Assembly (NCBI GenBank): GCA_051599415.1
Contig: AP039713.1
Span: 62,001-126,000, forward strand
Length of the DNA stretch: 64,000 bases
From: Savitreella phatthalungensis
Lineage: Eukaryota
Reading direction: 5' to 3'
Position 1 is the first letter of the stretch, and each line of letters begins with the position of its first letter. A program made the position numbers and the translations under genes. Below are positions 1-64,000 of the stretch, one piece after another. Under the pieces are notes generated by a model, which was given only the letters and a program-made list of their open reading frames with translations, did not search any database and was not told the origin of the DNA.

Positions 1-365
1 TAGCGGGCCATGGGACGATCCGCGAGGACGTGCTCGAGCCGAATCTGGTCGGAGACCTCGTCTCGGACGGCTACCTGGTACGCGACCGACGGGACGGGTC
101 TCTCGCACCATCCGTGCCAAACGTCGGACTCTACCTACGCGCACTCCGAGCGTGTCGACGTTGGGTCCTCACCGCCCTTGTCCGCGCCAAGGGCATCCTC
201 GACCAGGCACTTCTTGTCCACAGGTACAGCAACTGGAAGGAAGGCAAGTACTTCCTGTGGCAGACTGTTCTCCACGACCTCGTAGGCAGCGGCCGCGCCG
301 AGATCCTTCAGCTCGGCACCGGTACAGCATTGCGAATCACGAGACGCGGCAGACTCGACAAGTGA
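1..365 (+). CDS. STK19/Mug51-family protein, 3' part (5' end outside window)
   Basis: Frame is open from the window edge. The segments DLVSDGYLV..SVPNVG..LRACRRWVL and HDLVGSGRAEILQLGTGTALRIT resemble the STK19 C-terminus (HDLIGAQLVDCISTTSGTLLRL). Confidence 0.65.
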   Translation, partial: AGHGTIREDVLEPNLVGDLVSDGYLVRDRRDGSLAPSVPNVGLYLRALRACRRWVLTALVRAKGILDQALLVHRYSNWKEGKYFLWQTVLHDLVGSGRAEILQLGTGTALRITRRGRLDK

Positions 366-434
366 CAAGGATGACAATGGCGACGCGTGGTAGCGCGGGC
401 AGTCATGCATGAATGCGTATATCCACTCGTTATT

Positions 435-2072
435 CTATGCTGAGACGCGCCAGGAGCGTGGCCCTAGGCTTTGCAGATGCAGGATGCGGTCTTTGATGAA
501 GGTGAAGAAGAGAATGGTGCCTGCGACGACGCAGATCGTGTTCATGATGTAGTAGCCGTCCTGCGTGGTGATGGTAAGGCCGCCCAGGGCCTTGCATTTC
601 TCCGCATCGAGCGAGCCGTGGATGGAGAAAGTCTCGAAGGCATCTCCAGCCTGGAGTGAATCAGGCGCACGGCATTCCCGCCTCGTGAAGCGCTCAACAC
701 CCTCGAGCACGAAGTACCTCGGCCAGGTGCCGCCAAGGTTAGAGATGGTGTTGAGCAGGGTCATATATGTGCCGCCGATGACCGGGTCGGCAATCTGGGT
801 GTGGAAGGCGTTCGAGCTGACGAACTGGACTGTGCTCATGAAGGACGAGATGAGGTGCTCGAGCAGGATGAGAACAAAGTAGAACCAGCCGACCTCGCGT
901 GGCATGAAGTAGACAAGTAGCATACTCAGCAATGCCGCAACAAGTCGACCTTGGAATGCCATCAGCCACGGTCGTAGTGGCTTTGGACCTGTGGACCATT
1001 TTGCTGCGTAATAGCCGAAGGCAATCTCGAGGGGAAAGTCGATCAAGACCGCGAGCGAGAGATCCTCTTTCTTGAGGCCGCGCTCGAGCAGCTTCAGGTT
1101 TGTGACTGCATCGTTGGCGATGAAGCCAACCTTGGCAATCAGGTGGATCGCGAGCAGAGACCGCACCTGTGGCAATTTCACCACTGCCCAGATCGATCGA
1201 TAGACCTTGCGCACACTGTCGTTCTCGTCCTTCTCCTGGTTCTCGCGCTTGAACAGAGCGAGGAATGCCGTGAGGCCAAGGAAGCCCCATCCACAGAGCG
1301 TCGTGTATTGATTGAGCGTGATAAGGCCGACGTCGAGTTGAGCGTCTGCAGAGCGAAAGTATTTGTTGGCGAATTCAGGAGACTGGACAGCGAGGAAGAC
1401 GGTGAAGGACATGAAGTATCCGATGTTGAGACCGATCGTCTGAGCTGTAGAGGCGTAGCTCAAATTCTCCGGCGAGAGCAACGTCAGCGCCCAGCCATCG
1501 ACGGCAATGTCCTGCGTCGCGCACAGCAGGACGAGGGCAAAGAAGAAAACTGTGAGGATCTTTAGATGCGTCGAGGCGTGCTCGACCCAAGCGTCTGCAT
1601 TTGCGCCAATGTACAGCAGCAGCAGTCCGACGGCAGTCTGAGATGGCAAGATCCAGCTTTTCCGCCGACCGAGCTTCTTGTTGTAGATTGCATCGACAAT
1701 GGGACTCCAGAAGAGCTTGAGGCTGTATGGGTAGCTCGCCAGGGAGAAAATTCCGATAGCAGAGTAATCGAGCTTGCCCTGGAGCAGGTATGGAAGAGAG
1801 CCCATAGTGAGGCCGAGTGGGACGCCTTGAAGGGTGTAGAGGGCAATGAGAAGAGCGAGGGCGCGTTTGTCCTTTTGCGTCAGACCTTTGCTCGTTCTCC
1901 TGAGCTCGCGACCCTCATCGTCCTCGTCGTCTGCTTCGAACTGGAACTCAGGAAGAGTTGGTTCATCTGGGAGTTTTGTGAGGGGAATGGACGTGCTCCC
2001 GCCATGTCGCATGGTCATGGAAGAGTTATTGTCAGAATTGATGTTTGGCTGTCTGGCTGTTGTTGATGTCAT
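435..2072 (-). CDS. Acetyl-CoA transporter (AT-1/SLC33A1, MFS)
   Basis: 545 aa with many TM helices. Motifs LYTLQGVPLGL, PYSLKLFWSPIVDA, GRRKSWI, ATQDIAVDGWALTLL and DPVIGGTYMTLLNTISNLGGTWP. Confidence 0.93.
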   Translation of the reverse strand: MTSTTARQPNINSDNNSSMTMRHGGSTSIPLTKLPDEPTLPEFQFEADDEDDEGRELRRTSKGLTQKDKRALALLIALYTLQGVPLGLTMGSLPYLLQGKLDYSAIGIFSLASYPYSLKLFWSPIVDAIYNKKLGRRKSWILPSQTAVGLLLLYIGANADAWVEHASTHLKILTVFFFALVLLCATQDIAVDGWALTLLSPENLSYASTAQTIGLNIGYFMSFTVFLAVQSPEFANKYFRSADAQLDVGLITLNQYTTLCGWGFLGLTAFLALFKRENQEKDENDSVRKVYRSIWAVVKLPQVRSLLAIHLIAKVGFIANDAVTNLKLLERGLKKEDLSLAVLIDFPLEIAFGYYAAKWSTGPKPLRPWLMAFQGRLVAALLSMLLVYFMPREVGWFYFVLILLEHLISSFMSTVQFVSSNAFHTQIADPVIGGTYMTLLNTISNLGGTWPRYFVLEGVERFTRRECRAPDSLQAGDAFETFSIHGSLDAEKCKALGGLTITTQDGYYIMNTICVVAGTILFFTFIKDRILHLQSLGPRSWRVSA

Positions 2073-4021
2073 ACGCCAGCAGCGTCGAGCGCGATGAAAC
2101 CCGAAAAGGAAGAAGTGAATGAGGATACAGAGATCCTGAATATGACTGAGGTCGATTTGTGTAGTCTTCAGTACATGATTGGGGTCTCAATCTTGACACG
2201 TTTGTATATGCGTGCAAGGGACGATTTGCCGAGGAAGTGAGGTAAGGCTTGGACGCGTGACTAAGAACGCACGTTGCCCGGAACTGAGCCTCTCTATTGT
2301 CAGAGGGATCAAGACAATAGAACGGAACTGTCAGAGTGTTTCAAGCAGGAGAGCCCAGCACCTGAGGACTTGCGAATGGTTCTGTAAGGGTAGGTATAAG
2401 ATATGTGCGTATTCAAGGCGCGTGAATGTAATGCTTTAATGGTTGTACTGACAGCTGTATACTCGATCATATTTATGTGCATGCAGACTAGTTTTGTGTA
2501 AAGTGGCTACGTGTGTGCATTCAGTGTGTACCCAAGCTTAAGTACTTATGGACGTGGTGTACATGTATTCCTGACGGTCAATGCAGCATAATAAGTTCAA
2601 TGATTGCGTCCTCGAATCTTAGAATATTTACAAGTCTAAGAGTTTTTTCACGTGCATCTAAGTTCAAGGCGATCGAGTGCAAGTTGAGAGAGAGTATAGT
2701 GAGTGGAATCAATGAGTAAGTGGATGATTGGAATGCTTGAGTGAGTGGATCAGTAGGTTGATATGATGCCAAAGAAGTATATCCAACTGTCTATATCCTT
2801 CACGTACATGTTGATGCCTTCTGACACTATAGTCGATGTATACAGTATGCCACGTATGAGTCAACGTTTTGGATCAATGACTGTAGCCCTCGATGTACCA
2901 CAAAAGAGGGCCACGTCAGACTGAGACTGAAATCTTCATCACTTGCACAACCATTCTAGCTTACACAGACGCTATAGATAGAAGTTCTCATTGTGAAATC
3001 AACAACGTGTACATCATCGCGCTGGTGGCATCGGTGATATGTGTATAACTTTGCCACTGCCAAGCATTGTACTGTATAATTAGTCTTGGCGAATCTGGAC
3101 AACAACACGTTTGTCCGACCGGTCAAATTGGTTTGACAGGATACGCTACAGTGGATGATCGAGTGGACTATAAAGCATTCACTCCACTCTGTCACCTGTT
3201 CAATCAGTCACCCATTGCTCTCAGTCAGTCAGTCAGTCAGCCAGCCAGTCCACGCACGATGAAGTGATTCACGTGCTTCTGAACAAAATGAATAAATCTA
3301 GATTTATAAAATCCATATAATTTAAAGAGCAATTTGGCAGACAATCAACTTCAATTGTGATTGAATTTAGAGTTGAGCATTCTAGATTTAATTAAATTCT
3401 GTCAAATATTCGATCTAAGAAATAGACCAGAGGTCTTCTGCTGAAGCTGCGGATGAAAGCCGGACGGATTCCCCATGCATGCAGCTGCAGTGGAAGCTGC
3501 GTCATTGCAAATCCATCCATATGCCATTCCTCACTGTATCTACCATTCCATCCATTCCATCCAACCAACCACCCATCATTCCATCCATACCATCACTCAC
3601 TCACCCAACCACTCACTTGTCTCAGTCACTCAGTCAATCACCAGATCAACCACGTCCTCTTCCACACTGGCAAATCTCCTTATCATCCATCTTCCATTCG
3701 GCTCTGCACCAGGTTGCAAGTGACCCTTTCTGGCTGCTCAGAGGATCATTCGTCAGACCATCCGCCCACGCCTTCGCACACGCAGCCGGCCAGGCAGATC
3801 GAGATATTCACCATCTCCTATAGACTTGATACATCTCACTCCAGACCCTGGCAGGCAGGTCTACCTGATTGACTGTGCAGGTCCATTGACACACTCGGCC
3901 GCTCACTTGTTCACTTGATCAAGTCCAACCCACACCTCCCCTCTTGCATCCCACTCTTTTTTCTCTTCTCTTCTCTTCGTAAATCTCGAGCGCGCGCACA
4001 CGCCGACCTGATCTTACCAGC

Positions 4022-7000
4022 ATGTTCTCCACAAACAACCAGTTCAGAGACGGACCATCCCGCAACGTTGATCAAGCAAAGCAGGAGTCAGAGCTTGGCA
4101 CGAACATCAAAAAGGCAACGTCTGCAGAAGAGACTGCGCCAAAGCGTAAACACGTGAGAGCGTGCATCGTCTATACCTGGGATCATCAGTCATCCTCTGC
4201 ATTCTGGTCGGCACTCAAGGTACAACCAATCCTCAGTGACGAAGTACAGACCTTCAAAGCCATCATCGTCGTCCACAAAGTCATCCAGGAAGGGTCACCC
4301 ATCACCTTGTTGGAGGCACACCGTCAGACAGGCTGGCTGGAGACCGTTGCCAGATCAGTCCACGGCGATGGAACACGTGGCTACGGTAGACTGATCAAGA
4401 ACTATGTTGACTATCTCGTCTCCAAACTCTCCTTCCACCGGTACCATGGAGAATTCAACGGAACGTTCGAGTACGAAGAGTATGTCACACTCAAAAACAT
4501 CAATGATCCAAATGAAGGATTCGAGGTCATCATGGCCCTCATGGATCTACAGGACCAGATCGACTCTCTGCAAAAACTCGTCTTCAGTAGCTTTCGCAAG
4601 TCATCCAGCAACGAGTGCAAGATCTCAGCGCTCGTGCCACTCGTTCACGAGTCCTATGGTATCTACAAGTTCATTACCAGTATGCTCAGGGCGCTCTACC
4701 AGGCGGGAGCTGACGATGCTGTCGAGCCCCTGAAGGATCGCTACACATCTCAGCACCATCGTCTCGTCAAGTTCTACTACGAATGCTCGAACCTTCGCTA
4801 CCTCACGAACCTCATCGCGATTCCGAAGCTGCCCCAGGAGCCACCGGACCTGCACGTTGTCGATGGCGATCAGCCACCGCTCAAGATCAACAACAGCGAG
4901 CCATCACAGCAACCAGCAAGACAGCGTACTCCGGCACAGCCAGAGGCCGAACAAGTTCAGGACTTTTGGTCACAGCAACAGGCAGAACAGGCCGAATACG
5001 AAGCAGAGCAGCGAAGGCTTCGGGAAGAAGCTGATGCAGATGCACGCCGTCAGCAAGAGCTGATGCAACAGCGAGAGGCCGATTTTCAGCGTCAACAGGC
5101 CATGCTCGCAGAGCAACAGCGCCTCGCCGAGCAGCAACTTCTCCAGCAACAGTACCAGCAGCAGAGCCAGGGCAGAGTCGCTGAGCTAGAACAGCAACTC
5201 CTTGCCATGCAGGGTCAGTTCAACAACGATCAGCTCATGCTTGAGCAGTACGATCAAAGGGTGAAGATGCTCGAGCAAGAGCTACAGCAGCTCCACAATA
5301 GTCTAGGCGCCCAGTCACAATCTAAGGATGATCTGATCCGTTCTCTGCAAGATCAACTCACAGCTTGGAAGCAGAAGTACGAAGCTCTCGCAAAACTGTA
5401 TACGCAGCTGCGACAGGAGCATATGGACCTGCTTGCCAAATACAAGACAGCCCAGCTAAAGGCGTCATCAGCTCAGGAAGCCATTGACCGCAAGGAGAAG
5501 ATGGAGCGAGACTTGAAGAACAAGAATCTCGATCTTGCGGACATGATTCGTGAGCGTGACCGCGCACGTCTCGAGCTAGACAAGTTGCGCAACCAGGGTA
5601 AAGACTCTGTCGAGGCCAAGGAACGGGAGCTACGCGAAGCACTCGATCGCATTCGCGATATGGAGCGCACCTCTGGCTCTGAGCTCGCCTCAGTCGTCAA
5701 CCGCAACAATCGCGAGATCGCCAATCTCGAGGAACTCCTGCGTACAAAACAACGTCAACTCGACGAAGCGACGCAGAAATTGCAGGACAAGATGCGTGAG
5801 ATTGACAATATCGTGCGAGACAAGGACGAAGAGCTGGAAATCTACAAGACCGGTATGGACGAAGCTCTTCTGCGACTCAACGACGTACATCTGAATGGTG
5901 GCGCGGATGAGGCTATGAATGAGCAGATCGATCAGCTCATCCTCGGGCAAATCGACAAGCTAAACGAGATCATCGATGCCGTGCTCGATACGGCCGCCAA
6001 GCGCCTTGATGAGGCACTATACATGCTCGACAACCCGATGGAGGCTGGAAATCAAAACGTCACGCCAGAGTACCTGCTCTCGATTCTGGAGAACACTAGT
6101 GTGTCCGCCAACGACTTTGCGACAAGTGTCAACAACTTTGTCGCGGACGGACCCAATGCCGATCAAGCAGAGATCATTGCCTCAGTCGATCAATTCGCTA
6201 ACAGTATCGTCGATACGTTGTACAACACAAAGGGTGCACTGCGCCTCACTGGTAGTGAGCAGGTCGGCGAGTCTCTCACTCGCGATGCAAAATCCCTCGC
6301 CACGCTGGGAAGGAATTTCCTCCTGGGAGTCCGCTCTCCAGCGCTCAAGGACCAGTCGCTTGAACAAAAGACAGACACTGTCATCAACTACAACATTGAA
6401 GCGCAGCAGCAGATTCAAGGTCTGTCAAAGGTGGTAGAAGGCATGGTTCCGAAGGACGCCTTTGATATCGTGGCCAAGTCGACCGAGGACATTGGCGATC
6501 TCGTCGACCGCGAGCTCTCACAGGCTGCTACAGCGATCGAAGCAGCCGCTGCAAGACTGGCTGAGATGGCGAAGCGCAACAAGTCGTCCAATTATAGCCC
6601 GACCGAACTGCGGGTGCACGAGTCGCTTGTTGAGGCTGCTCAGGCCATCATCACAGCGATTGCAGCGCTGCTGACGGCTGCAACTGACTCTCAGCGCGAG
6701 ATTGTCGATGAAGGACGCGGAACCAGCTCTCGAACGAACTTCTACAAGCGCAACCACCGCTGGACCGAGGGTCTCATCTCTGCGGCCAAGGCCGTCGCCA
6801 ATGCAACGAACACGCTGATCGAGACTGCCGATGGCGTGCTCCTCGGCACGAACAGCCTCGAGCAAGTCATCGTCGCCTCGAACAATGTGGCCTCAGCAAC
6901 AGCTCAATTGGTTGCAGCTTCGCGTGTCAAGCAGAGCTTCATGTCGAAGACACAGGGTCGTCTGGAGGAAGCCTCGAAACGCGTCAATGCAGCGTGCCGC

Positions 7001-7216
7001 AACATTGTCCGTCTTGTGCAACAACTCATCGCCGACCGTTCTCGGGCCGCGAACGAGGCCACAGCAGCGGATTACGAAGCCCTCGGCGCACACGAGTTCA
7101 AGAAGCAGGAGATGGAGCAACAGGTTCTCGTGCTGAAGCTAGAGAACGAGCTCGCTATGGCAAGGTCCAAGCTCGGCGTCATGCGGCGGACCACCTACCA
7201 CACATCGCTCGAGTAG
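4022..7216 (+). CDS. SLA2: Endocytic adaptor Sla2/End4 (ANTH, coiled coil, talin-like I/LWEQ domain)
   Basis: ANTH motif IKKATSAEETAPKRKHVRACIVYTWDH. C-terminal FYKRNHRWTEGLISAAKAVA and EMEQQVLVLKLENEL. Confidence 0.97.
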   Translation: MFSTNNQFRDGPSRNVDQAKQESELGTNIKKATSAEETAPKRKHVRACIVYTWDHQSSSAFWSALKVQPILSDEVQTFKAIIVVHKVIQEGSPITLLEAHRQTGWLETVARSVHGDGTRGYGRLIKNYVDYLVSKLSFHRYHGEFNGTFEYEEYVTLKNINDPNEGFEVIMALMDLQDQIDSLQKLVFSSFRKSSSNECKISALVPLVHESYGIYKFITSMLRALYQAGADDAVEPLKDRYTSQHHRLVKFYYECSNLRYLTNLIAIPKLPQEPPDLHVVDGDQPPLKINNSEPSQQPARQRTPAQPEAEQVQDFWSQQQAEQAEYEAEQRRLREEADADARRQQELMQQREADFQRQQAMLAEQQRLAEQQLLQQQYQQQSQGRVAELEQQLLAMQGQFNNDQLMLEQYDQRVKMLEQELQQLHNSLGAQSQSKDDLIRSLQDQLTAWKQKYEALAKLYTQLRQEHMDLLAKYKTAQLKASSAQEAIDRKEKMERDLKNKNLDLADMIRERDRARLELDKLRNQGKDSVEAKERELREALDRIRDMERTSGSELASVVNRNNREIANLEELLRTKQRQLDEATQKLQDKMREIDNIVRDKDEELEIYKTGMDEALLRLNDVHLNGGADEAMNEQIDQLILGQIDKLNEIIDAVLDTAAKRLDEALYMLDNPMEAGNQNVTPEYLLSILENTSVSANDFATSVNNFVADGPNADQAEIIASVDQFANSIVDTLYNTKGALRLTGSEQVGESLTRDAKSLATLGRNFLLGVRSPALKDQSLEQKTDTVINYNIEAQQQIQGLSKVVEGMVPKDAFDIVAKSTEDIGDLVDRELSQAATAIEAAAARLAEMAKRNKSSNYSPTELRVHESLVEAAQAIITAIAALLTAATDSQREIVDEGRGTSSRTNFYKRNHRWTEGLISAAKAVANATNTLIETADGVLLGTNSLEQVIVASNNVASATAQLVAASRVKQSFMSKTQGRLEEASKRVNAACRNIVRLVQQLIADRSRAANEATAADYEALGAHEFKKQEMEQQVLVLKLENELAMARSKLGVMRRTTYHTSLE

Positions 7217-7482
7217 TCTTACATCACCACCTTGGCTCTCTTACACTATTCGCCGACACCTCATCTGTAACTTGTATATGCATTCCCGTTCGAGGATATT
7301 CGTTAACGTCGTCCTTCGCTCCTAGTCCGTGTACTTTATGAGGCATCGTGAACAGTGGTCGCCGTGCAGTAAGCATTCTTGCCTACATGCTTGCAGCAGG
7401 CGAATCCCTGGTTCTGTGTATTTCTCTGACAGTGACCACCGGAGAAAGCGCTGTGACCATCATTCACATAGGCATCTTCAGC

Positions 7483-8565
7483 CTATTCTGGAGAGGCCTG
7501 ATCCGCTGCCGAGGCCGTCCGGTCGATCAAGTGTCTTGGCAAGGACTTCTTCACTGTTCCTGTCCCTCCTCGCGCACCCGCCGATGGCGCACCGTACCTC
7601 GCTTCAAGCGCTTTCGCCTTGGCCCTCGCTTCCTCGATCCTGCTCGCATCCCCGTCGACCTGCCCTGCTGCCGAACTAGCATCTCGATCCTTGTCAAACA
7701 CTGCAGCTCGAGCATCCCAGGCGAATACCCGGTCCTTCTCGAACGCCTCTGCAGTCTTGTGACCGCGTTCAAAAGCGCCATCGACATTACCGCGGCCACC
7801 ACGACCCATCGACCTCGACTTTGGGTTGTAGTCGGCAGAATCCTCACCAGGACGCAAGTAACCAGCGGTGTCCTCGCGCAAGCGCATTGGCTGCTTGACC
7901 TCTGCCGCCTGAGCTCCTGCACCGCCACTCCCATCCGCGGCGCCCGCGGGGTGAAGGAGCTCTGCGATGGTGCCTGGGACGGGTTTCTGTGGTAGGTGCT
8001 GCTTGCTCTGGAGCGCCTGTATCCTGGCTGTGTGGTGAGCAAAATCGTACCCGTTCGCGAGGTCGCGCTTAACGTCCCACGACAGATCAATCGCCTCCAC
8101 CACATCATCCCCACCGACCTCACCACCACCACCATCCCACCGAGCACCACGCTTCCGTGGACGTTCAAGGCAGTCCGCCTTCACGTGCGTCCTCGCACCG
8201 CAATTATCACACCCACCAGCCTGCCAGCGCGCTCCACCACCACGCCGTCGAGCAGGCGCACCGCGCGTGTACCAGCGCGTGTTGGCGATCGCGTTGGCGT
8301 CGGCAGAGATCCCGTGATGCTGGTGTCCCAGGGACTCGCCTGACCCATCGTCTGCGTACCATGGCGCCTTGGCGATGAACTGTGGGATGTACGGGTTGAC
8401 CCGTTTTCCTTTTGCATCCACCGACACATCACCAGCACCCTTCCCTTTCCCAGAACGCCCCTCACCCACACCCACACCCACACGCTCACCAGTCGCACCA
8501 CCCATCCCCAAAAATCGCTTGCTGTCACGCGCAATCTCAGCAGCCATGCTAGCGCTAGACTCCAT
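7483..8565 (-). CDS. SLU7: Pre-mRNA splicing factor Slu7
   Basis: NPYIPQFIAKAPWY, zinc knuckle CDNCGARTHVKADCLERPRK, WDVKRD..NGYD and LREDTAGYL..YNPKSRSM. Confidence 0.9.
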   Translation of the reverse strand: MESSASMAAEIARDSKRFLGMGGATGERVGVGVGEGRSGKGKGAGDVSVDAKGKRVNPYIPQFIAKAPWYADDGSGESLGHQHHGISADANAIANTRWYTRGAPARRRGGGARWQAGGCDNCGARTHVKADCLERPRKRGARWDGGGGEVGGDDVVEAIDLSWDVKRDLANGYDFAHHTARIQALQSKQHLPQKPVPGTIAELLHPAGAADGSGGAGAQAAEVKQPMRLREDTAGYLRPGEDSADYNPKSRSMGRGGRGNVDGAFERGHKTAEAFEKDRVFAWDARAAVFDKDRDASSAAGQVDGDASRIEEARAKAKALEARYGAPSAGARGGTGTVKKSLPRHLIDRTASAADQASPE

Positions 8566-8853
8566 CTTGTGATGTCGTCCCCTCGGACAGAACAGGGAAG
8601 CACGCAGACGAGGGTGATGACGTCCCAGGTGGTATGGGTTTTACATGCAAGCCCTTACGCACTCTCACATGCAAGCGAGCAAGCAAGCAAGTATCCCAGT
8701 TGCAGTGATCAAACACTCTCGAGATCAAATCAAATATCAGAATTCTCAATACAAAAAAAACATCTGGACGATCGACCTTGCCTCTCTCGCTCGTGCTGAA
8801 GATGCCGTGTGTGCTGCGAGGGTTATGTCAGTGACCGCGAGGTCGAATTGAAA

Positions 8854-9492
8854 CTACTTGCGGGCGCGGCGAGCTGGGTTTGCGCGCTTGGGGAGTGAGC
8901 GCGGGGTGAGGGCCTGCCTAGGTGCCTTGCGTGGTGGCGCCCGTAGTGCTGCGGTGGCGGCGGCTCGCTTTCGCGTAGCCGGCTTGCTCGGCTGTCTGAC
9001 TCCGTCCTCGTCGCCATAGATCGATGCCAGCAACGCGGATTCCCGCATCACGAGTTCCCGCACGAACTCCGCAGAGTAATTGGCTACGGGTACAACCACC
9101 CACGGGTTTTTCCGCTTTGTCTTGACGAGCGGGAATCGCCTCTTGAAGCCGTTGTACCAGCTCTGGGAGAGCTCGCCGTCGAGACCGCGGTCGTTGTAGA
9201 ACTCCGTTGCGAGCTCGCAGATCTCTGGGACCGTCATTGTCTCACCGATCGCATGACGGTCCTCCGACTCGTCAAACACTTCCTGCTCCTCTTCTTCAGT
9301 CAGCTTACGTCGGCAGCGAGCAGCAGTCGCTATCGTTCGATTTCCGTTCCTCAGACGAGCGTAAAGCGTGCTCGCAGACACATCGTACTCCTAAGCGGCA
9401 TGCCGAATTGATACGGGCGAGGTCGCGGCTTGGTCGAGGTAGTAATTGATGGCTGTCTGGAGGCGAAGCTCCTTCTCGTCCGTCGAGTTCAT
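8854..9492 (-). pseudogene. pogo/Fot1 (CENP-B-like) transposase DNA-binding region (HTH_psq + Tc5-type HTH) with in-frame TAG; no DDE domain
   Basis: ATG at 9492 reads MNSTDEKELRLQTAINYYLDQAATSPVSIRHAA*EYDVSASTLYARLRNG, in frame with ORF 8854..9381 (KLTEEEE..ELA..LSQSWYNGFKRRFP). The TAG is at 9391-9393. Confidence 0.7.
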
Positions 9493-9796
9493 TATGGATT
9501 TCTGATCTCGGTGTTTGACGACATCGAGCGCAGGAGTCGATCTTTTTCGGATTTTGTCCTTGCAGGATCCGGGATTGTGACGATTGCCGAAGCTTGCGAA
9601 TAGTTCGTTGCGACGGTTGTGACGCGTCGTGATTGACTTAAGAAGTAGTTAAACACACGTAACTATGGACAGCACGCGTTTTTTTTATCACGCCTCACCG
9701 TACATGACACCATCGGCGTTCATCGTCCATCATCAATGTCGTACTTTACTAGAGTATAATCTACAATGTCCTCTTTGCCTTGGAGAGCGATTTCGT

Positions 9797-10711
9797 TCAT
9801 GACTTGGTGCCGATGACGTCCAATTGACGAAGGACGCACTCGATGGGCTCTCCAGCCGAATTCTCAGCCGAAGACCGTTCTATGAGAAATGTGAGTGCTT
9901 GAGAAGCCTGGAAGCGTGATGCTTTCAACGGTAGCGTTGCTGTGCCTGCTACATACTCGTCTTGGAAGACAGCGATCGACTGGACGTTCTCACATAGACC
10001 AAGCGCCAACAGGTCCTTCGGCTCTCCCTGCAAATTGCTACCGACGTGGACTTTCGATGGCGCTCCACCACGCTTGCCGTTACTGCCATCGCCGCTTGGC
10101 AAGACAATCTTGACCTTTGTCGGGTTGACCTTGGCTGTGAAGACGAGGTGGAGGAGGAGTTGTGAGGAGCCAGATGCAGAAACTACTTCCGCTCCTGCAA
10201 AGCCGGGCGTGATGACCTGCTTCACGTTTGCTCTGCCTGTAGCGTTCAGCAATTTGCTCTTGTCCAGATCTATTAGCGTGCGGAGGCTGCCTGGCGTGCT
10301 GCTAGACACAGGTGGTGAAGTCTTGAGAGAACTATTTGCACCGCCACCGAGCGTTGTGCCCGTAGATTGGGACGTGGCACTCGATGCAGAGACTTTGCCA
10401 GAGTGATGTGCAATCTTGGTCTGTAGCTGCATGACATCTGCACCACGTACCTCGTCCACCTTGGTCGACTTTCCGTAGAATTGGAAAGTAGGCATGGCAG
10501 AGATGCCACAAGCTCCCGCGACGTCCTGCGCTCGATCTACATCACACTTGGCAAAGATGACGTTGGAATTCTTGTTGTTTGCTGCAAGGCGCTCGAATAC
10601 TGGTGAGATTGCCTTGCACGGACCGCACCAGGTTGCGTAGAAGTCGACGATGAGCAGAGGTTTTGCCTTGAGAGTGTTGAATTGAGCGAGCGAGGTGATT
10701 TCCTGAGCCAT
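9797..10711 (-). CDS. Thioredoxin-like protein with C-terminal PITH-like domain (Txl1-like)
   Basis: IVDFYATWCGPCKAISPVF and ISAMPTFQFY, then a Ser/Thr linker and a beta-rich domain (QLLLHLVF..LKASRFQ..LTFLIE). ATG (MAQEIT) taken at 10711. Confidence 0.8.
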   Translation of the reverse strand: MAQEITSLAQFNTLKAKPLLIVDFYATWCGPCKAISPVFERLAANNKNSNVIFAKCDVDRAQDVAGACGISAMPTFQFYGKSTKVDEVRGADVMQLQTKIAHHSGKVSASSATSQSTGTTLGGGANSSLKTSPPVSSSTPGSLRTLIDLDKSKLLNATGRANVKQVITPGFAGAEVVSASGSSQLLLHLVFTAKVNPTKVKIVLPSGDGSNGKRGGAPSKVHVGSNLQGEPKDLLALGLCENVQSIAVFQDEYVAGTATLPLKASRFQASQALTFLIERSSAENSAGEPIECVLRQLDVIGTKS

Positions 10712-11878
10712 TAGAAGACCAAATGTAGCGCGCGCTTGTGCCTCCCAAGTCCGACAGAGATCAGTAACGATAGCGTCTATCAAGTAAGGCAGTTGAGGAA
10801 ATAGACTGGACAGAGAGAGTGAGCTATGACGATGGAGGTGCTTGCGCGTAGCTATTTGATTGATCCAATGATTGATCGATATCCACTCGGATCATCTGAA
10901 CTCTTCCATTGACGAGCACTAGATGGACACGTGAAATTCCATTCCACTTCTATTTTCAACATTCTGAATGACAGGAGACTGATCCGCAGTCAATACAAGA
11001 TCTGGATTCAAAGGAGCAATCGTCGACCTGGACGCATGAACGGGCGCATGAACTGTTGATGGGCTGCATTGAGCAACAAAAAACCCAACTGGAAGAGATC
11101 GGATGCAGACATACACATAAAACATTCTACAGTTCAGGAAAGATGCACAGGAAAGGTACAAATTGATTGTGTATGACAAGAAACACGTGAAAGAATCCAT
11201 CAGGCTGAACTCAATTTTTTCAAAACTGATCAGTTACCCACGAATTTCTCACCCTTCCTATCCATAAATTCCTGAGCGCTCAGCACTCAATAATTCTCAA
11301 CAGAATATCATTAAAAGCTGAGATCTATTCACTTCTTTTGCCTTAAGAATTTGAATTGGTTATCTTATTGTTGAATCGGTCAATCCAGTAGCGGTTCAGT
11401 TCTCTCGCTCTCATTCTCTCCCACTGACTCAGTCTGGCTGGGTATTGGCTATCGTGTAGGTGTGCCTCTCGCTCGCTCTACCTCTCATGCTACCACCTAC
11501 CCAGCTACCCTACCTTCTCACTCAATCTGTCCTCGTGTGCGCGTGTGTGTGCTTGTGTGTGTGTGTGTGTGTGAGTGAGCGAGTGAGTGAGTGACTGAGC
11601 AAGTGTCAGGCAGCAAATACCCTCACCACACCAAGCGCTGTAGCAGCACCTGCACCAGCACCACCAGCACCACCACCGGTAGTAGCAGCATACTCTGCTA
11701 GTCAGCCAGCGAGCAACCAACCAACCACCAAGCTATCCACAGCACACAGGCTTACCCGGTATCCACACAATCATCCGCTACACTCACCAACTTCACTCGC
11801 CCTCGACCATATCAGCACGGCCCCTGACAATCTATACAAGTCAGGAATCTCGCGCGACACTCTTCATCTCGACTCAAG

Positions 11879-12799
11879 ATGCCGTAAGTCAATCCATCCC
11901 ATGTGTGAATGCTACAGGAAGGTACATGCTGTTGATGCTCAAGATGTTGCTTGCTCTTCGATCAGGAGGGGAAAAAATCATCGTTTGCAGGTCGCTGCTC
12001 GAACGGTGTGAGGGAAAACGGGATATGGTTGCCCAGGTCTGTGACTTTGCAGGTATACAGTGCGCGACACATACTGTCTTACTACCAGATTTGCGTCGCG
12101 CTTGCGATACTCAGCTGGCATACAGTCAAGTTTGTCGCTGGACCTGCGCACCAGGGAGAGCCTGGACGTATCTGGTGACGACCTTGCGCAAATCATTCCG
12201 CCTGTTCACGACCGCTGCCCTCCCCCAAGAGCTTCAGAAGCGCACTTGGACATGACAGCATGACCTTCCGTCAATAGCACACACAGACCCTGAGAGAGTA
12301 CATTACTGACCCTGTCGCTAGTCACTCATTCGGTCTCCGCGCACGTACCAGACATGCCTTCGCCCGTAACTTCCGGGAGAAGGGTATGATCCGTCTGTCT
12401 ACCTACCTGAAGACATACAAGGTAGGAGACATTGTTGATGTCGCCGTCAACGGTGCCGTTCAGAAGGGTATGCCACACAAGTACTACCACGGCAAGACCG
12501 GTATCGTCTACAACGTTACCAAGTCATCTGTCGGTGTCATCTTCTACAAGGTCGTCAACGGCCGCTACCTCGAGAAGCGCGTCAACGTCCGCATCGAGCA
12601 CGTCAAGCACTCCAAGTGCCGTGACGACTTCCTTCGTCGTGTGAAGGAGAACGCTCGCCGGAACAAGGAGGCAAAGGCAAAGGGTGAGACCGTGCTGCTG
12701 AAGCGTCTGCCTGCCGCACCACGTGAGGCACGCACAGTCCAGACCGAGGGCAACGCACCGGAGAACCTTCACCCGGCTGCATACGAGACCTACATTTGA
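11879..12799 (+). CDS. RPL21: 60S ribosomal protein L21 (eL21); exons 11879-11883 and 12322-12799
   Basis: ATG CC|gtaagt...tactgac..ctag|T CAC gives [54 protein letters not shown]. Confidence 0.97.
11884..12321 (+). other. Spliceosomal intron of RPL21 (438 nt), extensively self-complementary
   Basis: GTAAGT donor, TACTGAC branch at 12304-12310, TAG acceptor. Splicing restores the eL21 N-terminus. Confidence 0.93.
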
Positions 12800-13485
12800 G
12801 CATGGAACACAGGAAGGACAATCAAGCAAAAAGGGCTGGATCTTCGCATCCTGCTATTGTGCGTCCTGTCTCTGTCTTTTTCACTCTCTCTCATGTCTGT
12901 TCCGTCGTCGTCTCGATGGATACTTCCCTCATCATACACACACATCCGGACCCTTTTCATTCCCCGTAAAGGTCTACCATACGCATGGCCAATCTTATGC
13001 AATGACTTCATTCTCACACTTTATCCTTTCCATGTTTGGTCCGTGCTATCTTTCAATTGTGCATATCGATCATCCAAGCCCTTGTCGGCCTGGGAAAGAC
13101 CTTCTTATCTAACTAAAACCGACGCTGTGAACTAGCCATGAACTTCAGCTGAACTCTATGTAAGGATAGCTAGATGTGCCCCCTTACAGCTTTGAAGCTC
13201 TGTCGCTGAACGGTCTTCTTCACGTGCAAAATCAGATGTGCCTTTTTGTCTCTTGAAATCTCTGATGGATGCATGGAAACATGGTTGACAGAATCTTGTG
13301 CTGGATCGTGGTTGATTGATTGATTGATTGAATGATTGAATGATTGATGTGATTAGAGCTTTCGTCATAGCTTCTCCCAAGGCACCGACAAATAGACTAT
13401 ACACACACGCCACGCAACGCTATCTAAGCATCAATAGTACTAGTGACGATGATCTCTGCTCTGTGATCAACCTCGGAAACATCCC

Positions 13486-14600
13486 ATGAACAAGGCTTCA
13501 CAAACAGATCGAGCCGACGTGGTGACCGCGGCCACCATTAAGCAAGCACCTGGTCACAGAGATCCACCTGCATCAGCACACTTCATCGCTGGAGGGTAAG
13601 CATATCGCAAGCTAGAAAGAGCGCATATGACAGAATCTGGAACACACAACTGACGTGATTTAGCATCGCGGGTATTGCAGGAGCCCTAGTCACATCACCG
13701 CTCGATGTCATCAAGACAAGACTGCAGAGTGACTTTTACAAAGACCGCATAGTCGTCCGCAGCTTGGCCACCAATGCAGGTCTCATGCGGAAAGGGGTAT
13801 ATCACGTGACCGACACCTTCCGAATGCTCGGAGAGATCTACCGTGTAGAGGGTGGACGGGCGTTATTTCGCGGTCTGGGTCCAAATCTGATCGGGATCGT
13901 GCCTGCGCGGAGCATAAACTTTTTCGTCTATGGAAACGGCAAGCGCGCGATAGCCAACACCTTCAACAACGGACAGGAGAACGCATACGTGCATCTCTCG
14001 GCTGCCGCCCTTGCAGGTATTGCTACATCTACAGCAACAAATCCGATCTGGCTTGTCAAGACCCGTCTCCAGCTCGACCGCTCCCACAACGACCCCACAC
14101 GCCGCCTGTACAGTGGCAGCTTTGACTGTATTCGCAAAGTCCTTCGCCACGAAGGCATCCCAGGTCTGTACAGAGGACTGACGGCGAGCTACCTCGGTGT
14201 GTCAGAGAGCACGATTCAGTGGACGACTTATGAGTACTTCAAGTCGGTGCTTGCGCGGCGACGCGAGCGACGACTTGCGCAGGGTCTCCCAGACAACACG
14301 ACGTTCGAGAGCGTGGTCGAATGGGCGGGCAAGCTGGGCGCTGCTGCAGGTGCAAAGCTGATCGCCGCAGGCATCGCTTACCCGCACGAAGTCGTCCGGA
14401 CAAGGCTGAGACAGGCCCCCTCCACCCACGACGGTCGAGCAAAGTACACGGGACTCGTCCAATGCTTCAGGCTCGTCCTCAAAGAAGAAGGCGCAGGCGC
14501 TCTCTACGGAGGTCTCACAGCTCACCTCCTCAGAGTCGTCCCAAATGCAGCCATCATGTTTGGCACCTACGAGCTCGTCCTCGCCCTTTTCGAGGCGTGA
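13486..14600 (+). CDS. RIM2: Mitochondrial pyrimidine-nucleotide carrier (SLC25A33/36 type); exons 13486-13595 and 13664-14600
   Basis: HFIAGG|IAG..TSPLDVIKTRLQ spans a 68-nt GTAAGC..CTGAC..TAG intron. Also TNPIWLVKTRLQL, YPHEVVRTRLRQ and GLGPNLIGIVPARSINF. Confidence 0.92.
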
Positions 14601-14916
14601 ACTTCCGGTGCACTCCATCACATCACCACACTCTCTTGTACAGTAGATCAAGTCCTCCCTAAGGTAGAAAGTTTACGAAAGACATCTCTCTCATGCATTC
14701 CTACGAATGATCGATCCGATCGTTGCCGCTTTAGCTCTTGCTCGATGCTTCATTATTTTTGCCGCGTGACCTGGTAAACATGCACACACGCGCGTAAAAA
14801 AGTGTGGGGTCTGGAAGCTCTTATTGACAGCACCTGACGAGCTGCGAAGGATACATCAACAGGATAGATCATCGCTGAACTAGTTCCCTGCTCATGACTT
14901 TGCGGTGTTGAGATAA

Positions 14917-16671
14917 ATGACGCAGGTAGACCTGCCGGCAACGCTGCTGCCGCATGATATCGCCATCAGCAAGCTCGTGGGATACTACCTTGGAAACGCG
15001 GATTGTGCTGCTGGCGGCGCACTGCAAGCTAGGTACAGCGCCTTCTTGTGCTTCATCTTCCGCCTCACGAATCTGCCTTCACAAGACCTGGCGTCAAAGT
15101 ACGATGCACATGTTTTCAAGCAGGAACTCACAGAAGTCCTAGGCGACCAGCTCAGTCAGCCCATCCTCACACAGCTCGACCACGACCTGCTAGAGCTCAC
15201 TGGCGAAAGGGACACATTCGCATCCTCACAGGCAGGTCCACATGACCCGCTTCACCACGCCAGAAACGATATCGAGCGCTGGATCTCCAACGACGTAAGC
15301 CTGTCGGACGACAACTACGTGCGGGCGAATTCGTATCTCGGCGTCTACCTGCGCAGAAACGCGCTCGCGCTTCGTCAGATGTCGTTTAGGCAGACGCTGC
15401 GACTGCAGGAGAACCTGCGTCGGTGGTGGGCAGGTGAGACCCTGAAACGGCCTCGTCACATTACAGACGACCCCGCAGAGCACAGTCGAGAACTGTTCCT
15501 GGACGCATGGAAGCAGGCGGACTACAGCACAGCACTTGAGCACCTCTCACGTCACTTTGACTACGTCGAACGTCAACAACCTCACGACAGCGGTCCTCCC
15601 ACCACCTCATCACAACTGTCGTACCAGTATGCACTCCTCAACCTCGCACTCCTCCAGTCAGATTTCAGGTGCGATCGTGAAGCGCTCTGGGCCGTGCACG
15701 AGGCGATCGATGCAGCGAGGGATAACAAGGATGTTGTGTGTCTGAACATCGCGCTCGCCTGGCTGTCGGAGCTGGTGATGCACGACGAGGAGGCCGTGAG
15801 CGAAGGCAGCTACCTGCGGGAGGAAGATACGAATTTGTACGTGATCAAGCGGGCGAGGGACAACAACTTGCCAGCGATCGAGTCCCGCGCCTGGCTGTCC
15901 CGGCGAGCAGGATCTGCTCGAGAAGCACTCGAAAACCTGACGAGGTCGACGCGCGTCGCCATCGACTCCAATACCTCATACTCGCTCGCACAGTTCGCAG
16001 CCATGCATGACTTCTGGCGAGACGCAGACCAACCGTCCCTCGCAGCTGCCGCCCTCCTCCTCGCCTCGGTCTTCGCCGACACGACGGAGGTGAACGAGGA
16101 TGTGGCAGTCGTCAAGTGTCGAGCCGCTCAGAACGCATGGCAAGCCGGTGATCGTGATACCGCACGGACCGCCATCACAGATGCTTTATCACAGAGCGAG
16201 GGGATTGTTATCTGCGAAGACATCTATCGTTCTCAGCTTGCTGTCTTTGACGCCGAAAGCCGCGAGGGTGGGATGACAGTCGATCAGCTGGCGTTTGTGG
16301 TTGCAGGCAACACGGCACGTGCAGATAACATTCAGCTTCGCCACCTAGAGACCGCCGTCCTCCAACTCATCCAAGAAGGGCAGTATACACGGGCACAGCA
16401 GATCCTCGACCTGAAGTTGAAACCGATCGTCGGCAGAGGTCTAGCACAGCAACCTCAGCAGAGGCATGCAATCTCAGAACTCCTCAACGCCAAACTTGCA
16501 CACGCCACAGGAGAGCACGAGACCGCACTCCTACACGCAGCCAAGGCCATGCGCATCGCAGCAGCCTATCGTCTACGGTACCAACTCTCCGAGGTAAGAG
16601 CGTTTGTCACCACACTCGCACACGACGTTCGTCAAAAGACTGAGCTTGGAAGATCTCTGGCGGTACGGTGA
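14917..16671 (+). CDS. APC5: Anaphase-promoting complex subunit 5
   Basis: Apc5 domain DYSTALEHLSRHFDY..YQYALLNLALLQSDF..EAIDAARDNKDVVCLNIALAWL, plus N-terminal SYLGVYLRR. Confidence 0.88.
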   Translation: MTQVDLPATLLPHDIAISKLVGYYLGNADCAAGGALQARYSAFLCFIFRLTNLPSQDLASKYDAHVFKQELTEVLGDQLSQPILTQLDHDLLELTGERDTFASSQAGPHDPLHHARNDIERWISNDVSLSDDNYVRANSYLGVYLRRNALALRQMSFRQTLRLQENLRRWWAGETLKRPRHITDDPAEHSRELFLDAWKQADYSTALEHLSRHFDYVERQQPHDSGPPTTSSQLSYQYALLNLALLQSDFRCDREALWAVHEAIDAARDNKDVVCLNIALAWLSELVMHDEEAVSEGSYLREEDTNLYVIKRARDNNLPAIESRAWLSRRAGSAREALENLTRSTRVAIDSNTSYSLAQFAAMHDFWRDADQPSLAAAALLLASVFADTTEVNEDVAVVKCRAAQNAWQAGDRDTARTAITDALSQSEGIVICEDIYRSQLAVFDAESREGGMTVDQLAFVVAGNTARADNIQLRHLETAVLQLIQEGQYTRAQQILDLKLKPIVGRGLAQQPQQRHAISELLNAKLAHATGEHETALLHAAKAMRIAAAYRLRYQLSEVRAFVTTLAHDVRQKTELGRSLAVR

Positions 16672-17342
16672 GGTGACCTGCATTCAATGCAGCGGATCTA
16701 TATCGTACAAGACACTCGAGATCATACATGCCAGCAAGTGTGCACGTGCCACGAACGCAAAGTGCAATCGACTCAACAAGCACGTGCACCAGACGAACAC
16801 TCGCCCGGAGCGTCTCGTCCTTGCCACATATTTCCAGCCACAAACTTTGGGTGGTCAATTTCAGCTTTTCGATGATCGATGCCGCAATCTCCGAGGAACC
16901 CTTTTGTGCGAAGTACTGTGGATGATGACGCACACATTTCTATCATTTCTTCAAAAACACGTGCGGTTGCGTGATTTTCAAGAAAACTTTTTTTTTTCTA
17001 CGCGGAATGCACAAGCAAGCACGCAATCGACCCAAGTGGCGTCGAATCAATGCACAAATTCAATCTCTCACAATCTAACCACAGTCAATCTGTCACAACG
17101 CCATTCCCGCCGTCCACTCGACCTACCTGGTCACCCTCTACAGACTGCACTACCCTGTCACAACCGAAGCTACTATCTTCATCAGATTCAAGCCACGTCC
17201 TCAACCTCGAGTCAGTGTCATTTCCCTGACTCTCTTTCAACCACGCCTGCAGGTATCAAAACACGCAGAGAGGCTCGAGGATCAAGAGATGAGGCCCAAG
17301 TAGCAGCCGCACCGAAGAAACATCAAATACACCGGCGGTAGC

Positions 17343-17389
17343 AGCAGGAGCAGCACTCCCAAAGAGAAAATCAACTCTCTCGAGGTCAA
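17343..17389 (+). promoter_or_regulatory. Candidate sulfur-regulon element shared with the MET3 upstream region
   Basis: AGCAGGAGCAGCACT and AAGAGAA-N12-CGAGGTCAA occur in the same order and gene orientation upstream of MET3. Confidence 0.45.
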
Positions 17390-17835
17390 GAGGTCAAAAG
17401 ACACTCCCGCTCACTAATCCAACAACACCCTCTTACTCGCTCTCTCCAACTCTCTCTCTCTCTCTCTTGCTCCATCGGTCTGACTTTGTCCTTTGGAAGT
17501 CTCATTTCCCCGTCTCGCCATCTCTCTCGCGCACCCTTACTCACTCGGACTCGCTCTCGCACTCGCACTCACACTCACGCAACTACTCCCTTTGGAACGT
17601 TCGAGCTGCTCAGCCATCGACGCGTTAGAAATCAACTTGCTCGATAATCCTCAGTCATCCATCCCTCAGACATCCATCACTTAGACATCGTGACCTCCGT
17701 CTCACTCACGCATCAATACTTGACATCACCTGTCCCCCTCTCTTCCCATCACTCGGACACATCACCTAAACACCTCGACACCTTCGTATCCACACCCTTG
17801 CTTCGCCTCTCTTCTACTCTCGCTCAAGCGCACGC

Positions 17836-18756
17836 ATGCCATCAGTTGAGAACAAGCGACACGACAGTGAGAGCAGCGCCATGAGCAGTGACTCTGACTC
17901 TGACTATGGGTCTGCGTCCTCATCCCAGATCGTCCTCGCGCCAGAGATCTCCTTCTCTCCGAGACACCTACAATTCCTCAACAGCCAGCTGAGCAAACTC
18001 TCTGCCGAGGAGATCATCCGTTGGGCCATCGTCACCCTCCCGGGCCTCTACCAGACCACCGCCATGGGACTCACAGGCATGGTCTCGCTCGACCTGATCA
18101 GCAAGATCTCGGGACCGGGCAAGCACGCAGTCCCACTCATGTTCATCGACACCCTCTACCACTTCCAAGAGACGCTCGACCTAGCAGATCGGATTCGTGC
18201 GCGCTACCCTCAGAGCAACCTGCGAGTGTTCAAGCCAAAGGGATGCGAGACCACATCAGACTTCGAGAAGCAGCACGGTCAGAAGCTATGGGAGACGAAT
18301 GAAGAGCTGTACGACTACCTGGTCAAGGTTGAGCCTGCCCGTCGCGGATATCGCGAGATGGGTGTACGCGCCGTCTTCACGGGCCGCCGGCGCTCACAGG
18401 GAGGAGAGCGCAATGCGACGCCCTTCATCGAGGTCGACGAGACAGGTCTAATCAAGGTCAACCCGCTCGCCAACTGGAATTTCAAGGAGGTCCAGGAGTA
18501 CATCAAGCGCAACGACGTCCCCTACAACGCCCTCCTCGACCAAGGCTACCGGAGCGTCGGCGACTGGCACTCCACACAACCTGTGGCTGACGGCGAAGAC
18601 GAGCGTGCAGGACGATGGAAAGGTCGGGACAAGACCGAGTGCGGACTTCACCAGAACTCCAAATACTTCCAGCACCTCGCTCGCGTCCAAGCAGAAAAGG
18701 AAGCCAAGGCAAAGCAAGAACTTCTCGAGCAAAAGCTCGCCACAGTCGCAGTCTAG
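17836..18756 (+). CDS. MET16: PAPS reductase
   Basis: LYQTTAMGLTG, FIDTLYHFQETL, KVEPARR, TGRRRSQGGER, GYRSVGDWHST and RWKGRDKTECGLH. Confidence 0.97.
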   Translation: MPSVENKRHDSESSAMSSDSDSDYGSASSSQIVLAPEISFSPRHLQFLNSQLSKLSAEEIIRWAIVTLPGLYQTTAMGLTGMVSLDLISKISGPGKHAVPLMFIDTLYHFQETLDLADRIRARYPQSNLRVFKPKGCETTSDFEKQHGQKLWETNEELYDYLVKVEPARRGYREMGVRAVFTGRRRSQGGERNATPFIEVDETGLIKVNPLANWNFKEVQEYIKRNDVPYNALLDQGYRSVGDWHSTQPVADGEDERAGRWKGRDKTECGLHQNSKYFQHLARVQAEKEAKAKQELLEQKLATVAV

Positions 18757-19149
18757 GTCGACCCAACCTCATCTACCTAGACCGCAACAGCCGAAATCGA
18801 AACCAAAAAATGAAGCAAAGGAGTTCTGACGACCTGTTCTCCTCTTCAGAGTCTTTCACACATTTACGACGATACCTCGCATACCTGTAGATATACATCT
18901 CCGAGATAAAAGATATGTCCACTATCCCAAGCTTGTCACTCTGCCTTGAGTCCCTGTCTTCCTCATTGCTTATATCCATATCTTCTGACAAGCTCAGGCG
19001 CATGTTTGTGCATCCAGCATTTGTAACAGTGGAGATGCACGAATGTGATCAAATGGAAGGATAGAACTCGTGCCTGACTAGCATTATCACCAGCATATAC
19101 TGTACTACATCCTGGGGAAGCTGACAGTCAAGAGGCTCTACAGGTCGTA

Positions 19150-20487
19150 ATGCCAGCCTTCCAGCCGCCTGCGAAGATCTTGAACCTTGTCCTCGACGCC
19201 GGACCGATCATCTCCGGCACATTACCCCCGTCCATCTCCGATGCCACGACCACCTACACCACGCCTAGCGTTCTCTCCGAGCTGCGTGACGAGACTGCTC
19301 GTCAGCGCGCCCACCTCCTACTCCCGTCACTCGTAACGCGCGTACCGCGGCCAGCGTCCATGCAATTTGTCCGAGACTTTGCGCGCAAGACAGGTGACCT
19401 AGCAGTCCTCTCCCGTACCGACCTCGAGCTCATAGCCCTCACATACGAGCTCGAGTGCGAAGTCAACGGCGGCGACTGGCGTCTACGCAACGAACCAGGT
19501 CAGAAATCAATCAACGGTCGTCCGCCGGTCCCACAGCCAAAGCCCGATATCCAGTCGGACAAGCATGACGCAGAAACAGGCGCAGACGCAGAATCCTCGC
19601 ACGCAGACGGACCGCAGGATCACCAGCCGGATGAACAGGGGGAAGAGGTCGAGTCGTGGGCCAGCAGACTCAAAAAGCTCAGTCTAGCAGAGAAGGCATC
19701 CACTCCAGCGCCCACACCTGTGACTGCTACAACCCAAACTGAAGCACCAGTTTCATCCGCCGACGAGCCATCCACCACAGACGGGCCATCTACCACAGAC
19801 GAGCCGACAACCACCCAGGAAGACGAAGCTCCAGCGGAGGAGGCTGAAGCCGATGAGGAAGACGACGACGACGATGAAGGATGGATCACCCCATCCAACA
19901 TCGGCAAGCACAAGGTGGCAGACGATGACAACACGACTGCTTCTGCTGGCGAGGAAAAGGTGATGAAGGTGGCATGCGCAAGTGCCGACTACGCGATGCA
20001 GAATGTTCTGCTCCAGATCGGCCTGAACCTGATCTCGAGCGAGGGAAAGCGGATCACGAGCGTGCGTACTTGGGTCCTTCGATGCTACGCCTGCTTCAAG
20101 ACGACGCGCCACATGGACAAGAAGTTCTGTCCATCGTGCGGTGGCGCGACGCTCCTCCGAACGGCCACATCCACAGACTCTAGAGGCCAGCAGCGGGTCC
20201 ACCTGAAGCGCAACTTCCAGTACAACACCCGCGGCACCGTCTACGCCATCCCATCCACCAAAGCCGGCACAGCCAACATGAAAGGCAGAGACAACCTCGT
20301 CCTGCGAGCAGACCAACGTGAGCTCCAAAAGCAAGAAAAGAGAGACAAGTACAAGAAGGAAGTCGACCTCCTCGACCAAGACTCCCTCCCGTCAATCCTC
20401 ACAGGACATCGCAAAGGCCACACGCAGGATCTCACCGTCGGATACGGTAAGCGGAATCCAAACGCCGTCGGTCGAAGGCGCAAGTGA
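19150..20487 (+). CDS. NOB1: 20S pre-rRNA PIN endonuclease Nob1
   Basis: VLDAGP, FARKTGDLAVLSRTDL, GWITPSNI, DYAMQNVLLQIGL and zinc ribbon CYAC..FCPSCG. Confidence 0.96.
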   Translation: MPAFQPPAKILNLVLDAGPIISGTLPPSISDATTTYTTPSVLSELRDETARQRAHLLLPSLVTRVPRPASMQFVRDFARKTGDLAVLSRTDLELIALTYELECEVNGGDWRLRNEPGQKSINGRPPVPQPKPDIQSDKHDAETGADAESSHADGPQDHQPDEQGEEVESWASRLKKLSLAEKASTPAPTPVTATTQTEAPVSSADEPSTTDGPSTTDEPTTTQEDEAPAEEAEADEEDDDDDEGWITPSNIGKHKVADDDNTTASAGEEKVMKVACASADYAMQNVLLQIGLNLISSEGKRITSVRTWVLRCYACFKTTRHMDKKFCPSCGGATLLRTATSTDSRGQQRVHLKRNFQYNTRGTVYAIPSTKAGTANMKGRDNLVLRADQRELQKQEKRDKYKKEVDLLDQDSLPSILTGHRKGHTQDLTVGYGKRNPNAVGRRRK

Positions 20488-20807
20488 GCCCTCTCAAGGC
20501 CTCCCATACATATTACACGTATATTAATGACCTATGATGAATGACCCTGCCGCTTTCCTCGCATCACTCACGTCCACTGTTGGACTGCCTGCGTGTGAAC
20601 GTCCATGTACAGTAGTAGAAGTAGTAGCAGCAGTAGTACAACAAGCATTCCGGATAAAATGATTCGAGCGGAAGTTGCATCACGGAAATCAAACTCTAAA
20701 AATGGAATCAGAAAAAAAAAAGGTTAAATGCGAATGCATGTACGACACTCTCCTCCACGACCTCATCCTCATCATCAGCTTAGACTCACATCATCACCAT
20801 CATCGTC

Positions 20808-21809
20808 ATGGCAGCTAAGCAGGCTGTCGTCGTTCTAGGAGAGATCAAGTTTGCTCAGAGTGCATTGAAGAAGCTAGAATCTGTGGCCAGTGTGACAAAG
20901 CACATCCCTTCGACCAAAGAAGCCTTCCTCGAGACTTGCGCATCAGTCAAGCCAATCGCCATCTACAGACCCCTAGACACTTCTCAGACTGTCGGTCGCT
21001 TCGACTCATCCCTCCTAGATAGTCTTCCATCGAGCGTCAAGTACGTCGCTCACAACGGCGCTGGGTATGATCAAGTGGATGTGGAGCATGCGAGGACGCG
21101 GGGCATCACAGTCAGCAATACACCAGGTGTCGTCAACGAAGCCACAGCCGACACCGCCATGTGGCTCATCCTTGGTGCCCTTCGCAAGTTCGCAGCGCCC
21201 GCACGGTCGTGCGCGGCAGGCAAGTGGCGCGAAGGTCTAGATGTGAGTGCAGACGGGATGGGACGCGACCCACAGGGCAAAGTGGTCGGAATTGTAGGGA
21301 TGGGTGGGATCGGACGTGTGCTTGCACGACGGGCAGCTGCATTCGACATGCGCGTCCAGTACCACAACCGCCGTCAACTGCCAGCAGACCAGGAAGCAGG
21401 AACGGCGTACGTAGACTCGCTCGACAAACTCCTAGCCACCTCCGACGTCATCTCCCTCAACCTGCCCCTCAACAAACACACCCGTCACTACATCTCACAC
21501 GACCAGCTCGCAAAGATGAAGGACGGTGCAGTTCTCATCAACACCGCCAGAGGTCCTGTCGTCGACGAAGCTGCACTCGTGCAAGCCCTCGAATCAGGCA
21601 AGCTCGCCGGCGCAGGACTAGATGTGTTTGAGGAAGAACCAAAAATCCACCAAGGTCTCCTTAACAGCGACAAGGTCATCATGCTACCTCACATCGGCAC
21701 AGTCTCACAAGAAACTCAGCGCGCACTAGAAGAACTCACTCTCGAAAACATCGTCGTCGCCATTCAGACAGGCAAGCTCAAGACACCAGTGCCAGAGCAC
21801 GCACACTAG
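20808..21809 (+). CDS. D-isomer 2-hydroxyacid dehydrogenase (glyoxylate reductase-like)
   Basis: HNGAGYDQVD, GIVGMGGIG, INTARGPVVDE, AGLDVFEEEP and LPHIGT. Confidence 0.93.
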   Translation: MAAKQAVVVLGEIKFAQSALKKLESVASVTKHIPSTKEAFLETCASVKPIAIYRPLDTSQTVGRFDSSLLDSLPSSVKYVAHNGAGYDQVDVEHARTRGITVSNTPGVVNEATADTAMWLILGALRKFAAPARSCAAGKWREGLDVSADGMGRDPQGKVVGIVGMGGIGRVLARRAAAFDMRVQYHNRRQLPADQEAGTAYVDSLDKLLATSDVISLNLPLNKHTRHYISHDQLAKMKDGAVLINTARGPVVDEAALVQALESGKLAGAGLDVFEEEPKIHQGLLNSDKVIMLPHIGTVSQETQRALEELTLENIVVAIQTGKLKTPVPEHAH

Positions 21810-21974
21810 CAGAGATACTCTCTTCCCCCATCCACGTAGTCATTGACGAACCATTTTGTAGCGTAGCGTAGCGAGCATACCGAATCTGATCCCTAAGCCC
21901 AGTCTGATGTTGTCACGGCTCCACACCCTGTGCAGTACTGTATAAAGACATCTGCTCCCCATACTTTGGTCGTC

Positions 21975-22708
21975 ATGGTCTGGACGCCTCAATCAAACAC
22001 AGATGCGGCTGCAGGCAGCGTCGACCGGAACAAGGACCCGCTTTTGTCGATTCTGAAGGATATCGACACGGCGTCTCCCATCAGCTCGGTGGTCGAGCTC
22101 GCAAGCGGGTACGGCGACCATGCAGTCCACTTTGCAGCCGCACTTCCAAACACTTCCTTCGTCCTGACAGAAGCACAATCCTCACACCTCCCGACCCTTC
22201 AGCAGCATGTAGACAGCCAGCCCAATATCGTCGCCGCCCACGAGCTCAACGTCCTCAACCCCGACCACTGGAACTCCCTCCGAAACAACCTTCCCGTCAA
22301 ACAAGTCGATCTCATTCTGTGCATCAACATGATCCACCTATGTCCGTGGTCCGCTACCGAGACCCTGTTCGCCCAGGCCGCAGCACTCCAGCACGGCGGC
22401 TCCCAACCCGGTAAGGTAATGCTGTACGGTGCGTTCCTGCAACCCGGCGGCGGGTACAGCTCTCCGGGCGACGAGAAGTTCGATCTCGACATCAGATCAC
22501 GAGATCCCTCATTCGGTCTACGGTACGCTCTTCCCCCTTAACCAGAACACTCATGTAGAATCATTCGACTGACACACTCGATCACAGTGACCCAGCACGC
22601 GTCCACGAACTAGCAATCAACCACGGCTACACCGGAATCCTAGACAAGGATATGCCAGCAGGCAACAAGGCATTCGTCTGGCAGCGTTCTCCGACACATA
22701 GACTATAG
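21975..22708 (+). CDS. DUF938/METTL26-like SAM-dependent methyltransferase; exons 21975-22522 and 22588-22708
   Basis: RNKDPLL, VELASGYGDH, CINMIHLCPW and FDLDIRSRDPSFGLR|DP..DMPAGNKAFVW across a GTACGC..CTGAC..CAG intron. TATAAAG at 21941. Confidence 0.85.
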
Positions 22709-22932
22709 GTCATGGATTTCATGTGATGTACATGGAGTGACGACTTGGATGACTCGAGATCTACTTCCCGTGCGAGGTACAGAATTACCCAATTAGGCAA
22801 GTGTCACAATCCATCCACTTCACACAAATAATATACTGCCGTGCGTGAAGGAGTCCACACAGGCACGAAGGCATCGTTTAGCTCATCAGCTTCAGACGAA
22901 GTAGCCACGTCGCAAGTAGGCCTTCACCTCGG

Positions 22933-24435
22933 ATGGAGGTTGTCATCACGGCAGGTGGGCCATCGGAAGATGCTAGCGACGGGCCGGGATTCATCTCGGT
23001 CTACCATCTCGCGACCGAGCAACACATCCAGACGTTCAAATCGACGACGTGCTCGCGCTCAGCACTAGCACTCCTCCCGCCGCTGTCCCGGACCCAGTCC
23101 CTGCATGCAGGAGGCGAAGGATCACTCGTCCTCGCAGCCCAAGCGGGCAAACCACTCCTGCACGTCTACAGGTGGGGCAAGGAAGCGGTAGAAGCTCGAC
23201 ACGTTCTGCCAGAAGACCTCCTCTGCATCGCCCTCTCACCAGACGGCGTCCACCTCGCAGCCGGCACACCCTCAGGCAAGCTGTACGTGTGGGGCGTGCG
23301 GTCCGGTGCGCTGCTGGTAGTGAGCGCCGCCCACTACGGTCCGGTTCGGACGGTTGCGTGGTCCAGTGACGGGCAGGTGTTGGCGAGCGGGAGCGACGAC
23401 ACGACTTGCAAAGTGTGGCGGGTGAGTGGGCTGTTCGGGGACGAGGACACGGCAGCAGGAGTCCCAGCCAAACCCACCTACGACCTCAACCACCACACCC
23501 ACCCGCTCACCCAAATCGCCATCGGTCATGGCCCATCCCAATCAGCCAGACTCTACACCGCCAGCACAGACGGCACAATCAGGATCTATAACCTCGCCAC
23601 AGGAGAACCACTCACAACCTTATCACTACCAGCAGGTCAACCCGTCACAGCCATCCTCGTCGACAGTCTAGAACGATCTCTCTACGCAGCCACGTCCAAC
23701 GGCCATATCTATTCAGTCCCGTTCTTCACAGGCGACGACCGAGGCCTGATGACGGCAATCGGCGGTCGCGGGGAGATTGTTGGGGTGGGTGGGATAGGCG
23801 AAGCCGTTGATGACACAGCTGACGATCTTGTCCTTCGTGGTCACACAGCCGCCGTGACAGCCCTCGCGGCCTCTCTGGATGGCAGCAGGCTGGTGTCCGG
23901 CGACGCGACTGGCGCCATCTTTGTCTGGGACGCGGCAAGCAGGCAAGTCATCCGGAAACTCAAATCGCAAAGCGGTCCAGTCTCGTCCATCATCGTCACC
24001 CTCTTCTCCAACCCGACCACAACCACAGGTCAGGGGAAATCTTCAGGGGATACGCAGTCCTACCTGCCCCAACTCAAGCGCACCTTGTTCCGACCAGCCA
24101 ACGACCTCATCTCCGTCCAAGCGAGTCTCCAGGACGACGACGACCTCGAGGTCGATTTCGACGACGGCTGTATCACCGATCGCCACCCACCATCGCGAGC
24201 AATCGCAGCCCAAGCAGAGCTAGACGACTGGAACGCGCCTGTGCAAGCACCCGTCAATCGAGCCAAAGCGGGCGGTGCCGATAAGAATGAATCAGCAGGC
24301 GCAGAAGATACGGCGGGAGAAGATGTAGCAGCAGCGGCAGCAGCAGCAAAGCTTGCAGATGCCCAAGCGCAGCTTGCAGCACTCCAGCAAAAGTATGATG
24401 CGCTCGAGCGCGAGTACGTGAGCAGCAAATTCTAA
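22933..24435 (+). CDS. IPI3: Rix1-complex WD40 subunit Ipi3/Crb3 (WDR18)
   Basis: WD40 repeats (GTPSGKLYVWGVRSGALL..AHYGPV..SGSDD; GHTAAVT..DGSRLVSGD) and a C-terminal coiled coil. Confidence 0.85.
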   Translation: MEVVITAGGPSEDASDGPGFISVYHLATEQHIQTFKSTTCSRSALALLPPLSRTQSLHAGGEGSLVLAAQAGKPLLHVYRWGKEAVEARHVLPEDLLCIALSPDGVHLAAGTPSGKLYVWGVRSGALLVVSAAHYGPVRTVAWSSDGQVLASGSDDTTCKVWRVSGLFGDEDTAAGVPAKPTYDLNHHTHPLTQIAIGHGPSQSARLYTASTDGTIRIYNLATGEPLTTLSLPAGQPVTAILVDSLERSLYAATSNGHIYSVPFFTGDDRGLMTAIGGRGEIVGVGGIGEAVDDTADDLVLRGHTAAVTALAASLDGSRLVSGDATGAIFVWDAASRQVIRKLKSQSGPVSSIIVTLFSNPTTTTGQGKSSGDTQSYLPQLKRTLFRPANDLISVQASLQDDDDLEVDFDDGCITDRHPPSRAIAAQAELDDWNAPVQAPVNRAKAGGADKNESAGAEDTAGEDVAAAAAAAKLADAQAQLAALQQKYDALEREYVSSKF

Positions 24436-24491
24436 CACCGGTCCATCTTCCAGCAGGATAGTCACCGCCAATGTAATGTACAATCCCCGTT

Positions 24492-24803
24492 TCATCCGCC
24501 GCTAACTGGCGGAATCAGTGCGACCTCATCACCTTCCCTGAACGTCCTCTTCCCATCCTCGTCGTCGTCCACGTAAATCATGTTGATAGCACAAGCGCAG
24601 CTATCGAGCACCGCTCCCGCACGTCGATCCTCCCTAAGCACCAAGTGCCGAGCTCTCAAGAACTCAAGCAGACCAGACACAGTTAGCGTACACGGTACAT
24701 CAACATCCTCAACATCCCTAGCCATCAACTCTCGAAGCAGAGCGTAGTACTGCACACGGATCTTCACAGTCGGCGTCAACTCTGTCTCTGTAGCAAAGGG
24801 CAT
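24492..24803 (-). CDS. MOCS2A: Molybdopterin synthase sulfur-carrier subunit (MoaD/MOCS2A/CnxG)
   Basis: VQYYALLRE, CAINMIYV and the C-terminal GDEVALIPPVSGG. ATG (MPFATE) at 24803. Confidence 0.88.
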   Translation of the reverse strand: MPFATETELTPTVKIRVQYYALLRELMARDVEDVDVPCTLTVSGLLEFLRARHLVLREDRRAGAVLDSCACAINMIYVDDDEDGKRTFREGDEVALIPPVSGG

Positions 24804-25149
24804 CCTTCCCACTCCCCTCTCGATAGCACTAGGCTACTCCTGATAGACTCTAAGCTAGTCTGACAGCGGGTATCGAAGAAGAAGATGTCGTTGGTCGATA
24901 TTGGTGGGTGTGTCATATGCATGTGTAAATTCTCCGCTCGATTCCAGAAACGGATTCCAACGGCTTTTCTGACACCTTCCACAAGAACATCCACCCGCCT
25001 TCATCCAACATCCTCATCCTCTTCTACTACTGCCACTACTCTTCCTCATCATCATCCTCATCAGCAGCAGTAGCAGTAGCAGGAGCGTTAGTGAGAGTCA
25101 CCCTTCAGGTCATCGTCTGCGCTTGCCTTCTCTTTCCTCTCGAAGACAA

Positions 25150-26196
25150 ATGCGCTTGAGGTCTTTGCTAATCACCAACCTCGTTCTCCTAGGCTGCGCT
25201 CAAGCCTTAGTCCCATCTACACTTCCTCCAGCCCAACGAAATAGCGATCGAGATGGTGACGGCGTACCAGACGAGGAACTAGAGCCATGTACTGCCAGAC
25301 ATCCAGTCACAAAAGAATTCTATGACCTCCGAGGTCTTATACGCTCACCAGACGAAACTAAAGCTCTTGACTGGCATGCCAACGGTCACGACTACGGCTC
25401 AAATTTCACCTTGAACGTCTGTGCGCCGCTGATAGATTTATCCTCACAGCTACCAAAGGCAGTCAACACCTCAGCCATGTACTTTGATGAGGAAGAGAAG
25501 GCCTTTTCAATCGGTCAAACCTCAACAACGCCAAAGTTCAGAGGAAAGAAGCTGATCCTGGAGTACCTTGACGGATCAGCATGTCCGGGCAAGACATCCT
25601 ACCGCAAGTCGTCCCTAATCATGTTCACCTGTGATGCAAGTATGATTGGAACTGCCAGTGTCAGCTTCATCGGTAGTCTTGAAGACTGTGCGTACTTCTT
25701 CGAGTACAGGACTTCAAGAGCATGCGCAACGACCAAAGACATTGAGTCTGCCATCTCCCCAGGCTACGTCTTCCTCATCATCCTCCTCGTCGCCCTCGGC
25801 GTCTACTTTGTCGGTGGCTGCATGTACTCGAGAGCAGTGCTAAACCAGCGGGGCTGGAAGCAGGTCCCTCACCACGAGACAATTCGTTCGGTCATAGGCT
25901 TTGTCGTTGACTTTGCCCTCATCATCGGCGTCACGATTTGGGACAAGGTTCAACCGTTGCTAGCCAGACTCGGGCTTGCACGCCGCAAGGATCTCTACAA
26001 CTACAGCTCAGCCGACGCCTCAGGTGCAAACCCTTCACTCTACAGCCACGGTCAAGGCGGTGCAGGCTCTCAGATCTACGGCGCCTACCGCGATCGAGAC
26101 CTCAACACCACCACGACCGCCCATGGAGCAGCACACGATCTAGAAGCAGATCCAGATAACCAGCTCATCGACGATCTAGAGAACGATCGCTGGTAA
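25150..26196 (+). CDS. MRL1: Mannose-6-phosphate-receptor-like protein (Mrl1/Atg27 type)
   Basis: Signal peptide, MRH domain (FYDL, NFTLNVC, LEYLDGSAC, CAYFFEYRT..AC), TM helix, then YSRAVLNQRGWKQVPH. Confidence 0.85.
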   Translation: MRLRSLLITNLVLLGCAQALVPSTLPPAQRNSDRDGDGVPDEELEPCTARHPVTKEFYDLRGLIRSPDETKALDWHANGHDYGSNFTLNVCAPLIDLSSQLPKAVNTSAMYFDEEEKAFSIGQTSTTPKFRGKKLILEYLDGSACPGKTSYRKSSLIMFTCDASMIGTASVSFIGSLEDCAYFFEYRTSRACATTKDIESAISPGYVFLIILLVALGVYFVGGCMYSRAVLNQRGWKQVPHHETIRSVIGFVVDFALIIGVTIWDKVQPLLARLGLARRKDLYNYSSADASGANPSLYSHGQGGAGSQIYGAYRDRDLNTTTTAHGAAHDLEADPDNQLIDDLENDRW

Positions 26197-26228
26197 AGGG
26201 AAAGAACTTCATCAGATTCCCATCCTTT

Positions 26229-26230
<2 letters not shown>

Positions 26231-26263
<33 letters not shown>
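26231..26263. repeat. (CAT)11 microsatellite
   Basis: Read directly from the sequence. Confidence 0.95.
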
Positions 26264-26600
26264 TATCATACGGTCTTCCTGTATCAATAGCATCCTTATC
26301 CATACCCATAGATACGCTTCACCCCATTCAATACCCTTCAGCACTCCCAAGAACCTGATGAAGCCTGTGACTGTGATTCTGACTGTGACTGTGACTGTGT
26401 GTATGTACAATGGATATCCTCATACAGTAGACAGAGTGACGTATCCGCATTATATTACAGACGCGTCTTTCCTCCAGACACATAACACACTACACACTCT
26501 TGAACCGTACACGTACCGTCGAGACATCTTCAGAGGCCGGGCAAAGCAAGCAGAGGAGAAGTGAGACCCACTCATATACACTCTTTGACGTATCTGGACG

Positions 26601-28091
26601 ATGACCGCTGAGTTGGGCTCATCAACGTCCTCGACGCCAGCTAGATCCTCCTCCCCAATCATGACCTCCGCATCCACCCGTCTACCTCGCGTCCTCTTCC
26701 TCCATGGGTACACGCAGTCTGGAAACACGCTCAGGCACAAAACAGGCGCGCTCAGAAAAGCGCTGAGCAAACACGTCGAGCTCGTCTACCCAACAGCACC
26801 CATCTCGCTCGAGCCTCCGGACAGCGGTGACGTAAGTGAGCGAGCGAGACTTGACCAGCTCGGTAATGAGGCTTCCGAGGGCAGCTTTGCCTGGTGGCGA
26901 GCTGATGAAGAGAAGCAGGAATTTACAGGGATCGACAAGACCATGTCGTTGCTGAAGGACGTGCTGGAGAAGCAAGGTCCATTCGACGGAGCGATGGGGT
27001 TCAGCCAAGGCGGTGGCCTCGTCGGTATGCTTGCTCCACTTCTCGAGAAGCAGGGCAACCCACTGCTCGACACCACCCACCCGCCGCTCAAGTTTGCCGT
27101 CGTCTTCTCCGGCTTCAGGGCAAGATTCCCAAAGTACAACTGGATCTACGAACCACCTTCCACCACACCGACCCTCCACGTCATCGGTCGAAACGATCCC
27201 ATCGTCACACCAGACCGCTCACGCACTCTCGTCGACGTCAACACACAGCCGCAGATCCTCGAGCATCCAGGCTCTCATTTCGTCCCTTCAGGCGCACCTC
27301 AGCGGAACGCCGTGGTTGACTTCGTCGTTGCGCACACCCGGCCACGGCGTCCGCTGACGTGTATTGTGGCTGCGACGTCGTCGACGCTCGGAATCGGAAA
27401 GAACGGTGGTCTGCCGTGGCGATTGCGGAAGGAGATGGCGTACTTTGCGCAGGTCACTGAGGCCGTGGCGAGTGGTCGGGCTGAGGGCGAGAGTCCTCGG
27501 CAGAACGTGGTCATCATGGGGCGCAAATCATGGGAATCCATCCCTCCCAAATTCAGACCCCTCAAAAACCGGATCAACGTCGTCGTCTCCAGGGATCCAA
27601 ACTTCACCCTCGATCCATCAGACCCATCTATCCGCCAGGCCAGATGCCTGACCGCAACCTCGATCGACGACGCACTCGCCAAGGTCGAGCGTGAGTACGG
27701 TGCAGACGATCTGGTCGGTGAAGTCTACATCATCGGTGGCGGTCAACTCTACAGCGCTGCCCTCGATCACACTGACTGCCACCGCCTCCTCCTCACCGCC
27801 ATCGACCACGACTACGACTGCGATACCACCTTCCCCATCGACCCGCGCACGCACACCGACTGGCACAGGCAGCCGTACTCACAGACCATCACAGCACTCA
27901 CAGGACTGCCAGCAGACCAGATCCAGGAGGAAAATCAGGTGGAAAAGGACGTCAAGTGGGAGTACCAAGTCTACGAGCGTCGACTGCCACCGTCAGAGTC
28001 TGCATTTGCAGCAGCAGCAGGAGTCAAGACTACAGATGAAGAAGATAAGCTTCACGGCAGTATCCATGACAACTCGGAGCACAAGCTGTAG
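26601..28091 (+). CDS. DFR1: FSH1 serine hydrolase-dihydrofolate reductase fusion
   Basis: LFLHGYTQ, GFSQG, HVIG..D and HPGSHFVP, followed in frame by DHFR motifs GIGKNGGLPW, VIMGRKSWESIP..RPLKNR and IIGGGQLY. Confidence 0.93.
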   Translation: MTAELGSSTSSTPARSSSPIMTSASTRLPRVLFLHGYTQSGNTLRHKTGALRKALSKHVELVYPTAPISLEPPDSGDVSERARLDQLGNEASEGSFAWWRADEEKQEFTGIDKTMSLLKDVLEKQGPFDGAMGFSQGGGLVGMLAPLLEKQGNPLLDTTHPPLKFAVVFSGFRARFPKYNWIYEPPSTTPTLHVIGRNDPIVTPDRSRTLVDVNTQPQILEHPGSHFVPSGAPQRNAVVDFVVAHTRPRRPLTCIVAATSSTLGIGKNGGLPWRLRKEMAYFAQVTEAVASGRAEGESPRQNVVIMGRKSWESIPPKFRPLKNRINVVVSRDPNFTLDPSDPSIRQARCLTATSIDDALAKVEREYGADDLVGEVYIIGGGQLYSAALDHTDCHRLLLTAIDHDYDCDTTFPIDPRTHTDWHRQPYSQTITALTGLPADQIQEENQVEKDVKWEYQVYERRLPPSESAFAAAAGVKTTDEEDKLHGSIHDNSEHKL

Positions 28092-28427
28092 TACTGTAAC
28101 CTTGTAGCGGACTTAGTGTAGATCGATGGATAGGTAAGTAGGCATCCATATTTGTGCATTCTGTGTTAATGCACGTGATTATTCAGGTATACAGAGGAGA
28201 GCTCCGCCCACGTTCAACAAACAAACAAACTAAACACCCGAACGACCTAGTACAAAACTACTCGCCACCAACGTTACTCAAGGGATATACACTCCTATCC
28301 CTTCATGTCAGTCCCTCTCTCTTTGAACCCTCAGTCTCTGTGCCTGTTTACGCTTTAGACTATAACGTCGTAGTCCATAAGCCAGCTTACATCCCTTGAA
28401 GCTCTTATTCCTCCAAGCTTCTTCCTC

Positions 28428-30323
28428 ATGAGTCAACAACATCTTACGCATCACCATCATCCATCGTCACAAGGCACCGGGCATGAGTCTCTCAACCCTC
28501 TACAGACGTCTGATACAGACTCAGAGTCAGATGCGGAGACAATCCTTGGAACCCAAGATGAAGCATTTGAGCAGTACGCTATGCTCGAACCAGCCAGAGA
28601 ATCCACTGATCCAGTCAACACTAACCTCACACCGTCTGCATCCTACCCACCCTATACAGACGGGACAGCTCAGTCAGTCACTCAAAAAGTCCGTCCTCGA
28701 CGGATTCTTCCACTTGAGCTGAATCAAGGACCCCAAGATCCACCAGCACTCTCATCCGAGCTACGCCATGCCTTCTCCTGTACGCAGTGCGGGCAGCGCT
28801 TCACCCGTCACGAGAACCTTAAGCGTCACATGCGCGGTCACGCAGATCCTACCCCACAGATGTGCAGCCTGTGCAACGTCGCTTGCAGGCGGCCTGACCT
28901 GCTACGCCGCCACGTCAAGCGATTTCACATCCTCGACTACCCGCGTCTCTATCCTGCCACCCCCAGCGGACATGCATCCGCGCGCACCCGCTCAGACCAC
29001 TCCTCCCCCGAACCCTTCGCCAAGCGCCTCAAGCCCAATACGCAAGACTTCACGCAACCGAGTATCTCAGCCAGCAGTAACAACGACAACAACTTCGAGA
29101 GAATCACCACACCGGAATTACTCACAGGTATAGATCTCTACTTCCAACACTTCCACCATCTATTCCCGATCCTCAATGAATCCGCCGCCGACCTTCGCCT
29201 GGGCGTTGCAGACACTTTTCTCTCAGGCCCGGTGGCGTGTCTCGGAATGCTGTACAGCCAGGACCTGCGCGTTCAGGCGCGGTCGACCTCGTTCTGGTGG
29301 GAGTTGATTGGGATCCTGCGATCGACCGACGATGGAGAAGACGATGCTGAACTCGAGGGGTCTAGTGTTCAGGACGTCCAGTATGCGCAGTCGTGGCTGC
29401 TACTCATCTACCACGGTCTCTTCCACGGCAACCCCAAAGCACACACCCTCGCCAGACAATCCCACCACGACCGCGTTGCCAAATTACGTAACGTCCGACC
29501 CCAGACCGAAGCAGCGGCCAACATCCTCATTGCAACCTACCTCCTCGACCTCCAGCTATCAGCAGTCTTCCAACTCCTGCCCCTGCTCACGCCGCATGAC
29601 ATGCATCACCCTCTCCGAAGCAGCGATGCCGGCGGCGACTCATCTCACAATTGGACGTCTTTTAAGGATGTGCTTGCGGCGTTGCTGCAGCGAGGACAAC
29701 TGCCGGCGCATCTCGACACCCTGACGATGCTCACACTCGCCTACGCAATTCTGCATCAGATCAGGACGACGCAGCAGGACGAAGACCTTATATTCGAAAA
29801 CAGCAGCCCCTTCGCATCGTCGCCACAGCGGCAAGCCATTTTCTCGAGAGCGTTGACACTCCTACTGGACGTTGCGACTGCATCAGCAGCATCTCCACCT
29901 TCAGCAAATGCCAGCAACACGATCAAGACTCCACTGTTCCTCGGCCAGCTATTCCTGGTGATGCGTGATCCATTTGCTTTGGACGGATCAGTGGCGACCT
30001 CGTTCGAAACTGTCATTTCTTCGACGCTCGCTGCCGCTTCTAATTTGCACAATGTCACTGAGCCCGAACACGACGAAAGCTTGACCACGGCCATTGCCCA
30101 TTTCACCAGCGACTTCTTCCATCATCTACACGGCGACCCAGCGGCCATAGTCCTCGGGCTTCGTGGAGCGCTGATCGCATCACGAGCGCTCTCAAACACC
30201 AGCAGCTCCAGCATCTCACCTATACATCACATCGAGCAATTCGTACGAAGCTCTGACCGCGATCCCTGGCAGCTCGCAACATACCTGGCAAAGTACACTG
30301 GAGACACGCGCATGAGTACGTGA
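28428..30323 (+). CDS. C2H2 zinc-finger transcription factor with fungal-specific TF domain
   Basis: CTQC..FTRHENLKRHMRGH, CSLC..RPDLLRRHVKRFH and LYFQHFHHLFPIL. Confidence 0.85.
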   Translation: MSQQHLTHHHHPSSQGTGHESLNPLQTSDTDSESDAETILGTQDEAFEQYAMLEPARESTDPVNTNLTPSASYPPYTDGTAQSVTQKVRPRRILPLELNQGPQDPPALSSELRHAFSCTQCGQRFTRHENLKRHMRGHADPTPQMCSLCNVACRRPDLLRRHVKRFHILDYPRLYPATPSGHASARTRSDHSSPEPFAKRLKPNTQDFTQPSISASSNNDNNFERITTPELLTGIDLYFQHFHHLFPILNESAADLRLGVADTFLSGPVACLGMLYSQDLRVQARSTSFWWELIGILRSTDDGEDDAELEGSSVQDVQYAQSWLLLIYHGLFHGNPKAHTLARQSHHDRVAKLRNVRPQTEAAANILIATYLLDLQLSAVFQLLPLLTPHDMHHPLRSSDAGGDSSHNWTSFKDVLAALLQRGQLPAHLDTLTMLTLAYAILHQIRTTQQDEDLIFENSSPFASSPQRQAIFSRALTLLLDVATASAASPPSANASNTIKTPLFLGQLFLVMRDPFALDGSVATSFETVISSTLAAASNLHNVTEPEHDESLTTAIAHFTSDFFHHLHGDPAAIVLGLRGALIASRALSNTSSSSISPIHHIEQFVRSSDRDPWQLATYLAKYTGDTRMST

Positions 30324-30403
30324 TACAACGGAAGGTCATGATGTTGATAGTGATGGTACAATTACAGCATAGCAAGCGGTAGTGTGTAGGGTTCAGAAGA
30401 ATC

Positions 30404-31111
30404 CTACATGATGGTGCACCGTTTACCGGACGAGGAACCTGCAATGCGTCCTGCGCCTGCGGATGCGCCGCCGACACCACCACCAGCGGAAGAAGTCGCC
30501 CCGCCTGCGGGTCTAGCCATCAGAGCTGTCCTTGCCGCCTCTGTAAATGCCTCTGTGACGCCGCGATTGTGCTTGGCGCTGCACTCGAGGTACCTGACTG
30601 CCTTGATCCGCTTCGCTACCGCCAATCCTTCCTCATACGAGATGATCCTGCGAGCTCCCGCCCCGCTTCCAACCCCAGAACCCCCACCTGGCGACACAGG
30701 CGACAGCGCCTCCTGCTCCCTCAGATCACACTTGAGTGCGACCAAGACCAACTTGACGCCGTCGCAGTGCTCAGCGATCTCGCCAACCCACTTTGTCTGG
30801 ACGTTCTCCAACGAGTCTGGCGAATCCACAGAGAAACAGCACATGATGACGTGCGTGTCGCTGTAGCTCAGACTCCGGAGTCTGTCAAACTCCTCCTGAC
30901 CAGCAGTGTCCCACAAAGACAGCTCCACAGCCTGCCCGTCGATGAAGATGTCGTGGATGTAGTTCTCAAACACCGTCGGCTCGTAAACAGCAGGAAAGAA
31001 CCCGCGCGTAAACACATTCAGCAAACTCGTCTTGCCAGCAGCACCATCTCCCAAGATCACAATCTTCCGGTACACGCTCGTGTTGGCCTTGCTCGATCCA
31101 AAGCAGCCCAT
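30404..31111 (-). CDS. RHO3: Rho3 GTPase (intronless)
   Basis: MGCFG N-terminus, GDGAAGKTSLLNVFTRGFFP, YEPTVFENY, ALKCDLR and CAAX box CTIM. Confidence 0.95.
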   Translation of the reverse strand: MGCFGSSKANTSVYRKIVILGDGAAGKTSLLNVFTRGFFPAVYEPTVFENYIHDIFIDGQAVELSLWDTAGQEEFDRLRSLSYSDTHVIMCCFSVDSPDSLENVQTKWVGEIAEHCDGVKLVLVALKCDLREQEALSPVSPGGGSGVGSGAGARRIISYEEGLAVAKRIKAVRYLECSAKHNRGVTEAFTEAARTALMARPAGGATSSAGGGVGGASAGAGRIAGSSSGKRCTIM

Positions 31112-31518
31112 CTCGCTAGCGCTCTCCTTGTCACAATCTCACTTACTTACTCGCTCACCTTCACTGTTTGAGGCCCGCGAGAAGTACACGATGTTGATGC
31201 GTTTGGGACCTTCGTCCTTCGTTCGACCGTCCGTCCGTTCAGTCTCTCTTTACAAAGCGCCAAGGTCTTCTGGAAGACAGGTCACACTTGAGTTGGTTCC
31301 TTAGCTCTGTCGATGGATGTCTTGCTTGACTTCTGAAAGCCCAAAGCAGCCTCAAGTGCGATCGACTCGCACAGACAATCAAAACAAGTTCTGAATGCAC
31401 AAAAATAACAACAAACAAAACACACAAAAAGAAAAGAGGAACTCCCAACTCACACAAAAGCCTCTCGCACACACACCCACACTCCCCTAGTCGCTCGTCT
31501 AGCCTGTCATGTCATGGG

Positions 31519-32292
31519 ATGACCTCTCGCCTTGTAGAATACGCTAGCAGCTCTTCATCCTCCTCCTCATCCTCAGAGTCAGTCACAGATGCTCCCTCGT
31601 CTGGGGGACTCCCTCGTGCTCTTCGGGACCTGTACACTGTAGAACCCGGCCGACCGCCTGATCCTGGTTTCCACAACGGTCGGGTACGGTCTGTTGAAGG
31701 TGTGCGTGGTCTGTGGCCTACACACTTATCGATCGAGGTGCTCGAGTATATTCAGGTGGATGTGGGCGGGGGATGGCACCCGCTCACTCAGGACGACTTC
31801 GGTCTAGGCACCCGACCACTCCACATCTCACTCACCACCACACCACTCATGGTACCCACCCATCTCACCACACCACTCGCACACGCACTCGCAGCGGCCG
31901 TCGCCATGCACACACAGTTCCAAATCAAGGTGCCCGGCGACGTGGTTGGGTTGGAGAACGATGAGAGGACAAGGACGTTTCTAGCGGTGGTGGTCGATGG
32001 AGGGAAGGGGTTGGAGGAGTTGCAAAGGGATGTGTCTAGGGTGGTTGAAGGCGTTGTTGGTGGTGCGGTGTTTGGGAGCGCTCACATACACCACATCTCG
32101 ATCGGTTGGCGGGCCGGTGGCACGGCTTGGGATGAAGAGGAAGGGACGACGTTTGTGGTAACACCGAAAGATCGTCGAGCGTTGTCGAAGATCAAGATCG
32201 ACGTAGCTGAAGTCGTCCTGAAGATCGGCAATCGCATCACTCGACTACCCCTTCGTGGCACGCTTGATCCAGTTCACAGGACATTAGATTAG
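31519..32292 (+). CDS. USB1: U6 snRNA 2H phosphodiesterase Usb1/Mpn1
   Basis: HNGRVRS..GLWPTH, two HxS motifs (PLHISL, HISIGW), NDERTRTFL and LKIGN. Confidence 0.85.
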   Translation: MTSRLVEYASSSSSSSSSSESVTDAPSSGGLPRALRDLYTVEPGRPPDPGFHNGRVRSVEGVRGLWPTHLSIEVLEYIQVDVGGGWHPLTQDDFGLGTRPLHISLTTTPLMVPTHLTTPLAHALAAAVAMHTQFQIKVPGDVVGLENDERTRTFLAVVVDGGKGLEELQRDVSRVVEGVVGGAVFGSAHIHHISIGWRAGGTAWDEEEGTTFVVTPKDRRALSKIKIDVAEVVLKIGNRITRLPLRGTLDPVHRTLD

Positions 32293-32375
32293 TATGTTCA
32301 TAAGTTCGGGACTAATATTCGCAATCTGTCGACTGCCTACTGAGTCCCACTTCCCGGTGACCAACCACGGTGACC

Positions 32376-35300
32376 TTACATCGCCTGTGGCTTGTCGAGG
32401 TGGATCCTGGTATCGCCACCTCCTGAGCTGGCGAGGACCATGTCGTGTGGGTGGAATGCTAGGGCTGAGATGGAGGATGATTGAGCTTGTGGATTTCTGG
32501 CGTGGTGTGTGAAGATGGATGCTGCGCCTGTGCCTGCGTAGTGTCTCGATGTCGAGAGTGGTCTTGCTTGGAAGTTCCAGACTTTGAGGATGTGGTTGGT
32601 TGCGCCTGTGGCAAAGACCGGTGCGTGCTCGTGCACAGCGAGCGAGCGCAGGCCTCCTCCTGCGTGTGCTTGGATCTCACGCACATGCGCGTCCAGCCTC
32701 AGATCCCATAGACGCACTTCCCCGGTCACAGAGGACGAGACGAGCTCTCGAGCACCACCACGCTGCATGTGCACGTTCGTGATCCACGCACCCAACGAAG
32801 TGGGTCCTGGCTTCCACAACTTGACCATTGCCTCCGCAGGCTTCAGACGCTTGTCATAGATCCTGATCGCCCCATCTCCGAACCCGGCGGCAAACACCTG
32901 GCCTGCCACCTGGTCGCTTGTCAGGGACGTCACGCATGACCCGCTCCGCGCGGGAATTTCGTGCATCGAGATCTCTCGCTGCGCATCAAACACTCGGATC
33001 GTCCGCACGTCACCACCCACCAGCAGATGACCTCGTCCCTGCTGCCACTCGCACACAAGCCCAGACGACCTGTTGCTGGGAAGCATGTCTGAGAGTGCTC
33101 TCCAGGACGTGACCAGCTCGAAATTTGAGGTTTCGTAGTTCCGGTACAGGCGGACGACACCCTCGCTCGAGCCTGTAAGGAGTAACGCACGGTCATCCTC
33201 GTTCAGGAACTTCAACTCCGTGATTCGACTGTCCTGTGGGTTCGCATTCGAGAAGCTGTGGAGGACACGTGCTTGCTGCCAGTCCCAGACGGTCACGCCA
33301 TCGCGGTCGTCTGCCGCGACGAGGTGCGGCTCGAACTGGTGTAAGACAAGTCGGGTGGTAGGCTGGCCGACGGGAGACTCGAGCATGCCAAGCGACTGGT
33401 TTGTCCATGGATTATTCTCCGCCACCGACTTGAGTGGCTGCGTTTGGGCAATCATATCTTCGTTCCTGGTACGCCGCCAGAGCCGCTCATTGTAGTCGAT
33501 ACTTCCAGGCTCGTCAGCCTCGTCGGGCTTCATCTGCGGCTCTGTAAAGAACTCCGTTGCCCACTGTAGGACTGTCGACTTAAGTGGCATCGATGGCATC
33601 TCCTCAAACTTCTCAAATCCGGCAGGCATACCGCGAGCGAGTGGGGCCTGCTGAACTGTTGCCGTTGTTGAAGCCTCCACTGGCGGTGGCTGATTAGGGC
33701 GAGCTTCGTACTCTGGCGTTGGTGTCGGCGGATCTGGGAAGCCGAGCGCGAGATTCTTGATGGATGTAGCGATCGACACAGACCTCTGGAGTGTGCTTCT
33801 CAGACTGCTGACTTTGCGCAACTCAACATGGGATTCTGTTCGCGATGGATAGCCGTTCGTTCCAGTCCGCGCAATTGAAGCCTCATCTTCTGCACTACTC
33901 GCACCAGGAGCTGAGCGGTATGACTGTGGGAGTGTCTCGGCTTCCGGCGGGAAGTCTTGCAGGAAGGTCTTCCGAACAGCAGGGCCAAGTTTGCCCCGAC
34001 AGAGTGTCATACACAGCCTGTCGACGACGGCCAGCGCATTCTGCTCGACCTCTGGGTAAGGGTCGGCAGTAAACATGAGTAATGTCTTCCATACAGCCGC
34101 GTAGATCGAGTCTGACGAGAGACCCTTCTTCGGAGCTGCTCTTCCTCCTGCTGCTGCAGCTTCCTCCTGTAGCAGCTCGTATGCTGCGACGATGAATTTG
34201 CCCTCGTACCGGAGGATAAAGTGGCTGAAGAAGATAGTAAGTTCTTTCCGAACGAGCGGCGAGCCATCTGTACTGAGACTGAGACTGGACAGAGCGAGAT
34301 AGGATTCGAGCTCGATCACCTGGTCGGATACTTCGAGGCCGAGGAAGGTCGTCATGGCAACAAGCGCTGCAGCACGGACTTCTGGAATGAAATCGCCCAG
34401 GGCCTTGACGAGGATTTCCGGGGCATGTTCTCGCACACCCGACCACTTGGCCTCCCCATTGTCCTTCCAAGAGCATGAAATCAGGAGTAAAGACCACTGC
34501 CGGAGTTGCGGATCGCCTTGTGGATCACTTGTGGAGGTCGGATCGAACTGGACGTTCTGCAGGACGTGCGCCATAAGGCCATGGGCAGACAGCAAGGCGA
34601 CTTGACCTGCCTTGAAGTCCTTGGTGAACATGGCTAGGATGAATGAAGCCATTGCCTTGTGCTCAAGCTTCTGCGCCGTGGCTAAGAGCTCATCGGCGTT
34701 TAGGAGCGTCTGGACAAAGTAATTGAACTCGTTCGCTTTCAGCAGATCCTGCTGGCACGACCCATCAACAGCGAGAATCCTGGCCCAGATGAAGATCAGC
34801 ACGGGCTTGAGCTCGGAAGCTGGACTCTGCAATAGCTTGAGGACGTATGGAAAGATGCCGATACTTAGTGCTAGGTTGACCGCCCAAGGTCCGAGGTCGA
34901 GGAAGCGGGACAAGAGGATCAATGCACGCAGTCTGTGCGCTTGCGAGAGCAAGACCTGCAGCACGATCGGCAGCTGATCAGGCGCCTTTTTACTGGCGCT
35001 CCCGGTGCCCAACCACACCTCGAATGCTTGAAGCTGTTCAGTGAAGAATGAGCAGGGCTGATAATCGTGCTCATCGCCCTGCTCGAGCATGGCAGGCAGC
35101 TGAGCAAGACATGTATCGATCGCGAGATCCCACGAGTCCCACATCGGATGATTATATGTCGATGGCAGGACTGGATGAGATTGTGGATGACACTGGTGAT
35201 GCCGCATGATGCGTTCTGCAAGGAGGAAGTTGCGAAAAAGGGCTGCAACCATGAGATCTTGCCGGAAGAGCCTCTTGAACAGCGGACCAGGCAGAACGTT

Positions 35301-36350
35301 CCACGCTATTGTATCTGTGATGGCAGTGAAGATCCAGTTGAGCTCTCCGAGAGCTGTACGGCGGTCTTGCAGCCTACCAGGTATTCTGGACACCATGTCA
35401 ATTGTCAGATTCGATGGCAGAGGGTTTTGCAGCACAAACCAGCGCACAGCGATCTCGATTGGCGACGTCAGACAGCATGTGAAGAGATCTGCTGGCAGGT
35501 CCGGGTTCATCGGTAGGATCTCATTCGAGCCGCATGCAGCCAGGAGAATACATTCCTTCTGGCTCGGCCCAGGCGAGAACTGCGGGTCTTCTTGCTTCTG
35601 CCTGAGGTTTTCCGCATCACGCTGTTCTGCGAATCGATGAAAGTTGGTGATGATGTTGCCTGCTGCACTGCAGTCGAATACATACAAACAAGGACTTCCA
35701 AGCCATGCCTGGAGGTCGTACAGCGAGACCGGGATGTATTGGGTGTACGTCTTGTTGAAGACCCAGATCTCACCGGATGCAGTAGGTTTCGGGACGCCGT
35801 GTCCGTTGTAGTGGAAGAGTACGCGCTCGTCCTTTGCATTCCGCCGTTGGGCTGCACAGAACTTCTTCGTCTCTTCCACCGACGGGTCGAGGTAGATCTT
35901 ATACCGTGTTCGCATCGACAGTGTCTCATACTGCTGCTGCAGGTTCTTCCCGATCTGCTCGAGTGCCTTTGTCACAGGAAGGGAGTATGGATCGACCCAA
36001 CACTCGAGCTTGGCACATGGCTGTGTCTTGACGATATCTGGAGGATCTGTGCCGATGTTGAGACATGTGACGAGGGCTGCACTGAAGGTCTTCATCCTCT
36101 CACGCATCCGCCAGTCAGGCAAAGGCTCCTTGTCGATGCGCGGATGGCCTGATGACTCGTGTCTCTTGTCATTATAGTACATGAGCCAGACCTGCTCGAG
36201 TAACGCAAGATATTCTTCATCATCGTCCGTGAAGCCGTGTCTGGAGACTTCGCCAACGGCATGAACGGCATTTCTCGATGCCTCGAGAGAGCCATTGACA
36301 CTGTACAGGGTCTGTGTAGCGCTACTGCGCGATTCGACCGAGCTCGGCAT
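32376..36350 (-). CDS. KOG1: TORC1 subunit raptor (Kog1/Mip1)
   Basis: RNC domain (CLNIGTDPPD, RVLFHYNGHGVPKPT, ADLFTCCLTSPI), HEAT region and C-terminal WD40 repeats. Confidence 0.98.
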   Translation of the reverse strand: MPSSVESRSSATQTLYSVNGSLEASRNAVHAVGEVSRHGFTDDDEEYLALLEQVWLMYYNDKRHESSGHPRIDKEPLPDWRMRERMKTFSAALVTCLNIGTDPPDIVKTQPCAKLECWVDPYSLPVTKALEQIGKNLQQQYETLSMRTRYKIYLDPSVEETKKFCAAQRRNAKDERVLFHYNGHGVPKPTASGEIWVFNKTYTQYIPVSLYDLQAWLGSPCLYVFDCSAAGNIITNFHRFAEQRDAENLRQKQEDPQFSPGPSQKECILLAACGSNEILPMNPDLPADLFTCCLTSPIEIAVRWFVLQNPLPSNLTIDMVSRIPGRLQDRRTALGELNWIFTAITDTIAWNVLPGPLFKRLFRQDLMVAALFRNFLLAERIMRHHQCHPQSHPVLPSTYNHPMWDSWDLAIDTCLAQLPAMLEQGDEHDYQPCSFFTEQLQAFEVWLGTGSASKKAPDQLPIVLQVLLSQAHRLRALILLSRFLDLGPWAVNLALSIGIFPYVLKLLQSPASELKPVLIFIWARILAVDGSCQQDLLKANEFNYFVQTLLNADELLATAQKLEHKAMASFILAMFTKDFKAGQVALLSAHGLMAHVLQNVQFDPTSTSDPQGDPQLRQWSLLLISCSWKDNGEAKWSGVREHAPEILVKALGDFIPEVRAAALVAMTTFLGLEVSDQVIELESYLALSSLSLSTDGSPLVRKELTIFFSHFILRYEGKFIVAAYELLQEEAAAAGGRAAPKKGLSSDSIYAAVWKTLLMFTADPYPEVEQNALAVVDRLCMTLCRGKLGPAVRKTFLQDFPPEAETLPQSYRSAPGASSAEDEASIARTGTNGYPSRTESHVELRKVSSLRSTLQRSVSIATSIKNLALGFPDPPTPTPEYEARPNQPPPVEASTTATVQQAPLARGMPAGFEKFEEMPSMPLKSTVLQWATEFFTEPQMKPDEADEPGSIDYNERLWRRTRNEDMIAQTQPLKSVAENNPWTNQSLGMLESPVGQPTTRLVLHQFEPHLVAADDRDGVTVWDWQQARVLHSFSNANPQDSRITELKFLNEDDRALLLTGSSEGVVRLYRNYETSNFELVTSWRALSDMLPSNRSSGLVCEWQQGRGHLLVGGDVRTIRVFDAQREISMHEIPARSGSCVTSLTSDQVAGQVFAAGFGDGAIRIYDKRLKPAEAMVKLWKPGPTSLGAWITNVHMQRGGARELVSSSVTGEVRLWDLRLDAHVREIQAHAGGGLRSLAVHEHAPVFATGATNHILKVWNFQARPLSTSRHYAGTGAASIFTHHARNPQAQSSSISALAFHPHDMVLASSGGGDTRIHLDKPQAM

Positions 36351-36910
36351 AGCTAGCGCGTCATCTGAGAGAGCTTTGGTCCTGTTGTTGTGCTGTCAAG
36401 TCTAACCAAGGGAGTCTGCCCTATCCCAGCCAGCTACGCAGTTTCTGCGAGCGCACCGGAAGAGACTGAGCTAAGAGCCTGATAAACCTTGAAGTATAGC
36501 CTCCCGACCACTAGGCCCAGTGATTCACACGCTCGTTCTGTGATGCTATGGCTTACGAGGCAGAGAGGAGGTTGGCAAAGTTAGGGCCAGGGAGAGACGG
36601 CGTAACGTCTACAGTTAACAACGATGATCTCGGAATGAGCGAGTCACGTGTATGCATCTCAACACAGCACGTGACAAATAGTGTTTATTTATCAGGTGGT
36701 GGTTATCTGAGTAAATCTACTAAAATCACAGCTGATGGTGTTTCATGGTGAAATCATCAATCACGCGACGTTGAACGCGTGCTGAAAGCTCAGGCATGTC
36801 ACAAGAACTTACAAGAGCGCGTCAACCTCGGCTTCCTCATCGTCGAGCTCTTTTCTAGTCGTCTCGTTGCAAACAAATAAGGCTTCTGAGTAGAGTATTG
36901 TAGTGGGCTG

Positions 36911-38161
36911 ATGGCCATGACGTCTGCGGAACTTCCTGCAGGCGCACTACCAACAAGGCAGCCTTCCTCAAGCGGTCTCCTCCCTTTCTCTACAGTCATC
37001 TCCAGGGCTGCGCCAGACGACGATCTCATAGGACAGTACCAATACAGGCCGAATTTCTTGTCGAGTGACCTGCCTAGTGAGGCAGACGATGAATTTCTTA
37101 CTCCTCGACCGGCCTCTCGCGGGCTCAAGCGTGACCTTGCAGCATATAGCTCAGACAATGAGGACATCTCGTACTCACAGGCTTCAAACCCTGCAGCCAA
37201 GCACTGGCACAAGCGAAGGCATGCTAACAGATCACCATATACGCCTTCCTCCTCGCAGGACAACAACGCTACCTTGAAGCGTCGTCTCCCGGCCATCAAC
37301 TTCCAAATTGAAGGGGTCCGTGCGGTCATTAACGCGGCAATTGAGGAGTCACAGACCACCATCCACCTTGGCTCCCGAAATCTGACGTACCTGCCAGAGG
37401 AGATTGGCGATCTCCGTCATATAACCTCGTTGACGCCCTCGAGAGGTATGCTCCAGCTGTTCTTAGAGAAGAATCGGCTTACAAGCCTGCCGGAGTCGCT
37501 CTTCTCCATCAACAACCTGGAATTTCTGGGCTTGTCCGGCAACAGGCTGAAAAGCCTATCTCCGAGCATCAGCAAGTTGTCTAACCTGAAGTCGCTGAAT
37601 GTCGGCCTCAACAACATCGACTACCTGCCTGCGAGCCTGCTCACGATGACGTCGCTCGAACACCTGGTCTTCCACTCTGTCGTCATCCAGAGCTCTCCTG
37701 CGCGCCGTTCTGGGTCAAGCATGTCATTGAGCATGTCGTCGTCCAACGGCGTCTCCACCCAGACGACCGATCCGCCAACACGCCCTGCACCTGTTCTCGA
37801 AGACCATCCCCGGACTATCTTCCCGAACGCAGTACGGCCCCACGCCGGACATGGAGGTGTTGCTTCCTTGACAGAGTTGTGCCTACGCTACCTTGCCGAG
37901 GACTCTCGCTGGCGGCAGTACGTGGGCACGAGTGAGGATGAGATGACGGATGACGAGGCGTTTGCTTCAGTTTGTGGGCCGCGCTTACTGGACCTAGTGA
38001 AGTCGCCAACGCGGTGTGATGGGTGCGGCGTCTTGATGTGCCAGGTGTACGCGCTCCGGGAGGAGCTCTGGTCGAATTTTGCAGGCACAGAGGGACTACC
38101 GATCCGTCGGATCCTCTGCTCCCACGCCTGCCTCACCCACTCACCCACGTACGTCCCGTAG
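36911..38161 (+). CDS. Leucine-rich-repeat protein with BC-box-like and Cys-rich C-terminal module
   Basis: LxxLxLxxN repeats, then VASLTELCLRYL and CDGC...LPIRRILCSHAC. Confidence 0.75.
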   Translation: MAMTSAELPAGALPTRQPSSSGLLPFSTVISRAAPDDDLIGQYQYRPNFLSSDLPSEADDEFLTPRPASRGLKRDLAAYSSDNEDISYSQASNPAAKHWHKRRHANRSPYTPSSSQDNNATLKRRLPAINFQIEGVRAVINAAIEESQTTIHLGSRNLTYLPEEIGDLRHITSLTPSRGMLQLFLEKNRLTSLPESLFSINNLEFLGLSGNRLKSLSPSISKLSNLKSLNVGLNNIDYLPASLLTMTSLEHLVFHSVVIQSSPARRSGSSMSLSMSSSNGVSTQTTDPPTRPAPVLEDHPRTIFPNAVRPHAGHGGVASLTELCLRYLAEDSRWRQYVGTSEDEMTDDEAFASVCGPRLLDLVKSPTRCDGCGVLMCQVYALREELWSNFAGTEGLPIRRILCSHACLTHSPTYVP

Positions 38162-38178
38162 AACGATGCATGGAACTT

Positions 38179-39171
38179 TCACCCATTCAAGATCTTCCCA
38201 AACACCTCAACGCCCTCCCTGCCAAACGCTGTCGCCACGCCGACGCAACTTGCGCCTACCCTGATCATCCGATCGTACGCTTTCCCATCAGCGACGCCTC
38301 CCAGCCCGATGACCTCTATGTGTGCAGTCTCCTTGTGGTGCTTGAGTGCATTTGCAATCGTGTGGACGGTGCCTAGTGCGACTGGATGGATCGCTTGTCC
38401 TGCGAGTCCTCCTGTGAGATACGCTTCCCCCCTTCTCGGCAATATGGGCTCTCCCTCTTGATCGTCGAACGCGAGCGCATTCCCTAGGGTGTTTGTTGCC
38501 GCGATGTACGCCACCTTCCCACCAAACCCTGCCATCGCCACCGTCTCCACAAACGCCTCCCCGCCAACACCCATCACAAACGGCGCGACCTTCAACCCTA
38601 CCACCAACCCACCCTCCACCACCGGTCCAATCACCTCCTTCAGCACAGATTCCAGCGCGACGCGATCGTAGCACGGTGGTCGGTGGTGTGGGATGTTGGG
38701 ACAGGAGAGGTTGATTTCGATAGCGATGTCTCTGAGTCCTTCCGCTGTACGGTGTGGGAGTTTCAGCTCGGTCCGGAGTGCTTTGACCGCGTTGATGGCT
38801 TGGGTGAGTTCTTGGTTGGTGCCTCCGAGGCTGACGATGAATGGTTTGTCTCTGGTGGTCTTGGTAGAGTAGATGTGGCGGATGGCGTCGAGGTAGTAGG
38901 TGAGGGTGTGGGGGGAGTACCCGTAGCTGTTGATCGAGCAAGTTCCACCTCCAAAGAAACCGTGCGTGTGAAGGGTTCCGGGTGACTCGGGAAATTCAGA
39001 GACCATACTCGTCCGCGTCACCACAGCGCCCGTCCACTCACACCCATACAGTGCAACCAGCTCATCGACACTCGAAGCCCACGGGCATGCAGCGTTCACT
39101 AGCGCAGGGGTAATCTCAAATTGACGGGATCGACCGATCACGCATGACGACGTCTCGCGACGCCGCGACAT
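38179..39171 (-). CDS. Class-1 dihydroorotate-dehydrogenase-like FMN enzyme (probable dihydrouracil oxidase)
   Basis: NAACPWAS, GAVVTRTS, INSYGYSP, EINLSCPNI, ATNTLGN, GGLAG and IGLGGV. Confidence 0.8.
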   Translation of the reverse strand: MSRRRETSSCVIGRSRQFEITPALVNAACPWASSVDELVALYGCEWTGAVVTRTSMVSEFPESPGTLHTHGFFGGGTCSINSYGYSPHTLTYYLDAIRHIYSTKTTRDKPFIVSLGGTNQELTQAINAVKALRTELKLPHRTAEGLRDIAIEINLSCPNIPHHRPPCYDRVALESVLKEVIGPVVEGGLVVGLKVAPFVMGVGGEAFVETVAMAGFGGKVAYIAATNTLGNALAFDDQEGEPILPRRGEAYLTGGLAGQAIHPVALGTVHTIANALKHHKETAHIEVIGLGGVADGKAYDRMIRVGASCVGVATAFGREGVEVFGKILNG

Positions 39172-39518
39172 GAAGATAAACGTAGATCAAGAACAGGGTC
39201 GTCTGACTTTATAGTAGACGCTGTCGTATCTCTTCCCCAAGCACGCACGCCGTAACGTGTGGTATCTCGACTTTATCTGTGGAGCCGGATTATGGACAGT
39301 GCCCGGGTGCCTGCAGAGGTCCGCCTTTGACTGGTGTTCAAGACTTTTGGCCGAGAGACACCATCACATCGACAACATTTGTCAGTATAGAAATAGAATC
39401 GTTCATATATCGTGCGTCGACGCTGTGTGGTTATGTACGGAAAGCGACTTCTGTATGGTGCGTGAGAATGTGTCATTTGCGTTGTGGCTTTTTGAAGATA
39501 TCAGAAGAGTTTCTCCGA

Positions 39519-41606
39519 TCAGAAAACGTTACCGAGATTGGTCGATCTAGTCGATGGTCCAGTGGCTGACGCAGGGATACCGTATCTCGGACGAGGGAGC
39601 ATTTCTGTCTCTGCGACGGTCTGCAAGGTCGATCTGGCGTTGACCGGGTGTTCGGCGTTGTAATCGCTGTGGAATTTCCCTTTATCGCCAGGGTACCGAT
39701 CATTGTCTTCCTCGTCTTCTTCTTCGACAGGCGGCGATCTCAGGGGGGATCGCATAGATGGCGTGCCTAATGCCATCGCCGATGAGCCGCCCGTAAAGTT
39801 GAATCCGCCGAGCGCGATACTCCCGCCGGCTGTCCCGAGTCCAGATGCGTATGCCGAGGTTGGTATTGATGAGTATCCGGCGAGTGTCGGCGTCTGTGGC
39901 GCGGAAGAGCCGGATGTTGACCTTGCATCGCTCTGAGATTCCTGCGGAAGATGATCGTGCGACCCAATGATTGAGTTTGCTGCCATCATTGTTGTGTCAG
40001 ATGATACGCCGAGCTGCATGCGCGATCTCCTGCCTGCGGCAGCCCGTAGGGTGGCTGCCCGATCGAGGCTTGTGATTGGGTGGCCTGCAGAGCCGGATGT
40101 ATTGGCATTGCTGACTGCTGCTCGCCGAGCAAGGCAAGCCTTGTGAAGCCTGTCGATGGCTGCCTGACCCGCGTCGGCGGCATGGAGTCCCCTCAGCACC
40201 GCGAGACACTGCATCAGCCTACCCATTGTCTCTCCGCGCCAGTTGACCGCTGCGTCGACGTCGTGGTCCATAAGCATGTCCTCCAAACGCTTTGCACGCG
40301 GGACGATCAGCACATCACGGTAGCTAGAGAGCGCGAGCGCGTTGATTGAGAGGTTTGCCAGGTTGCCTGCGTTGCCGAGGTACGGGCTAGGGTTCGATGT
40401 GAATTCGATCGAGATCGGGAGAAATGTCGCTTCCAGGTATGGCAAGATCATGGCGAAGAAGAATGACCAGATTTCGATCAGTCGCGCAAGAAGGCGTTCG
40501 TCAGACAGATGCGTGAGCCCGTTGTCAAGTGATCGGATGCCAGTCTCGAAGAGCTCTGCAAGGTCTTCAACCACGTGACGCTGTTCCTTGCGCTCAACGT
40601 ACCGTCGGAGCTGCTGGGAGACAAGTCTGTTGATGTCCTCGATCGGTTGGCGTAGACCCTCTCCGTTGAAGAGCGGCAGCACGCGCGAGCAGAGCAAGGG
40701 CCACAAATCGTCTGACGCATCATGGGCAATGCCTGGACCACCGCCGCCTGAACTGACTCCAGCCCCGGATGCTGGACCTCCTGCGCCTGCGTGGCGACCT
40801 GTACTGGCGAAGAAGCTCGGTGAGATGGGTGAGGAATCTCGTGCAATGTCGAGTGATCGACCGCGAGAACCACCGCCAGTACTGGCACCATACGAGAGCG
40901 GAGGCGGTAGAGGTAGAGCCAAGCCAGCGTCCTTTGTATCCTTTCCAGGCTTGTGGTGATGATGAAGGTGATGGTGATGGACTCCTTTGAGCAGGGAGCT
41001 GAGCGTCGTATGAGAGGTGCTCGACTCGAGAGATGAGGACACGTGAGGTGGAGACCGCGGGGAGGTAAGCGGCTCGTTTTGGGTGGGCTGCATGGCGTTG
41101 TTGGATGCGCCGGAGGAATCCTTGCGCGTGGCCCGGGAGAAAAGATTGCGCTTGGGAGAGGCTGCTGGCTGTTGCACGACTGTCAAGGTAAAAGGCTCCC
41201 TCGGCCGGAGTGGTGAGACTGTGGAGGCGCTGTTGCTACGACCCTTCGCTGGCGGCAGAGGAGGATGTGACTGAGCATGGCCCGGTGGGATTGCGGAAGA
41301 AGATGATGAGGATACAAATGCCGAAGCTGCTGCCTGTGAAAGGCCTCCAAGAGCGTGAAGGCTTTCCTGCCCAGGATTGCCAGCGCGCAGAAGCGCTCCA
41401 GGCGGTGCCTTCCGGGGAGTCGGCGGGCTAGACCCATCCGAACTATCTGTATCATCCATGGGCAATGTATCAGGAGTACATTCTCGACGGTTGAAGAACG
41501 TCGTTGGCGCTGTGACACGAACTTCCGAGCTCGAGCTTATATAAAGATCTGAATGATTCGGTAGCCCTGACACAGCTACACTTGGTCGGAGCGTGCTGAC
41601 TTGCAC
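39519..41606 (-). CDS. BIT61: TORC2 subunit Bit61/HbrB/PRR5 family (true start may be the internal Met at 41459)
   Basis: HbrB domain LWPLLCSRVLPLFNGEGLRQPIEDINRLV..RLIEIWSFFF..LPYLEATFLP..SYRDVLIVP. Confidence 0.85.
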   Translation of the reverse strand: MQVSTLRPSVAVSGLPNHSDLYISSSSEVRVTAPTTFFNRRECTPDTLPMDDTDSSDGSSPPTPRKAPPGALLRAGNPGQESLHALGGLSQAAASAFVSSSSSSAIPPGHAQSHPPLPPAKGRSNSASTVSPLRPREPFTLTVVQQPAASPKRNLFSRATRKDSSGASNNAMQPTQNEPLTSPRSPPHVSSSLESSTSHTTLSSLLKGVHHHHLHHHHKPGKDTKDAGLALPLPPPLSYGASTGGGSRGRSLDIARDSSPISPSFFASTGRHAGAGGPASGAGVSSGGGGPGIAHDASDDLWPLLCSRVLPLFNGEGLRQPIEDINRLVSQQLRRYVERKEQRHVVEDLAELFETGIRSLDNGLTHLSDERLLARLIEIWSFFFAMILPYLEATFLPISIEFTSNPSPYLGNAGNLANLSINALALSSYRDVLIVPRAKRLEDMLMDHDVDAAVNWRGETMGRLMQCLAVLRGLHAADAGQAAIDRLHKACLARRAAVSNANTSGSAGHPITSLDRAATLRAAAGRRSRMQLGVSSDTTMMAANSIIGSHDHLPQESQSDARSTSGSSAPQTPTLAGYSSIPTSAYASGLGTAGGSIALGGFNFTGGSSAMALGTPSMRSPLRSPPVEEEDEEDNDRYPGDKGKFHSDYNAEHPVNARSTLQTVAETEMLPRPRYGIPASATGPSTRSTNLGNVF

Positions 41607-43270
41607 GGCACTTGACTGTTAGGCGCGGATTTGAGCTGTTGGGCTTTCTTTGTCGGAGGAATAGCGTGGACGTCGTGTACACAGGCGCGCTCAACCTAGT
41701 CTAGACATGTCTCCGTACGTTTCACAGGTGTAATCTGCATGTGCATTTGAGTCGATCAAATTTGATCCCACCTAAGGTCCGAGCTGGATTCTTGAGTTTC
41801 GATTGCTCGAATGTTTATTTAGACGGATATATCATGAATGCAGCATAGTCAATAAGCACGTGAATGAGGAGGTTGCCCTGACCTGGATCTTACCGAGCAT
41901 ATTTGTCGCTTGTGCACGAGTCCGTGAATGTCCAGAGGGGAACGACAGGCCAGATAGTCTATTCAGTCATTATCATCCTCGAGATTTTAAAGCAGTGGTA
42001 CTGTCCATTGAGAGCTGAGTAGGTGCTCATAGAAATGTTAGACTTCTTGGACAAGTCAGTGGCACAGAATCCTTGTCGAATCTCGAAACATATATCATAA
42101 CCGATTGACGACGGCATGCGAGCAGGAGTGCTTGAACACGTCTCATGAGCGTTTGCTGATTGATTATAGAGCCACGAATCGGCCAAAATACCTTATCAAA
42201 GGTGGAGCGGAAGACTCAAGATAGGATCGGCTCATGTCTGGGTCAGATTCAGAGGGATGTACTGCAGACAGGAGAAAGAGTGAATGGACGAGTAGAGCAG
42301 AATCAAGCTGTTGAGTCATCCATTTATGACACTCGATGCGAATTGAATCATCACGGTGCAGTGGCGGAGACGGCGAATTTATCCAACTGAGCTGATGGTA
42401 TGGCTCAACAGGACTCAACGTCATTCGTCCAACAACACGAATCGACTTTGTTCTATTTCTGTGCTTCATGCACTCTTACGACGATCTCTTGACACATGGC
42501 AAAAGCGAGCAATGTATGTGAAACTGATGCTTCCGATGTAGACCAGGTGGTCCTTGGCATGTGGCTGTGAATGTGTGTATAGAATATAGACACTACGGTG
42601 GCAACTCTTGCTCGCGGTCTGACTCGTGACTTCTCACGAGAATTGCCCCTGCATCGAACGTGGCCACTCGATCAATCGCCTGGTAGAATTGGAATTGCCC
42701 GGTAGATTCAGGGTCAAGACAAGAGACTACTTAGTTTGATGTGCTGCAGGGTGTTGCCACGAGGTTTATCAGAGCAAAGATACATCAATTGGAAGGATTA
42801 AATATGAGCATATCGACGTCATGTGTTTCAGAGATGCATAAGAAAAATGTTATTCATCATGAGCAAGTGAATTTAGTATTGCGCCGATTAGTTCGACGCG
42901 TCAAAATGCAGCTCGTGTTCTATAGGAATTCTGGCTAATTAAATGATCAGTGATAATCCGAGAGCGGCCCAAAGTAATTCGAAGCCACTGTTTATGCTAG
43001 AATAGTACGGCGCATCATTCAGTCAATATACATCGATAATCCATAGTCGGCTGATAAGGTTGACTTGAGTGATTGATTGATATCGGAACTATTTATATCC
43101 CATTCATCACTTATGTGAAACTGAACAAGTGACCGAATTCGGCTTCTACGCCCGTTATTCAACTGGCTCAGATTGGAATTTCAGGATTGAGGTTGAGCGA
43201 CGATGAGCGAATAGATTGACTCACATGGGAACAAGCCATGCATGCATCAATCACCTGCATGATCTTCCCC

Positions 43271-43342
43271 CAATTCAATCCACAATTCAATCCACAATTC
43301 AATCCACAATTCAATCCACAATATTGGATCCACAATTCAATC
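43271..43342. repeat. 12-bp tandem repeat (CAATTCAATCCA)x4 plus one variant and one partial unit
   Basis: Read directly from the sequence. Confidence 0.92.
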
Positions 43343-43881
43343 AATTTAAACTCACCTCTCTTTCCTTACGTAGGTACTTACTTTGCTCATGCACTCCACT
43401 CCAAAGCTATATACATATATACACATTTAGCTCCAAATTTAGCCGAACAGTAGAGCGCAGTAGAGTGCACGGGCAGCAAGCTCCTCAATCAATCAAGCAG
43501 GGATATACTGTATACTGCACATTCAAGCCCCAATCTGCACGTCAGTCAGCAGGTCACTTAAGTCGCCTAGTCACGGGGTCTCCAGGTTACGCTTCCATCA
43601 TCACAACAACCTTGAAACCCTAAAGACACTATCGCAGAGTCAATTCAAGCAACTAAGTAGCTCCATTCGCGCGCTTCGATCCAACTAGTTCACGACAGCC
43701 ACGTCGTCCCGGCAGATCAGCACGGGCGACAGAATCATCACGTCCATCTAAGTCCACACCGCGCGCGCTCGATAACAGCACATCGTAGGGCCGCGCTTCT
43801 TTCCCACAATTCTCTTCCTTCCTCCCTCCAAACCTTCGTCTTGCACCTATCTCAAAATCACCCATCTCTCGCTGCGCCGAA

Positions 43882-44658
43882 ATGAAGTACCTCGAGCTGC
43901 GCGAGTTCCAGGTGATCAATTCGCACCTCGTCTTCACTGCAGAAGACTGTCGCATCGTCGGCAAATGTGAACTCTACACAACAAAAGCAGCAGGCTCAGA
44001 CAAGAAGCTCTGCAAGACGATCGAGAAGTCGCTTGAGCAGAAATACGTCGATGTGGTCGACCCTTCCATCAGTAGCAGTGCCAGCACGAGCAATGCGATG
44101 ATGAAGTCACCAGAGTCCCTCCCAACGGGTGGCACCTCCATGGGCTCCTCCACAGGTCGGAGTCTCAGTCTGGCAAAATCGCCGTTCGGACCGTTGACTC
44201 AGTCTGCCAGCAGGCGCACATTCGCATACATCGTCGCCACGCTTAATGCCTCTCACCCTGATCACGATTTCACCAATTTGCGGCCGTTCGACTTCAAGAA
44301 GGAGAGATCGCTTTCGGTGGTGGTAAACGCACTGAACACAACACTGAAGATGCAGGGCCACATCTCGACATCCGGTCTGTGGGAAACGATTGATCGTCAC
44401 ATTGATCTCAACATGTGCGACATTTTCTCCTACCAGCCAGACTCCGACAGCGATCCGTACGGCGAAGATGGGCTCCTCTGGAGCCAGTCGTACTTCTTCT
44501 TCTCTAAAGAGCAAAAGCGCGTCCTATACTTCACCCTCAGAGGCGTCTCCCTCAGAAGTCCACCGCTCAGAGCAGACGACTACGAGAGCGATGCCTCCGA
44601 CGACTACGACGGCGCAAAGAGCGTCTTTCTTGACGACATCGACGACATGGAGCTGTAA
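43882..44658 (+). CDS. MAF1: RNA polymerase III repressor Maf1
   Basis: MKYLE, ELYTTKAAGSDKKL, SPFGPL..SRRTFAYIVATLNASHPDHDF and LWSQSYFFFSKEQKRV. Confidence 0.97.
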   Translation: MKYLELREFQVINSHLVFTAEDCRIVGKCELYTTKAAGSDKKLCKTIEKSLEQKYVDVVDPSISSSASTSNAMMKSPESLPTGGTSMGSSTGRSLSLAKSPFGPLTQSASRRTFAYIVATLNASHPDHDFTNLRPFDFKKERSLSVVVNALNTTLKMQGHISTSGLWETIDRHIDLNMCDIFSYQPDSDSDPYGEDGLLWSQSYFFFSKEQKRVLYFTLRGVSLRSPPLRADDYESDASDDYDGAKSVFLDDIDDMEL

Positions 44659-45234
44659 CAGACCTGGCCACTCCTGCCCCTCGAGCCTCGTCATCTCATT
44701 CTCCTGTAGATCTACTTGACTTGTTCAAGGGAGAGTCGTACCTCCAACTGAGCAGCTTACCATTCAGAGATATTTTGTACGTAATCCAATCGACCGCGAG
44801 TCAAGCCAGAGTATATCAGAGCAGGATAGTAGACTTGCCTTTGAGGATTGTCTGGACGAAGAGGGGTTGTTGTGTCGTGCATTAGCGCGTCAGAACACGT
44901 GAATTATGATTGAACACAATTAACAGCTGAGCTGAATTCAGACGTCACTCGATTTACTGCTTTGTACTACCTAGTACAGTACTCCACTGCAACATATCAA
45001 CACACACACACCACATGCACCATCCAGATAACCTCTACATCAACAGCAACGTCATAGTCACTAGAAGTCACATCACAGACTCATTCTGAAGAGCATCTAG
45101 TTCTGTCTGCGGCCAACTTGCTCTGCGACGCGTATAGATCATACTGCCACTGTTGCGGATGAATTACAGGTCGCCATGGTCATCAGTCTGAGCAAACCTC
45201 GTCGCCTCTTCTGACCGAGACATACCCGGCGGCT

Positions 45235-47607
45235 ATGTCGAATCAGTCTCAGAGCACATACGCAGTCCCTGTGAGCGTCAAAGCTTCAGGAGATCCAGTC
45301 AAGGCTACAGAAACTGCTGAACCCACTGCGTCACTAGCAGATGCAGCTTCCTCAAAGACACAAGCCGGTACACATTCCATGAACCTGTCCGCTCTAGCGC
45401 ATCCACCTGCCATCCCTTCGAGAAGTAACAGACGACCTGTCTCTGCACAATTTCTACGGGCACAGCAGACCTTCACATCGCCGTCTCGAGCGGACCCACC
45501 GGCAGCAGCTCCAGCAGCTCCGAAATCACCCACAAAGAGATCCGATGCTTTACAGATGTCGCCCTCACGACCAGCCGAAAAACCGTCTGAGAAGATCGCT
45601 TCGCCAGAAATCGCAGCTTTGCCAGGCGCATTTCCATCAGATACAGCACATGTGGCCGAGGCCAGCAGAGAAGAATCTCGAGCGGCTATTCCTGACTCTG
45701 AACCTGCTCCGCTACGAGCCTCCGCTGCTGAAGATGCAGGCGACTCCCGCATCGCATCGCTCAATACCAAGCTCGTTGCAGCGATCGAGCGACAAGCAGA
45801 GCTAGAGCATCTCGCAGCAACGGCATCATCTGAGGCATCCCGACTTCGCGCTTCACTAGCCTCAGAGACAGCCGCGCGCTCGTCCGCCGAACGCGCTCGC
45901 GGAGAGATGGAGCGCGAACTCGAAGATCTCACACGATCTTTATTCGAAGAGGCCAACGGCATGGTGTACAAGAAGAATGCCGAAAACGCAGAACTCCAGC
46001 AGCGTATCGAGACACTCGAGCAGCGTCGCCGGAATGATGCAGATCTACTCGACTCACACAAAATGCAGCTAGACGAGCTCAAAAGGGTTCTCCAGCGTAT
46101 GCAGGACCACGAAGACCGACGTCACTCTCGCAAAGAGTCTGGCAATGGAAGTGCAGCTGCCTCCACAAGTCGGACGAACTCCCCGAGACCGGTCTCGCGA
46201 GCCGGCGACAGGGCGCGCAATAGGCTGTCGCGAGATGCTACAGGCAATCACTTCTCTTTCGCCTCAGGGATGGCGTCTATGAGTCTGAACAATCGACCTG
46301 CCACGCCGACGATCGCGCACCCTTCACCACTCACGACTCAGGACGAATTTGGGCAGCCCAGTGAAGGAGCCACATCGACCGCTCCTGCGAAGGACGACGA
46401 CGAAGACAAGGAGGAAGAATTCGTCAGCGCAGACGAGAAGGGCGCCTCGTCCGAAGATGACTCCGGATCGCTGACAACACCCGTCCCAGCTAGCAATTAT
46501 GACGCTCACGATGACGACGTACACTACCTTCCCAGAACAGATACACCCGCATTCTACGAGTTTCTCGCACTCCTACAAGTCGGTCAGCAGGCGTCTTCCG
46601 CCCAGCAACCGCCCGGATCAAACACGTCATCTCAACTAGCGTCGATTCCGGCAAACGCGAGCCACCTGGCGCAGTCATCGAACCCAATCTATCGACCGCA
46701 TGTGGCGCGCAAGGGCAGCAATCTCAGTATCAACACAGAGCTTGCGGCTGCAAACGCTTCTTCGGGCATGCACTCTGCCGGCGGCACAGGTGGCTCGACC
46801 GCATCCCGTCCACAATCTCCGGCGGTCCAGTCGTCCGGCGGCTTCCTGAGCGACTATTTCTCCAGAGACTCTCAGAATGTCGGGCCGACATCGACGACGA
46901 CCGGTCCCACCAACCCTGCTGGCACGCACGTTCCTGGTCATGCTCGTCAGCTAAGCATCACGTCACTCCGGGACTCAAAATTCCTAAAACGATGCATCTC
47001 CGAGGACATCGAGCCTGTGCTGCGTCTTGACCTCTCGCCTGAGCTCGGGTATCTCGGTCGGCGAGCGGTCCTGAACGCCGTCATCGACGGCTCGCTCGTC
47101 GTCGAGCCGCAACCAGCGTCCCTTGCACGCTATCGGCCGGAACGCACAACGGCATGCTCACTCTGCGGCGAGCGCAGACAGGATCCCGCCTCTCCCGCGA
47201 CCGCATCAACCACGCTCTCGATCGATGCACTCACCCTCCGGCGCGAACGACACACACGAATGAGGACGTCCGACAAACAGGACGCGACGGCGTATGCACT
47301 CTGTGGATTCTGCAGCCACCGCGTCCGCACGACCTGCGCCTTCATCGCCTTCCTCCGCAACCTTCACCGCGGCCTGTACCCGCTCTCTCACGCGCCCGCC
47401 GGCGAAGGCAAAGATGCCGCTGGCGACTGGCTGGTGAGTGACGGTGTCGACCGGGCTTGGCGTGAGACCGTTCGATTGCGAAAAGAGATGTTCCTAGCTA
47501 GAGTGGGTGTGGTCGATCCCTCATCCACCCTGAAAGACGACCCCAACAGAAGACCCTCCCTGTACCACCAACCCCAAACACAAAACGACGAGAACGTGCA
47601 GACTTAA
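45235..47607 (+). CDS. SEC2: Rab GEF Sec2 family
   Basis: MERELEDLTRSLFEEANGMV, FLKRCISEDIEPVLRLD, CSLCGE and YALCGFCSHRVRTTC. Confidence 0.9.
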   Translation: MSNQSQSTYAVPVSVKASGDPVKATETAEPTASLADAASSKTQAGTHSMNLSALAHPPAIPSRSNRRPVSAQFLRAQQTFTSPSRADPPAAAPAAPKSPTKRSDALQMSPSRPAEKPSEKIASPEIAALPGAFPSDTAHVAEASREESRAAIPDSEPAPLRASAAEDAGDSRIASLNTKLVAAIERQAELEHLAATASSEASRLRASLASETAARSSAERARGEMERELEDLTRSLFEEANGMVYKKNAENAELQQRIETLEQRRRNDADLLDSHKMQLDELKRVLQRMQDHEDRRHSRKESGNGSAAASTSRTNSPRPVSRAGDRARNRLSRDATGNHFSFASGMASMSLNNRPATPTIAHPSPLTTQDEFGQPSEGATSTAPAKDDDEDKEEEFVSADEKGASSEDDSGSLTTPVPASNYDAHDDDVHYLPRTDTPAFYEFLALLQVGQQASSAQQPPGSNTSSQLASIPANASHLAQSSNPIYRPHVARKGSNLSINTELAAANASSGMHSAGGTGGSTASRPQSPAVQSSGGFLSDYFSRDSQNVGPTSTTTGPTNPAGTHVPGHARQLSITSLRDSKFLKRCISEDIEPVLRLDLSPELGYLGRRAVLNAVIDGSLVVEPQPASLARYRPERTTACSLCGERRQDPASPATASTTLSIDALTLRRERHTRMRTSDKQDATAYALCGFCSHRVRTTCAFIAFLRNLHRGLYPLSHAPAGEGKDAAGDWLVSDGVDRAWRETVRLRKEMFLARVGVVDPSSTLKDDPNRRPSLYHQPQTQNDENVQT

Positions 47608-47631
47608 GATTTAAGCGTACTACAAGACCTT

Positions 47632-49317
47632 TCAATCTGAACTACCAAGCAGCGACAGCAGTCCCAATCCGATCACCACCACACCCAAGCACGAACCCAA
47701 TGCAGTCACACGCGACACTGACAGCTCGACTGCCGATTTGCTGTGGGTATTGCGCTGTGGCTGTGTCGGAGGTCCGTGATCAGCCTCCTTGGCTTGATCG
47801 TTGTCGTTGTCATTGTCGTCCTCTTTGATGTTCTTACGGTTTCGTAGACCGTCGTGTCGTTGTCGTAGCTCCGCCTCCAACTGAGCAATCCGAGCATCCT
47901 TTGTCTCTACCAGGGTCTCCAACTCGCGCACTCGCGCCTTGAGCGACTCGACCTCCGCACCAATCTCCTTGTCCTGAGCGGCAGGCGTATGTCCCACATC
48001 GTTCGTCAGCGTCACCACCGACGCGTTCTCATCGAAATCAAAGGCACTCCTGTTGCCAACATCCTCATCGTCGTCATCGTCGTCATGGTCATCATCGTTT
48101 TCGTTCGTTTCATCGTGGTCTGTTTGGGTGTGTGCGTGGATGGGGCTGCGTGAGGGTGACTTGTCCGTGTGGGATGTGTCGAGTGAGAGATCGTTGGTGG
48201 CGGATGAGGTTGTGGAGGCTAGGAGTGATCGCCACTGCTGCTCAGCGACCTCCCTCGCTGCGCGCTCGTCCGCGATCTGAGCATCCAAGGCTTCGGCCCT
48301 GGCCCGATGCTCGTCTGCCTGCTGCCTAGCGAGCGTCAGCTCGTCCGACGACGATCTCACCGACAACAAGGACGAACTACCGTACCCAGACCGCGTCGTT
48401 CCAGATCCAATCCGCTCAAACGCATCAGACGCACCACGCAGATCATCAGCCTGACGACGAGACAGACGCAAGTCAGAAGTCAGCTTCCGAACCACCATCT
48501 CCACAGTCACCGTATTAGATCTCCCAACCGTCGACACACCACTGTTGTTGCTTGTCGTGCCGTCGTAGCCAAGGTCGTACCCGGTCACGGTGTTTGACCG
48601 GCCATTATGGGGTCCGGCCTGTAGGTTTTTGAGCGGTCGACCGTTGATGGCGGGGCGGTGGGTGTTTGCTGTGGCTGAGGGGATGCCTGCGTGCTCTACA
48701 CGAGCAGACACCTTTCGGTGGATGATGGCGCCGGAGTCGTCGTCGAGGATATCGATTCCCAAATCGAGTGAGTCGCCAGCACACAGCTCACGCGGCTCAG
48801 ACTCCTCGTTCTCCTTCGACAGACGGATCCCGTTGATGAACGTCCCGTTAGAAGATCTGATGTCCTTGATAAACACCCGACCACTCCCACCACCATCACA
48901 CCAGAGCTCAGCGTGCGCACGCGACAAAACTTTCGAGTCAAAGTACGCGTTCTCTGGACCAGGGCATGTCGACTTGTTCGTCTGCCGGCCCACACGCACA
49001 ACTTCCGGCAGGGGCGACAGCGTGATGCATTTCGGCTCAAACGTCTCATTCAGCGGCACCAGGATGATGCATGGCGTCTTGTCAGAAGGTGATGACGAGG
49101 ATGAGGATCCATGAGATGCAGAGGATAATCCATAGGAGTTGGTGTACCCACCGCCGTTTGCGTGCGAGTTGGTGCCGAACGAGCGAGAGCCTGACGGGGT
49201 AGGACGTGGCAGGCGATTGCCGTATGAGCCATTCAAGGAGCTCGATGAGGTAGAGCCTTGCGATTGTGAGCTGGAAGATAACTGTCTGCGCTTTGCGCCT
49301 GGGCCTGACGAACTCAT
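47632..49317 (-). CDS. Tail-anchored FHA/coiled-coil STRIPAK subunit (Far10/Vps64/SLMAP)
   Basis: FHA motifs GRQTN..NAYFDSKVLSRAHAE..IKDIRSSNGTFING, coiled coils and a C-terminal TM helix. Confidence 0.88.
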   Translation of the reverse strand: MSSSGPGAKRRQLSSSSQSQGSTSSSSLNGSYGNRLPRPTPSGSRSFGTNSHANGGGYTNSYGLSSASHGSSSSSSPSDKTPCIILVPLNETFEPKCITLSPLPEVVRVGRQTNKSTCPGPENAYFDSKVLSRAHAELWCDGGGSGRVFIKDIRSSNGTFINGIRLSKENEESEPRELCAGDSLDLGIDILDDDSGAIIHRKVSARVEHAGIPSATANTHRPAINGRPLKNLQAGPHNGRSNTVTGYDLGYDGTTSNNSGVSTVGRSNTVTVEMVVRKLTSDLRLSRRQADDLRGASDAFERIGSGTTRSGYGSSSLLSVRSSSDELTLARQQADEHRARAEALDAQIADERAAREVAEQQWRSLLASTTSSATNDLSLDTSHTDKSPSRSPIHAHTQTDHDETNENDDDHDDDDDDEDVGNRSAFDFDENASVVTLTNDVGHTPAAQDKEIGAEVESLKARVRELETLVETKDARIAQLEAELRQRHDGLRNRKNIKEDDNDNDNDQAKEADHGPPTQPQRNTHSKSAVELSVSRVTALGSCLGVVVIGLGLLSLLGSSD

Positions 49318-49790
49318 CTCGGCTTACCGGAAGAGAGCGAGTAAATGGCTGAGCGTGAGTGTGAGCGTGTGCCTGTGCAGAAGACCCGGTGGTATGTGAA
49401 TGGGTGCTCAGATGGGCGCGCGCTGGCCTTCTGACTTCCTTTTCGATGGAACGAAAGCGTCGTGACTGGCGTCAGGCACTTCTGTTACCTTCAAGCTGCT
49501 AGTGACTCCACAGAGAAGGCTTAGGACGAGGATATGAAGTCTTTGTAGGATGACAGGACGTTCTTGTAGACAGAGCAGGAGGATGTTGTGCTTTGAAGAG
49601 TGACGTGCATTCTTCCAGCAGTTCAATCACGTGACACAATGTACAACCTTGCACAAAAGAAAGAAGACGACGACGACGAAGACGACAACCTTCCTTCTCT
49701 TCCTCAGTCACTGTTCCAAGGACAGCTTCTCAAGCAAGCTACTCTAGCTCTTCATCTCTACAGTCGGCAAGGCCTTCACACTCAGCAGAA

Positions 49791-50204
49791 ATGCCACCGA
49801 TGCCAGCACAACAACAACGCCCTGGCGCACAGGGTCCATCTAATCTCGACAAGATGACCGTACGTTCTGTCCTTCTGCCTCTCTCGATTTCTCTGTGACA
49901 TCTACTGACGTCTTTTTTCTTCTGACAGATGGGTCTGATGATGGGTACAGCAGTAGGATGCTGTGTTGGTGTCCTGTTTGGTGGATTCAATGCACTCCGG
50001 TACGGTCCGGGGCCTGATGGATTTCTGCGTTACATTGGCAAGAACATGGCTGCTAGCGCTGCGATGTTTGGCGGATTCATGTCAATTGGCAGTGTCATCC
50101 GTACCGAGGGTTCTGCGACGCGCTCTCCTACAATCAAGCGCGTCATGTGGGAACAACAGCAAAAGGAGGGGGAGATTTCGAGAACATCTCGCCTGAGAGC
50201 ATGA
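49791..50204 (+). CDS. MGR2: Mitochondrial TIM23 subunit Mgr2/Romo1; exons 49791-49859 and 49929-50204
   Basis: [35 protein letters not shown] across a 69-nt GTACGT..TACTGAC..CAG intron. Confidence 0.93.
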
Positions 50205-50355
50205 GCACAGATCTCGAAGCTCTCCCACCTGACTCACGCAACGCAAAAGCTTATATGATGTACGACCGTTTTTTACCCCCCTATTACCCCCTGTCCTCTC
50301 ACTCCTCGTCTTCGTGGTTCACTTGCTCCGAATCCCGTGCAGCAGAGCGCCCATC

Positions 50356-52350
50356 TCAATCGCTATCTGAATCCGACTGCCCTACATCCTCCTTCGGCAG
50401 CCCACGATCGAGCATTCCCCAGATGATATCAGAGGGCGTTGAGGCTGTGCGAGCGAAACTGACGCCCTGTCCGTTGCGCGTGTACGACGTTCTTGCTGGT
50501 CTGCCCCTTGGCCGTTTGTGGAGGTTTCGTGAGTGTGACTGGGATTGAGACTGCTGATCGGACGGCTGGTGGAAATCTTGGTCATCGTCCTCATCTCCGT
50601 CGCCGCTCACGGTCATCCAAGACCGCCCCTGAGCATTCGACGGTCCTTCGTCTGTGAAATCTGGATTGATCGATCTGCTTGAGCTCGGTCCGCCACGAAC
50701 GTGACCATGATCATCATCGTCCCCACCTTCATCCTCCCGCCCTCCATCACCATCGATTTGGCCTCCTTGATCGTCCGTCGTGTCGTCAGGCGGCAGTCCC
50801 AACGCGTACCGCCACGGCTGATCGCCCATGCGCGCGCCAGCTCGCCAGTGACGACCGCGCGTGGGACTGCCCTGGGGCCCGCGCTTGGTACCGCGTGCGT
50901 AGCCTTCGTACTTTGGGTCTGCGTCGTACATGGAGATGGTTGTTGGGAGGTGGAGGACGCAAGGTGTTGTGTCGTGGGGTAGGTCTGTGATTACGCTGCC
51001 TGCGTCCCCGCTTGCGCCTTCCCTGTGCGGCCTGCAGTCTGCCACCTTCCTGAGCCAGTAAGCGATGTTGTGCGGCTGCCAGAAGTTGTACCCGAGCGAG
51101 GACATGTAGTACGTCGTCACACCAGCCAGCAGCGCGGCCGCGGCAGACGTCCCAGTCACCGCAACCTCCTCCCCCTCCCTGTCGCGGTTGTAAGCGTTCG
51201 GGATCCCCTTCAGCGCTATCTCAATCGCTCGCGCACTAGGTCGGATCGTCAGCACATTCACCCCCGGCGCAAGCGTCGTCACACAGCTCCCACGGCCGGA
51301 AGATTGCCAGAAGGTGTCTGAGATATCAATCGCCGCAGCCACAAACACGTTCCGTGAGGATCCAGGCGAGTTTCCCGTACACACGTCCTGTGCGTGGTTG
51401 CCTGCGGAGGTGACGACGGGCGTGATGAATCCTGTCTCCCTCGATGGAATGGGCGACTCTGCGAGTTCTGAGAATGCAAGATCGAGTGCTGCGATCTGGG
51501 TGTTTGGTGATGGACTTGCTGCAAAGAGGGTGACTGCCCTCCGACGTCGGGTCCCAGTCTTCTCCTGGCTGACGATCCTAGCCAGACCGTCGAGGACGTT
51601 ACTGGCGAGTCCCTTCAACTCGCTGTCGAGCACCCTGATCGAGACGACAGACACCTGCCTGGCGATACCGACGCGCTTGCCGGCGATGAGACTGGCGATC
51701 TGTGTGCCGTGACCGTTGACGTCACAGTCGTCGTAAATCGCCCTCGAGTTCTCCATCAGGACCGACCTGATGCCGTCCTTGGCGAAATCCTTGTCCGGGC
51801 CGCAGGCGCAGTTGGACCAGACGCCTTGGAGTGAGCATGAGATGCCAGAGTCCATGACGTAGACCGTGGTCACAAGCCTCGGCCGCCGATCGATGTACTC
51901 GTACACCTTCCCGGCATCCACGTCATCCCCAAACGACCGCACCGCCATCTGCCCACGGTGCTGCAGCCGGTACAGGTGCCAGGGAGCGTCCCCGTGCCGC
52001 TCCGGCACAGGAGGACTCACCTGTCTGCCCCTAAGCCCGTCCCCGTACACATACCCGTCACGCTCGACCGTCACGCCACGCGTCATCGACATCGCTCGCA
52101 CCACCGCCCTCGGCGTGTTGCTGAACAGGTGTCCGACGTTGACAAACATCCACGTGTGCGGCAGTGCGTTGTAGCGGTCGGGGAAGGTCGGGTGGAGGAG
52201 TTGTCTGAGGGGGAGGACGGAGGTGGAGGAGATGAGGAAGCCAGGCTGGATGTTGTGGTACAGAGGTAGTTGAGCAAATAACTCGTCGTCGTCGGAGCCA
52301 GTCTCTACTGCCGCAACACCGATCGCCACCAAGACCCAGACCCACTGCAT
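50356..52350 (-). CDS. Secreted subtilisin-like (S8) serine protease with long disordered C-terminal tail
   Basis: Signal peptide, catalytic triad VYVMDSGI / NGHGTQIASLIAG / TGTSAAA, oxyanion SAGN. ATG (MQWVW) at 52350. Confidence 0.85.
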   Translation of the reverse strand: MQWVWVLVAIGVAAVETGSDDDELFAQLPLYHNIQPGFLISSTSVLPLRQLLHPTFPDRYNALPHTWMFVNVGHLFSNTPRAVVRAMSMTRGVTVERDGYVYGDGLRGRQVSPPVPERHGDAPWHLYRLQHRGQMAVRSFGDDVDAGKVYEYIDRRPRLVTTVYVMDSGISCSLQGVWSNCACGPDKDFAKDGIRSVLMENSRAIYDDCDVNGHGTQIASLIAGKRVGIARQVSVVSIRVLDSELKGLASNVLDGLARIVSQEKTGTRRRRAVTLFAASPSPNTQIAALDLAFSELAESPIPSRETGFITPVVTSAGNHAQDVCTGNSPGSSRNVFVAAAIDISDTFWQSSGRGSCVTTLAPGVNVLTIRPSARAIEIALKGIPNAYNRDREGEEVAVTGTSAAAALLAGVTTYYMSSLGYNFWQPHNIAYWLRKVADCRPHREGASGDAGSVITDLPHDTTPCVLHLPTTISMYDADPKYEGYARGTKRGPQGSPTRGRHWRAGARMGDQPWRYALGLPPDDTTDDQGGQIDGDGGREDEGGDDDDHGHVRGGPSSSRSINPDFTDEGPSNAQGRSWMTVSGDGDEDDDQDFHQPSDQQSQSQSHSRNLHKRPRGRPARTSYTRNGQGVSFARTASTPSDIIWGMLDRGLPKEDVGQSDSDSD

Positions 52351-53329
52351 TCCTCTCAATCACTCACTCAATCACTCACTCGCTCACTCACTCACTTTCG
52401 CACAGAGTGTCACTTGGATCCGGGTACGGGAGGGGGACACGTCGATGACTATGTAGACAGCGACGGTGGTCATCACACCCCGATCGTGATCAGACACCTC
52501 TCACTTTCCCCCCACGACCCGCACTTCGCCAAGGTAAGCAGCATGGCATCACACAGAGCTGTCACACGGCTAGGTCAGATGGGAGGACGGGATTTCCGAG
52601 GGGTGGGACCATGTCGAGCGAGGTCACTCGAGAGAGGCCCGAGAGTGGATCCCTAAAGAGATAACTCCGGAGGATTGGTACAGACGCGTGACCGATGTAA
52701 GGTCAGTTGATAGATCAGGTGGTCAACTCAGAGCCTGCGTGACACCGACTCCATCTCCGTGGTGTATTGGAAGTGCACTCAACAAAAGGTCACTTCACAC
52801 GAGATGTCCCTCTCCCAAGACCCAGTGAGTGCTTGTACCCCGGAGTTGCGACCCATCAGACCCATGGGGGTGTCATCGATCGAGCGTACGGGAGATGCCG
52901 ATGTGCTAGGGATGACTGTCAAAGTCTGTAAACTGCGTAGACCGATCCTCTCCAGCGGGAAATGATGTCGTATTTGGTGAGATAGCTGTATGATGTGTGT
53001 AGATGTGTGTACGTACATGTGATTGGTGGTTGACTCCCGTATGAGATCTCTCTCTTCATCTCGGGTTAGTAGATTAAACTTTTACAGTTGTGACAGGTCG
53101 TACAGAATTAGATTACGGCTTGATTGATAATGTTTCCGATTGATTTCTGGAGTTTCAGAATTCTTCCAAATAGAGTGGATACCCCACATTCGTTCCGATG
53201 ATTGCGTTTCACGTAGATGAGGTAGTAATGGGACTCTTCCACCGTAGCCTCGACAACAGTATAAGAGGAGCGTGAGTTCCCCGGGGGTAAACGCATTCTC
53301 ATCTTGGGAGAAAAGATCTACTTTCAAGG

Positions 53330-64000: not shown

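What the first reader, a model, noticed from the sequence alone, without database searches (positions are those of the whole stretch)
11884..12321. RPL21 intron folds into a long nested stem: candidate structured RNA or autoregulatory element
Seen: the intron is 438 nt, versus 65-69 nt for the other three. GGAAGGTACATGCTGTT (11917-11933) pairs with GACAGCATGACCTTCC (12254-12269), giving 15 WC pairs, 1 GU pair and one bulged A. Pairing continues inward in nested order: CAAG/CTTG, GCTT/AAGC, GCTCTT(11953-58)/AAGAGC(12227-32), GGAGGG(11965-70)/CCCTCC(12218-23), GGTCG(11990-94)/CGACC(12209-13) and GAACGG(12001-06)/CTGTTC(12202-07). Internal arms include ACCAGAT(12084-90)/ATCTGGT(12170-76) and a CCAGG-GAGAG-CCTGG hairpin. 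Folding leaves about 85 unpaired nt, close to normal intron size. Known: structured introns mediate autoregulation in some yeast ribosomal-protein genes (e.g. RPL22, RPS9). Inference: an undescribed eL21-sensing splicing switch, or an intron-hosted ncRNA.
Basis: partly seen in the sequence, partly recalled or inferred. Interest (0 to 1): 0.72.

Follow-up and report, generated by a model that had tools for sequence, protein, structure and literature searches.

The report
Zipper-like hairpin in yeast eL21 intron
The one long intron of a leaf yeast's ribosomal protein L21 gene folds into a strong hairpin that brings its two splicing signals close together, a feature well known from baker's yeast, and nothing found here shows a new sensor or a hidden RNA gene.

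Summary
The 438-nt intron (11884-12321) is real. Two RNA-like public contigs join 11883 to 12322, and the spliced protein is 100% identical to the NCBI eL21 of Savitreella phatthalungensis (Taphrinales).

The long-range helix is real on paper. MFE is -160.9 kcal/mol (z -3.3 to -3.6; 0 of 100 and 0 of 300 shuffles reach it).

By the published geometric criteria, the core helix (11917-11947 / 12242-12269; 27 bp, -33.4 kcal/mol, 72 nt of linkers) qualifies as a "zipper stem". None of 40 shuffled-interior controls reach it.

Eight budding-yeast-like relatives carry a long intron (254-785 nt) at the same codon position. Four of the eight have a predicted zipper stem.

I found no snoRNA boxes, no Rfam match, no second copy in the window and no excess of wobble pairs on the sense strand.

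No closely related genomic intron could be fetched, so covariation is untested. The eL21-sensor and ncRNA-host readings have no support but are not refuted.

Best reading: a strong zipper-type helix, possibly born from a palindromic insertion, that keeps a long intron spliceable. It is a new member of a known kind, of modest interest.

The parts
11879..11883 (+). exon 1 of the eL21 gene (ATGCC: Met plus the first two bases of the Pro codon)
   Evidence: sequence. MP + exon-2 translation equals the 160-aa NCBI eL21 P0002.
11884..12321 (+). single spliceosomal intron, 438 nt, phase 2
   Evidence: GT..AG joint 11883->12322 in one contig of X3 (0 other letters, 27-nt side) and one of X8 (9 other letters, 25-nt side). 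Both sides are shorter than the 31 letters the tool advises.
11884..11889 (+). 5' splice site GTAAGT
   Evidence: In the MFE, GUAA pairs with UUAC of the branch region (pair probability 0.67).
11902..11972 (+). 5' arm of the long-range interrupted helix
   Evidence: arms cofold at -67.4 kcal/mol. Arm-to-arm alignment scores 47 against a shuffle maximum of 32.
11917..11947 (+). 5' strand of the zipper-stem core (27 bp with at most 5 bulged nt)
   Evidence: [quoted passage not shown] Pair probabilities 0.83-1.0.
11973..12215 (+). interior multibranch domain enclosed by the helix, with local hairpins 12062-12101, 12127-12186 and 12151-12165
   Evidence: pair probabilities 0.88-0.99 for the local hairpins. 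No RNA family match. No snoRNA boxes.
12242..12269 (+). 3' strand of the zipper-stem core
   Evidence: ends 39 nt before the branch adenosine. Total linkers 72 nt.
12216..12285 (+). 3' arm of the long-range interrupted helix
12304..12310 (+). branch-point sequence TACTGAC (branch A at 12309, 12 nt before the 3' splice site)
   Evidence: Assigned by consensus only; not mapped.
12319..12321 (+). 3' splice site TAG
12322..12800 (+). exon 2 of eL21 (158 codons plus stop TGA)
   Evidence: translation. Pfam PF01157 is listed for its homologues.

Best explanation
The only intron of the eL21 gene of this Taphrinales yeast is about six times longer than the one other intron I could verify in the window. 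It carries a long, almost purely Watson-Crick inverted repeat.

In the pre-mRNA, the repeat should fold into a very stable interrupted helix (11902-11972 with 12216-12285). [quoted passage not shown] This is the geometry of a 'zipper stem', as described for long ribosomal-protein introns of S. cerevisiae.

The most likely role is permissive or enhancing: the helix lets a long intron be recognised and spliced like a short one. How the repeat arose is inferred, not shown. The likeliest route is an inverted duplication or palindromic insertion into an older, shorter intron at an ancient intron position.

Shown: the intron boundaries, the complementarity, its statistical excess and its fit to the geometric criteria. 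Inferred: that the helix forms in vivo and helps splicing.
For: - The intron is spliced exactly as modelled, and the spliced protein is 100% identical to the annotated eL21.
- The fold beats shuffles: 0 of 100 and 0 of 300 on three measures. It lies in about the top 1% of the window's own 438-nt stretches after GC correction.
- The outer stem has pair probabilities 0.78-1.0.
[quoted passage not shown] Here these are 27 bp, 33 nt, 39 nt and 72 nt, at -33.4 kcal/mol. None of 40 shuffled-interior controls reach it (maximum 15 bp, minimum -17.7).
- Eight of eight budding-yeast-like loci whose intron I could delimit have an intron in the same phase, in the codon just before the conserved His/Arg, 254-785 nt long.
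- S. cerevisiae RPL21A and RPL21B introns are 388 and 421 nt (supplementary file 11 of PMC12350175).
- Four of those eight loci have a predicted zipper stem of 6 bp or more; three beat all but at most one shuffle.
- Long ribosomal-protein introns (about 400 nt against about 100 nt for other genes) and common zipper stems are described for yeast (introduction of bioRxiv 10.1101/2025.03.14.643126; PMC2536676 passages).
Against: - There is no in vivo structure or splicing data for this organism.
- No orthologous intron from a close relative was available, so there is no covariation evidence at all.
- The minus strand folds about as well: z -2.84, end-to-end duplex -95.6 against -90.1.
- The sense strand has fewer wobble pairs in its long-range helix (3) than the antisense strand (10), and 45 core pairs are shared by both. 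So nothing marks selection at the RNA level rather than a DNA palindrome.
- The 'structural branch-point distance' is short (MFE 4, ensemble mean 8.9), but shuffled interiors also give short distances (mean 18), and 3 of 60 are as short.
- Uncorrected, 37 of 1590 window stretches have as strong an end-to-end duplex.
- Not every zipper stem promotes splicing; RPL28 variants are a counter-example (PMC12350175).
- The nearest relatives with genomic DNA on hand differ here. L072/L075 have no intron at this site, and L058 has a 66-nt intron 3 nt upstream.
Confidence: 0.5

Rival explanations
1. Neutral leftover of a DNA-level event: a foldback or MITE-like palindromic element, or an inverted duplication, landed in a short intron. 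It persists only because a self-pairing insert does not disturb splicing, and the helix has no selected function.
For: - The helix is almost purely Watson-Crick and equally good on both strands.
- Arm similarity is concentrated in the outer 70 nt or so, like terminal inverted repeats.
- Removing 11902-12285 leaves 54 nt, and removing 11917-12269 leaves 85 nt. Both are close to the 69-nt intron at 49860-49928.
- More distant relatives have no intron or a short one here.
Against: - There is no second copy of the arm or the intron in the 64-kb window. The 17-mer matches once even with 3 mismatches allowed, and blastn finds only 15-24-nt chance hits at E >= 0.28.
- I saw no target-site duplication at either candidate boundary (reading).
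- The whole genome could not be searched.
- This reading overlaps with the best explanation, because an insert can become useful once it is there.
Confidence: 0.25
2. An eL21-responsive autoregulatory element. Excess free eL21 binds part of the intron fold and blocks splicing, as shown for other yeast ribosomal-protein genes.
For: - Splicing autoregulation through structured introns is known for RPL30, RPS14B, RPL22B and RPS9A/B. It is also known for RPL7B (abstract) and for RPL18B, RPL28 and RPS22B (abstract).
- In RPL7B the regulated feature is a zipper stem.
- In the yeast screen, RPL21A and RPL21B GFP fusions fell by 0.63 and 0.74 log10 units on eL21 overexpression.
- The enclosed 243-nt domain has well-defined hairpins.
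Against: - No alternative fold competes with the outer stem (pair probability near 1.0).
- No conservation data exist.
- Both yeast paralogs respond alike, which the authors attribute to protein degradation.
- RPL21 is not mentioned in the main texts of PMC7732827, PMC12350175, PMC4937481 or PMC4856989.
- Resemblance to the eL21 site on 25S rRNA was not tested, because no rRNA was on hand.
Confidence: 0.08
3. The intron hosts or yields a functional RNA. Candidates are a snoRNA in the interior, a small-RNA precursor cut from the hairpin, or an RNase III target that destroys unspliced transcripts and lariats.
For: - The intron is far larger than splicing needs, and its hairpins are stable.
- Intronic snoRNAs are common in yeast ribosomal-protein genes (mentions the RPL7 second introns).
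- RNase III cleavage of an unspliced RP intron is cited for RPS22B.
- One weak C-box-like word, GUGACGA at 12175, has a CUGA at 12290.
Against: - There is no Rfam match at gathering score in the whole window.
- On the sense strand of the intron there is nothing even at E <= 10; the only snoRNA-like hits are antisense, at E 0.61 and 2.5.
- CUGA occurs only at 12290 and 12306, and the flanking stem of the one C/D candidate is weak (-3.4 kcal/mol).
- No hairpin-H box-hairpin-ACA architecture passed my heuristic on either strand.
- The helix is broken every 3-9 bp, which makes it a poor Dicer-type substrate.
- The hairpin loops GAGAG and GUCG are not the AGNN type that I recall yeast Rnt1 needing.
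Confidence: 0.08
4. Chance complementarity in a long intron, with no biological meaning and no special origin.
For: - Any 438-nt RNA of 52% GC folds compactly.
- A few other window stretches score as well.
Against: - 0 of 300 shuffles reach it on three measures.
- 0 of 40 controls reach the zipper stem.
- The arm alignment scores 47 against a shuffle maximum of 32.
- The helix sits symmetrically between the splice signals.
Confidence: 0.05

Closest known systems
Zipper stems of long S. cerevisiae introns (RPS17B, RPS6B, APE2 and many RP genes; Rogic et al. 2008, PMC2536676; Rangan et al. 2025, PMC12350175)
   Same: [quoted passage not shown]
- It lies in a roughly 400-nt intron near the start of a ribosomal-protein gene.
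- All positional criteria are met in silico.
   Different: - The organism is a Taphrinales yeast, not a budding yeast.
- The stem is much stronger (27 bp, -33 kcal/mol; whole helix -67 kcal/mol) than the 7-16-bp stems I computed for RPL21 introns of budding-yeast-like loci.
- There is no probing or mutational evidence here.
RPL7B first intron: zipper stem as a splicing enhancer, switched off by Rpl7 binding to an alternative structure (Granas et al. 2025, abstract read)
   Same: A ribosomal-protein gene with a first-intron zipper stem.
   Different: - RPL7B has a weak branch sequence (UGCUAAC) and a conserved, mutually exclusive alternative fold.
- Here the branch sequence is TACTGAC, no competing fold is predicted, and conservation is unknown.
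S. cerevisiae RPL21A/RPL21B introns (388 and 421 nt)
   Same: The same gene. The intron lies in the same phase in the codon before the conserved His, as seen in budding-yeast-like loci, and is of similar length.
   Different: - No sequence similarity is expected or seen.
- Whether the S. cerevisiae introns have zipper stems was not read. The paper's main text does not name RPL21, and its supplementary files 13-15 were not searched.
MITE / foldback transposable elements
   Same: A few hundred bases bounded by imperfect inverted repeats, non-coding, sitting inside an intron.
   Different: No target-site duplication was seen, there is no second copy in the 64-kb window, and no family could be sought genome-wide.

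Membership tests
Zipper stem (Rangan et al. 2025 criteria) | Stem of at least 6 bp with at most 5 bulged nucleotides | tested here: met
   27 bp, 11917-11947/12242-12269, in the MFE structure. The core is 16 bp with one bulge.
Zipper stem (Rangan et al. 2025 criteria) | [quoted passage not shown] | tested here: met
   33 nt and 39 nt. The branch point is assigned by consensus TACTGAC only.
Zipper stem (Rangan et al. 2025 criteria) | [quoted passage not shown] | tested here: met
   72 nt. With the outward extension 11902-11914/12275-12285, the total is 18 + 23 = 41 nt, at the lower limit.
Zipper stem (Rangan et al. 2025 criteria) | Helix confidence of at least 70% from in vivo DMS-guided modelling | not testable with these tools
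   Only thermodynamic pair probabilities are available, 0.83-1.0.
Zipper stem (functional sense, RPS17B type) | Disrupting the stem lowers splicing and compensatory changes restore it | not testable with these tools
   This needs mutants in the yeast or a reporter.
Ribosomal-protein splicing autoregulation (RPL30, RPS14B, RPL22B, RPS9, RPL7B, RPL18B, RPS22B) | Splicing or expression is repressed by excess cognate protein through the intron | not testable with these tools
   No expression data exist for this organism.
Ribosomal-protein splicing autoregulation | Intron structure conserved across related species | tested here: inconclusive
   - No genome is held.
- The best metagenome relatives are 71-79% identical in protein and lack a long intron here.
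- Relatives at 85-88% are known only as proteins.
Ribosomal-protein splicing autoregulation (RPL7B type) | An alternative fold mutually exclusive with the enhancer stem | tested here: not met
   The outer stem has pair probability near 1.0 in the ensemble. This is in silico only, and protein binding could change it.
Ribosomal-protein splicing autoregulation | Intron element resembles the protein's rRNA binding site | not tested
   No 25S rRNA of this organism is in the window or on hand.
Box C/D snoRNA (intron-hosted) | C box RUGAUGA and D box CUGA 60-300 nt apart, closed by a terminal stem | tested here: not met
   - There is no exact C box.
- One 1-mismatch word at 12175 can pair with CUGA at 12290 or 12306, with weak flank pairing of -3.4 and -3.9 kcal/mol.
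- There is no sense-strand Rfam match.
H/ACA snoRNA (intron-hosted) | Hairpin - ANANNA - hairpin - ACA | tested here: not met
   0 candidates on either strand by my heuristic and no Rfam match. The heuristic is crude, and fungal families in Rfam are mostly from budding yeasts.
MITE / foldback element | Terminal inverted repeats | tested here: met
   The outer arms of about 70 nt align at score 47 against a shuffle maximum of 32.
MITE / foldback element | Target-site duplication flanking the repeats | tested here: not met
   No direct repeat is seen at the boundaries 11901/11902 and 12285/12286, or at 11916/11917 and 12269/12270 (reading). Old insertions can lose it.
MITE / foldback element | Multiple copies in the genome | tested here: inconclusive
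   None in the 64-kb window. The whole genome is not held.

The most novel reading that the evidence does not exclude
The unusually strong helix is more than a splicing aid. It would present the enclosed 243-nt domain as a binding platform through which free eL21 (or an RNase III/Dicer-type enzyme) tunes RPL21 output. That would be a lineage-specific autoregulatory intron in Taphrinomycotina, built on an intron position shared with budding yeasts, and the first mechanism for the eL21 feedback seen in the S. cerevisiae screen.
Probability: 0.1. Interest if true: 0.6.

Novelty: new member of a known kind. Interest (0 to 1): 0.3.

Why it matters
If the helix works as proposed, the 'long ribosomal-protein intron held together by a zipper stem' design is not confined to budding yeasts. 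It would also occur in an early-branching ascomycete lineage, at an intron position the two lineages share. That bears on why intron-poor fungi keep long introns in ribosomal-protein genes. This example is also an unusually clean test object: one intron, and one very stable helix with a pair probability near 1. It could be used to ask whether zipper stems are selected or are merely the only kind of insertion that a short-intron spliceosome tolerates. By itself it does not open a new class of element.

Tried and rejected
- **Whole genome:** none is held for this window, so no genome-wide copy search or survey of other RP introns was possible.
- **Sequencing runs:** no RNA holder is listed.
- **Laid runs:** X3, X4, X6 and X8 gave no contig over the intron interior. 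This says nothing about intronic RNAs.
- **Metagenome scan:** 275 of 449 candidate stretches encode relatives and 80 were kept. The best protein identity is 71-79%, so nothing there can be aligned to this intron.
- **Earlier findings of this scan:** nothing for this genome, its look-alikes or this sequence. The word search gave only unrelated prokaryotic hairpin repeats.
- **ESM Atlas for placing the organism:** uninformative.
- **Structural branch-point distance:** it does not discriminate, since 3 of 60 shuffled controls are as short.
- **109-aa ORF inside the intron (11926-12255):** no homologue at E <= 0.001 and no Pfam match. I treat it as chance.
- **Rfam:** 5 matches at E <= 10 in 11000-13400, none credible and none on the sense strand of the intron. 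There are 0 at gathering score in the whole window, and 0 tRNAs.
- **My crude intron scans:** noisy (68 and 10 candidates). Only 49860-49928 looked sound.
- **Bacterial promoter/terminator scan:** irrelevant to a eukaryote.
- **N-terminal extensions of relatives' ORFs (P0003, P0053):** they gave no usable view of the relatives' introns.
- **Literature:**
  - Searches for 'zipper stem/intron/branch point' and 'RPL21/intron/secondary structure/splicing/autoregulation' found no report of an RPL21 intron element.
  - Searches for 'Savitreella' and 'Taphrinomycotina/intron/ribosomal protein genes/secondary structure' found no report of structured RP introns in Taphrinomycotina.
  - For these four searches I read the listings only.
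  - bioRxiv supplements are closed, and supplementary files 13-15 of PMC12350175 were not searched.

Full report
**What is there**

The window is from an intron-poor fungus with GC around 55%. The eL21 gene starts with ATGCC at 11879-11883. It is interrupted by GTAAGT...TACTGAC...TAG at 11884-12321 and continues as one open exon to the TGA at 12798-12800.

MP plus the exon-2 translation is 100% identical over 160 residues to the NCBI protein named '60S ribosomal protein L21 [Savitreella phatthalungensis]'. That species is a yeast of the Taphrinales, described from pineapple leaves (title and abstract of PMC8877625).

Splicing at exactly these borders is seen in public data. One contig of run X3, with no differing letter, joins 11883 to 12322 (GT..AG, 438 nt skipped). 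So does one contig of run X8, with 9 differing letters. The 5' sides are only 27 and 25 letters, below the 31 the tool advises. The kind of both runs is not on record: X3 is guessed to be RNA and X8 is unknown. I take this as good but not perfect support.

The gene has this one intron only. I could verify one of them, 49860-49928 (69 nt; GTACGT...TACTGAC...CAG), in a small gene.

**Is the fold real and more than chance?**

RNAfold gives -160.9 kcal/mol against -139.2 +/- 6.5 for 100 dinucleotide shuffles (z -3.34; none as good).

In 300 shuffles of my own, none reached any of three measures:
- the MFE;
- the duplex energy between the first and last 130 nt (-90.1 against -60.4 +/- 7.6);
- the 67 pairs that span more than 200 nt (21.5 +/- 14).

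In the Boltzmann ensemble, seven of the ten named stems have mean pair probabilities of 0.78-1.00. Three are near zero because local alternatives win: GGUCG/CGACC, GAACGG/CUGUUC and ACCAGAU/AUCUGGU.

The robust feature is an interrupted helix, 11902-11972 with 12216-12285 (arms cofold at -67.4 kcal/mol).

Measured against the window's own DNA, the excess is clear but not extreme. Among 509 other 438-nt stretches, after correcting for GC, three fold as well and one has as good an end-to-end duplex. Five reach 67 long-range pairs, one of them the intron's own window. Without GC correction, 37 of 1590 stretches have as strong a duplex.

**RNA or DNA feature?**

The antisense strand folds almost as well (z -2.84), and its end-to-end duplex is slightly better (-95.6). 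Forty-five long-range pairs are Watson-Crick and shared by both strands. The sense strand adds 3 G-U pairs and the antisense strand 10. So there is no sign of the wobble enrichment on the transcribed strand that long selection on an RNA would tend to leave.

Arm-to-arm similarity scores 47 against a maximum of 32 in 300 shuffles, and it is concentrated in the outer 70 nt or so. This looks like an inverted repeat that arose at the DNA level.

It is not demonstrably a transposon. The 17-nt arm word occurs once in the window even with three mismatches allowed. blastn of the intron against the window finds only 15-24-nt matches at E >= 0.28. I see no target-site duplication at either plausible boundary. 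The genome is not held, so a family could not be sought.

**Hidden RNA gene or protein?**

Rfam gives nothing at gathering score in the whole window. Within 11000-13400 at E <= 10, the only matches in the intron are antisense snoRNA look-alikes at E 0.61 and 2.5.

On the sense strand, CUGA occurs only at 12290 and 12306. There is no exact C box. One 1-mismatch word at 12175 has weak flank pairing. No hairpin-H-hairpin-ACA arrangement passes a simple filter on either strand.

A 109-codon ORF (11926-12255) fills the hairpin, but it has no homologue and no Pfam match.

**What it most likely does**

Rangan et al. gave explicit criteria (passages of PMC12350175):
- at least 6 bp with at most 5 bulged nucleotides;
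[quoted passage not shown] - linkers totalling 42-85 nt.

They found such stems in 32 of 88 probed introns.

Applying these criteria to the MFE structure gives a 27-bp stem, 11917-11947 with 12242-12269. Its linkers are 33 and 39 nt (72 in all) and its energy is -33.4 kcal/mol. In 40 controls with shuffled interior and intact splice signals, the best stem was 15 bp and -17.7 kcal/mol.

A cruder measure, the shortest path from the 5' splice site to the branch adenosine, is short (4 in the MFE, mean 8.9 in the ensemble). It does not discriminate, because shuffled interiors average 18 and 3 of 60 are as short.

The helix loops out 353-384 nt and leaves 85 or 54 nt. That is the size of the ordinary 69-nt intron in the window.

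**Comparative context**

No close relative's intron could be obtained. The best metagenome relatives are 71-79% identical in protein. Of these, L072/L075 have no intron at this site and L058 has a 66-nt intron 3 nt upstream. Proteins 85-88% identical exist, but only as protein records.

In eight budding-yeast-like loci where I could delimit the first intron, it lies in phase 2 of the codon just before the conserved His/Arg (MGKS|H/RGYRS). This is the same place as here (MP|HSFG). Those introns are 254-785 nt long. S. cerevisiae RPL21A and RPL21B introns are listed at 388 and 421 nt (supplementary file 11 of PMC12350175).

With the same procedure, four of the eight have a zipper stem of 6 bp or more (7-16 bp). 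Three of them are matched by at most one shuffle.

So a long, often zippered first intron at this position is a recurrent property of fungal RPL21 genes. The present one is the strongest in this small set.

**The autoregulation idea**

Splicing autoregulation through structured introns is established for several yeast ribosomal-protein genes. In RPL7B it works by destroying a zipper stem.

For eL21 the only data I found are in supplementary file 2 of PMC7732827. RPL21A-GFP and RPL21B-GFP fall by 0.63 and 0.74 log10 units on overexpression of an element-free copy, and both are flagged as more than 3-fold. The authors state that paralogs falling alike probably reflect protein degradation.

RPL21 is absent from the main texts of four relevant papers. 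In this intron no alternative fold competes with the outer stem. The idea is therefore open but unsupported.

**Verdict**

The interpretation should be replaced by a known one: a zipper-type long-range helix in a long, start-proximal ribosomal-protein intron, here in a Taphrinales yeast, possibly derived from a palindromic insertion.

The decisive tests could not be run with these tools. They are relatives' introns for covariation, a genome-wide copy search, and probing, mutants and reporters.

Noticed in passing
window 11879-12325 compared with L007, L008, L011, L019, L021, L022, L023, L046: The eL21 first intron sits in phase 2 of the codon just before the conserved His/Arg, both here (a Taphrinales yeast) and in eight budding-yeast-like metagenome loci. 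It is long in all of them (254-785 nt). This looks like an old, position-conserved intron.
   Followed up: partly
window 11926-12255 (+): A 109-codon ATG-to-stop ORF fills almost exactly the hairpin region of the intron. It has no homologue in the 5.8-billion-protein search and no Pfam match, so it is probably chance.
   Followed up: yes
window 11537-11700: The region upstream of the eL21 start codon holds (GT)n and GTGA-type microsatellites, followed by CACCAG-type repeats. In the RNA-like contig of X3, the transcript's 5' end reaches at least to 11857.
   Followed up: no
window 26601-28088 (+): A single 496-aa ORF joins an FSH1 serine-hydrolase domain to a dihydrofolate reductase domain (Pfam). 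I recall such a fused form from fission yeast, which would fit the Taphrinomycotina placement.
   Followed up: no
window 49792-50204 (+): A small gene with a textbook 69-nt intron (49860-49928; GTACGT, TACTGAC, T-rich tract, CAG). It is the only short intron I could verify.
   Followed up: partly
window 14917-17341 (+): Two ORFs in different frames overlap at 16604-16671. The first carries an ANAPC5 domain. This suggests an unrecognised short intron or a frameshift in that gene.
   Followed up: no
proteins P0034, P0041, P0042 (relatives, 85-87% identical): Their ORFs leave the eL21 sequence right after '...AAYG' and run on into unrelated residues. This suggests a 3'-proximal intron in those relatives that this gene lacks.
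   Followed up: no
window 12044-12061 and 12109-12126; 11984-11992 and 12045-12053: Inside the intron there is an 18-nt direct repeat at 78% identity. The word TTTGCAGGT also occurs twice and looks like a 3' splice site abutting a 5' splice site. Their meaning is unknown.
   Followed up: no
window 7486-8565 (-): An ORF with a Slu7 (second-step splicing factor) domain lies about 3 kb upstream of the eL21 gene. I take this as a coincidence of position.
   Followed up: no
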